Shown: positions 1 to 6,081 of the stretch, piece by piece | Layout of the letters: every line of letters begins with the position of its first letter | Position numbering within the stretch: the stretch's first letter is position 1 | Made by a program: the position numbers and the translations under genes | Notes under the pieces: model-generated | Told to the model about the DNA's origin: nothing | The model's input: the letters and a program-made list of their open reading frames with translations, nothing else | Database searches by the model: none | IMG/VR virus record: IMGVR_UViG_2645727640_000005 | Location: 1 to 6,081 of that record | Source of the DNA: a virus | Lineage: Duplodnaviria; Heunggongvirae; Uroviricota; Caudoviricetes | Length of the DNA stretch: 6,081 nt | Reading direction: 5' to 3' (one strand)

Positions 1-49
1 GCATGACAAAGTCATCGGGCATTATCTGAACATAAAACACTATCAATAA

Positions 50-136
50 GTTGGAGTCATTACCCGCCTTATCGACATACTTAATCAGCCAGGAGTCCCA
101 AAAAATGGATCAAACACTTATGGCTATCCAGACTAA
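50..136 (+). pseudogene. cIII: cIII 3' remnant (C-terminal ~23 codons of lambda-like CIII, no start codon in window)
   Basis: Frame-2 translation of 65..136 gives [23 protein letters not shown], matching the C-terminus of lambda CIII as I recall it. Upstream, the same frame has an in-frame TAA at 47..49 and no ATG, and no frame of 1..64 encodes the CIII N-terminus or amphipathic helix. The kil ATG sits at the cIII 3' end, as in lambda. Confidence 0.4.
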
Positions 137-248
137 ATTCACTATCGCCACTTTTATTGGCGATGAAAAGATGTTTCGTGAAGCCGTCGACGCTTATAAA
201 AAATGGATATTAATGCTGAAACTGAGATCAAGCAAAAGCATTCACTAA
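105..248 (+). CDS. kil: Kil, host cell-division (FtsZ) inhibitor, 47 aa
   Basis: ATG at 105 inside the 51..248 track ORF gives a 47-aa product ([12 protein letters not shown]...[10 protein letters not shown]), the length and sequence I recall for lambda Kil. It sits upstream of and overlaps gam, as in lambda. The track ORF's 5' extension begins at TTG and is probably not used. Confidence 0.8.
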
Positions 249-619
249 CCCCCTTTCCTGTTTTCCTAATCAGCCCGGCATTTCGCGGGCGATATTTTCA
301 CAGCTATTTCAGGAGTTCAGCCATGAACGCTTATTACATTCAGGATCGTCTTGAGGCTCAGAGCTGGGCGCGTCACTACCAGCAGATCGCCCGTGAAGAG
401 AAAGAGGCAGAACTGGCAGACGATATGGAAAAAGGCCTGCCCCAGCACCTGTTTGAATCGCTATGCATCGATCATTTGCAACGCCACGGGGCCAGCAAAA
501 AAGCCATTACCCGTGCGTTTGATGACGATGTTGAGTTTCAGGAGCGCATGGCAGAACACATCCGGTACATGGTTGAAACCATTGCTCACCATCAGGTTGA
601 TATTGATTCAGAGGTATAA
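203..619 (+). CDS. gam: Gam, RecBCD inhibitor (full-length GamL form, 138 aa)
   Basis: 138-aa ORF that matches lambda Gam along its whole length as recalled ([20 protein letters not shown]...[10 protein letters not shown]). An internal ATG at 323 preceded by AGGAG (311..315) corresponds to the short GamS start. Synteny is kil-gam-bet-exo. Confidence 0.95.
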
Positions 620-624
620 AACGG

Positions 625-1410
625 ATGAGTACAGCACTCGCAACGCTGGCAGGGAAGCTGGCTGAACGTGTCGGCATGGATTCTGTCGACCCACAGGAAC
701 TGATCACCACTCTTCGCCAGACGGCATTTAAAGGCGATGCCAGCGATGCGCAGTTCATCGCATTGTTGATCGTCGCCAACCAGTACGGCCTTAATCCGTG
801 GACGAAAGAAATTTACGCCTTCCCTGACAAGCAGAACGGCATCGTTCCGGTGGTGGGCGTTGATGGCTGGTCCCGCATCATCAACGAAAACCAGCAGTTT
901 GACGGCATGGACTTTGAACAGGACAACGAATCCTGCACATGCCGGATTTACCGCAAAGACCGCAATCATCCGATCTGCGTTACCGAGTGGATGGATGAAT
1001 GCCGCCGCGAACCATTCAAAACCCGCGAAGGCAGAGAAATCACCGGACCGTGGCAGTCGCATCCCAAACGGATGTTACGGCATAAAGCCATGATTCAGTG
1101 TGCCCGTCTGGCCTTCGGATTTGCTGGTATCTATGACAAGGATGAAGCCGAGCGCATTGTCGAAAATACTGCATACACTGCAGAACGTCAGCCGGAACGC
1201 GACATCACTCCGGTTAACGATGAAACCATGCAGGAGATTAACACTCTGCTGATCGCCCTGGATAAAACATGGGATGACGACTTATTGCCGCTCTGTTCCC
1301 AGATATTTCGCCGCGACATTCGCGCATCGTCAGAACTGACACAGGCCGAAGCAGTGAAAGCTCTTGGATTCCTGAAACAGAAAGCCACTGAGCAGAAGGT
1401 GGCAGCATGA
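625..1410 (+). CDS. bet: Bet (Red-beta) single-strand annealing protein, 261 aa
   Basis: 261-aa ORF matching lambda Bet as recalled ([35 protein letters not shown]...). GAGG at 611..614 lies upstream of the ATG. Its stop overlaps the exo start in an ATGA junction (1407..1410). Confidence 0.95.
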
Positions 1411-2087
1411 CACCGGACATTATCCTGCAGCGTACCGGGATCGACGTGAGAGCTGTCGAACAGGGGGATGATGCATGGCACAAATTACGGCTCGGCGTCA
1501 TCACCGCTTCAGAAGTTCACAACGTGATAGCAAAGCCCCGCTCAGGAAAAAAGTGGCCTGACATGAAAATGTCCTACTTCCACACCCTGCTGGCTGAGGT
1601 TTGCACCGGTGTGGCTCCGGAAGTTAATGCTAAGGCGCTGGCCTGGGGAAAACAGTACGAGAACGACGCCAGAACCCTGTTTGAATTCACTTCCGGCGTG
1701 AATGTTACTGAATCCCCGATCATCTATCGCGACGAAAGTATGCGCACCGCCTGCTCTCCCGATGGTTTATGCAGTGACGGCAACGGCCTTGAACTGAAAT
1801 GCCCGTTTACCTCCCGGGATTTCATGAAGTTCCGGCTCGGTGGTTTCGAGGCCATAAAATCAGCTTACATGGCCCAGGTGCAGTACAGCATGTGGGTGAC
1901 GCGAAAAGATGCCTGGTACTTTGCCAACTATGACCCGCGTATGAAGCGTGAAGGCCTGCATTATGTCGTGATTGAGCGGAATGAAAAGTACATGGCGAAT
2001 TTTGACGAGATGGTGCCGGAGTTCATCGAAAAAATGGACGTGGCACTGGCTGAAATTGGTTTTGTATTTGGGGAGCAATGGCGATGA
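1407..2087 (+). CDS. exo: Exo (Red-alpha) 5'-3' dsDNA exonuclease, 226 aa
   Basis: 226-aa ORF matching lambda exonuclease as recalled ([40 protein letters not shown]...GEQWR). ATGA overlap with bet, as in lambda. Confidence 0.95.
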
Positions 2088-2245
2088 AGCATCCTCACGA
2101 TAATATCCGGGTAGGCGCGATCACTTTCATCTACTCCGTTACAAAGCGAGGCTGGGTATTTCCCGGCCTTTCTGTTATCAGAAATCCACTGAAAGCACAG
2201 CGGCTGGCTGAGGCGATAAATAATAAACGGGGGCTGTATGACTGA
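2084..2245 (+). CDS. small ORF (53 aa) coupled to exo; positional equivalent of lambda orf60a, with a different 3' end
   Basis: ATG 2084..2086 overlaps the exo stop (ATGA). It translates to [53 protein letters not shown]. Lambda has orf60a in this position with the same 4-nt overlap. The ORF is shorter than 60 codons and its end overlaps the methyltransferase start, consistent with a mosaic junction near 2180..2240. It is below the size cutoff of the ORF track. Confidence 0.45.
2150..2176 (+). terminator. putative intrinsic terminator (tL3-like) downstream of exo
   Basis: Hairpin GGCTGGG (2150..2156), loop TATTT, CCCGGCC (2162..2168), seven pairs including one G-T wobble, followed by the T-rich run TTTCTGTT. 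Lambda is known to have tL3 shortly downstream of exo; identity with tL3 is from position only. Confidence 0.35.
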
Positions 2246-2795
2246 TTTCACCGGAAGCAATACTCCTGCCGAACATCGCGACAGCTGGCGCACACCACCA
2301 GAGATTTTTGCTGCGCTTAATGCAGAGTTCGTTTTTCAACTTGATGCTGCCGCCAGCGAAAAAAACCGACTATGTCGGCTTTTTATCTCACAGGAGCAGA
2401 ACACATTAACCACTTCATGGCCTGAAGCAATGGGATATGCCTCTGGTTATGTCTGGTTGAATCCACCATACAGCAATATTTCCCCTTTTGTGAAAAAGGC
2501 AGCCACTGAAAACAAATTCAGTAGTGTGGGATGTGTAATGTTATTGCCTGCTGACACATCTGTCGGATGGTTTCATGAAGCGATACAAACCGCCAGTGAG
2601 GTCAGATTCATCACGGCAGGACGACTGGCATTTATTAACCCACTCACGGAGAAACCCGTCAGTGGAAATAATAAAGGCTCGATGCTCATTATCTGGCACC
2701 CATACCCCCGTACACACTGCCACTTTACGACCGTTGATCGTGGAGAGTTGATGGCGTTCGGCTCAAGGATTCTTGCCCGTCGGGAGGCTGCATGA
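2238..2795 (+). CDS. orphan phage-type DNA N6-adenine methyltransferase (phage Dam family), 185 aa
   Basis: 185-aa ORF with an N-terminal WRTPPEIF motif, an FQLDAAAS motif and the catalytic NPPY tetrad (WLNPPYSN), the hallmark of the small phage Dam methyltransferase family. GGGGG lies 4 nt upstream of the ATG. No restriction endonuclease partner is visible in the window. Confidence 0.85.
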   Translation: MTDFTGSNTPAEHRDSWRTPPEIFAALNAEFVFQLDAAASEKNRLCRLFISQEQNTLTTSWPEAMGYASGYVWLNPPYSNISPFVKKAATENKFSSVGCVMLLPADTSVGWFHEAIQTASEVRFITAGRLAFINPLTEKPVSGNNKGSMLIIWHPYPRTHCHFTTVDRGELMAFGSRILARREAA

Positions 2796-2875
2796 CAACC
2801 ACGGAATGCATTTTTCTGGCAGCGGGCTTCATATTCTGTGTGCTTATGCTTGCCGATATGGGACTTGTTCAATGA
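2792..2875 (+). CDS. possible 27-aa hydrophobic peptide, start and stop both in ATGA overlaps
   Basis: ATG 2792..2794 overlaps the methyltransferase stop (TGA 2793..2795). The ORF encodes MTTTECIFLAAGFIFCVLMLADMGLVQ and its TGA (2873..2875) overlaps the ATG (2872..2874) of the next gene. The hydrophobic core could form one transmembrane helix. It is below the track cutoff and could be chance. Confidence 0.3.
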   Translation: MTTTECIFLAAGFIFCVLMLADMGLVQ

Positions 2876-3087
2876 CACCTCAGCAGGAAAACGCCCTTCG
2901 CAGCATTGCCCGTCAGGCTAATTCTGAAATCAAAAAAGCCAGACAGCAGTTTCCGGATAAAAACGTCGATGACATTTGCCGTAGCGTACTGAAGAAGCAC
3001 CGCGAAACGGTAACGCTGATGGGATTCACACCGACTCACTTAAGTCTGGCAATCGGTATGTTAAACGGCGTCTTTAAGGAACGGTGA
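2872..3087 (+). CDS. hypothetical protein, 71 aa
   Basis: Inside the 2773..3087 track ORF. ATG 2872 gives MTPQQENALRSIARQANSEIKKARQQ...GVFKER. An alternative ATG at 2806 would give 93 aa, and the track start at 2773 is TTG. No motif recognised. The start choice is uncertain. Confidence 0.5.
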   Translation: MTPQQENALRSIARQANSEIKKARQQFPDKNVDDICRSVLKKHRETVTLMGFTPTHLSLAIGMLNGVFKER

Positions 3088-3107
3088 ACATGAAAAGCAA
3101 AATCATC

Positions 3108-3133
3108 AGGGAGCTACAGGCTCCTTTTTTATT
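3108..3133 (+). terminator. putative intrinsic terminator or attenuator between genes
   Basis: GGAGC (3110..3114), loop TACAG, GCTCC (3120..3124), immediately followed by TTTTTT (3125..3130). The stem is short, 5 bp extendable to 7 with a G-T pair. It lies within a possible 29-aa ORF (3090..3179). Confidence 0.4.
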
Positions 3134-3185
3134 ATTCGCATTCACCCTCAAGCGTATTAACCAACAATTCAGGGATTAATGAAAG

Positions 3186-3407
3186 ATGGCAGATATCATT
3201 GATTCAGCATCAGAAATTGAAGAATTACAGCGCAATACAGCAATAAAAATGCGTCGCCTGAACTACCAGACTGTATCCGCAACTCATTGTTGTGAGTGTG
3301 GCGATCCGATAGATGAACGAAGACGCCTGGCAGTTCAGGGTTGTCGGACTTGTGCAAGTTGCCAGGAGGATCTGGAGCTTATCAGTAAACAGAGAGGTTC
3401 GAAGTGA
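3186..3407 (+). CDS. TraR/DksA-family C4 zinc-finger protein, 73 aa
   Basis: Cys at residues 35, 38, 56 and 59 give C-x2-C-x17-C-x2-C with a GDPIDERRR segment between the pairs, the pattern of the phage and plasmid TraR/DksA zinc-finger family. Its stop overlaps the GTG start of the next gene. Confidence 0.7.
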   Translation: MADIIDSASEIEELQRNTAIKMRRLNYQTVSATHCCECGDPIDERRRLAVQGCRTCASCQEDLELISKQRGSK

Positions 3408-4090
3408 GCGAAATTAATTATCAGGCACTGCGTGAAAAGGCAGAGAAAGCAACTAAAGGAAGCTACATCGTAGGGCATACATCTGTTAACCAGCACGGCA
3501 ATTTAACAGGAGTTTTTGTTTGCCAAAAATGGAAAGGAGAACCCGGTGGTGTGATTGCGGAATGTCATGTTAACTGCCTGGTTGAAACAGATGTTCAGGC
3601 TTATGCAAACGCTGAATTTATTGCTGCTTTTAATCCAAATGTTGCGCTGGCACTACTGGATGAACGGGAAAGAAACCAGCAATACATCAAACGCCGCGAC
3701 CAGGAGAACGAGGAGATTGCGCTTACGGTTGGGAAGCTGCGCGTTGAGCTGGAAGCCGCAGAGAAGCGCAACGCAAAATTACAAAGCGAGAATGCATACA
3801 TCCGCAACCGGTACAAAGAACTGGACCTGTTAATCGGGAAAAACATTCTGGTCATGCAGGCTGCCATTATCGAATGGCAATCGACTGGCGACGCTAAAAG
3901 CGGACTGGCATGGATTTATAACACACTGTTTGGCCCAGGCGAATTGCCGGACGAATCTGAGAAAGATGCTCAGGCCTACTTTAATCGCAAATATGCACCG
4001 ATTGACGAAAAGCTTATGGCGCTTCACAAGTGGTTTTGGGAACAAAGTGAAGCCAAGCGCGCCGCTGGCATTCGCATCAAAGGAGAGTGA
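3404..4090 (+). CDS. Ead/Ea22-like coiled-coil protein, 228 aa
   Basis: GTG start at 3404 with AGAGAGG 6 nt upstream. The N-terminus (INYQALREKAEKATKGS) and the NAEFIAAFNPNVALALLDE segment resemble the conserved motifs of prophage Ead/Ea22-like proteins as I recall them. The central region (LTVGKLRVELEAAEKRNAKLQSENAYIRNRYKELD) is a heptad-like coiled coil. Confidence 0.6.
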   Translation: MSEINYQALREKAEKATKGSYIVGHTSVNQHGNLTGVFVCQKWKGEPGGVIAECHVNCLVETDVQAYANAEFIAAFNPNVALALLDERERNQQYIKRRDQENEEIALTVGKLRVELEAAEKRNAKLQSENAYIRNRYKELDLLIGKNILVMQAAIIEWQSTGDAKSGLAWIYNTLFGPGELPDESEKDAQAYFNRKYAPIDEKLMALHKWFWEQSEAKRAAGIRIKGE

Positions 4091-4091
4091 G

Positions 4092-4607
4092 ATGGCGTTA
4101 ACACACCGAGAACTCTGTCAGATTGCGTACAAGTTCCTTAAGCGCAACGGGTTCAAGGTTTGCTTTCATGACCGCTTTATAGCCGTAACCAGTACCGGAG
4201 AACAGCCAGATGCTATGGGATTCAGAAATTCAGCATCATGCCTGATAGAGGCGAAATGTTCTCGTGCTGACTTGTTGGCAGATAGAAAAAAGCGTTTTCG
4301 TAAAAATCCGTCTCTTGGAATGGGAGACTGGCGATTCTTTATTAGTGAGCCGGGAACTATTTCAATTGAGGATTTACCACCTGGCTGGGGATTACTTCAC
4401 GTTGTTAACGGAAGAGTACGGAAAGTACATGGATGGCCCAAGGGGAATTGCTGTTGGGGTAACCCTGAGGATAAACCTTTTATTGGGAATAAGCAGGTTG
4501 AATGCGATTACATGTTGTCTGCCTTAAGGCGCATGGAGTTGAGAGGGCACCTTAATGAAATATATGACGGTGTAATTGTTAATAAGAAAGAAGGAAACGC
4601 GGCATGA
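4092..4607 (+). CDS. hypothetical protein with PD-(D/E)xK nuclease-like motif, 171 aa
   Basis: ATG 4092 with GGAG 6 nt upstream. The track ORF 3930..4607 extends 5' in another frame of the upstream gene and is not used. The N-terminal 60 aa have a helix, two strands, PD at residue 40 and hhEAK at 53-55 (FIAVTSTGEQPD...SCLIEAK), the canonical PD-(D/E)xK arrangement. The C-terminal 100 aa are Trp/Cys-rich (GNCCWGNPED, VECDY) and not recognised. A nuclease function is inferred from the motif only. Confidence 0.55.
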   Translation: MALTHRELCQIAYKFLKRNGFKVCFHDRFIAVTSTGEQPDAMGFRNSASCLIEAKCSRADLLADRKKRFRKNPSLGMGDWRFFISEPGTISIEDLPPGWGLLHVVNGRVRKVHGWPKGNCCWGNPEDKPFIGNKQVECDYMLSALRRMELRGHLNEIYDGVIVNKKEGNAA

Positions 4608-5491
4608 TCACTATTACCAAAGGGCGACTGCTGACAATCAAACAGTGGCGCGAAACATACGGACCTGGTAGCAACGTTGTACTGCCAGCAGAAGAAGCGG
4701 AAGAACTGGCACGAATTGCTCTGGCAGCGCTGGAAGCCGAGCCGATAGGTTTCCGTTGCAGGCGCAATGATAACCTTGGTGATTGGAGTTACGTATATCA
4801 TCGAGAGCCAGATGATTTTGAGCGCAAACATTTAGTGATAGAGGGCATTTACGCCGCCCCTCCAGCACCAGTAGTACCGGAAGAAAAACCAATGCCTAAT
4901 CCTCTTAGCATGTACGCGGTTGATGCTGTTGCCGCTATTGCAGAGGTGAGAGGCTGGAACGCCTGCCGTGCCGCTATGCTTCAGTCCGGAAACTTTCGGG
5001 AAAACAAGAATTCGTCAACCAATAATTTTCGGGAAATCGCGGAAACGTCAACCAACTATCCGGTAATTCCTAGTGAGGTGTTGTCCGCAATCCTGAAGGT
5101 TGCCAAGATTCGTGCCGATGTCGATGATTTTGACGGTGACAGGCGAGGTATCGGTGATTGTCTGGATGAGGCTGAGCAAGAGCTTATCGTTACCATTAAC
5201 AAATATGCCAGTCAGTTGGCAGCAGAACCTATAGCGCCTAATGACGTTCGAGAGCAGACAGCCATTCCACAAGTTCCGGTGACTCCGGATGGTTGGATAA
5301 GCTGTAGTGAGCGAATGCCGAATACCAAAACAGCCGTTCTTGTTGCCGTGGAGTTTGACAGGAAAGGTGACTGGCGAATGAAATGGGCTACTTACATCCC
5401 GGGGCATCCTGACGCTAATGATGGGTGGATAATTCCTGGTGCGTCGTGGAAACCGTCACACTGGATGCCGCTACCAGAGCCTCCACTTTGA
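4604..5491 (+). CDS. DUF551-type prophage protein, 295 aa, with internal tandem repeat
   Basis: ATG 4604 overlaps the upstream stop (ATGA) and AAGGAA lies 7 nt upstream. The C-terminal ~70 aa (WISCSERMPNTKTAVLVAVEF...GWIIPGASWKPSHWMPLPEPP) match the DUF551 signature of prophage proteins as I recall it. The N-terminal half is acidic and helical. Confidence 0.75.
   Translation: MITITKGRLLTIKQWRETYGPGSNVVLPAEEAEELARIALAALEAEPIGFRCRRNDNLGDWSYVYHREPDDFERKHLVIEGIYAAPPAPVVPEEKPMPNPLSMYAVDAVAAIAEVRGWNACRAAMLQSGNFRENKNSSTNNFREIAETSTNYPVIPSEVLSAILKVAKIRADVDDFDGDRRGIGDCLDEAEQELIVTINKYASQLAAEPIAPNDVREQTAIPQVPVTPDGWISCSERMPNTKTAVLVAVEFDRKGDWRMKWATYIPGHPDANDGWIIPGASWKPSHWMPLPEPPL
4991..5056 (+). repeat. 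imperfect 33-bp tandem direct repeat (2 copies) in frame within the DUF551 gene
   Basis: Copy 1 (4991..5023) AACTTTCGGGAAAACAAGAATTCGTCAACCAAT and copy 2 (5024..5056) AATTTTCGGGAAATCGCGGAAACGTCAACCAAC match at 25 of 33 positions. They encode NFRENKNSSTN and NFREIAETSTN. Confidence 0.8.
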
Positions 5492-5587
5492 AAGCGAAGC
5501 TTATACATATCTTTTACATCAGCAATCTATTGTTAATCTCCAATCAATGTTACGTTGTCATCTCACTCATGCTTTGGAGTTAGTGAT

Positions 5588-5767
5588 ATGTCTTGTCCAA
5601 AATGCGGTTCTGGAAATATTGCAAAAGAAAAAACAATGCGTGGATGGTCTGGTGATTATGTGTGCTGCGATTGCGGATACAACGACTCTAAAGACGCATT
5701 TGGAGAGCGTGGTAAAAACGAGTTTGTCAAAATTAATAAAGAACGCGAAGGCAACGAAAAAAGCTAA
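5588..5767 (+). CDS. small zinc-ribbon protein, 59 aa
   Basis: ATG 5588 with GGAG (5575..5578) upstream. The track start at 5555 is TTG. Cys at residues 3, 6, 26 and 29 give C-x2-C-x19-C-x2-C, and the C-terminus is Lys/Glu-rich. Codon usage is AT-rich. It is followed by a terminator and sits immediately upstream of xis, in the position of lambda's small unnamed ORF and ea8.5. Confidence 0.55.
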   Translation: MSCPKCGSGNIAKEKTMRGWSGDYVCCDCGYNDSKDAFGERGKNEFVKINKEREGNEKS

Positions 5768-5830
5768 TTTATTATTCATATATGAAAACAATGTAACCAA
5801 TATTCGAATTGAAGAACTGAAAGAACACCA

Positions 5831-5852
5831 AGCCGCCTGATGGCGGTTTTTT
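5831..5852 (+). terminator. putative intrinsic terminator upstream of xis
   Basis: CCGCC (5833..5837), loop TGAT, GGCGG (5842..5846), extendable by A-T and G-T pairs, followed by TTTTTT (5847..5852). Confidence 0.5.
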
Positions 5853-5879
5853 CTTGCGTGTAATTGCGGAGACTTTGCG

Positions 5880-6081
5880 ATGTACTTGACACTTCAGGAG
5901 TGGAACGCTCGCCAGCGACGCCCAAGAAGCCTTGAAACAGTTCGTCGATGGGTGCGCGAATGCAGGATATTCCCTCCTCCGGTTAAGGATGGCAGAGAGT
6001 ATCTGTTCCACGAATCAGCGGTAAAGGTTGACTTAAATCGACCAGTAACAGGTAGCCTTTTGAAGAGGATCAGAAATGGGA
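5880..6081 (+). CDS. xis: Xis excisionase, 5' partial (first 67 codons; runs off window end)
   Basis: ATG 5880 with GGAG 8 nt upstream. Translation MYLTLQEWNARQRRPRSLETVRRWVRECRIFPPPVKDGREYLFHESAVKVDLNRPVTGSLLKRIRNG matches lambda Xis (72 aa) as recalled. It is absent from the ORF track because no stop lies within the window. Confidence 0.9.
   Translation, partial: MYLTLQEWNARQRRPRSLETVRRWVRECRIFPPPVKDGREYLFHESAVKVDLNRPVTGSLLKRIRNG

Follow-up and report, generated by a model that had tools for sequence, protein, structure and literature searches.

We examined a stretch of DNA of 6081 bp (referred to here as the window). An exact-match search with the protein encoded by its DUF551 gene identified an identical locus, namely the complete contig JHRS01000234.1 in GCA_001265595.1, a draft E. 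coli assembly. Its genes are those of a lambdoid pL operon, beginning with the 3' part of cIII and ending within xis, with the cIII sequence located directly upstream of the kil-gam-bet-exo block and overlapping the start of kil (Table 1). A GC-rich hairpin (GCCCGGCATTTCGCGGGC, positions 273–290), followed by a T-rich tail, is located between kil and gam and is the only terminator-like site within positions 1..400 of the window (one found, versus 0.2 expected).

Table 1. Features of the 6081-bp window, with positions, strand and the basis of each assignment.
Feature	Position	Strand	Description and basis
IS1 (IS1A-like), right-hand terminal 64 nt	1..64	+	Transposase co-oriented with the pL operon; element cut off by the contig start
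IS1 transposase (insB / InsAB'), last 15 codons and TAA (47..49)	2..49	+	Translation compared to the annotated PCN061 C-terminus
IS1 IRR, 23 bp, GGTAATGACTCCAACTTATTGAT	42..64	-	Inverted-repeat comparison with IRL
Target-site duplication, right-hand copy, CGCCTTATC	65..73	+	cIII codons R32-L33-I34; left copy precedes IRL on L014
cIII, 3' remnant	65..136	+	Codons 32–54 and TAA (134..136)
kil ribosome-binding site AGGAG and ATG	91..95; 105	+	Inside the cIII remnant, 27–41 nt downstream of the IS1 junction
kil	105..248	+	47 aa, intact; PF06301 Lambda_Kil; overlaps cIII 3' end, as in annotated relatives
gam	323..619	+	Intact; PF06064 Gam; same annotation in relatives
bet	625..1410	+	Intact; PF03837 RecT; same annotation in relatives
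exo	1407..2087	+	Intact; PF09588 YqaJ; same annotation in relatives
DUF1317, Dam-like methylase, TraR/DksA-like, Ea22-like and DUF551 genes		+	Rest of the lambdoid pL operon
xis, start only	5880..6081	+	PF07825 Exc; contig ends 17 nt before the xis stop

The cIII sequence in the window carries neither a start codon nor a ribosome-binding site. Its product is identical to residues 32–54 of the 54-residue CIII protein of close relatives (WP_001198861.1), and its DNA does not differ from the corresponding part of the intact cIII genes in relatives L002 and L004; a complete reading frame of ~54 codons, with its own start and ribosome-binding site, is absent from the window. Translation of positions 2..136 in frame 2 encounters an in-frame TAA at 47..49, six codons before R32, and contains no ATG. 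Homology to phages and prophages begins exactly at position 65 in every match, both among phage records and among 5426 complete E. coli genomes, and positions 1..64 share nothing with the 5' half of cIII. An earlier note on this DNA had described the last ~23 codons of cIII, a TAA six codons upstream of them without any ATG, a preceding segment of non-lambda sequence, and a broken cIII frame. Each of these observations stands, and the 54-residue CIII protein cannot be produced from this locus.

The first 64 nucleotides of the window are the right-hand end of an IS1 element. IS1, an IS1-family insertion sequence of the Enterobacteriaceae, is 768 bp in length and contains insA and insB, with a programmed −1 frameshift. 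All 64 bases are identical to the last 64 nucleotides of an IS1 copy in E. coli PCN061 that is exactly 768 bp long, is bounded by GGTGATGCTGCC and GGAGTCATTACC, and bears the annotation ‘IS1-like element IS1A family transposase’. Megablast located this 64-nt repeat, annotated as an IS1-like element, in 5280 of the 5426 E. coli genomes, the median genome having 10 matching places. The peptide encoded by positions 2..49 matches the C-terminal residues of the annotated IS1A-family transposase exactly; the coding sequence of that transposase in PCN061 ends at a position (L001:3049) equivalent to window position 49. That transposase naturally terminates at the TAA at 47..49, which is situated within the 23-bp terminal inverted repeat and in frame with cIII by chance; the TAA is not a sequencing error, a possibility raised in the earlier note.

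The window contains the C-terminal tail of the transposase alone; a longer fragment, found as a 27-residue gene at the edge of a sister contig (L006, described below), matches the DDE transposase family of IS1 (insA/insB; PF03400, DDE_Tnp_IS1). The inverted repeat in the window (IRR) matches its counterpart (IRL, GGTGATGCTGCCAACTTACTGAT) on a partner contig (L014:797..819) at 18 of 23 positions. The inverted repeats characteristic of IS1 are ~23 bp long, with GGTGATGCTGCC... at one end and GGTAATGACTCC... at the other, and both ends seen here are identical to those of the PCN061 IS1. Over the 64 nt seen in the window, the 99 nt in L006 and the 65 nt in L014, the sequence is identical to the 768-bp IS1A-like copy; with its imperfect 23-bp inverted repeats, its transposase C-terminus and stop codon, and a 9-bp target duplication (below), the element has no visible difference from IS1. 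The edge of the window is the end of a contig at which the assembly broke inside this multi-copy sequence, and the apparent truncation of cIII arises because the draft contig breaks within the repeated element. The match of 64/64 bases to the IS1 end, together with a match of the other 6017 bases to a sister prophage (L004; JHSO01000063.1) with three mismatches, indicates that the junction between positions 64 and 65 is not a product of chance.

IS1 usually duplicates 9 bp of its target. For a simple insertion, the other junction was predicted to consist of ...AAACGCCTTATC joined directly to GGTGATGCTGCC..., and to encode a 42-residue protein comprising CIII residues 1–34 followed by GDAANLLI. 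Eight such CIII-IS1 read-through products were specified in advance, seven of them corresponding to duplication lengths of 6 to 12 bp and one to a variant of the IRL sequence, and were looked up by exact sequence among ~15 billion proteins. Only the product of a 9-bp duplication and a standard IRL (MQYAIAGWPVAGCPSESLLERITRKLRDGWKRLIGDAANLLI) was found, as WP_052929337.1; the other seven were absent from that collection. WP_052929337.1 is encoded both by a Logan contig from SRR6060202 (L013) and by an 861-bp contig from the same assembly as the window (L014; JHRS01000506.1). The latter retains the ribosome-binding site and ATG of cIII and ends with ...GGATGGAAACGCCTTATC joined to GGTGATGCTGCC..., so that it contains cIII codons 1–34, with the 9-bp sequence CGCCTTATC at their end, and then 65 nt identical to the left end of IS1. 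The same 9 bp therefore flank both ends of the element as a direct duplication.

The junction in the window is located 64 nt from the end of a short-read contig, where mis-joins can arise, and might in principle be an artefact, either as a chimeric contig end in which IS1 k-mers were fused to cIII or as a base error that generated the TAA at 47..49. Four contigs from at least three datasets, however, bear one or other junction at the same base, an exact 9-bp duplication is common to both junctions, and the TAA belongs to the IS1 inverted repeat, where it serves as the conserved stop of the transposase. We consider the probability of an assembly or sequencing artefact to be practically negligible.

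When the IS1 sequence and one copy of CGCCTTATC are removed in silico and the two contigs are joined (L014 positions 176..796 to window positions 74..6081), the resulting 6629 bp are colinear with L004, with four mismatches, and encode an intact 54-residue CIII that is identical to WP_001198861.1. Viewed alone, the window would be compatible with a mosaic recombination event, or with a deletion (in one variant bounded by IS1), that removed the 5' half of cIII and all sequence upstream of it, and at this locus upstream prophage DNA can indeed be lost up to an IS1: in PCN061 an IS1 is located 124 bp upstream of cIII, with cusS beyond it. A junction formed in that manner would lack a target duplication, and the 5' half of the gene would be gone. 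Instead, codons 1–34 of cIII adjoin the other IS1 end in the same assembly, the 9-bp duplication is perfect, and the joined contigs recreate the sister prophage with its intact cIII. These observations argue for simple IS1 transposition; the mosaic or deletion reading is already refuted unless the two contigs derive from different molecules or cells, and we regard it as extremely improbable.

Two proposals in the earlier note are revised by this result. The second mosaic or deletion junction that it placed near positions 50–65 is an IS1 junction at 64/65 with a 9-bp duplication, and cIII has not been reduced to a 3' remnant, since codons 1–34 are found beyond IS1 on JHRS01000506.1.

The element is seen in the source genome as terminal segments of 64 and 65 nt, and a single IS1 of 768 bp is an assumption. 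Only the outermost 64–65 nt are assembled there (99 nt in L006). An IS1-flanked composite transposon would present identical ends and likewise duplicate 9 bp, and a larger insert might also consist of two IS1 copies with other DNA between them. Many E. coli genomes also contain numerous recombinable copies of IS1 (the median of 10 matching places per genome given above), and a later IS1–IS1 inversion or translocation could have parted the two junctions. There is, however, no positive sign of extra DNA, both ends are oriented as expected for one element, and the insertion of one IS1 alone is much the most frequent kind of event. We consider an insert larger than one IS1, or a subsequent rearrangement of this kind, to be very unlikely.

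We believe that the locus is almost certainly the product of a recent, simple insertion of IS1 into the cIII gene of a lambdoid E. coli prophage, with CGCCTTATC as the duplicated target. A copy of IS1 would have transposed into cIII of a prophage (one that adjoins torS in sister assemblies), in the orientation that aligns its transposase with the pL operon, and its usual staggered cut would have duplicated the 9 bp of codons 32–34. The short-read assembly would then have broken at both ends of this multi-copy element, leaving the window as the downstream contig (64 nt of IS1, cIII codons 32–54, kil, gam, bet and exo through to xis) and the upstream junction on the separate 861-bp contig. The feature is an ordinary and fully explained one of an already-known kind: the element conforms to IS1, and the rebuilt gene is a standard lambdoid CIII. 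Like lambda cIII (which encodes a 54-residue FtsH inhibitor; PF02061), the rebuilt gene, whose product is WP_001198861.1, occupies the same position and has the same overlap with the start of kil; it differs from lambda cIII in being split after codon 34 by IS1, with codons 32–54 alone in the window. A literature search gave no usable earlier report of IS1 in cIII.

Two sister contigs throw light on the insertion. L004 (assembly GCA_001266005.1) carries the same prophage with an intact 54-residue cIII. A contig of an independent assembly (L006; JHTM01000060.1) has the same right-hand IS1–cIII junction, with 99 nt of IS1, and differs from the window at 2 of 6081 positions. Both of these prophages run on through xis and int to host torS; the window contig, which stops within xis, probably broke there at another repeat common to a co-resident prophage. 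At two positions the window has a base found in neither L004 nor L006 (A for T at 651, in bet, and G for T at 2648, in the Dam-like methylase gene); L006, despite the shared IS1 junction, therefore does not represent an identical strain.

The IS1–cIII junction was found only in the draft and Logan contigs named here (the window contig, L006, L014 and L013). When positions 1..400 of the window were compared by megablast with the 5426 complete E. coli genomes, no match ran unbroken through 64/65; the four best were in two pieces, and the two of these that were inspected (PCN061 and J31) have IS1 elsewhere, upstream of an intact cIII. An exact search with a 28-nt junction sequence gave no match in GTDB representative genomes or in IMG/VR. 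No IS1 junction was found in the phage record collection, in which the best record covers positions 65..5856 only and the closest records are Stx1-converting phages.

The left junction is identical in L013 (positions 1149–1371) and L014 (positions 600–861), and the upstream modules differ, with a DUF2528 gene in L013 versus a GP17-like gene in L014 (311..622). Because the ~170 nt directly upstream of the junction are invariant in all sequences compared, the junction in L013 could equally represent the same insertion, moved to a second background by recombination, or a separate insertion event at those 9 bp. The first 175 nt of L014 are unlike the sister L004 and match L003 and L013 at 97.5%. 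This mismatch places a genuine mosaic boundary ~620 bp upstream of IS1 in the source prophage, and the 861-bp contig probably breaks at that boundary, on sequence common to another prophage.

IS1A-like elements are positioned near cIII in other strains, in the same orientation as the one described here. Those in E. coli PCN061 (L001, 2297–3064) and E. coli J31 (L015, about 1800–2560) are located 0.1–0.6 kb upstream of cIII genes that, in contrast to the present one, are intact. The PCN061 element directly adjoins host cusS, at a point from which the rest of the prophage has been deleted; the locus is an IS1-bounded prophage remnant limited to cIII, kil, gam, bet and exo. In PCN061 a truncated integrase gene also adjoins a tRNA-Arg gene and fimZ. 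In J31 the element lies upstream of a DUF2528 gene within a prophage.

A very common ‘CIII’ allele of 40–41 residues (MQYAIAGWPVAGCPSESLLERITRKLRDGWKR followed by VEVLLCAMK; P0003, P0006 and P0012) is found in at least 996 contigs, complete genomes included. It diverges from the standard protein just after R32, the same codon at which IS1 is inserted in the present prophage, which suggests a natural module boundary inside cIII near its overlap with kil.

The consequences of the insertion for CIII can be considered from the structure of the interrupted gene. The upstream piece encodes CIII residues 1–34 and eight IS1-derived residues (42 in all), such that D35, I36 and L37 are replaced by GDA, with glycine first, and all residues beyond are lost. 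PMC1838920, citing Kornitzer et al. (1991), reports that CIII activity requires residues 14–37, that these residues suffice for it, and that a cIII-minus phenotype results from single alanine substitutions within them, R32A included. Judged against that account, the 42-residue product lacks an uninterrupted 14–37 amphipathic region, retaining 21 of its 24 residues (R32 among them). Since the cut falls inside the region needed for FtsH inhibition, a loss of CIII function is likely. Some residual activity may nonetheless persist, given that 21 of the 24 residues are kept and that the natural 41-residue allele also diverges after R32. Because CIII acts only during the establishment of lysogeny, maintenance of the resident prophage should be unaffected, and its progeny phage would plausibly lysogenise with reduced efficiency.

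CIII has also been reported to be deleterious to the host (PMC1838920). Given the identical left junction in two prophage backgrounds (L014 and L013), it is conceivable that codons 32–34 are a hot spot for IS1 or, in view of that report, that cIII knockouts are recurrently selected in lysogens; alternatively, the 42-residue product might itself be active or dominant negative. We view these possibilities as unlikely. The evidence would be explained just as well by one ancestral insertion and later, ordinary recombination between prophages in the region upstream.

IS1 is polar, and classical polar IS insertions are known in the early operons of lambda, such as r14 (IS1 in the cII region). The insertion into cIII resembles those of the r14 type in being located inside an N-antiterminated early operon and in striking a gene for the establishment of lysogeny. 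It differs in affecting cIII rather than cII and in belonging to a naturally occurring prophage, from the draft genome of a wild E. coli. Some polarity on kil, gam, bet, exo, xis and int would be expected, but N antitermination should largely override it: the pL operon is N-antiterminated and an N-peptide gene is located upstream in the sister prophage, so that downstream expression after induction is probably largely retained. A literature search returned no usable report on IS1 polarity in combination with N antitermination. A hybrid outward promoter at the IS1 end, driving kil, was considered and dropped, as a consensus scan identified no outward sigma-70-like promoter within positions 1..400 of the window.

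For draft assemblies, the lesson of this locus is that a gene truncated at a contig end and accompanied by foreign sequence is most simply an IS junction, and that this possibility should be tested first. The RefSeq label of WP_052929337.1 (‘protease FtsH-inhibitory lysogeny factor CIII’) is correspondingly misleading for what is a CIII-IS1 read-through product. Insertion of IS elements into prophage genes is a routine route of prophage decay, and cIII is dispensable for maintenance of a prophage. If the phage is of the Stx type, a cIII-null allele of this kind could lower its lysogenisation of new hosts.

Follow-up and report, generated by a model that had tools for sequence, protein, structure and literature searches.

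The window, that is, the whole 6,081-nt stretch of DNA analyzed here, belongs to a lambdoid E. coli prophage and is its early-left (pL) operon. Its orientation is that of transcription from pL, and all of its features described below lie on the + strand. The lambda reference for all break points and identities was NC_001416 (blastn); further break-point comparisons were made with PhiR30_1, Stx2 phage 86, LC727891, LC727904 and three E. coli prophages. The window opens with the terminal 64 bp of an IS1 element (1–64), including the transposase stop codon (47–49) and the end of the element at 64. IS1A copies that match this stretch are found in 5,054 genomes, at many places in the chromosome, and in one matching sequence (L018), the CDS of the IS1 transposase stops after 49 nt of the match. 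The element has inserted into cIII of the prophage, at a position equivalent to lambda 33370, and all phage relatives begin matching at base 65.

From there, the window is homologous to lambda up to position 2240 (65–2240; 97.5% identity over 2,177 nt, with one gap, to lambda 33370–31194, and 93–100% for each 100 nt). This part comprises the 3' remnant of cIII, kil (105–248), gam (203–619), bet (625–1410), exo (1407–2087) and an orf60a-like ORF. Homology resumes at 2792–3452 (96.2% over 662 nt, with one gap, to lambda 31008–30347), where the orf61 region, a 31-codon ORF, orf73 and the first codons of ea22 follow each other in the same order as in lambda. Further pieces of ea22 match lambda at 3642–3760 (90%) and 4063–4093 (100%). 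The last homologous block, at 5793–6081 (97.6% to lambda 29165–28877), contains the 3' end of lambda orf55, a terminator-like hairpin (5830–5849), a cII-type TTGC-N6-TTGC box and xis (PF07825, E = 1.5e-38), which begins at 5880 and runs off the end of the window.

A preliminary description, which had singled out the interval 2084–3185, recognized lambda-like sequence through exo and the first part of orf60a and again at xis, in agreement with these alignments, but it took the genes in between for genes that lambda does not have. This is correct for 2241–2791 and 4094–5792, but not for 2792–3452: within the interval, 394 of the 1,102 bases (2792–3185) are lambda genes in lambda order, and since lambda itself carries these genes at this position, the claim falls for that part. 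Of the genes thought to have been exchanged together, orf63 and ea8.5 are indeed gone, but orf61 is retained, along with orf73 (96% identity), and ea22 is a chimera. The mosaic junction is present but far smaller than first described.

The orf63 slot and its surroundings

The sole non-lambda DNA in 2084–3185 is a 551-nt cassette (2241–2791) that has no blastn match to lambda and stands for the 185-nt interior of lambda orf63 (lambda 31193–31009). Base-level alignments place the joints at 2240/2241 on the left and 2791/2792 on the right, and the flanks are 96–100% identical to lambda for each 100 nt right up to both joints. Between them, a global alignment of the cassette with the orf63 interior scores –722, which is no improvement on shuffled sequence (–717 ± 11). 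The break points are far beyond chance. On the left, the Shine-Dalgarno sequence and ATG of orf63 are kept, and 2240 is the last base in common with lambda; on the right, the ATGA that holds the orf63 stop codon is kept, and 2792 is the first base in common. In other words, orf63 is swapped exactly from start to stop codon for the gene of a Dam-family methyltransferase, a structure that is essentially certain. No orf63 (DUF1382) profile match was found among the ORFs scanned in 2078–6080, nor was there any nucleotide similarity. The order of the exo-xis region is kept as in lambda: orf60a, the slot, orf61, orf73 and ea22. Lambda and Stx phages alike have orf63 in this slot. The earlier placement of the left junction, at roughly 2180–2240, thus had the joint at its upper edge, and the alignment bears out the proposed lambdoid module exchange, with the methyltransferase as the incoming gene and the left joint at its overlap with orf60a.

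In lambda, the three ORFs overlap, by 28 nt between orf60a and orf63 and by 20 nt between orf63 and orf61, and the swap therefore leaves Orf60a with a new and shorter C-terminus and Orf61 without its first codons. The orf60a-like ORF (DUF1317; 2084–2245; PF07026, E = 5e-32, profile positions 1–50 of 60) lies directly 3' of exo and has 97% nucleotide identity to lambda up to 2240. It encodes 53 aa from the lambda-equivalent ATG at 2084, or 55 aa from an ATG at 2078, compared to 60 in lambda. Its C-terminus, ...RGAVCTKHLLLS in lambda, is here ...RGLYD, because of a 1-nt deletion at about 2229 and the foreign sequence after 2240. Both the shortening from 60 to 53 codons and the overlap with the methyltransferase start had been noticed previously; the stop codon is at 2243–2245 and the methyltransferase ATG at 2238, an overlap of 8 nt.

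On the other side of the slot, a putative hydrophobic ORF of 27 codons (2792–2875; MTTTECIFLAAGFIFCVLMLADMGLVQ), read from the sequence and found in identical form in lambda (L001 3426–3509, minus strand), is ATGA-coupled both to the methyltransferase stop codon and to the ATG at 2872. The orf61-like ORF (2872–3087; 71 aa as NCBI calls it; phrog_303, E = 7e-43; phrog_26061, E = 3e-37) is annotated as WP_000188870.1 in relatives, and its frame is open from 2773, with an additional ATG at 2806. The codons for the N-terminus of lambda orf61 sat inside orf63 and are lost here; an A-run in lambda orf61 is one A longer, and lambda orf61 is frameshifted with respect to the ORF in the window. There follows a 31-codon ORF, identical to one in lambda (3084–3179), which contains a terminator-like hairpin (3108–3126). 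Ribosome profiling reports a 31-aa peptide from this region of lambda (PMC8614690), and judging from its length and position, we infer that it is the product of the same ORF. Next comes orf73 (3186–3407; PF01258, E = 2e-9; phrog_54, E = 6e-26), the name used in the exo-xis literature (PMC8614690) for a TraR/DksA-type C4 zinc-finger protein. (An intact 73-aa homologue is present in lambda at 30392–30613, without annotation in NC_001416.) The Ea22-like protein (228 aa; 3404–4090; PF13935, E = 5e-35) is a chimera relative to lambda ea22, with lambda-like sequence at 3404–3452, 3642–3760 and 4063–4090 by blastn.

A second non-lambda block (4094–5792), likewise without a blastn match to lambda, replaces the lambda ea8.5 region (29166–29843). 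It encodes a 171-aa protein with no assigned family (4092–4607), for which a PDB sequence search returned no meaningful match, a 295-aa protein matching the DUF551 family (4604–5491) and a 59-aa zinc-ribbon protein (5588–5767), for which the name "Eag" is taken from L010. The block is 97–99.8% identical to the Stx phages LC727891 and LC727904. Among relatives, the two blocks assort independently: the Stx1a phage LC727891 combines this right-hand block with orf63, and in phage PhiR30_1, as in prophages such as that of strain 2013C-3264, another right-hand block accompanies the methyltransferase. Conserved lambda sequence separates the replacements, of which there are at least two, independent of one another.

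The greater AT-richness previously seen by eye from about 3100 onward is real but slight (46.5% GC in 3100–6081 versus 49.9% in 1–3099), and the cassette itself has 48.6% GC, with flanks of 50.9% and 45.4%. It does not mark acquired DNA, since it is located in lambda-homologous sequence and is also found in lambda, where the exo-xis region is no less AT-rich than that of the window and has 45.3% GC versus 51.1% in gam-exo. Base composition therefore gives no support to the notion of horizontally acquired cargo with which the AT-richness had been connected, and as a marker of the acquired block it was rejected as uninformative.

A Dam-family methyltransferase

The gene in the slot (2238–2795) uses the ribosome-binding site and ATG that serve orf63 in lambda and encodes a 185-aa phage N6-adenine DNA methyltransferase of the Dam family (PF05869, E = 2e-56). 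The PF05869 match scores 190.5 bits against a cut-off of 28.1 and covers profile positions 1–168 of 169; that to the equivalog TIGR01712 scores 165.6 bits against 97.05 and covers positions 3–165 of 165, and phrog_111 is also matched (E = 1.5e-77). The catalytic motif IV, (D/N)PPY, is intact, as W73-L-N75-P-P-Y78-S79 (window 2454–2474), with NPPY at residues 75–78. Three motifs, D-x-W-x-TP, LDxxA and W-x-NPPYS, are invariant relative to the VT2-type Dam homologue of an Stx2 phage, HP1 orf13 and a T1-like Dam, and residues D15, W17, T19, P20, L35, D36 and A39 are invariant across five aligned sequences. The first two of these motifs are N-terminal and presumably belong to the cofactor or target-base pocket. 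A PDB sequence search with the methyltransferase gave no meaningful match and no solved structure detectable by sequence. Its best match in PADLOC is an orphan methyltransferase (E = 8e-32), and neither PADLOC nor the profile searches found a nuclease family match adjoining it. The enzyme is predicted to be an orphan, lacking a cognate restriction endonuclease.

What does the enzyme recognize? The Dam proteins of T1 and HP1 methylate adenine N6 in GATC. M.EcoVT2Dam is reported to target GATC (PMC6602927). With these small phage enzymes, the protein shares the family (PF05869/TIGR01712), the length class, the motifs and the orphan status, but it is only 36–47% identical to their homologues. The closest homologue of a characterized enzyme, the VT2-type Dam in the Stx2 phage, reaches only 47% identity, and specificity can shift with small changes. 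On balance, the target is probably GATC, by analogy with M.EcoVT2Dam, T1 Dam and HP1 Dam. The enzyme would methylate adenine N6 in phage and host DNA, using S-adenosylmethionine, and might keep fast-replicating phage DNA fully modified, although any such biological pay-off is a more tentative proposition than the target. Since the host, E. coli, has a Dam of its own, it is not obvious why a GATC enzyme would be needed. The location is also different: in Stx phages and phage 434, the methyltransferase homologues sit in the replication/nin region to the right of immunity, whereas here the gene is in the exo-xis region.

Distribution and relatives

According to the literature, the exo-xis region consists of a conserved block (orf60a, orf63, orf61, orf73 and ea22), transcribed from pL at an early stage, and of a variable part after it (PMC8614690, PMC10869804, PMC3824215). 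The region in the window resembles that of lambda in lying between exo and xis of the pL operon, in having orf60a, orf61, the 31-codon ORF and orf73 in the same order at 96–97.5% nucleotide identity, and in the Ea22-family gene that comes next, ahead of variable genes before xis. It differs in having the methyltransferase instead of orf63, in a block that the literature calls "largely invariant," and in the C-terminus of Orf60a and the N-terminus of Orf61. The word "methyltransferase" is absent from PMC8614690 and PMC10869804 and occurs in PMC3824215 only in the reference list. Nothing was found in the literature on the protein accessions or on phage PhiR30_1.

The methyltransferase allele is present in 244 of 5,426 complete E. 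coli genomes, compared to 2,901 for the orf63 allele; about one in twelve E. coli genomes carrying the region have a Dam-family methyltransferase in place of orf63. The 244 complete genomes contradict an assembly chimera at the joint. An identical protein is found on at least 1,000 contigs under the NCBI name "phage N-6-adenine-methyltransferase," and the same joint occurs with three integration modules (argU, thrW and lambda-type). Phage PhiR30_1 (PV340558), which is 99.1% identical over the whole of 2084–3185, and the DLP12-type/argU prophages with WP_000129285.1 have an identical methyltransferase protein and both joints as in the window; between gam and orf73 (window 65 or 242 to 3381), their nucleotide identity to it is 98.7–99.1%. 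On the 3' side of orf73, however, they have a DUF4222 gene and then the argU or thrW integrase, and they lack the Ea22, 171-aa, DUF551 and Eag genes as well as the lambda xis of the window. The left part of the window (65–3381, methyltransferase included) is 98.7% identical to DLP12-type prophages, and exo-xis regions of Stx phages match the right part (about 2792 to 5856) with 97–99.8% identity. By these matches, the lineage of the window is a recombinant, with a crossover within the common orf61–orf73 homology. Farther afield, a methyltransferase domain that is 73% identical occurs in the temperate Enterobacter phage CobraSix, at the corresponding place in its exo-xis region.

Three other candidate arrangements were rejected. 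An apparent second location beside the replication gene P, in BL21-type strains, is the same slot, a deletion in the defective DLP12 having fused ren/P to mid-gene. The partial match in FDAARGOS_944 is a deletion remnant and not a third allele. In FELIX_MS508, the dam gene after exo is not a natural allele but a host-type dam of 278 aa, in an apparently engineered Red cassette with a kanamycin-resistance gene beside it.

Origin, expression and possible role

Mosaic exchange of modules at gene boundaries is the general model of lambdoid phage evolution put forward by Hendrix, Casjens and colleagues. The window shows no material difference from it: identity of about 97% drops sharply to no similarity exactly at the start and stop codons, and unrelated alternative genes occupy one slot between conserved flanks. 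By analogy with other lambdoid mosaics, the joint may have arisen by rare illegitimate or micro-homology recombination between phages, would have survived because translational coupling was preserved, and would now spread through homologous recombination in the conserved flanks. Taken as a whole, a lambdoid operon with an allele swap in the orf63 slot and a Dam-type enzyme expressed from pL is very probably the right explanation. Could a single contiguous foreign module instead have replaced orf63, orf61, ea22 and ea8.5 between orf60a and xis? The end of lambda homology at 2240, its presence at xis and the true absence of orf63 and ea8.5 would fit, but such a module is refuted by the alignment and scarcely credible given the 96.2% identity to lambda at 2792–3452, with orf61, the 31-codon ORF, orf73 and the ea22 start, the two additional lambda-like pieces of ea22, and the fact that the two non-lambda blocks are found apart in relatives. 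The direction of the exchange is another matter, since "replacement of orf63" denotes a difference from lambda and not a proven direction. The methyltransferase allele could be ancestral and orf63 the incomer, or both could have replaced a third gene. Members of the methyltransferase clade are found within exo-xis regions of distant temperate Enterobacter phages, Orf63 is reported as confined to lambda-type temperate phages (PMC10869804), and SNPs within the final 130 nt of orf60a show linkage to the allele. On the other hand, orf63 is about twelve times more common in E. coli, although frequency is not polarity. An ancestral methyltransferase or a lost third gene is a serious possibility but the less likely one.

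As an allele in the orf63 slot, the methyltransferase would have no promoter of its own and would be transcribed from pL along with the Red genes after induction or infection. Consensus scans, which are weak evidence, found no sigma-70-like site on the + strand from 1 to 3500, no promoter-like site on it before 3503 and no terminator-like site at the cassette ends, including 2795–2870. The alternative that the gene is a moron, an autonomous insert that brings its own promoter and terminator and is expressed while the prophage is repressed, for the benefit of the host, would suit an accessory gene found in a minority of related prophages, and the upstream IS1 might make independent expression useful. 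However, apart from the missing promoter- and terminator-like sites, the gene order is not extended, the ORF substitutes for orf63 from ATG to stop, uses its ribosome-binding site and overlaps both neighbors, and the moron model, which we consider very unlikely, was rejected. Even less probable is that the enzyme is the modification half of a restriction–modification pair with the 171-aa protein as the nuclease. That protein has no assigned family and contains, by eye, a D...E-x-K-like pattern (PDAMGF...IEAKC), but 1.3 kb containing four ORFs separates the two genes, and PADLOC places the enzyme among orphan methyltransferases and gives no match for the 171-aa protein. Moreover, the 171-aa gene is missing from PhiR30_1, 2013C-3264 and BL21-type prophages, all of which do have the methyltransferase, while the Stx1a phage LC727891 has the DNA of that gene without the methyltransferase, and the pairing was rejected on account of this independent assortment.

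Why would a methyltransferase reside behind gam, bet and exo in one transcript? One functional reason, which we regard as improbable, might be that a Dam-type enzyme aids Red by transiently blinding mismatch repair: if GATC were methylated in a burst while Red is being expressed, MutH would find no hemimethylated GATC, and diverged (homeologous) phage DNA would become open to recombination by Beta and Exo. The artificial counterpart would be the engineered beta+dam "TM-MAGE" plasmid (PMC4770203). This idea is drawn only from the gene position, the GATC specificity of the family and the similar Red-plus-methyltransferase arrangement in CobraSix. If it were true, the methyltransferase allele would make its phages recombine more readily with diverged relatives than those bearing orf63 do, and would so leave them more mosaic.

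The swap itself is ordinary gene shuffling between related phages, of a kind already known, and is annotated in hundreds of E. coli genomes; its overall importance is small. It corrects the gene map, in that one gene is exchanged at the slot and not the whole exo-xis cargo, and it means that orf63 is not invariant, although the exo-xis literature has it in the conserved block, with a pro-lytic role. A natural allele that is orf63-null and methyltransferase-positive may be of help for comparison, either in studies of Orf63 or where the exo-xis region is used as a marker. By re-tailing Orf60a and re-heading Orf61, the start-to-stop swap also makes a tidy teaching example of mosaicism at gene boundaries. 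In this particular prophage, the IS1 element upstream, in cIII, could lower expression driven from pL, and its presence suggests that the prophage may be decaying.

The exchanged gene and its joints

Alignment of lambda (NC_001416, 27500-34000) to the window yields five matching pieces: window 65-2240 with lambda 33370-31194 (97.5% identity), 2792-3452 with 31008-30347 (96.2%), 3642-3760 with 30289-30171 (89.9%), 4063-4093 with 29874-29844 (100%) and 5793-6081 with 29165-28877 (97.6%). Of the 2084-3185 flagged in the preliminary description, only 2241-2791, half of that interval, is missing a lambda counterpart, so the extent of the exchange was overstated. The lambda match ends sharply at both joints, with 96-100% identity per 100 nt right up to them, and the 551-nt interior, aligned to the 185 nt inside lambda orf63, scores -722, no higher than shuffled sequence (-717 +/- 11). 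Flanks of such high identity around an interior at shuffle level mean that the junction is real and sharp.

What was exchanged? With the joint marked by a slash, the left side reads ...AATAAACGAGGGGCTGTATG/CACAAAGC in lambda and ...AATAAACG-GGGGCTGTATG/ACTGATTT in the window. The last common base is the G of an ATG (2240) that starts orf63 in lambda and the methyltransferase in the window, and the purine-rich ribosome-binding site before it is common to both. On the right, lambda reads ...CCAGGT/ATGACAACC and the window ...GGCTGC/ATGACAACC, and the common TGA at 2793-2795 is the stop of both genes. Since start and stop are shared, the cassette substitutes for orf63 from start codon to stop codon. 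In lambda, orf60a and orf63 overlap by 28 nt, and orf63 and orf61 by 20 nt. The swap deprives Orf61 of the six codons with which it begins in lambda. Together with a 1-nt deletion at about 2229, it also gives Orf60a, which ends in ...RGAVCTKHLLLS in lambda (60 aa), the new tail ...RGLYD (53 aa), explaining the 53 codons correctly noticed earlier.

Base composition, which had been offered in support of acquisition, gives none: GC content is 48.6% in the cassette, 50.9% in the left flank (65-2240) and 45.4% in the right (2792-3452). The AT-richness beyond about 3100 is real (46.5% GC in 3100-6081 against 49.9% in 1-3099), but it is a regional property rather than a mark of exchange, lambda itself having 45.3% GC in exo-xis and 51.1% in gam-exo.

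The operon and its retained lambda genes

ORF listing and family scans identify the window as a lambdoid early-left operon on the + strand: kil (105-248), gam (203-619), bet (625-1410), exo (1407-2087), a DUF1317/orf60a-like ORF (2084-2245), the 185-aa Dam-family methyltransferase (2238-2795), an orf61-like ORF ending at 3087, a 31-codon ORF (3084-3179), genes for a TraR-type zinc-finger protein (3186-3407), an Ea22-family protein (3404-4090), a 171-aa protein with no assigned function (4092-4607), a DUF551 protein (4604-5491) and a 59-aa zinc-ribbon protein (5588-5767), then a hairpin with a T-run (5830-5849) and xis, from 5880. ATGA or GTGA overlaps join most adjacent ORFs, as expected for a single translationally coupled operon. 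Positions 1-64 are the end of an IS1 element, with the transposase stop codon at 47-49 and the IS1 boundary at 64; the insertion interrupts cIII of the prophage at the position matching lambda 33370. Just the final 23 codons of cIII are left, without a preceding start codon, so the prophage has no intact cIII. Transcripts from pL have to pass through IS1 before they arrive at the Red genes and the methyltransferase.

Contrary to the preliminary description, orf61 is retained, as a 71/93/104-codon frame, and ea22 is present as a chimera; the loss of ea8.5 is borne out by a second non-lambda block at 4094-5792. An A-run at 2928-2940 is A7 in lambda orf61 and A6 in the window, Stx2 phage 86 and Escherichia phage PhiR30_1, and this one extra A puts lambda orf61 out of frame relative to the other three. 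The 61-aa Orf61 of lambda (locus L001, 3340-3525, minus strand) is thus a truncated, frameshifted version of the longer ORF (71-104 codons, ending in ...GMLNGVFKER) that those three conserve. A strongly hydrophobic 27-codon candidate ORF (2792-2875, MTTTECIFLAAGFIFCVLMLADMGLVQ) overlaps the orf61 frame, has ATGA coupling at each end and is identical in lambda.

The 31-codon ORF also has an identical copy in lambda. The TraR-like ORF is lambda orf73, a name already in use (PMC8614690), and is intact at lambda 30392-30613 (L001 2893-3114, minus strand). NC_001416 has no orf73 annotation despite this intact TraR/DksA-like ORF, so that the 443 bp from orf61 to ea22 look empty of genes in the reference record.

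Distribution and recombinant origin

The cassette is found at ≥99% identity and at the same joint in 244 of the 5,426 complete E. coli genomes; the orf63 allele occurs in 2,901. Partial matches occur in a further 68, and those looked at were a copy truncated at its 5' end, in defective DLP12 prophages of B/BL21-type strains, and a single remnant of a deletion. The DLP12 copy, seen at loci L004 (3003-3371, E. coli BL21) and L005 (strain H1827/12), keeps the 3' two-thirds of the gene, joined through a deletion to either ren or replication gene P. Of the 180 phage records that match 2084-3185, PhiR30_1 alone has the methyltransferase. At least 1000 contigs carry the exact protein, which NCBI calls "phage N-6-adenine-methyltransferase". 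Strain FELIX_MS508 (L015 1528-2364) differs: a 278-aa dam of host type lies between its exo and DUF1317 genes, near an aminoglycoside phosphotransferase gene. This has the look of a Red/dam cassette built for recombineering and not of a natural phage allele.

Databases already contain the gene, the joint and the phenomenon, and the exchange is ordinary lambdoid mosaicism that has been annotated before. The exo-xis papers PMC8614690, PMC10869804 and PMC3824215 treat the series orf60a-orf63-orf61-orf73-ea22 as conserved and largely invariant, with the variable part after it, assign Orf63 a pro-lytic, non-essential role and make no mention of the methyltransferase allele, which is the sole mildly new angle.

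The two non-lambda blocks are independent of each other. The second is 97-99.8% identical to Stx phages, and Stx1a phage LC727891 shows ~97% identity to the window over 65-2240 and 2790-5280, with a 183-nt orf63 allele in the slot between orf60a and orf61. Matches of ~98.7% that include the methyltransferase come from a prophage of strain 2013C-3264 (65-3381) and from PhiR30_1 (242-3381, diverging at about 3372-3381); in both, a DUF4222 gene and an argU integrase come next. The window is a recombinant of LC727891-like and 2013C-3264/PhiR30_1-like kinds, and the crossover falls within the orf61-orf73 stretch that they share. None of the 5,426 complete E. coli genomes has the whole window, the best match covering 88%.

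In the second block, the 171-aa protein, common to the window and Stx1 phages, has no match in Pfam, NCBIfam, PADLOC or PDB sequences and matches only phrog_9263 and phrog_631, neither with an assigned function; its pattern PDAMGF...CLIEAKC is reminiscent of a PD-(D/E)xK nuclease core. The 59-aa protein is called "Eag protein" in relatives and has a sub-threshold match to the Pfam restriction-alleviation protein Lar (23.4 bits, cut-off 28.6). Ahead of this block, the C-terminal half of the Ea22-like protein (residues 116-216, window 3749-4051) matches PADLOC model PDLC02890, "DpdH" (E=1e-36, profile positions 12-112 of 127), unexpectedly tying an exo-xis protein to a model that is listed with the Dpd system of DNA-modification defence; this may reflect the way PDLC02890 was built.

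The methyltransferase

The incoming gene is indeed a methyltransferase: its product scores above the curated cut-offs of PF05869 and TIGR01712 along the entire length of the profiles and matches PADLOC orphan-methyltransferase models. The motifs D-x-W-x-TP, LDxxA and W-x-NPPYS are kept and are invariant in an alignment with the methyltransferase domain of Enterobacter phage CobraSix, the VT2-type Dam homologue of an Stx2 phage, HP1 orf13 and a T1-like Dam. T1 Dam and HP1 Dam target GATC. This is also the target of M.EcoVT2Dam (PMC6602927), and with identities of 36-47% it is the best guess for the window enzyme.

Unlike the window gene, the homologues of Stx phages and phage 434 (47%) are sited in the replication/nin region. 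The nearest relatives outside E. coli are in Enterobacter and Erwinia phages (62-75% amino-acid identity). In the temperate phage CobraSix (L006 1633-3546), the closest annotated of these (73%), the domain ends a 637-aa protein, after 450 N-terminal residues, in the same RecT-exo...xis-int neighbourhood.

No promoter-like site is seen ahead of the methyltransferase gene on the + strand and no terminator-like site after it, so expression from pL along with the Red genes is the natural reading. An engineered beta+dam system blunts mismatch repair (PMC4770203), and there is a small chance that a Dam-type enzyme encoded on one transcript with Red would do likewise during recombination.

Follow-up and report, generated by a model that had tools for sequence, protein, structure and literature searches.

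A predicted stand-alone GATC methylase of the phage N6-adenine methyltransferase family PF05869 in the exo-xis region of a lambda-like prophage

The closest described counterparts of the gene analysed here are small adenine methyltransferases, and according to the literature GATC is the principal target of the five tested ones (VT2, T1, HP1, Phi93 and Btr190III), whose four host genera comprise Gram-positives as well. M.EcoVT2Dam (PMC6602927) and M.EcoT1Dam (PMC4996451) methylate GATC, HP1 Dam is listed among the Dam-like phage enzymes (PMC7556043), and M.Btr190III from Bibersteinia methylates GATC with substantial off-target activity in addition (PMC4996451). GATC methylation by M.Phi93DAM, from a lactococcal phage, was established by SMRT sequencing together with DpnI and DpnII digests, and the protection from DpnII that this enzyme gives to DNA is the one functional test made within the family (PMC4190342). 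The genes are found in different surroundings: orf32 of VT2-Sakai lies between ninB and ninE in the nin region (pR operon), T1 Dam (gp ST20) is encoded by a virulent phage, HP1 Dam (orf13) is the last early-operon gene of a temperate P2-like Haemophilus phage, and the M.Phi93DAM gene is flanked by the terminase genes of a 936-type virulent phage whose Gram-positive hosts carry DpnII-type systems and are devoid of Dam. A literature search brought up no work directly devoted to a methyltransferase encoded in the exo-xis region.

The window, that is, the whole stretch of 6,081 nucleotides analysed here, is the early leftward arm (pL) of a lambda-like prophage, given here in the sense orientation of its transcript, and it spans the whole exo-xis region. 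Its features are the following, MTase being our short name for the methyltransferase.

about 105-248, kil, read from sequence
203-619, + strand, gam (Pfam Gam)
625-1410, + strand, bet (Pfam RecT)
1407-2087, + strand, exo (Pfam YqaJ)
2078-2245, + strand, orf60a / DUF1317 (Pfam PF07026, E = 5e-32)
2234-2790, + strand, mosaic cassette, in whose place Stx phages have orf63/DUF1382 (three-way alignment)
2238-2795, + strand, coding sequence of the predicted orphan phage N6-adenine DNA methyltransferase, MTase (PF05869 / TIGR01712)
2286-2309, + strand, WRTPPEIF, N-terminal family motif with the core W-x-T-P, residues 17-24, read from sequence
2460-2471, + strand, NPPY, catalytic motif IV, residues 75-78, read from sequence
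2872-3087, + strand, orf61 homolog, the conserved 3' neighbour (phrog_303, E = 5e-36; named orf61 in PhiR30_1)
3108-3134, + strand, terminator-like hairpin (3108-3126) and T-run between orf61 and orf73 (sequence scan)
3186-3407, TraR/DksA zinc-finger protein, the orf73 equivalent
3404-4090, Ea22-like protein
4092-4607, 171-aa protein without assigned family
4604-5491, DUF551 protein
5555-5767, 70-aa protein
5880 onward, start of xis, recognised from its translation

The Red genes gam, bet and exo (203-2087, + strand) belong to the same pL transcription unit as MTase and have annotated homologs. A first-pass annotation of this DNA had put MTase just downstream of the Red genes, which is correct insofar as gam, bet and exo lie upstream and inexact insofar as orf60a/DUF1317 separates it from exo. 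MTase itself is an intact ORF of 558 nt with an ATG start and a TGA stop, encoding 185 aa; its ATG overlaps the stop codon of orf60a (ATGACTGA), a GGGGG stands 6-10 nt 5' of that ATG, and its TGA overlaps a further ATG at 2792. The overlap with orf60a suggests that the two genes may be translationally coupled.

The initial proposal that NPPY and WRTPPEIF mark a small phage N6-adenine methyltransferase is borne out, both motifs being present and three profile collections agreeing on the family. Over 168 of the 169 profile positions MTase matches Pfam PF05869, "DNA N-6-adenine-methyltransferase (Dam)", with E = 2.3e-56 and 190.5 bits for a curated gathering cut-off of 28.1 bits; the NCBIfam equivalog TIGR01712, "phage N-6-adenine-methyltransferase", gives 165.6 bits (cut-off 97.05) and PHROG 111, "DNA methyltransferase", E = 1.5e-77. 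Residues W17, T19 and P20 of the N-terminal motif and N75, P76, P77 and Y78 of the catalytic motif are invariant in an alignment with the VT2-type, T1 and HP1 enzymes as well as among 30 homologs, and the D-x-W-x-T-P motif and the L-D-x-x-A block are both present, with D15, W17, T19, P20, L35, D36 and A39 invariant in the four-way alignment. With 185 aa, MTase has the size of the family, i.e., a single domain of about 140-240 aa to which no separate target-recognition domain is added. Its motifs and fold, together with the tested relatives, point to an AdoMet-dependent enzyme that would form N6-methyladenine, and we regard it as reasonably probable, as part of the explanation that we favour, that MTase is an active stand-alone member of PF05869/TIGR01712.

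The name "Dam" given to PF05869 invites a comparison with the classical Dam enzymes. An AlphaFold2 model of MTase built with 30 homologs (mean pLDDT 85.3, pTM 0.83) consists of one alpha/beta domain in which NPPY directly follows the strand formed by residues 71-74, and fold searches with this model returned remote matches only, to the catalytic cores of larger methyltransferases. As modelled, MTase therefore consists of nothing but the Rossmann-type core of an N6-adenine methyltransferase and has no separate recognition domain. PDB sequence and fold searches found no solved structure for the PF05869 family; the sequence search with MTase gave nothing relevant, its best hit being CutA at E = 0.28, and no Dam chains. 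The alpha-class enzymes of the PF02086 family (E. coli Dam, T4 Dam and DpnM) belong to a different sequence family: MTase has no match to PF02086 at E <= 0.01 in the Pfam search, the superposition with classical Dam is limited to the core (108 residues, 7% identity), and classical Dam has FxGxG, a recognition domain and DPPY in that order, whereas MTase has NPPY in its N-terminal half and no recognition domain. The Pfam name thus reflects function and not orthology, MTase and E. coli Dam having in common a fold and, probably, a target. The non-specific adenine methyltransferases Hia5 and M.EcoGII were likewise considered as members of the family and rejected. Hia5 is of the alpha-class Hia5/Hin1523 type, Dam/DpnM-like, with FxGxG, a central recognition domain and a DPPY motif whose aspartate is residue 194 (PMC3299994), and M.EcoGII is a 349-aa enzyme of the beta-class M.EcoGI/GII type (PMC5778455); MTase does not have such an architecture, with its 185 aa, its NPPY at 75-78 and its match to PF05869 only.

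The named relatives are much nearer. In BLASTP searches MTase is 47% identical to VT2-Sakai orf32 over nearly the full length, 45% to T1 Dam over the core, 39% to HP1 Dam and 36% (E = 9e-26) to PhiL6_03, the ortholog of M.Phi93DAM, whose N-terminus MNNELM is that of the published M.Phi93DAM cloning primer (PMC4190342). We equate VT2-Sakai orf32 with the published M.EcoVT2Dam on the grounds that this nin region has no other family member and that orf32 is its annotated methyltransferase; orf32 is 99% identical to the AU6Stx1 gene that had served us earlier as the VT2-type reference. Like MTase, orf32 is an orphan of E. coli lambdoid phages with PF05869, NPPY and W-x-T-P; it differs in size (175 against 185 aa), in 53% of its residues, in its slot (nin region and pR operon, whereas MTase occupies the exo-xis region of the pL operon) and in its distribution, the nin-region type being found in 244 phage records and MTase in one phage record yet in 312 E. 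coli genomes. M.EcoT1Dam is an orphan of the same family and is GATC-specific, but it has 237 aa, MTase lacking both its N-terminal extension of 45 residues and an insertion of 14 residues. HP1 Dam, of the same family and 173 aa long, comes from a phage with another host and has a C-terminal region unrelated to that of MTase, while M.Phi93DAM, with 140 aa, has, as MTase does, NPPY as its sole recognisable classical motif.

In the four-way alignment MTase shows 49, 44 and 37% identity to the VT2, T1 and HP1 enzymes, which are 31-36% identical among themselves, and of the 37 columns common to these three it has kept 35. By this sequence measure MTase is nested in the space that the three references span. 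Since the tested relatives methylate GATC and MTase is nested among the three that were aligned, the simplest reading, made at 47% identity or less, is that its target is most likely the adenine of GATC. The first-pass annotation had judged that the protein does not reveal its recognition sequence, which in the light of five tested relatives with GATC as main target, and of the nesting of MTase among three of them, seems too pessimistic: the target is reasonably predictable as GATC rather than to be left open. Specificity can nonetheless change over the sequence distance at stake, the literature offering no experiment on MTase itself and no tested relative closer to it than 47%; in two methylome papers PF05869 or TIGR01712 serve as search models only, and no motif is assigned there. 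GATC is mildly depleted in the window, with 17 sites for 23-29 expected, which does not decide the specificity.

How MTase came to lie in the exo-xis region is best seen from a three-way alignment of the window, the Stx1 phage AU5Stx1 and phage PhiR30_1, from which the borders of the cassette were drawn. The flanks are nearly free of mismatches up to about 2233 and again from about 2790; between them lies MTase in the window and in PhiR30_1, and in AU5Stx1 a DUF1382 gene of 192 nt, lambda orf63. The junctions coincide with gene borders. What had been described as an insertion is instead a precise exchange of cassettes in which MTase takes the place of orf63/DUF1382. MTase marks a recombination hot spot at which orf63, a studied pro-lytic developmental gene, gets swapped out, and the exchange bears on studies of this region in Stx phages.

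Transcription of the exo-xis region starts at pL, and in lambda the mRNAs of orf60a, orf63 and orf61 reach a level similar to that of N after infection; a terminator is predicted between orf61 and orf73 in both lambda and phi24B, and downstream of it the lambda mRNA drops (PMC4195576). Because MTase holds the orf63 slot upstream of the terminator-like hairpin, we predict for it, by analogy with lambda, strong early expression once the phage has infected a cell or been induced, and silence in the lysogen. The scan for promoters found no sigma-70-like site near MTase on the + strand. The early-operon expression proposed in the initial reading is in keeping with this position in the pL-driven exo-xis block, 5' of the orf61-orf73 terminator, where lambda mRNA is as abundant as that of N.

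As for selection, the comparison of MTase with a 74%-identical Klebsiella homolog gives pN of 0.19 for a pS of 0.78, which is saturated, and an alignment of 30 homologs with 66-84% identity has 50 invariant columns; to judge from these sequences the gene is kept by purifying selection. A translated search located members of the PF05869-type family at 2,064 places in 2,063 phage records, i.e., about one per genome. An intact nin-region paralog is found in none of the seven other carriers of the exo-xis MTase, a small set of related prophages and not independent samples, and that of strain 2013C-3264 is split by an IS3 element. This suggests that the exo-xis and nin slots are interchangeable homes for one function, and a lambdoid phage apparently has one and only one enzyme of this family, encoded in one or the other of two operons.

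MTase has all the appearance of an orphan. Its best PADLOC match is the orphan-methyltransferase model, and no PADLOC restriction-enzyme model reaches E = 0.001 with any ORF of the window, the sole sub-threshold match being that of a methyl-directed restriction endonuclease model to the TraR/DksA protein (E = 0.0087). In PhiR30_1 and in six E. coli prophages, which occupy four integration sites (near ybhC, tRNA-Arg, icd and tRNA-Thr/proA), the neighbours of MTase are always DUF1317 and orf61, and in eight contexts no nuclease accompanies it. MTase is thus without the linked cognate endonuclease of a Type II restriction-modification system, and the initial statement that no such enzyme is present stands.

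One may wonder what a phage of E. coli would gain from such an enzyme. In lambda virions 46% of the GATC sites are methylated after growth on wild-type cells, and 77% if Dam is over-produced (10.1101/2025.08.29.673000), and P22 and lambda virions are both under-methylated (PMC8022706); from these figures it follows that host Dam is limiting. It is tempting to propose that MTase, whose transcription from pL with gam, bet and exo would follow infection or induction and be shut off in the lysogen, and whose translation is probably coupled to that of orf60a, would act where host Dam becomes limiting during lambdoid lytic growth and leaves virion DNA about half-methylated, so that it would complete the GATC methylation of the fast-replicating progeny DNA. 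Fully methylated progeny could then resist, in the next host, GATC-cutting, methylation-sensitive enzymes of the DpnII/MboI type. The expression timing and the under-methylation are both transposed from the lambda literature and would hold here by analogy, and the protective benefit is one that we infer. Taken as a whole, the explanation by an early GATC methylase that completes progeny methylation and gives a narrow protection against restriction is the one we favour, with rather more confidence than doubt. Together with the one-copy pattern, the roughly 50% methylation of lambda virions provides a rationale for phages of Dam-positive hosts having a GATC methylase of their own. The anti-restriction self-methylation first put forward keeps its plausibility in this narrow GATC form, as the effect of M.Phi93DAM against DpnII illustrates, and loses support as a broad device if the target is GATC, for protection would then be confined to GATC-cutting, methylation-sensitive enzymes and E. 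coli hosts already have Dam. Given a Dam-positive E. coli, the gain from extra GATC methylation is uncertain, and full GATC methylation would make the DNA sensitive to methyl-dependent enzymes such as DpnI.

Other explanations deserve to be weighed against this one. MTase may belong to the same family and yet recognise something other, or less strict, than GATC, such as a short degenerate motif or almost any adenine, and so afford a broad self-protection. The 47% identity to the nearest tested relative, the lack of a discrete target-recognition domain in the model, the many GATC-related sequences modified by cloned M.Btr190III (PMC4996451) and the existence in E. coli of silent, prophage-borne, non-specific adenine methyltransferases such as M.EcoGII (PMC5778455) would all agree with it, as would the Klebsiella prophage homologs (74%) that are fused to a C5-cytosine methyltransferase, which fits a multi-target protection. 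Set against these points, five of five tested members from four host genera, Gram-positives included, act mainly on GATC, MTase lies inside the VT2/T1/HP1 sequence space with 35 of 37 common invariant positions kept, and the known non-specific enzymes belong elsewhere (Hia5 in the alpha class, M.EcoGII in the beta class), so that we hold a different or relaxed target to be unlikely though by no means negligible. A shade more doubtful is a variant in which the exo-xis enzyme has diverged towards a relaxed or different target that broadens the protection of these lambdoid prophages. On another reading, independent of that one, the one-copy pattern (exo-xis or nin slot, not both intact) would reflect a limit on phage Dam dosage. 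It is scarcely credible that MTase forms a restriction-modification pair with a nuclease encoded elsewhere in the window. The candidate partner was the 171-aa ORF at 4092-4607, whose product has no Pfam, PDB or PADLOC assignment and contains QPDAMGF...LIEAKCS, which resembles PD-(D/E)xK nucleases; but its gene is missing from all seven other MTase carriers, is present (97%) in the MTase-less AU5Stx1, and stands 1.3 kb from MTase with three genes and the terminator-like site in between. On its distribution this PD...ExK-like ORF was rejected as the nuclease partner. Nor does MTase look like an inactive passenger that decays in cryptic prophages, a possibility to which we give hardly any credence: some of the prophages that bear it are visibly degraded, with IS insertions and pseudogenes, but the MTase frame is intact with all family-invariant residues kept, the purifying selection on it is strong, and an identical protein occurs in the genome record of phage PhiR30_1.

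A further alternative accepts the GATC target of our favoured explanation and gives the enzyme a regulatory or DNA-metabolic role instead of an anti-restriction one. Possible routes are the methylation state seen by SeqA, MutH or methylation-sensitive promoters, a bias of the lysis-lysogeny decision such as other exo-xis genes exert, or the shielding of Red intermediates from mismatch repair. MTase is part of the exo-xis block, a group of genes with modulating effects on lysogenisation and induction (PMC4195576), and holds the very slot of the pro-lytic orf63; it is close to gam, bet and exo and co-transcribed with them, Klebsiella prophage relatives likewise follow recombinase genes (RecT or ERF), and the Dam supplied by the host lowers the protective value of MTase. 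Yet the paralog is found equally in the nin region and the lactococcal enzymes in the packaging module, so the linkage to Red is no family property; our analysis identified no methylation-sensitive regulatory site, and the family's one functional test, on M.Phi93DAM, gave protection from DpnII (PMC4190342). The mismatch-repair version is weakened in particular, and with it the evasion of mismatch repair as a reason for the Red linkage, by the unchanged mutation rate of lambda when its GATC methylation rises from 46% to 77% with extra Dam (10.1101/2025.08.29.673000). On balance a regulatory or DNA-metabolic role strikes us as improbable, and narrow protection by an early GATC methylase remains the explanation that we retain.

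The gene is already known and is a routinely annotated accessory module of lambdoid prophages, so that beyond correct annotation its importance is little. At 95% DNA identity or more it is found in 312 of 5,426 complete E. coli genomes, in each case as a chromosomal gene, and in all 25 of the matches listed it bears the PGAP name "phage N-6-adenine-methyltransferase" and overlaps a DUF1317 gene. The orf61 homolog is 98-100% identical in all E. coli carriers of MTase. Among 50,697 phage records the cassette DNA occurs in one, PhiR30_1 (99.8%), and the whole window used as query matches 608. The PhiR30_1 protein is 100% identical to MTase and annotated as a DNA N-6-adenine methyltransferase, the listed host being E. 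coli C. No single record among the complete E. coli genomes or the phage records combines the whole window with MTase: the best whole-window records, LC727904 and CP148435, are mosaics with 86-88% coverage that are absent from the MTase matches and apparently lack the gene. Strain N96 has MTase with 74% coverage of the window. The carriers of MTase include the Stx1a prophage of this strain.

The PF05869 domain of the window methyltransferase recurs in Klebsiella prophages as part of a larger ORF. A single 637-aa ORF of one such prophage (L006:3690-5603; GCA_033541585) is an in-frame fusion of a C5-cytosine methyltransferase, recognized in its N-terminal part by PF00145 at 125 bits, with a PF05869 Dam-like domain (aa 460-629, 194 bits) that is 74% identical to the window protein. 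Gene-caller output for this ORF holds only a 200-aa C-terminal product. The fused ORF is also present at a second locus (L007), and truncated versions were found at two others (L008 and L009); the fusion gene occupies the same early-left slot as in the window, after a RecT or ERF recombinase and before int.

Lambdoid phages appear to carry exactly one PF05869 methyltransferase each, its gene lying in the exo-xis slot in some of them and between ninB and ninE in others. This pattern is drawn from the E. coli prophages that bear the window methyltransferase (L010-L015), from locus L001 and from phage records with PF05869 family or nin-region matches. In strain 2013C-3264 the exo-xis copy is present and the nin copy is interrupted by an IS3 element (L011:1686-3525). 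The E. coli Res13 prophage encodes, besides its exo-xis methyltransferase, a 350-aa "DNA-methyltransferase" adjoining the holin gene (L015:1105-2157), so that some such prophages encode two distinct methyltransferases. It is worth mentioning that other prophages with the exo-xis enzyme carry a NACHT-domain protein (AR_0369, L012:4504-6399) or a Panacea-domain protein (SF-468, L014:9477-9947), both encoded near the immunity and replication regions.

Within the window, two further ORFs were considered:

2792-2875, plus strand: hydrophobic-peptide ORF of 27 codons, MTTTECIFLAAGFIFCVLMLADMGLVQ
4092-4607, plus strand: ORF for a protein of 171 aa in which QPDAMGF...LIEAKCS resembles a PD...ExK motif

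The ATG of the former overlaps the methyltransferase stop and its stop codon overlaps the orf61 start; its DNA is kept in AU5Stx1 and PhiR30_1, and neither record annotates a separate gene there. The 171-aa protein had no match in Pfam, PDB sequences or PADLOC, and its PHROG matches (9263 and 631) are of unknown function only. Judged by its distribution it is unrelated to the methyltransferase, and it is possibly a nuclease, as yet uncharacterised, carried by Stx-type phages. The C-terminal half (residues 116-216) of the Ea22-like protein (3404-4090, plus strand) matches the PADLOC model DpdH (E = 1e-36), which could reflect either true common ancestry or a model made from prophage-derived sequence.

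When E. coli genomes were searched with the full window, 13,602 of the matching places lay on plasmids and the median genome had 11 places, which implies that some window segment is widely repeated; both window ends are ordinary kil and xis sequence.

Follow-up and report, generated by a model that had tools for sequence, protein, structure and literature searches.

Gene order and the 27-codon frame

The window, by which the whole stretch of 6,081 nucleotides that was analysed is meant, carries on its plus strand what can be assigned from its sequence to the early leftward (pL) operon of a lambdoid prophage, in its exo–xis part. The genes bet/recT (625–1410) and exo (1407–2087) are followed by orf60a (DUF1317; 2084–2245, assigned by homology) and by the gene for a phage Dam N6-adenine methyltransferase of 185 residues (2238–2795), which was identified by its Pfam match (PF05869, E = 2e-56) and by the RefSeq annotation of near-identical prophages. 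In most relatives the upstream neighbour is orf63 (DUF1382), where the window has the methyltransferase. Next comes a 27-codon ORF (2792–2875; MTTTECIFLAAGFIFCVLMLADMGLVQ), which is taken from the ORF list, from its identity to a frame in phage lambda and from the pattern of variants described below, and then an orf61-type gene of 71 residues (2872–3087; PHROG 303, E = 5e-36; RefSeq PGAP annotation; distant homologues). A 31-codon ORF (3084–3179), which includes a hairpin resembling an intrinsic terminator (3108–3126) and is joined to the orf61 stop by a GTGA overlap, would be the next link of a coupled chain. It is joined by a TAATG overlap to a 7-codon ORF read from the sequence (MKDGRYH, 3179–3202), which in turn overlaps the start of orf73, coding for a TraR/DksA protein (3186–3407), and an Ea22-like gene (3404–4090) completes the series. 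All of the junctions in this gene chain are stop/start overlaps (ATGA, GTGA, TAATG or 8 nt), and the small ORF is embedded by 4 nt overlaps in the order bet–exo–orf60a–methyltransferase–27-residue ORF–orf61.

The coordinates of the 27-codon ORF and its ATGA overlap at either end, as given in the original prediction, are exact. The ATG at 2792–2794 shares letters with the methyltransferase stop TGA at 2793–2795 (overlap 2792–2795), and the stop TGA at 2873–2875 shares letters with the ATG at 2872–2874 of the 71-residue ORF (overlap 2872–2875). A Shine–Dalgarno (SD) sequence, GGGAGG, is located within the 3′ end of the methyltransferase gene (2782–2787), 4 nt ahead of ATG 2792. The further argument that such a fit would hardly arise by chance was not borne out: given ATGA motifs 80 nt apart, the frame was open in ∼23–28% of shuffles, and the frame that extends orf61 upstream is also open across the same spacer. 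The small ORF exactly fills the gap because the spacer is an 80 nt insertion at a conserved ATGAC junction (see below).

What goes beyond chance is the hydrophobicity of the peptide together with the substitution pattern among relatives, and not the fit itself. The best 15-residue Kyte–Doolittle mean of the peptide is 2.87, a value equalled by none of 20,000 open ORFs generated at random with the window's composition and by 19 of 20,000 ORFs with the spacer's own composition; no other window ORF with 20 codons or more is as hydrophobic. Its uncharged hydrophobic core consists of 16 residues (C6–A21) between E5 and D22, which is short for a full membrane span, D22 breaking a 20-residue stretch. 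The 27 residues contain no Lys or Arg, with E5 and D22 as the sole charges; this absence of basic residues on the flanks is unusual for a membrane anchor and counts against a membrane reading.

Searches of the peptide with Pfam, PHROG and NCBIfam profiles gave nothing significant (best E = 0.68 and 0.034, short of the cut-offs). Promoter-like matches at the locus numbered two against 1.3 expected, and terminator-like matches two against 0.9 expected. An RNA element was considered and rejected, as the region 2770–2900 showed no excess of structure (MFE z = −0.08) and no Rfam match was obtained at E ≤ 1. A fusion of the peptide with Orf61 by programmed −1 frameshifting was also rejected; the small-ORF frame contains no slippery heptamer of the X XXY YYZ type, and at the protein level the extension frame lacks conservation.

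Distribution, annotation history and origin

Of 5,426 complete E. coli genomes, 3,144 carry the small ORF, with 4,260 copies among them, and 175 phage records contain it at an identity of at least 92%; its carriers include Stx-converting phages of EHEC. When more distant copies were sought by tblastn in 50,697 phage records (E ≤ 10), only the same locus was returned, all matches being at least 92% identical. In the scan of the genome collection, most matches outside Escherichia were lambda DNA contaminating unrelated assemblies. The small ORF and orf61 travel as a unit, since the alignments in many phages begin at window positions 2790–2792. This unit sits behind orf63 (most copies) or behind the methyltransferase, and the ATGA overlap with the upstream gene is retained in every context seen. 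Copies of orf61 without the small ORF, of the type present in E. coli phage PhiR5_1, occupy 101 places in 100 genomes (∼2% of E. coli orf61 copies); the PhiR5_1-type gene begins MTIEHNNALRS... and starts 7 nt past a gene of 250 residues. Because these copies and all of the distant homologues lack it, the small ORF is not needed for orf61 as such. At one further locus, left by a rearranged prophage, a truncated Q gene runs up against the middle of the small ORF; this remnant was uninformative.

An identical 27-residue ORF is present in phage lambda (NC_001416, 31008–30925, complement), where its ATG overlaps the orf63 TGA in the same ATGA arrangement as in the window and where it is concealed by the 5′ part of orf61 as annotated. 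This annotated lambda gene (61 residues, 31024–30839) is made up of three pieces: an ATG further upstream with an alternative frame read across the small ORF, the segment MTPQQENALRSIARQANSEIKK that is the start of the real protein, and a frameshifted remainder, which arises because A7 in lambda replaces the A6 (2932–2937) of the window and of most natural phages. A 93-residue form of orf61, starting at the equivalent of ATG 2806, is given in the records of 933W, BP-4795 and Phi24B and is the usage of the Stx-phage literature and of many records. The 71-residue form is given in RefSeq (PGAP) and in the records of phage 434 and Lambda_ev017, in which a gap of 76 nt is left unannotated.

The small ORF is absent from the lambda reference record and from the other phage and RefSeq prophage records inspected, and the 27-residue peptide is not mentioned in the literature searched, exo–xis papers included. 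Protein databases do contain the exact peptide, entered as a 'hypothetical protein' with some E. coli submissions (UniRef A0A0A2SGE8, for instance, which was seen on 981 contigs). In a review (PMC8614690), lambda ribosome profiling is described as having added only the 7-residue orf2311 and the 31-residue orf2313 to the exo–xis block. Window positions 3179–3202 and 3084–3179 match these two in length, and the counterpart of the 31-codon ORF is annotated with 29 residues in phage 434. Ribosome density credited to 'orf61' would not alone separate the overlapping frames. Neither the peptide nor its DNA is present in the EHEC Sakai Ribo-seq supplements, as would be expected because early prophage genes are repressed under the conditions used there.

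A different arrangement was seen at 70 Klebsiella-type loci, where orf61 is preceded by one of at least six different genes: none has the small ORF, and the upstream gene is joined straight to orf61, its stop overlapping the orf61 ATG via ..GGAGGCAGC-ATGAC.. or ..GGGGGTCGC-ATGAC.. in all 70. The orthologous methyltransferase of Klebsiella phages (66–72% identical over its full length, with the same REAA* end) leads into orf61 through the same GGAGGC-GC-ATGAC junction. Aligned with these orthologues, the window is longer by 80 nucleotides within flanks that are orthologous, so that the small ORF is a lineage-specific insertion; the 80 nt stretch is bounded by ATGACA at both ends. As judged from the alignment, the small ORF has taken over the ribosome-binding site that elsewhere serves orf61. 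A search for the source of the 80 nt by tblastn against phages (E ≤ 10) returned the same locus only, and the local repeats around the stretch are short and at chance level except for the terminal ATGACA.

Variation in the small frame and the start of orf61

The 340 loci covering the small ORF, taken from IMG/VR, metagenomes, E. coli genomes and phage records, were collapsed to 168 distinct haplotypes by the removal of duplicates. The peptide is identical in 296 of the 340 loci and the intact 27-codon frame is present in 164 of the 168 haplotypes. A Q27* change occurs in three loci, which retain a TAATG overlap, and a frameshift in one locus only, a metagenome-contig singleton. The original prediction had named the balance of synonymous and non-synonymous change across homologous prophages as a check, and this balance came out in favour of the small frame: variants found in at least two haplotypes comprised ten synonymous and four non-synonymous changes (P = 0.001 versus 28% expected synonymous), and those in at least five haplotypes eight and one (P = 0.0003 versus the same expectation). 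Synonymous variants were also commoner than non-synonymous ones across the 168 haplotypes (Mann–Whitney P = 0.001). The common variants, defined by a frequency of >5% (2800A, 2803A, 2803T, 2824A, 2857C/T, 2863G and 2872G), gave a synonymous to non-synonymous ratio of 7:0 in the small-ORF frame, 0:7 in the orf61-extension frame and 0:7 in the third sense frame; the common variants of orf61 itself gave 12:0 and those of the 31-codon ORF 4:3. The pN/pS ratio (events per site) of the small ORF was 0.24, against 0.50 in orf61 and 1.77 in the extension frame. The family being narrow, with members that are confined to Escherichia and at least 92% identical, this selection test rests on 25 variable positions. 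On this pattern of variants the small frame evolves like a genuine protein-coding gene, and the peptide probably has a function of its own because it is constrained at the amino-acid level.

The excess of changes at wobble positions might alternatively be produced by an antisense gene on the minus strand (2832–2725; a 61-residue form in lambda), where an ORF is open and where the frame that shares these third positions is also rich in synonymous common variants (6:1). The latter is an arithmetical consequence of the sharing of wobble positions. In the window the antisense ORF does not reach the common synonymous sites 2857, 2863 and 2872, its start shifts, and the other two thirds of it run antisense to the methyltransferase or to orf63 according to context; no SD sequence precedes it and promoter-like matches are not above chance. 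An antisense gene was judged to be scarcely credible as the source of the pattern.

The same variants bear on the view, left standing as a competitor in the original prediction, that the small frame is untranslated, that orf61 starts at ATG 2806 (93 residues) or TTG 2773 and that 2792–2871 encodes an N-terminal extension. Every locus has the extension frame open from ATG 2806 onwards, the 93-residue form is carried by many phage records and PHROG 303 takes in the extension. However, non-synonymous changes accumulate in the stretch 2806–2871 in the orf61 frame (recurrent variants in the extension frame were three synonymous to 15 non-synonymous, in addition to the 0:7 for common ones), and in 133 of the 340 loci a G>T change at 2803 creates an in-frame TGA just ahead of ATG 2806, by which TTG 2773 and the lambda-type upstream ATG are cut off. 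TTG 2773 does not exist where the upstream gene is orf63. ATG 2806 is without a Shine–Dalgarno sequence (−2.6 kcal/mol at a spacer of 0, energies referring to the duplex with the 16S 3′ end). Klebsiella, Enterobacter and Vibrio phages have orf61 homologues (30–47% identity) that align from residue 1 of the 71-residue protein, and in Klebsiella phages, Vibrio phages and E. coli phage PhiR5_1 the first residue of the homologue is the Met that corresponds to 2872. A change of A to G at 2872 in 39 of the 340 loci turns the orf61 start from ATG into GTG, which likewise serves as a start codon, and does not alter the peptide. In the published structure predictions of the 93-residue form, residues 1–23 were left out of the model statistics, the two predictions disagreeing there, and the fold search was made with residues 24–93 (PMC8614690). 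An upstream start with an untranslated small frame is thus quite improbable on the variants, the SD energies and the homologues; from these comparisons the true start of orf61 is assigned to ATG 2872 (71 residues), and not to ATG 2806 or TTG 2773.

Proposed mechanism and comparison with known systems

The SD sequence at ATG 2792 has the strongest energy of all of the starts tested in the region (−10.3 kcal/mol) and is identical to the site that directly serves orf61 in Klebsiella phages. The own SD of orf61 at ATG 2872 is weak (−3.9 kcal/mol); for directly joined orf61 genes the values are −10.3 kcal/mol in Klebsiella phages and −5.6 kcal/mol in PhiR5_1. Behind orf63 the SD of the small ORF is itself weak (−3.1 to −5.6 kcal/mol), which counts against the model that follows. 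What the sequences themselves establish is the arrangement of the genes, their conservation, the coding-like substitutions, the history of the insertion and the strengths of the ribosome-binding sites; translation of the small ORF, a dependence of orf61 on coupling to it, insertion of the peptide into the membrane and a target for it there are inferred. Ribosomes would start at ATG 2792, recruited by the GGGAGG in the methyltransferase 3′ end, or would enter instead by reinitiation after termination at the overlapping TGA of the methyltransferase or orf63; entry may differ by context, with the strong SD being used behind the methyltransferase and termination–reinitiation behind orf63. They would then finish at TGA 2873–2875 and reinitiate on the overlapping orf61 ATG or GTG, so that the small ORF would relay translation along the pL exo–xis operon, a role suggested because the Shine–Dalgarno sequence of orf61 is weak. 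The 27-residue peptide most likely enters the inner membrane in early lytic growth and may act there on a host or phage membrane component. A probability of roughly 65% was given to this model in full, i.e. a translated gene for a small membrane peptide that is coupled at both ends; that the small ORF is a real, overlooked small gene is held with rather greater confidence on the sequence evidence.

The frame may also be translated as a relay only, its passage mattering for orf61 and the peptide being a functionless by-product. The overlaps at both ends and the weak orf61 SD would be explained equally in this way, the operon contains other tiny linker ORFs, of which the 31-codon one shows little amino-acid constraint, and in other phages orf61 functions with no small ORF before it. 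A mere relay would tolerate changes in length, yet 27 codons are kept in nearly all haplotypes; the common variants are all synonymous while the non-synonymous ones stay rare, and the extreme hydrophobicity is unexpected in an arbitrary relay. A by-product peptide is for these reasons unlikely, though it is the least improbable of the alternatives to a membrane peptide with a function.

The arrangement affects how existing alleles are read. The recombineering primers published for lambda Δorf61 (PMC4699033) keep nucleotides 1–37 of the small ORF and delete the equivalent of window 2829–2911, which corresponds to codons 13–27 of the small ORF plus codons 1–13 of orf61. The phenotypes ascribed to orf61 are inseparable from loss of the peptide because such Δorf61 alleles also destroy the small ORF, an ambiguity that weighs most in lambda, where Orf61 is truncated by the frameshift. 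It is conceivable, although the chance is put well below even, that the peptide and not Orf61 is the effector behind some of the published lambda 'orf61' phenotypes, as a lineage-specific and possibly de novo early-lytic membrane factor influencing the lysis–lysogeny decision or host physiology. If the reading of the small ORF as a gene is right, the orf61 start should be corrected to the 71-residue form, the 61-residue lambda version and the 93-residue Stx-phage version would be annotation artefacts, the published orf61 deletion phenotypes would need to be re-assigned and the exo–xis block would be an unbroken chain of translationally coupled cistrons. A young 80 nt insertion that has turned into a constrained peptide gene would moreover be a compact case of small-gene birth in phages. 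The frame was overlooked although lambda is among the best-annotated genomes, and it is present in over half of the complete E. coli genomes. The finding would be of use to those working on lambda and Stx phages and as an example of small-gene birth; it involves no new principle.

The original prediction had likened the peptide to type I toxins, Kil-like peptides and exclusion peptides, and these analogies found no support. That it is a type I toxin or a Kil-like host-killing peptide is favoured by its small size, its strong hydrophobicity and its position in the early pL operon, of which kil is also a member. With type I toxins (Hok, TisB, Ibs and ShoB) the likeness is that of a small, hydrophobic peptide; unlike them, the small ORF has no antitoxin RNA, no transcription unit or promoter of its own and no homology, there is no antisense RNA or terminator signal beyond chance at the locus, the DNA upstream of it varies with the context, and the frame is embedded by its overlaps within an operon. 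With lambda Kil it shares the small size and the early pL location, but there is no sequence relation to Kil or to any family in Pfam, PHROGs or NCBIfam, and Kil is not a membrane peptide. A host-killing role of either kind is very improbable. Exclusion genes are usually expressed from the prophage, whereas the small ORF belongs to the pL operon of early lytic growth, and lysogens keep this operon repressed.

Operon-encoded single-helix proteins of the E. coli inner membrane include KdpF (29 residues), MgtS (31 residues), CydX (37 residues) and AcrZ (49 residues). The peptide is like these in its length class, in its one putative hydrophobic helix, in being encoded on a polycistronic message and in having been missed by annotation. 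It differs in that there is no sequence relation, in its acidic flanks without basic residues and in being phage-borne and confined to lambdoid phages of Escherichia.

Closer to hand are lambda orf2313 and orf2311, which lie in the same operon with the same style of overlap (GTGA and TAATG) and are likewise unannotated in the reference genome; the exo–xis papers searched do not list the 27-residue ORF beside them. The small ORF is strongly hydrophobic, unlike either of them, and it shows the amino-acid constraint (7:0) that the 4:3 ratio of the 31-residue ORF does not.

Morons, in the concept of Hendrix, are extra genes inserted between genes that are adjacent in related phages. The small ORF similarly lies between the methyltransferase or orf63 and orf61 and is absent between the Klebsiella orthologues. 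It differs from a moron in that it comprises only 80 nt and would be expressed by translational coupling within the early operon. By this analogy the small ORF resembles a miniature moron that lacks a promoter and terminator of its own.

Antisense frame and junctions upstream of orf61

The small ORF (27 codons, window 2792-2875, plus strand) is partly overlapped by an antisense ORF of 35 aa (window 2725-2832, minus strand), which extends to 61 aa in lambda (L004 1442-1627). Because the two ORFs share wobble positions, the antisense one simulates an excess of synonymous changes and is a trap when conservation is tested by frame.

An identical ending of approximately 10 nt, ..GGAGGCAGC-ATGA, joins at least six unrelated upstream genes to orf61 in Klebsiella phages (L235-L305, position about 985-1005). 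It follows that the mosaic breakpoints fall within the upstream gene, by a few codons, and that orf61 carries the ribosome-binding site along with it. A separate rearrangement was observed in a prophage remnant of E. coli OkiPb01713 (L232 801-837), in which an inverted and truncated antiterminator Q pseudogene adjoins the middle of the small ORF; the latter is reduced to its last ∼30 nt and is followed by an intact orf61.

Start codon and A-run of orf61

The start codon of orf61 (window 2872-3087, plus strand, 71 aa) is polymorphic, with ATG at 2872 replaced by GTG in 39 of the 340 loci covering the small ORF. The GTG start is accompanied in the haplotypes listed by 2863 A>G, which converts the weak Shine–Dalgarno region from GGGA to GGGG and could be compensatory.

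Within orf61, the reference lambda sequence carries a run of seven A residues (NC_001416, about 30860-30870) versus six at window 2932-2937, the latter being the state in the window and in most natural lambdoid phages. Lambda Orf61 is 'truncated' at 61 aa because the additional A frameshifts the orf61-type gene. The additional A was found in 24 of 353 aligned loci, among them DE3 and some assembly contigs that look like laboratory lambda contamination. In a scan of genome contigs, the region was met as a frameshifted 214-nt match (L009-L022) in assemblies labelled Shewanella, Bradyrhizobium, Pseudomonas, Paenibacillus, Kitasatospora and Oceanobacillus, among others; several of these matches sit on contigs of ∼48.4 kb, and they are almost certainly contaminating phage lambda DNA.

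Tiny ORFs and hairpin downstream of orf61

Two tiny plus-strand ORFs follow orf61: one of 31 codons (window 3084-3179), joined to the orf61 stop by a GTGA overlap, and one of seven codons (MKDGRYH; window 3179-3202), joined to the first by a TAATG overlap and also overlapping the orf73 start. Amino-acid constraint is weak in the 31-aa ORF (four synonymous and three nonsynonymous variants above 5% frequency). This ORF contains an intrinsic-terminator-like hairpin (window 3108-3126, AGGGAGC-TAC-AGGCTCCTT, then TTTTATTATT, the T-run continuing to 3136), with orf61 on one side and orf73 on the other. The hairpin corresponds to t2, a terminator predicted in the exo-xis literature, and the two ORFs match lambda orf2313 (31 codons) and orf2311 (seven codons) in length, both of which are reported in PMC8614690 to be translated.

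Follow-up and report, generated by a model that had tools for sequence, protein, structure and literature searches.

Tightly packed early genes between exo and xis of a lambda-type prophage: the orf73-ea22 pair followed by variable cargo

Four genes that follow one another almost without gaps between exo and xis are laid out in a way that fits an already known framework, the orf73-ea22 pair followed by variable cargo, here two genes that shuffle independently. We consider it very probable that the region, which lies in a window of 6,081 nucleotides (the whole stretch of DNA that was analysed), belongs to a lambda-type prophage and forms the distal part of its leftward early (pL) operon, known as the 'exo-xis region', with independently assorting modules carried on one polycistronic message. 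Genes 1 and 2, as orf73 and ea22, would thus close the conserved exo-xis block, and genes 3 and 4 would be variable cargo placed after them. An earlier note on this DNA had instead seen in the four genes one accessory unit, a candidate for a function such as anti-defence, host takeover or superinfection exclusion, and had taken the translational coupling as a sign of products co-expressed at fixed stoichiometry.

Packing and operon context

Direct reading of the sequence confirmed the four open reading frames, the three junctions between them, which were also recomputed, and a purine-rich Shine-Dalgarno sequence 5' of each of the four starts (Table 1), all as the earlier note had described them. 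Its four family calls (TraR-like, Ea22-like, PD-(D/E)xK-like and DUF551) and its placement of the genes between exo and xis were right as well, and so, in our judgement, was the idea of early-expressed accessory cargo. Real junctions with their own Shine-Dalgarno sites, and the common orientation of all four genes in an early operon, are what a dedicated system would have in its favour. The coupling, although real, is not distinctive: from bet to gene 4 the intergenic gaps measure 5, -4, -10, -8, -4, -4, 2, 6, -4, 1 and -4 nt, where two of the values, within 2792-3087, hinge on an ambiguous gene call, and the same junction style is common to all of the ~12 operon genes. Tight packing throughout this stretch therefore does not mark genes 1-4 off as a unit.

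Among the surrounding genes, bet and exo are 99.6% and 98% identical to their lambda counterparts, the 29-aa ORF directly before gene 1 is identical to that of lambda (100%), and xis gave a 91% marker match, but one that is translated out of frame; bet, exo and xis are on the + strand, like genes 1-4. The genes from exo to the 29-aa ORF are all joined by overlaps or by gaps of at most 6 nt, with a Dam methyltransferase gene in the position of lambda orf63. The hairpin just 5' of gene 1 suggests that expression of the genes downstream needs N antitermination; the pL promoter is positioned outside the window.

Table 1. Features of the four-gene segment and its surroundings, numbered from the first letter of the window
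Feature	Position	Strand	Details
Upstream operon context	1407..3179	+	exo (1407-2087), orf60a-like DUF1317, Dam methyltransferase (2238-2795), orf61-like ORFs, 29-aa ORF
Terminator-like hairpin with T-run	3108..3126	+	inside the 29-aa ORF, just 5' of gene 1; pattern scan
Gene 1, orf73, TraR/DksA-family C4 zinc finger	3186..3407	+	73 aa; Shine-Dalgarno AGGGA (3171-3175)
Gene 2, ea22 mosaic variant	3404..4090	+	228 aa, GTG start; Shine-Dalgarno GAGAGG (3392-3397); GTGA overlap with gene 1 (3404-3407)
Left end of gene 3 cassette	4067..4091	+	Shine-Dalgarno AAAGGAGAG, last codons and stop codon of the upstream gene
Gene 3, stand-alone PD-(D/E)xK-fold protein	4092..4607	+	171 aa; Shine-Dalgarno AGGAG (4081-4085); junction with gene 2 TGA(4088-4090)-g-ATG(4092-4094)
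Gene 4, mosaic with C-terminal DUF551	4604..5491	+	295 aa; Shine-Dalgarno AAGGA (4591-4595); ATGA overlap with gene 3 (4604-4607)
Downstream context	5588..5849	+	zinc-ribbon 'Eag'-type gene (5588-5767, 59 aa), strong terminator-like hairpin (5830-5849; pattern scan), then xis from 5880

The orf73-ea22 pair

Gene 1 shares 69 of its 73 residues (95%) with the lambda orf73 reading frame. It matches Pfam PF01258 (37.8 bits, cutoff 24.9), phrog_54 (6e-26) and the TraR chains of the RNA polymerase complexes 5w1s and 6n57, while the narrower TIGR02419 scored just below its cutoff (55.1 against 59.7). Like F-plasmid TraR and lambda Orf73, its product has 73 residues, a C4 zinc finger and an acidic N-terminal tip (D3, D6), and it differs from lambda Orf73 by Y27H, T29A, V30I and A49V (lambda numbering), none of which affects a cysteine. 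Sequence identity, shared neighbours and an ea22 overlap that is likewise 4 nt long make gene 1 the orthologue of lambda Orf73. The lambda protein binds RNA polymerase, silences the promoters of rRNA and ribosomal-protein genes in the absence of ppGpp, and increases the burst size ~4-fold (PMC9239242), and the 95% identity makes secondary-channel binding and control of rRNA promoters the expected functions of gene 1 too. Lambda Orf73 does so alone (PMC9239242), which speaks against a gene 1 that belongs to a four-protein system.

The start of an ORF at the 4-nt overlap with the end of gene 1 is kept in 74 of the 76 loci with enough 3' sequence, among the best 80 IMG/VR matches; the overlapping ORFs fall into 16 clusters, all with Ea22-like sequence. 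As the IMG/VR samples for genes 1 and 3 each comprise the 80 best matches, whose identity to the query protein is nowhere below 96-97%, these loci are not independent of one another.

Gene 2 matches PF13935 (Ead_Ea22) over residues 2-130 (5.4e-35; 121.4 bits, cutoff 27), and is composed of an Ead/Ea22 N-terminal and coiled-coil region followed by a non-lambda C-terminal domain (residues ~116-228). The whole of lambda Ea22 aligns only weakly with it (42%, residues ~1-132), and a segment search placed the lambda match at residues 72-132 with 66% identity, finding no match to the lambda-type C-terminal domain, the structure of which was solved by NMR (Goddard et al. 2024). Ea22 genes are known to be mosaic (PMC10834534). 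Lambda Ea22 and its Stx-phage homologues are tetrameric coiled-coil proteins with an exchangeable C-terminal domain, which bias development towards lysogeny via a host partner; the C-terminal domain of gene 2 fits the published Stx-type variants that bear other such domains.

The HMM searches that the earlier note had proposed yielded Pfam calls for genes 1, 2 and 4 and PHROG matches for genes 1 and 4, and PADLOC returned no credible system match, another point against a dedicated four-gene system. A strong match of the PADLOC 'DpdH' model PDLC02890 to the C-terminal domain of gene 2 was rejected as a defence link: all homologues of this domain in a protein search are named Ead/Ea22-like and are prophage proteins, so that the model is probably contaminated, and a literature search on DpdH gave nothing relevant. 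Searches of PDB sequences returned no relative of gene 2 or gene 4.

The nuclease-fold gene and its neighbours

With gene 3, sequence searches against Pfam, NCBIfam, PADLOC and PDB sequences returned nothing significant, and its family was resolved by structure comparison only. This revealed a restriction-endonuclease-like alpha/beta core fold with a DUF1052/MmcB-like best match, a family (PF06319, represented by PDB 3dnx, SPO1766) within the PD-(D/E)xK superfamily. Of the putative catalytic residues of the conserved D...(D/E)xK motif, E37, D40, E53 and K55, D40 is invariant; the others are at least 90% conserved among 48 sequences of 34-56% identity, and invariant or nearly so across 41 closer ones. 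None of 41 aligned members, gene 3 included, matched PF06319 at E<=1, one distant relative reached E 0.005 (16.9 bits, below the cutoff of 22), and a gene 3 profile found the 3dnx sequence at E 0.28. Sub-threshold matches to Hjc (PF01870) were obtained with 17 of the 41 relatives (best E 0.016), and none with gene 3 itself. DUF1052 is mostly found on the chromosomes of alpha-proteobacteria; gene 3, by contrast, is carried as cargo by phages and plasmids, and it has ~40 more C-terminal residues.

On the strength of fold and motif, the gene 3 product is predicted to be a PD-(D/E)xK enzyme, presumably a Mg2+-dependent DNA endonuclease that acts alone. Branched or damaged DNA would be its most likely substrate, in view of its Hjc- and MmcB-like relatives and because the gene often lies amid those for NinB, NinG and RusA. 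A longer form of the gene, beginning with TTG at 3930, was rejected, since conservation sets in with residue 3-5 of the 171-aa protein, and upstream of -25 nt the DNA is unrelated. Larger fused relatives, with TniB-like, pyrophosphohydrolase or Ea22 N-terminal parts, were likewise set aside, as they resemble neighbour read-throughs or rare fusions and offer no consistent functional hint.

The conserved stretch around gene 3 is bounded on both sides. Across 79 loci its left end is 96-100% conserved at most positions and identity is at chance level beyond ~-25 nt; on the other side, DNA identity falls ~130 nt into gene 4, setting the limits of the cassette at ~-25 and ~+130 nt. Among the best 80 IMG/VR matches, gene 3 has upstream neighbours from 25 clusters and downstream neighbours from 36, yet the +1 junction is kept in 74 of 77 loci and the -4 junction in 74 of 76. 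Gene 3 would accordingly travel as a single-gene cassette that brings along a ribosome-binding site of its own together with the upstream gene's stop codon and the first ~45 codons of the downstream gene.

Gene 4, for its part, has N-terminal, middle and C-terminal segments that match separate PHROGs: its first ~45 codons move along with gene 3, its middle part varies, and DUF551 occupies residues 230-294 (PF04448, 6.1e-21; 75.5 bits, cutoff 22). The 36 downstream clusters have only parts of this protein in common, and its last ~210 nt are missing from the nearest phages. It is a mosaic protein ending in DUF551, which has been described as a 'portable domain' (PMC10834534). The overlapping stop and start codons would then be the general packing style of the operon and its cassettes, speaking for co-expression and offering no evidence of a complex. 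As each cassette brings its junctions with it and is freely shuffled, tight ATGA-type junctions in lambdoid early operons should not be taken to indicate a multi-protein system; the same kind of junction is kept next to dozens of unrelated partners.

The wider distribution bears this out. Of 5,426 complete E. coli genomes, 3,288 carry gene 1 and 910 (~17%) carry gene 3, compared to only 14 with the whole block. Gene 3 is found downstream in only 17 of 66 gene-1 loci (26%), and gene 1 upstream in only 8 of 68 gene-3 loci (12%). The two also differ in their carriers, with 248 of 1,297 gene-3 places being plasmid-borne against 25 of 4,692 gene-1 places. Copies of the complete block at ~97% identity do exist, in 11 records of Stx1a phages and in the 14 E. 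coli genomes, which counts for a dedicated system, but the four genes do not co-occur across other genera or across 51 further species, where TraR is not among the neighbour families listed for gene 3. The earlier note had held that independent occurrence without conserved linkage would count against its proposal; the co-occurrence survey it had called for found the genes to occur independently, and the independent distribution already refutes, on the note's own terms, a unit of four stoichiometrically coupled products. We regard a dedicated four-gene system, with products that act together in proportions enforced by the coupling, as extremely unlikely.

It seemed conceivable that gene 3 forms a smaller module with an upstream Ea22-type coiled-coil protein, a downstream DUF551-type protein or both, for example as a nuclease that these neighbours direct to its target or regulate, with orf73 being unrelated. 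Close E. coli relatives indeed retain some linkage: of 68 gene-3 loci, 50 have an Ea22-type N-domain no more than 1.5 kb upstream, and 47 have a gene-4-like N-terminus on the downstream side. The hea operon of P7, a P1-type plasmid prophage, has the trio of Ea22-like gene, gene 3 and gene-4-like gene without TraR, and database ORFs exist in which an Ea22 N-terminus is fused to gene 3 (P0122) or gene 3 to a pyrophosphohydrolase (P0208). Prophages of Klebsiella and Morganella further have gene 3 in their nin regions, again without TraR; in Klebsiella, a weak Ead_Ea22 match lies upstream in 2 of 6 places and DUF551 at most two genes downstream in 4 of 6, so that gene 3 may have some looser functional tie to the Ea22 and DUF551 families. 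The Morganella copies, however, which sit between the gene after NinB and NinF/NinG, have neither family adjacent. The commonest immediate upstream neighbour of gene 3 among the 80 IMG/VR loci is an unrelated 62-aa ORF (33 of 80), and the restriction of downstream linkage to the first ~45 codons is what hitch-hiking predicts. Relatives of gene 3 were found in 52 species, reaching Bacteroidota and Bacillota, with unrelated neighbours; in the 51 species other than E. coli, Ead_Ea22 accounts for just 6 of 96 upstream and DUF551 for 4 of 96 downstream ORFs. Moreover, genes of either family are found in these slots very often, whether or not gene 3 is there; the DUF551 type is present in 35 of 66 gene-1 loci, compared to the 17 with gene 3. 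The species-level survey and the cassette boundaries thus led us to downgrade the trio, and we think such a module very unlikely.

Methyltransferases raise another possibility, in which gene 3 acts together with DNA methylation or against it, as a methylation-sensitive or restriction-like nuclease working with nearby orphan methyltransferases, the Dam-type gene at 2238-2795 among them. Methyltransferase families are its commonest annotated neighbours across species (N6_N4_Mtase 7, Dam 3, C5 3 and D12 1 in 192 neighbour ORFs, counts that come without a base rate), many of its structural matches are restriction endonucleases (such as SdaI, PaqCI, NgoMIV, BspD6I), and a Dam gene is part of the same operon. 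Yet methyltransferases adjoin gene 3 in a minority of loci only and are common in phage early regions anyway; in the window, 1.3 kb and several genes separate gene 3 from the Dam gene, which, among the loci listed, appears in 2 of 80 gene-1 and 0 of 80 gene-3 loci; and the best structural match is not a restriction enzyme. A dedicated link to methylation therefore strikes us as quite improbable.

Returning to gene 3 as independently assorting cargo, we tentatively entertain the possibility that it represents a large family of stand-alone PD-(D/E)xK nucleases, possibly active early nucleases, moving as a self-contained single-gene cassette. Such a family, of MmcB/DUF1052-like fold, may comprise ~3,200 clusters at 50% identity with no Pfam model or source name. 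Its cassette may range over the exo-xis and nin slots of lambdoid early operons, P1-type plasmid prophages and conjugative elements, in hosts that may extend from Proteobacteria to Bacteroidota, often with adjoining orphan DNA methyltransferases, and its role could lie in conflict between mobile elements or in the processing of recombination or replication intermediates.

Relation to known exo-xis regions

While the earlier note knew of no described system with this composition, its first gene is the counterpart of a characterised lambda protein, and the arrangement itself, orf73-ea22 closing the conserved exo-xis block with a variable gene set next, has been published (PMC8614690; PMC10834534). 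The lambda region reads orf60a-orf63-orf61-orf73-ea22, then ea8.5 and orf55, and has Stx-phage counterparts in Phi24B, 933W and P27. With these, the window has in common the position between exo and xis, the pL strand and the presence of variable genes between ea22 and xis, and with lambda in particular orf60a (94%), orf73 and an Ea22-family gene at the same overlap. Of the conserved block, orf60a, an orf61-like gene, orf73 and ea22 are present, and orf63 is absent, with the Dam methyltransferase gene instead. Unlike in lambda, the C-terminal domain of Ea22 is of another type, and where lambda has ea8.5 and orf55 there are the PD-(D/E)xK gene, the DUF551 gene and the Eag-type zinc ribbon.

Multi-gene early prophage segments that affect the host have been described. 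Over-expression of yfdQ-yfdR-yfdS-yfdT from the cryptic prophage CPS-53 and of orf73-ea22-ea8.5-orf55 from lambda (Sergueev et al. 2002) inhibits initiation of host replication, and the likeness to the block studied here extends to the DUF551 domain of YfdS and to the orf73-ea22 beginning of the lambda segment. The CPS-53 genes differ in the HD-domain protein YfdR and in DUF2302, and no homologue of gene 3 is described among them; in both segments, the effects were seen on over-expression and subsets of the genes suffice.

The framework of a conserved orf73-ea22 pair followed by variable cargo is relevant to Stx prophages, in which exo-xis genes tune induction. Within the segment, gene 3 stands out as the one worthwhile target, an uncharacterised nuclease-fold gene found in E. 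coli and far beyond.

[quoted passage not shown] Genes 1-4 (the block) lie between exo and xis, as the earlier note had placed them. The window is identical to bases 1-6081 of IMG/VR contig IMGVR_UViG_2534681935_000037 (locus L091). In comparison with lambda, a Dam-type methyltransferase is inserted between orf60a and orf61; it occupies the position of orf63, for which no match was found anywhere in the window. Owing to the hairpin within the 29-aa ORF, the distal exo-xis genes may need antitermination for their expression.

Features of the window (window coordinates)
Feature	Position	Strand	Remarks
kil, gam	upstream of bet	+	first genes of the window; gam 98% identical to lambda
bet	625-1410	+	99.6% identical to phage lambda
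exo	1407-2087	+	98% identical to lambda
DUF1317/orf60a-like gene	2078-2245	+	
Dam-type N6-adenine methyltransferase	2238-2795	+	PF05869, 2.3e-56
orf61-like reading frames	2792-3087	+	
29-aa ORF	3090-3179	+	100% identical to lambda
terminator-like hairpin	3108-3126		8 bp stem and T-run; inside 29-aa ORF, directly upstream of orf73
gene 1, orf73 (TraR/DksA-type)	3186-3407	+	junction to gene 2: GTGA, 3404-3407
gene 2, Ea22 variant	3404-4090	+	junction to gene 3: TGA-g-ATG, 4088-4094
gene 3, PD-(D/E)xK-fold protein	4092-4607	+	171 aa; junction to gene 4: ATGA, 4604-4607
gene 4, DUF551 protein	4604-5491	+	
59-aa zinc-ribbon gene	5588-5767	+	"Eag protein" in the annotation of the closest E. coli genome
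strong terminator-like hairpin	5830-5849		just ahead of xis
xis	start 5880	+	91% match to lambda, marking DNA only (marker translated out of frame)

Gene calls at 2792-3087 are ambiguous, allowing either a pair of ORFs of 28 and 71 aa or one orf61-like ORF of 93 aa from ATG 2806. The 28-aa ORF (2792-2875) is hydrophobic, with a good Shine-Dalgarno site and an ATGA overlap at either end, while residues 6-56 of lambda orf61 align to 2791-2943, beyond which lambda shifts frame relative to the window. Near xis, the 59-aa zinc-ribbon protein yields a sub-threshold Lar restriction-alleviation match (E 7e-5, 23.4 bits against a cutoff of 28.6), and a remnant of lambda orf55 is recognizable by its last 20 residues, which match 5778-5837 (80%).

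Profile searches bore out what had been guessed for three of the four products, with matches to the DksA/TraR zinc finger in gene 1 (PF01258, 1.9e-9), Ead_Ea22 in gene 2 (5.4e-35) and DUF551 at residues 230-294 of gene 4 (6.1e-21). Gene 1 shares 69/73 residues with lambda Orf73. Gourse and colleagues (PMC9239242) showed RNA polymerase to be the direct target of Orf73, as it is of F-plasmid TraR; Orf73 represses the promoters for rRNA and ribosomal proteins, makes the host grow more slowly and increases the phage yield about 4-fold. Functional studies have assigned pro-lysogenic effects to orf73 and ea22, and lambda orf73-ea22-ea8.5-orf55 has been linked to inhibited host replication initiation (Sergueev et al. 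2002, as cited in PMC9239242); in prophage CPS-53, the DUF551 protein YfdS has a part in a similar phenotype seen on over-expression (PMC4776307). Ea22 genes are mosaic with exchangeable C-terminal domains, and DUF551 is a portable domain (Goddard et al., PMC10834534). The earlier note knew of no described system with this composition, which is right only narrowly, in that the exact mosaic is rare.

The PADLOC model PDLC02890 ("DpdH") matches the C-terminal domain of gene 2 (residues 116-228, 3749-4087) at 4e-37, and has no match to lambda Ea22 or P7 Upf88.3. Because the sequence homologues of this domain are all prophage Ead/Ea22-like proteins, prophage genes probably served to build this defence-system model or contaminated it. 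A 97%-identical NCBI entry (P0280) carries the name "enterohemolysin 2", an old phenotype-based label on an Ea22-type sequence.

Junctions and linkage of the four genes

The four ORFs and their three junctions are exactly where the earlier note had seen them, and a Shine-Dalgarno-like site precedes every one of the four starts. Its interpretation, that this coupling marks genes 1-4 as one accessory unit, did not hold. From bet to gene 4, stop-to-start distances are 5, -4, -10, -8, -4, -4, 2, 6, -4, 1 and -4 nt, two of which, inside 2792-3087, hinge on whether the ORF pair or the 93-aa ORF is called. Small gaps being operon-wide, genes 1-4 are joined no more tightly to each other than to the preceding eight genes, and such gaps persist with changed partners.

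The proposed linkage survey showed that the four genes occur independently, with no conserved linkage as a set. Among 5,426 complete E. coli genomes, gene 1 is present at at least 80% coverage in 3,288 (4,692 places, 25 on plasmids), gene 3 in 910 (1,297 places, 248 on plasmids), and the whole block in 14. Part of the block is matched by 541 records of the phage collection, only 11 of which cover at least 80% of it. Among best-match IMG/VR loci with enough flank, gene 3 follows gene 1 in 17/66 and all parts of the block are present in 2/66; gene 1 lies upstream of gene 3 in 8/68, and lambda-type exo is present in 1/68. The sole strong linkage is that of gene 1 to Ea22: among 76 gene-1 loci whose downstream sequence is long enough, 74 have an ORF that begins at a 4-nt overlap, and all 74 ORFs have Ea22-like sequence (16 clusters). 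This overlap is lambda's own arrangement.

Gene 3 also resides in quite different surroundings. In Klebsiella, a copy of 75% identity is found in the nin region, flanked by replication genes on one side and by NinB, NinG and Q on the other; its upstream neighbours vary, and what follows it is a pyrophosphohydrolase, a DUF551 protein or an ORF of 137 aa. A 61%-identical Morganella copy lies between a 131-aa ORF, itself after NinB, and NinF/NinG; and in phage P7 the gene belongs to the C1-controlled hea operon. Sampling a single genome for each species gave 52 loci, which extend to Shewanella, Halomonadaceae, Stenotrophomonas, Bacteroidota and one Bacillota genome from a metagenome. There, the annotated genes most often found beside it encode DNA methyltransferases, NinB, NinG, RusA and proteins of conjugative transfer; Ead_Ea22 accounts for 6/96 upstream and DUF551 for 4/96 downstream ORFs, and the TraR zinc finger is absent from the listed neighbour families. 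Close E. coli relatives have an Ea22-type protein somewhere upstream of gene 3 in 50/68 loci, a linkage lost on this wider sampling, and a gene-4-like N-terminus downstream in 47/68, because a segment of ~130 nt hitch-hikes with gene 3. Methyltransferases, the most frequent annotated neighbours, make up 14/192 ORFs and belong to four Pfam families; TraV, TraC and TraG-type neighbours indicate that the family resides in conjugative elements too (both in L172-L223, loci of gene 3 homologues).

Thus, the observation behind the earlier note stands, but the independent occurrence and the operon-wide gaps leave the four-gene unit unsupported; the region is of a known kind, the lambdoid exo-xis region.

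Gene 3 as a mobile cassette with a nuclease fold

In the 80 best-match IMG/VR loci, the ATG of gene 3 lies 1 nt after the upstream stop in 74/77 and the next ORF starts by a 4-nt overlap in 74/76, even though the neighbours fall into 25 sequence clusters upstream and 36 downstream. A base-by-base comparison (79 loci) found most positions in the ~20 nt 5' of the ATG (AAAGGAGAGTGAnATG) to be 96-100% conserved, with identity at chance level past about -25 nt; on the 3' side identity stays near 75% over about 130 nt and then collapses. Given these sharp boundaries, gene 3 moves as a cassette, which carries its own ribosome-binding site, the preceding gene's stop codon and the first ~45 codons of the following gene. 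Its conserved ends keep the junctions constant despite varied neighbours, and the apparent coupling around gene 3 is a property of these ends.

Where gene 3 most commonly occurs in E. coli (L004:2791-5000), three consecutive Ea22-like ORFs (215, 195 and 148 aa, of which the second and third share a VSKIDYQxLRE N-terminus) precede three ORFs that are small and basic (58, 58 and 62 aa, of which the second and third start MKNRKAK), with 4-nt overlaps at nearly all joins; such an array resembles the outcome of repeated insertion of cassettes. In the closest complete E. coli genome (L002, NZ_CP148435.1 4193957-4196346; 96.8% over the whole block, beside torS), the annotation treats gene 3 and the DUF551 gene as pseudogenes, frameshifted or fragmented, which suggests that the cargo is decaying in at least one lineage.

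Profile searches found no match for gene 3 in Pfam, NCBIfam or PADLOC. The PD-(D/E)xK-like call made on it was nevertheless confirmed for fold and motif by an AlphaFold2 model (pLDDT 85.6, pTM 0.82; homologue alignment of 41 sequences) and by conserved residues: in 48 sequences sharing only 34-56% identity, E37, E53 and K55 are each conserved to at least 90%, and D40 never varies. The best structural match, 3dnx, represents DUF1052/PF06319, listed among the PD-(D/E)xK families by Steczkiewicz et al. 2012 (PMC3424549) and now named MmcB-like in Pfam. Longer database ORFs fuse the gene 3 domain with a TniB-like ATPase, a dATP/dGTP pyrophosphohydrolase or an Ea22 N-terminus (P0137, P0208 and P0122, respectively); they could be genuine fusions or the product of read-through gene calling.

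Proposed mode of action

By analogy with lambda, pL transcription after induction or infection would pass the upstream hairpin under N antitermination, yielding one long message on which every ORF initiates at its own ribosome-binding site. Gene 1 would reprogram host RNA polymerase, as shown for the 95%-identical lambda Orf73, and gene 2, if it resembles its homologues, would form a tetrameric coiled coil and, through its variant C-terminal domain, engage a host factor and tip the phage towards lysogeny. Gene 4 is a chimera of three segments, with DUF551 last. Fold and motif predict gene 3 to be a small stand-alone Mg2+-dependent endonuclease; within this explanation branched or damaged DNA is tentatively favoured as its substrate, on account of its affinities with MmcB-like and Hjc-like proteins and of NinB, NinG and RusA as habitual neighbours. 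Comprising 3,245 clusters at 50% identity, this unnamed nuclease-fold family is the only part of the region with research value.

Follow-up and report, generated by a model that had tools for sequence, protein, structure and literature searches.

The best-described relatives of the gene considered here are small RNA polymerase (RNAP)-binding proteins of the TraR/DksA family, and the closest of them is Orf73 of phage lambda. Purified lambda Orf73 competes with DksA for its site on RNAP and inhibits rrnB P1 without ppGpp, with an IC50 of about 50 nM that equals the potency of TraR; rpsT P2 is inhibited as well (Gopalkrishnan et al., mBio 2022, PMC9239242). This activity depends on D3 and D6, and D3N/D6N substitutions cripple the protein; TraR has likewise been shown to require its DxxDxA motif. 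In the cell, lambda Orf73 complements a dksA-null strain on minimal medium, slows host growth when made from pL or from a plasmid, and lowers the activity of rRNA and ribosomal-protein promoters; after mitomycin C induction, phage yield is 3-4-fold higher when orf73 is present (PMC9239242). The lambda lytic promoters tested are unaffected by Orf73 and host promoters are activated weakly if at all, and ppGpp independence was found for TraR and for all five homologues tested, lambda Orf73 included (PMC9239242). In TraR itself, the DxxDxA tip points to the active-site region, R48/R49 to the rim helices and beta'Si3, and the C-terminal helix to beta-Si1 (PMC9239242). A model of the Orf73/RNAP complex that includes Stx-phage copies is also available, and Stx-phage orf73 copies have been mutated (PMC8614690); orf73 mRNA has been found after both infection and induction of lambda and of phi24B (PMC4195576). 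The alleles studied experimentally are those of lambda and phi24B/933W, each of which differs at 4 positions from the allele described below.

The stretch of DNA analysed here (6,081 nt, hereafter the window) is the pL early-left operon of a lambdoid, Stx-type prophage, read in the direction of pL transcription. Its gene order is collinear with the lambda series kil-gam-bet-exo-orf60a ... orf61-orf73-ea22 ... xis, and can be listed as follows:

105-248, plus strand: kil
323-619, plus strand: gam
625-1410, plus strand: bet
1407-2087, plus strand: exo
2078-2245, plus strand: orf60a (DUF1317)
2238-2795, plus strand: phage Dam methyltransferase (PF05869, E 2e-56; TIGR01712)
ending at 3087, plus strand: orf61-type gene
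3186-3407, plus strand: orf73-type gene, very probably encoding a TraR-family RNA polymerase-binding zinc-finger protein (73 aa plus TGA)
3404-4090, plus strand: Ea22-like gene (228 aa; PF13935, E 5e-35), the downstream, translationally coupled partner of orf73
4092-4607, plus strand: 171-aa ORF
4604-5491, plus strand: DUF551 protein (295 aa)
5588-5767, plus strand: 59-aa zinc ribbon
5830-5849: terminator-like hairpin
5880 onward, plus strand: start of xis

BLAST against lambda gives 96-98% identity from kil to orf60a, across orf61, orf73 and the start of ea22, and at the xis end; in particular, window positions 2792-3452 correspond to lambda 31008-30347 at 96.2%. The window as a whole was not found in any single deposited phage or complete E. 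coli genome, the best partial covers being a Stx1-type phage (86% coverage, 98.4% identity) and the chromosome of a chicken E. coli isolate (88% coverage), which is the usual lambdoid mosaicism. From bet to the end of the 295-aa ORF at 5491, consecutive ORFs either overlap or are separated by at most 6 nt. At gathering thresholds, Rfam returned no RNA family for either strand of the window, and a known structured RNA was rejected on that basis as an explanation of the region. Promoter-like matches across the window are no commoner than in shuffled sequence.

Several neighbours of orf73 deserve a description of their own. Inside orf60a lies a strong terminator-like hairpin (2139-2179, plus strand; stem 2148-2170), probably lambda tL3, the terminator present on Red-recombineering plasmids. 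Save for its last base, it is the predicted t1 of Bloch et al. (2014). The Dam-type N6-adenine methyltransferase gene (2238-2795) takes the position of lambda orf63, between orf60a and orf61, and its segment (about 2241-2791) has no lambda counterpart. Lambda homology resumes exactly at the ATG of a 27-aa hydrophobic ORF (2792-2875, plus strand; MTTTECIFLAAGFIFCVLMLADMGLVQ), which is identical in lambda, has a good Shine-Dalgarno sequence (GGGAGG) and is joined by ATGA overlaps to Dam on its upstream side and to ATG 2872 on its downstream side. The orf61-type ORF (2806-3087, plus strand) encodes 93 aa here, as it does in the annotation of 933W, or 71 aa if read from ATG 2872; the 27-aa ORF overlaps the N-terminus of the 93-aa version out of frame, which makes it probable that one annotation or the other is in error. 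An A-run at 2933-2938 counts 6 A in the window and 7 A in the lambda reference (the locus there spanning 31024-30713), so that the annotated lambda orf61 (61 aa) is the window ORF 2806-3087 cut short by a frameshift; the second half of the ORF is still open in lambda in the +1 frame.

On the other side of orf73, the Ea22-like gene is a mosaic when set beside lambda ea22, similarity being confined to the first ~50 nt, a central piece of 119 nt (90%) and the last ~30 nt; residues 116-216 of its predicted product match the PADLOC 'DpdH' model (E 1e-36). The 171-aa protein (4092-4607) had no match in Pfam, NCBIfam, PADLOC or the PDB sequences, and the only PHROGs to which it belongs, phrog_9263 and phrog_631, have no known function; inspection by eye shows a PD...(14 residues)...E-A-K pattern reminiscent of PD-(D/E)xK nucleases, and its ORF is ATGA-coupled to the downstream DUF551 gene. 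Directly upstream of xis, the 59-aa CxxC...CxxC zinc ribbon (5588-5767, plus strand) belongs to phrog_2945, of unknown function, with a likeness, sub-threshold only, to Lar restriction-alleviation and HVO_2753-type zinc-binding proteins.

The first-pass annotation had proposed a TraR/DksA-type zinc finger at 3186-3407, and the ORF there is indeed intact: it runs on the plus strand from ATG to TGA through 73 codons free of internal stops, and encodes MADIIDSASEIEELQRNTAIKMRRLNYQTVSATHCCECGDPIDERRRLAVQGCRTCASCQEDLELISKQRGSK, in which the C35-x2-C38-x17-C56-x2-C59 zinc motif is readily found. The elements to which the argument below refers are these:

3192-3209, plus strand: codons of the DxxDxA motif (D3-I-I-D6-S-A8), read from the sequence
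3288-3362, plus strand: C4 zinc-finger globular domain (C35, C38, C56, C59; extra C36 and C53), placed by TraR alignment and conservation
3321-3326, plus strand: codons of R46/R47, which correspond to TraR R48/R49 by alignment
3354-3398, plus strand: codons of the predicted C-terminal helix, residues 57-71 (AF2 secondary structure)
3393-3397, plus strand: AGAGG, a Shine-Dalgarno-like stretch before the GTG of the Ea22-like gene
3404-3407, plus strand: GTGA stop/start overlap, orf73 TGA with the Ea22-like GTG

The product is identical to lambda Orf73 at 69 of 73 residues (94.5%), with the substitutions Y27H, T29A, V30I and A49V (window residue first); at the DNA level, 7 nt differ in synonymous codons and 5 nt in the 4 non-synonymous ones. 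Lambda orf73 itself lies at 30613-30392 of NC_001416, where it carries no annotation. The phi24B/933W protein is likewise 94.5% identical to the window protein (I4L, Y27H, T29A, V30I, window residue first). Position agrees with sequence: as in lambda, the gene sits in the exo-xis block between orf61 and ea22, as expected of a positional orthologue of lambdoid orf73. The same allele is widespread, the 333 nt at 3088-3420 recurring at 100% identity in a large number of deposited Stx1a/Stx2 phages (among them Stx2 phage 86 and those of the JNE series), where the coding sequence is labelled 'DksA-like zinc-finger protein' or 'putative C4-type zinc finger protein'; identical protein and DNA also occur in BP-4795-like, YYZ-2008 and Stx1a JNE series phages, and tblastn finds the identical protein in further phage records. 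In complete E. coli genomes the gene is present in 3,296 of 5,426, in up to 6 copies per genome, its ORF is intact in thousands of genomes, and RefSeq labels it 'TraR/DksA family transcriptional regulator', overlapping an 'ead/Ea22-like family protein' coding sequence (222-nt query). The 933W genome contains two identical orf73 copies ~1.1 kb apart on the minus strand (3735-3953 and 4876-5094), neither of which is a CDS in the NC_000924 feature table. On the minus strand of the window, two ORFs cross the locus (3196-3357 and 3335-3496) and a single promoter-like site lies nearby (a 9/12 match); we treat these ORFs as shadows of the conserved plus-strand gene. A PADLOC scan of orf73 gave a single meaningless 13-bit match, which ruled it out as a known defence component.

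The match to the family goes far beyond chance. With 37.8 bits, the protein clears the gathering score of Pfam PF01258 (zf-dskA_traR), 24.9, its residues 33-64 covering profile positions 4-35 of 36, and phrog_54, 'DksA-like zinc-finger protein', aligns with it from end to end (E 6e-26). The NCBIfam model TIGR02419 ('phage/conjugal plasmid C-4 type zinc finger protein, TraR family') also aligns full-length (residues 3-64 on 1-64 of 64) but at 55.1 bits stays below its cut-off of 59.7; since lambda Orf73 (54.7) and phi24B Orf73 (54.8) miss that cut-off by the same margin, while F TraR scores 80.5, the shortfall is a property of the curated threshold, and we rejected it as an argument against membership given that the validated lambda Orf73 falls equally short. 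Among PDB sequences, phmmer aligns residues 1-64 with F TraR as present in its co-crystal with RNAP (5W1S, residues 1-66), the M-x-D-x-x-D-x-A stretch at the N-terminus included.

The predicted structure points the same way. An AF2 model built on the homologue alignment (mean pLDDT 82.7) shows a helix over residues 3-29, a zinc knuckle and a second helix over residues 57-71, with pLDDT of about 90 across the zinc domain and the C-terminal helix. Members of the TraR subfamily, ~70-75 aa long, are built in this way, from one N-terminal helix, a zinc globule and a helix at the C-terminus, and a confident TraR-like AF2 prediction from the wild-type sequence is new here. In a Foldseek search of the PDB the top neighbours are RNAP-bound TraR chains (6n57_M and 5w1s_M, probability 1.00, TM about 0.55), followed by YbiI and then DksA; E-values reach a modest 6.5e-3 and the rmsd comes to about 7 A, because the helices of this 73-residue protein are modelled free and not in the RNAP-bound arrangement. 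The same effect of a free model on helix angles has been reported for lambda Orf73 (PMC8614690, Donaldson review).

Conservation was assessed on 89 full-length homologues of 58-96% identity. The acidic tip is nearly invariant (D3 98%, D6 98%, A8 100%), as are the zinc ligands (C35 100%, C38 97%, C56 94%, C59 93%), the arginine pair that aligns with TraR R48/R49 (R46/R47 97%) and the C-terminal helix (E64 98%; L65, K68 and Q69 at least 90%). The positions at which the window protein departs from lambda Orf73 (27, 29, 30 and 49) are variable among the homologues, and window V30 and A49 are the majority residues. To judge from its sequence, the window protein thus keeps every hallmark needed for TraR/Orf73 activity. 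Taking identity and function together, we consider it very probable that the window carries an allele of orf73, a gene of lambdoid phages, that this allele encodes a TraR-family protein and that, its 4 substitutions notwithstanding, the protein would act as lambda Orf73 does.

By analogy with that protein, action can be envisaged as follows. After induction or infection, orf73 would be transcribed within the N-antiterminated pL early-left operon, and its product would bind host RNAP without binding DNA. With the long N-terminal helix inserted into the secondary channel, the acidic DxxDxA tip would come close to the active site; the C4 zinc globule, which includes R46/R47, would sit on the beta' rim helices and beta'Si3, and the C-terminal helix would touch the Si1 insertion of the beta lobe. 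RNAP conformation would thereby be altered such that, without ppGpp, promoters with short-lived open complexes (those of rRNA and ribosomal proteins) are inhibited, and the outcome would be slower host growth and a diversion of resources to phage production. The suggestion of the first-pass annotation that a phage copy in the early operon binds the RNAP secondary channel and redirects host transcription is thus borne out, at one remove, by the lambda Orf73 literature (PMC9239242). The three assays proposed alongside it (RNAP binding, rRNA promoter activity and complementation of a dksA mutant) have in fact already been published for lambda Orf73 (PMC9239242), and from 94.5% identity the window allele can be expected, with high confidence, to behave in the same way in all three.

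What this activity is mainly for is less settled. The GTGA overlap with the Ea22-like gene, also claimed in the first-pass annotation, is present: bases 3404-3407 read GTGA, and lambda has the equivalent junction. The GTG at 3404 is the normal N-terminus of the family, as the PF13935 (Ead/Ea22-like) match starts from residue 2 at profile position 1; the annotated start of lambda ea22 is at the equivalent base. Such tight coupling would fit a function shared between orf73 and the Ea22-like gene, and it is possible, if on balance doubtful, that TraR-like RNAP binding is kept while the main role is not to boost the burst: it could be a pro-lysogenic bias, or a 'bin' block to replication initiation exerted together with ea22 and its neighbours. 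In work of the Wegrzyn laboratory, as relayed in PMC8614690, deletion of orf73 in lambda and Stx phages cut host survival and lysogenisation efficiency, hence the term 'pro-lysogenic', which is also the term attached to orf73 in Zdrojewska et al. 2019 as cited; earlier work noted in PMC9239242 implicated orf73, ea22, ea8.5 and orf55 in inhibiting host replication initiation. Against this, in-frame and D3A/D6A mutants in single-copy lysogens lower phage yield 3-4-fold, and dnaA mRNA is affected weakly if at all (PMC9239242). The authors lay the discrepancy to the way mutants were constructed and lytic growth was begun (PMC9239242). The pro-lysogenic and pro-lytic readings are not mutually exclusive, and TraR-like RNAP binding is common to both.

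Expression of the gene bears on a second and much less probable alternative. Upstream of orf73, two further features occupy what looked like an intergenic gap:

3084-3179, plus strand: 31-aa ORF, MNMKSKIIRELQAPFLLFAFTLKRINQQFRD, which fills the 98-nt apparent gap 3088-3185
3099-3136, plus strand: predicted intrinsic terminator t2, inside the 31-aa ORF (stem-loop 3108-3126, then TTTTTTATTATT)

The GTG of the 31-aa ORF overlaps the TGA of the orf61-type gene (GTGA; ATGA in lambda, where the ORF is conserved with an ATG start) and its TAA lies 6 nt before the orf73 ATG. This ORF puts orf73 in the middle of the chain: the first-pass annotation had placed the gene at the head of a coupled series, of which the coupling to the Ea22-like gene stands and the head position does not. 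Ribosome profiling of lambda, as cited in PMC8614690, revealed an additional 31-aa peptide in the conserved block, to which we infer the window 31-aa ORF to correspond. Ahead of orf73 there is no strong Shine-Dalgarno sequence (GGGA at -16 to -13, GAAAG at -5 to -1), which makes translation by re-initiation after the 31-aa ORF plausible. The t2 hairpin, 50 nt upstream of orf73, folds at -10.2 kcal/mol (z -3.5) and is followed by a T-run in the terminator scan. It is an exact match to the t2 predicted for lambda and phi24B (Bloch et al. 2014, Table 4), and the BPROM-predicted promoter p1 of the same study (Table 3) also matches exactly, its boxes (3103-3108 and 3127-3135) overlapping t2; both t2 and p1 are computational predictions. 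When a named lambda terminator was sought in the literature for this hairpin, tL3 turned up only in accounts of Red plasmids, and the hairpin is instead the predicted t2. Translation of the 31-aa ORF would melt the t2 hairpin, and could in this way couple read-through into orf73/ea22 to translation.

It could be argued, then, that the allele is silent or inactive, either through a stop at t2 combined with poor translation or through damage to folding by the substitutions or the extra cysteines. The terminator-like hairpin with its T-run and the lack of a strong Shine-Dalgarno sequence would both be in line with silence; and yet transcription from pL is N-antiterminated, so that t2 should largely be read through. 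Measurements cut both ways: in lambda, orf73/ea22 mRNA stands below that of genes upstream of t2, the level between orf61 and orf73 stepping down, whereas in phi24B it steps up, notably after H2O2, and orf73 mRNA is as abundant as N mRNA (PMC4195576). By ribosome profiling as cited in PMC9239242, moreover, lambda Orf73 reaches a high level of expression in the first 20 min after induction. As for folding, the extra cysteines have been speculated to disturb the globular domain (PMC9239242), but the four substitutions sit in variable columns, C53 is 91% conserved in the clade, the zinc domain is confidently predicted by AF2, and lambda Orf73, with the same six cysteines, is as potent as TraR. 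We therefore regard a silent or inactive allele as very unlikely, and return to an expressed, lambda-like protein.

These extra cysteines nevertheless raise a question of their own. The window protein has cysteines at 35, 36, 38, 53, 56 and 59, of which C36 and C53 are additional to the zinc motif. That C53 is widely kept in the Orf73 clade and C36 is not (91% against 39% of the homologues) is new here. Given this pattern, and that F TraR has no counterpart, one may conceive, as a long shot, that in Orf73-type proteins they form a redox- or metal-sensitive switch. If true, the switch would tie reprogramming of host transcription to oxidative stress, which is an inducing signal of Stx prophages in the gut. 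[quoted passage not shown]

The remaining alternatives can be dealt with briefly. A DksA-like cofactor that requires ppGpp would share with the window protein the Pfam zinc finger and the DxxDxA tip, and DksA chains are among its structural neighbours; but at 73 aa with one N-terminal helix it is too small for a DksA coiled coil, which needs about 150 aa, the DksA equivalog models do not reach their cut-offs, the best sequence and structure matches are to TraR and not DksA, and TraR and its five tested homologues act without ppGpp (PMC9239242), so that we rejected this highly improbable reading on size, architecture and ppGpp independence. Least probable of all is a zinc finger that acts on something else than RNAP, for instance a YbiI-like protein of unknown role or a nucleic-acid binder: E. 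coli YbiI gives the lowest phmmer E-value in the PDB (3.8e-5) over the zinc finger only (residues 31-65), while TraR alone aligns full length, DxxDxA helix included, and the closest relative, 94.5% identical, is a proven RNAP binder, which led us to reject it.

Family, mechanism and phenotype of this gene are thus already known from lambda Orf73, and the gene itself is widely annotated; identical copies are annotated in many Stx phages, and the gene is in most E. coli genomes. The interest of the allele is in part practical, as Stx-type prophages carry it: shutting off host ribosome synthesis during induction, independently of ppGpp, may alter the yield of phage, and hence of toxin, in EHEC. 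It also lies where the lambda and Stx-phage studies conflict, a pro-lytic, higher burst (PMC9239242) being set against the 'pro-lysogenic' role as presented in PMC8614690.

Among known systems, lambda Orf73 (Orf2310 in the ribosome-profiling study) is the nearest, with the same 73 aa, six cysteines, DxxDxA motif, R46/R47 pair and C-terminal helix, and the same orf61-ea22 position in the pL operon, complete with the GTGA overlap, the upstream 31-aa ORF and the t2 hairpin; the operons differ in that lambda has orf63 where the window has the Dam methyltransferase, and in the Ea22-like gene and the genes between ea22 and xis. The phi24B/933W protein ('putative C4 zinc finger protein', TraR family) likewise has the same 73 aa and operon position. 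F-plasmid TraR (5W1S, 6N57) shares with the window protein its length of 73 aa, its three-element architecture, DxxDxA at positions 3-8, the 17-residue C4 spacing and the RR pair, but there are a number of differences: (i), it is about 30% identical to the window protein and has four cysteines, not six; (ii), it is encoded within a tra operon for conjugation and switches on tra promoters and some of those of the host, whereas activation by lambda Orf73 is weak, if any, at the promoters tested. Finally, E. coli DksA has the same Pfam zinc-finger family, acidic DxxDxA tip and RNAP secondary-channel site, but is about 151 aa long, bears that tip at a coiled coil and is fully active only with ppGpp, while the window protein is half that size and presents its tip on a single helix.

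Follow-up and report, generated by a model that had tools for sequence, protein, structure and literature searches.

The 171-aa protein encoded at positions 4092-4607 (+ strand, stop codon included) of the window, a term used here for the entire 6081-base stretch of phage DNA that was analyzed, is almost certainly a protein of the PD-(D/E)xK nuclease fold related to the MmcB-like proteins and Hjc. It belongs to a family that is a sister group of the MmcB-like repair nucleases and more distant kin of archaeal Hjc, and as an enzyme it is of a kind already known, to which it adds a new, uncharacterized member (sister family). When all of the findings are considered together, the best explanation, held at about even probability, is that the protein acts as a metal-dependent, structure-specific DNA endonuclease on intermediates of replication, recombination or repair.

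The gene and its genomic context

The 171-codon open reading frame (ORF) extends from an ATG at 4092 to a TGA at 4605-4607 on the + strand; this gene call, made in an earlier note on the same DNA, and the protein sequence quoted there were verified, and the gene is further supported by its homologues. A Shine-Dalgarno sequence read from the DNA (AAGGAG, 4080-4085, +) lies 6 nt before the ATG, and the TGA stop codon of the upstream Ea22 gene (4088-4090) sits between the two, one base before the ATG. At its 3' end, the nuclease gene shares an ATGA overlap (4604-4607, +) with the start of the DUF551 gene, which indicates that the two genes are probably co-transcribed and makes translational coupling possible. 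Terminator-like hairpins were found on the + strand only at 3108-3126 and 5830-5849, and therefore none falls within the gene block at 3186-5767, while promoter-like matches in the window numbered 8 against 7.5 expected by chance, with two weak ones on the + strand. The protein has 307 close homologues, and a search of 50%-identity cluster representatives returned 2581 related sequences at E<=1e-3, of which 1290 were found at E<=1e-10, with mostly end-to-end matches. Comparison of the nuclease gene with homologues of 71-75% identity gave a dN of ~0.23 with saturated synonymous sites, for which reason no numerical dN/dS is given. To judge from these comparisons, the ORF is a real gene under purifying selection.

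The window corresponds to the early-left arm of a prophage of the lambdoid, Stx type, and its closest DNA matches are Stx1/Stx2 converting phages. All of its genes lie on the + strand, beginning with bet (625-1410) and exo (1407-2087), followed by a phage Dam methyltransferase (2238-2795), a small ZapA-like ORF (2869-3087), a TraR/DksA zinc finger protein (3186-3407) and, in the same operon as the nuclease gene and immediately upstream of it, an Ead/Ea22-like protein (3404-4090) identified by Pfam (PF13935, E 5e-35) and by the RefSeq annotation of a related prophage. Downstream are a 295-aa DUF551 protein (4604-5491; Pfam DUF551, E 6e-21) and a small zinc-ribbon ORF (5555-5767). A related E. 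coli prophage has the same block order (cIII, kil, gam, bet, exo ... Ea22, nuclease gene, DUF551, xis, int), and the block is the "exo-xis region" of the lambdoid literature. An Rfam scan of the window gave no match.

Several of the neighboring genes have features of their own. The ORF at 2869-3087 (+) is called 'cell division protein ZapA' in the related RefSeq prophage, and the Pfam ZapA match here reaches only E 0.012, which is below the cutoff. The C-terminal half of Ea22 (residues 116-216, window positions 3749-4051) matches the PADLOC model PDLC02890 'DpdH' (E 1e-36), which may stem either from a domain in common or from mislabeling or contamination of the model. The 295-aa downstream protein (4604-5491) is a mosaic in which DUF551 is confined to residues 230-294 and residues 1-130 match PHROGs 660 and 5117. 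The 70-aa zinc-ribbon ORF (5555-5767, +) has sub-threshold Pfam matches to an HVO_2753-like zinc-binding protein (E 4e-5) and to the restriction-alleviation protein Lar (E 1e-4), and the terminator-like hairpin at 5830-5849 lies shortly 3' of it.

Predicted fold and active site

An AlphaFold2 model of the 171-aa protein, built on 34 homologues, was obtained with a pLDDT of 88.6 and a pTM of 0.82. Its elements are, in order, a helix (residues 5-18), a strand (23-25), a hairpin (41-45/48-54), a helix (58-64), three strands (80-85, 100-105 and 108-113) and a long helix (134-150), which include the alpha-beta-beta-beta-alpha-beta core fold of the PD-(D/E)xK superfamily. A Foldseek comparison against the PDB, the check that the earlier note had proposed for its suggestion of a restriction-endonuclease-like fold, identified structure 3dnx (E 5e-6, probability 1.0, TM 0.57/0.65), and this match and the model itself bear the suggestion out. 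Matches of probability 1.0 were also found among the phage proteins of BFVD, including entries named "MmcB-like DNA repair protein". In the model, D40 opens the second strand (41-45) and E53 and K55 close the third, a placement that, as predicted, is the canonical PD-(D/E)xK arrangement; from the strand register, D40 would lie opposite E53 across the beta2-beta3 hairpin.

The secondary structure proposed earlier agrees with the model for helix 5-18 and strands 23-25 and 48-54. Residues 29-40 are coil in the model, however, and the strand that had been thought to end in PD40 was misplaced, D40 standing instead at the start of strand 41-45. The view that a minimal core is followed by an extension of ~110 aa matching nothing recognizable was also wrong, since residues 56-150 align to the MmcB-like domain. 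The residues beyond the core are the remainder of one nuclease domain plus two insertions (66-78 and 114-133), the second of which holds the "CCW" of the supposed extension.

Conservation was computed over 344 distinct family sequences. All of them have E37, D40, E53 and D60 (100%) and either D or E at position 27, and K55 is found in 99%. The catalytic core (residues 27-55; 4170-4256, +) contains D27, G36-E37-x-P39-D40 at the start of strand beta2 and E53-x-K55 at the end of beta3, and is delimited by this conservation, by the model and by alignment to RVDVMG...IECK of 3dnx and the MmcB-like proteins. The family thus conserves both an acidic residue starting beta2 and a (D/E)xK in beta3, as in the superfamily at large, and the PD-(D/E)xK motif D40/E53/K55 named in the earlier note holds in its canonical positions. 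The GEQPD40 ... LIE53AK55 pattern, judged from the sequences, is far beyond chance.

Conservation continues through the rest of the domain. After the ExK follows a helix motif, S57-R58-x-D60-(F/L)-x-x-D64-x-x-K67-x-F-R70 (4260-4301, +), which is 94-100% conserved, aligns to 3dnx and the MmcB-like profile, and is common to MmcB-like proteins as SRADFQ(A/S)D.K. Before core strand beta4 (80-85) lies G76-M-G78-D-W-R81-F-F (4317-4340, +; G76 98%, G78 100%, R81 99%), which aligns to the MmcB-like WCDRYFW, and before strand beta5 (100-105) lies L95-P96-x-G-W99-G100-L101-L102 (4374-4397, +; P96 95%, W99 99%, G100 98%, L101 98%), which aligns to the MmcB-like LLPxExGLI. The C-terminal helix of the model (residues 134-150; 4491-4541, +) carries E137, S143, R146 and R147 (E137 99%, R146 and R147 95%), and its SALRRM aligns to the MmcB-like AARRLq.

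The insertion at residues 114-133, GWPKGNCCWGNPEDKPFIGN (4431-4490, +), is variable, family-specific and poorly conserved, and is gapped against the MmcB-like proteins in the hhalign alignment. Within or near it, W115 is conserved in 55% of the sequences, W122 in 78% and C138 in 54%, while the C120/C121 pair is retained in only 17% and 13% of relatives, respectively, and a conserved cysteine cluster is absent. The possibility that cysteines or tryptophans of residues 114-138 form a metal or redox site was considered and dropped given the poor conservation of C120, C121 and C138. The protein does contain four tryptophans and seven cysteines, but only W99 is near-invariant, and the Trp/Cys richness that had been seen as the mark of a C-terminal extension is mostly a local trait of the enterobacterial branch.

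Relationship to MmcB-like proteins and Hjc

The 171-aa protein had no match in Pfam or NCBIfam scans, and a single-sequence PDB search with it returned only noise. A profile of 50 diverse family members, by comparison, found 3dnx at E 1.6e-4, with Hjc proteins just under significance. The aligned part of 3dnx is Pfam PF06319 (MmcB-like; E 3e-32). When the family was aligned by hhalign with 80 MmcB-like proteins, drawn from genes of Rhodobacteraceae genomes, the two were paired with a probability of 98.2% and an E of 4.5e-14 over 124 aligned columns (query residues 13-150), bringing together GExPD with RVD, IE(A/C)KxSRxDFxxDxK in both, (D)WRFF with CDRYFW, LPxGWGLL with LPxExGLI and SALRRM with AARRLq. 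Profile-profile and structure comparison thus both place the homology to MmcB-like proteins over the whole domain. Among the 50 members, sub-threshold Pfam matches were found to Hjc in 30 (best E 1.3e-4) and to MmcB-like in 14 (best E 0.0015). No member reached a cutoff in Pfam or NCBIfam; against PF06319 (gathering cutoff 22 bits) a related Ackermannviridae protein scored 12.3 bits, and against PF01870 (Hjc; gathering cutoff 21.1 bits) relatives scored 17.7-20.4 bits. The protein belongs to phrog_9263 (E 1e-120, residues 3-171) and phrog_631 (E 1e-92, residues 1-170), both of "unknown function", and has a weak match to PHROG 5429 'DNA repair protein'. The relationship is findable with standard remote-homology tools, and the name "MmcB-like" is already in use by some depositors for related phage proteins.

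The MmcB-like family (DUF1052, PF06319, COG5321) is classed among the PD-(D/E)xK families and is kin to the junction resolvases of archaea (PMC3424549, PMC1189080), a link first drawn for DUF1052 in PMC1189080. Its structure 3dnx is SPO1766 of Ruegeria/Silicibacter pomeroyi, and its named member is MmcB of Caulobacter crescentus, an SOS-induced PD-(D/E)XK endonuclease required for resistance to mitomycin C and cisplatin and proposed to partner translesion polymerases on crosslinks (reviewed in PMC9578287). The MmcB-like proteins and the family of the window share the pattern D...ECKxSRxDFxxDxK...(D)RFF/YFW...LPxxxGLL...ARR(L/M) at an identity of ~24%. Compared to the MmcB-like proteins, the window family adds invariant E37 and H5, the insertion at 66-78 (KxFRxxPxxGMG) and the variable insertion at 114-133. 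In addition, the window family is carried by phages, prophages and plasmids, whereas DUF1052 has been described as mostly alpha-proteobacterial (PMC3424549), and MmcB is under SOS control and deals with mitomycin C damage (PMC9578287), whereas the window gene sits in a phage early operon.

Hjc (PF01870; PDB 1hh1, 4tkk, 2eo0 and 1ob8) shares with the window family its superfamily and its N-terminal layout of helix, strand, G..PD and ExK. The alignment to Hjc is limited to the first ~60 residues, however, and the C-terminal half differs. The lambdoid nin nucleases Rap/NinG and RusA are, like the window gene, small early accessory genes of DNA metabolism with a similar type of proposed job, but their folds and families are unrelated to the window protein. 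Of the two roles that the earlier note had offered, recombination or repair and action against foreign DNA, the first is that of the nearest characterized relatives, the DNA nucleases MmcB and Hjc (PMC9578287).

A few database proteins contain the nuclease domain as part of a fusion (P0144, 428 aa; P0197, 243 aa; P0121, 245 aa), the partners being a TniB-like ATPase, a dATP/dGTP pyrophosphohydrolase and the Ea22 N-terminus. Because the dATP/dGTP pyrophosphohydrolase and Ea22 are also neighbor families, these two fusions may be read-through or gene-calling artefacts.

Distribution in phages, prophages and plasmids

The family is abundant: it was found in 928 of 5426 complete E. coli genomes and in 643 phage and 864 plasmid records, and it comprises more than 2500 50%-identity clusters. 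The phage records include Stx and other lambdoid phages, Klebsiella temperate phages, Vibrio phages, Ackermannviridae, a Tenacibaculum jumbo phage and others, and their homologues are nearly all annotated as hypothetical, with an occasional "endonuclease" or "DNA repair protein". In several unrelated groups of lytic phages, homologues were found beside or near primase or helicase genes (L003:3869-4480, L004:3980-4588, L165:2480-3094, L166:2396-3172 and L177:2877-3386). The homologue lies between the DNA helicase and DNA primase genes in MAR10-like Vibrio phages, directly upstream of the primase gene in Ackermannviridae, and two genes ahead of it in 157-kb Vibrio phages. On a metagenomic phage contig it follows DnaB and DUF3987 genes, a helicase and primase setting; other distant members that were looked up lay mostly on very short contigs. 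In Vibrio phage X29 the homologue follows a DUF551 gene in a block with exonucleases, RusA, Dam and SSB, with RusA three genes away.

To describe the immediate surroundings of the gene, 149 immediate neighbors from 80 IMG/VR loci were classified with Pfam. No fixed partner was found among them. The most frequent families were DUF551 and NinX (5/149 each), followed by NinG, dATP/dGTP pyrophosphohydrolase, the ResIII helicase domain (PF04851) and the Helicase_C domain (PF00271), each with 3/149, and then by NinB, C5 methylase, SNF2 and Ea22, each with 2/149; single cases included SSB, RusA, YbcO and IstB/DnaC-like proteins. The functional coupling to DUF551 that the arrangement in the window had been taken to imply is not supported, as only 12 of the 80 viral loci have a DUF551 domain within three genes of the homologue. 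An obligatory DUF551 partnership was accordingly dropped on these counts, DUF551 being an occasional neighbor only. The N-terminal module of the downstream 295-aa protein was found at 18 of the 80 loci, still a minority; at nine of them it is directly downstream of the nuclease gene, where it is commoner than the DUF551 domain itself.

Of the 864 plasmid records, 411 are typed as conjugative. Three IncF plasmids carry a homologue of 66-68% identity in the leading region (L169:5977-6486, E. coli IncFII plasmid pTB182A-5; L172:3977-4495; L173:3977-4495), whose start coincides with the final base of psiA, the genes running ssb, parB-like, psiB, psiA, homologue, hok ... traM. The psiA-homologue junction was found at high DNA identity in only 25 plasmid records; for the three IncF plasmids inspected the leading-region location is genuine, but it is not general among psiA-carrying plasmids. 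Near-identical copies of the window gene also occur on plasmids, and the one that was examined, a non-mobilizable IncY plasmid of 97.7 kb, has the block of Ea22, nuclease gene and DUF551.

Proposed function and alternative explanations

Enzymes of the MmcB/Hjc clade are divalent-metal-dependent endonucleases, and Hjc cuts four-way junctions. The 171-aa protein is probably catalytically active. Its gene would be transcribed early with the early-left block, and the protein would bind one or two divalent metal ions through D/E27, E37, D40 and E53, with K55 as the catalytic lysine, and hold DNA with the conserved arginines and lysines R58, K67, R70, R81, R146 and R147. Cleavage would be directed by DNA structure rather than sequence, at junctions, forks, flaps, or damaged or crosslinked DNA, and intermediates would thereby be cleared or repaired as the DNA of the element begins replicating and recombining in a new cell. 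The position of the gene downstream of bet and exo in the tightly packed same-strand block of the window provides the context for this proposal, with which the recurrent placement beside primase or helicase genes, recombination genes of the Red and Nin type and, on plasmids, ssb-psiB-psiA also agrees.

The likely substrate is suggested by relatives and neighbors only, and it is important to note that the substrates of PD-(D/E)xK enzymes are very diverse and include RNA. The presence of RusA in X29 and of NinG adjoining the gene at three loci implies that simple Holliday-junction resolution may be redundant, and because NinG and RusA co-occur with the family gene and do not replace it, their jobs are probably not identical to that of the nuclease. 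A literature search found no biochemical or genetic data on any family member, and the exo-xis papers make no mention of the nuclease or of DUF551. For a structure-specific repair or recombination role in particular, the chances are judged to be even or slightly below.

There are several other potential explanations for an early nuclease of this kind. The protein may be an effector of counter-defense or competition, in which case it would destroy the nucleic-acid part of host immunity, host DNA or a competing element and would not repair the DNA of the element that carries it. Genes of anti-defense type abound in exo-xis and nin regions and in the leading regions of plasmids (PMC11541004), and the family is found in just such accessory regions, namely the lambdoid exo-xis and nin regions and the IncF leading region after psiB-psiA. 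Its neighbors frequently include orphan DNA methyltransferases (Dam in the window, C5 methyltransferases elsewhere), and in the window also the Lar-like ORF; its patchy occurrence (928/5426 E. coli genomes) also counts in favor. However, a PADLOC scan gave no match for the 171-aa protein, its fixed place by primase in Ackermannviridae and further lytic phages is more in keeping with core DNA metabolism, and the nearest characterized relative is a repair enzyme (PMC9578287); this explanation is plausible but is given well under even chances.

Two further alternatives are far less probable. Homing endonucleases often occupy positions between essential replication genes, and a small stand-alone nuclease with varying neighbors that sits between helicase and primase genes in some lytic phages could be a homing endonuclease that stands alone, or another selfish nuclease, and could spread through cleavage of alleles that lack the gene. 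This is very unlikely here, as the conservation of position and sequence extends through entire phage families and from phages to plasmids and prophages, the 171-aa protein is without an extra DNA-recognition domain, and the MmcB/Hjc relatives recognize structure and not sequence; in Dickeya phage XF4, moreover, a separately annotated homing endonuclease (F-LimV) is inserted between the homologue and the primase gene. PD-(D/E)xK folds are sometimes catalytically dead, and an inactive protein that binds DNA or another protein could regulate the lysis-lysogeny decision as do other genes of the exo-xis region, where ea22, orf60a, orf61 and orf63 are reported to affect lysogenization and induction. 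Across 344 sequences from widely differing elements, though, all catalytic residues are conserved at 99-100%, which is unexpected for a dead enzyme, and inactivity is the least probable of these explanations.

A broader reading is suggested by the shared "early after entry" position, which may point to a common establishment function. The family could be a general 'establishment nuclease' of mobile DNA, serving temperate phages (early operons), lytic phages (by primase) and conjugative plasmids (leading region, co-transcribed with psiB-psiA) in the first minutes after entry by removing a specific DNA or RNA-DNA structure that triggers host surveillance or blocks the first round of replication. 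Candidate structures would be RecA-loaded gaps, D-loops or R-loops from host immunity, and the primer and flap intermediates of single-strand to double-strand conversion. This proposal is speculative and on present evidence improbable; if true, it would describe a previously unrecognized shared entry function distinct from crosslink repair of the MmcB type.

Significance and public annotation

With the family placed next to MmcB and Hjc, it has an activity that can be tested and obvious mutants to make. Should the enzyme aid the establishment of incoming DNA, it bears on the spread of Stx phages and conjugative plasmids; if it is merely another accessory repair nuclease, the gain is better annotation. 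Shiga-toxin phages and IncF resistance or virulence plasmids are among the carriers, yet the annotation is only "hypothetical", and some records are shortened such that the catalytic motif is lost. Public annotation of the nuclease gene is also inconsistent (L001:9001-9516, NZ_CP148435.1; L170:5001-5516, NZ_CP091040.1). A copy that is 100% identical to the intact ORF of the window is labeled a 'frameshifted' pseudogene spanning only the first 179 bases, and an intact copy of 99.4% identity is annotated from an internal start as a 111-aa protein, by which the catalytic motif is lost. A cluster of such 111-aa length (P0065) has 645 member sequences.
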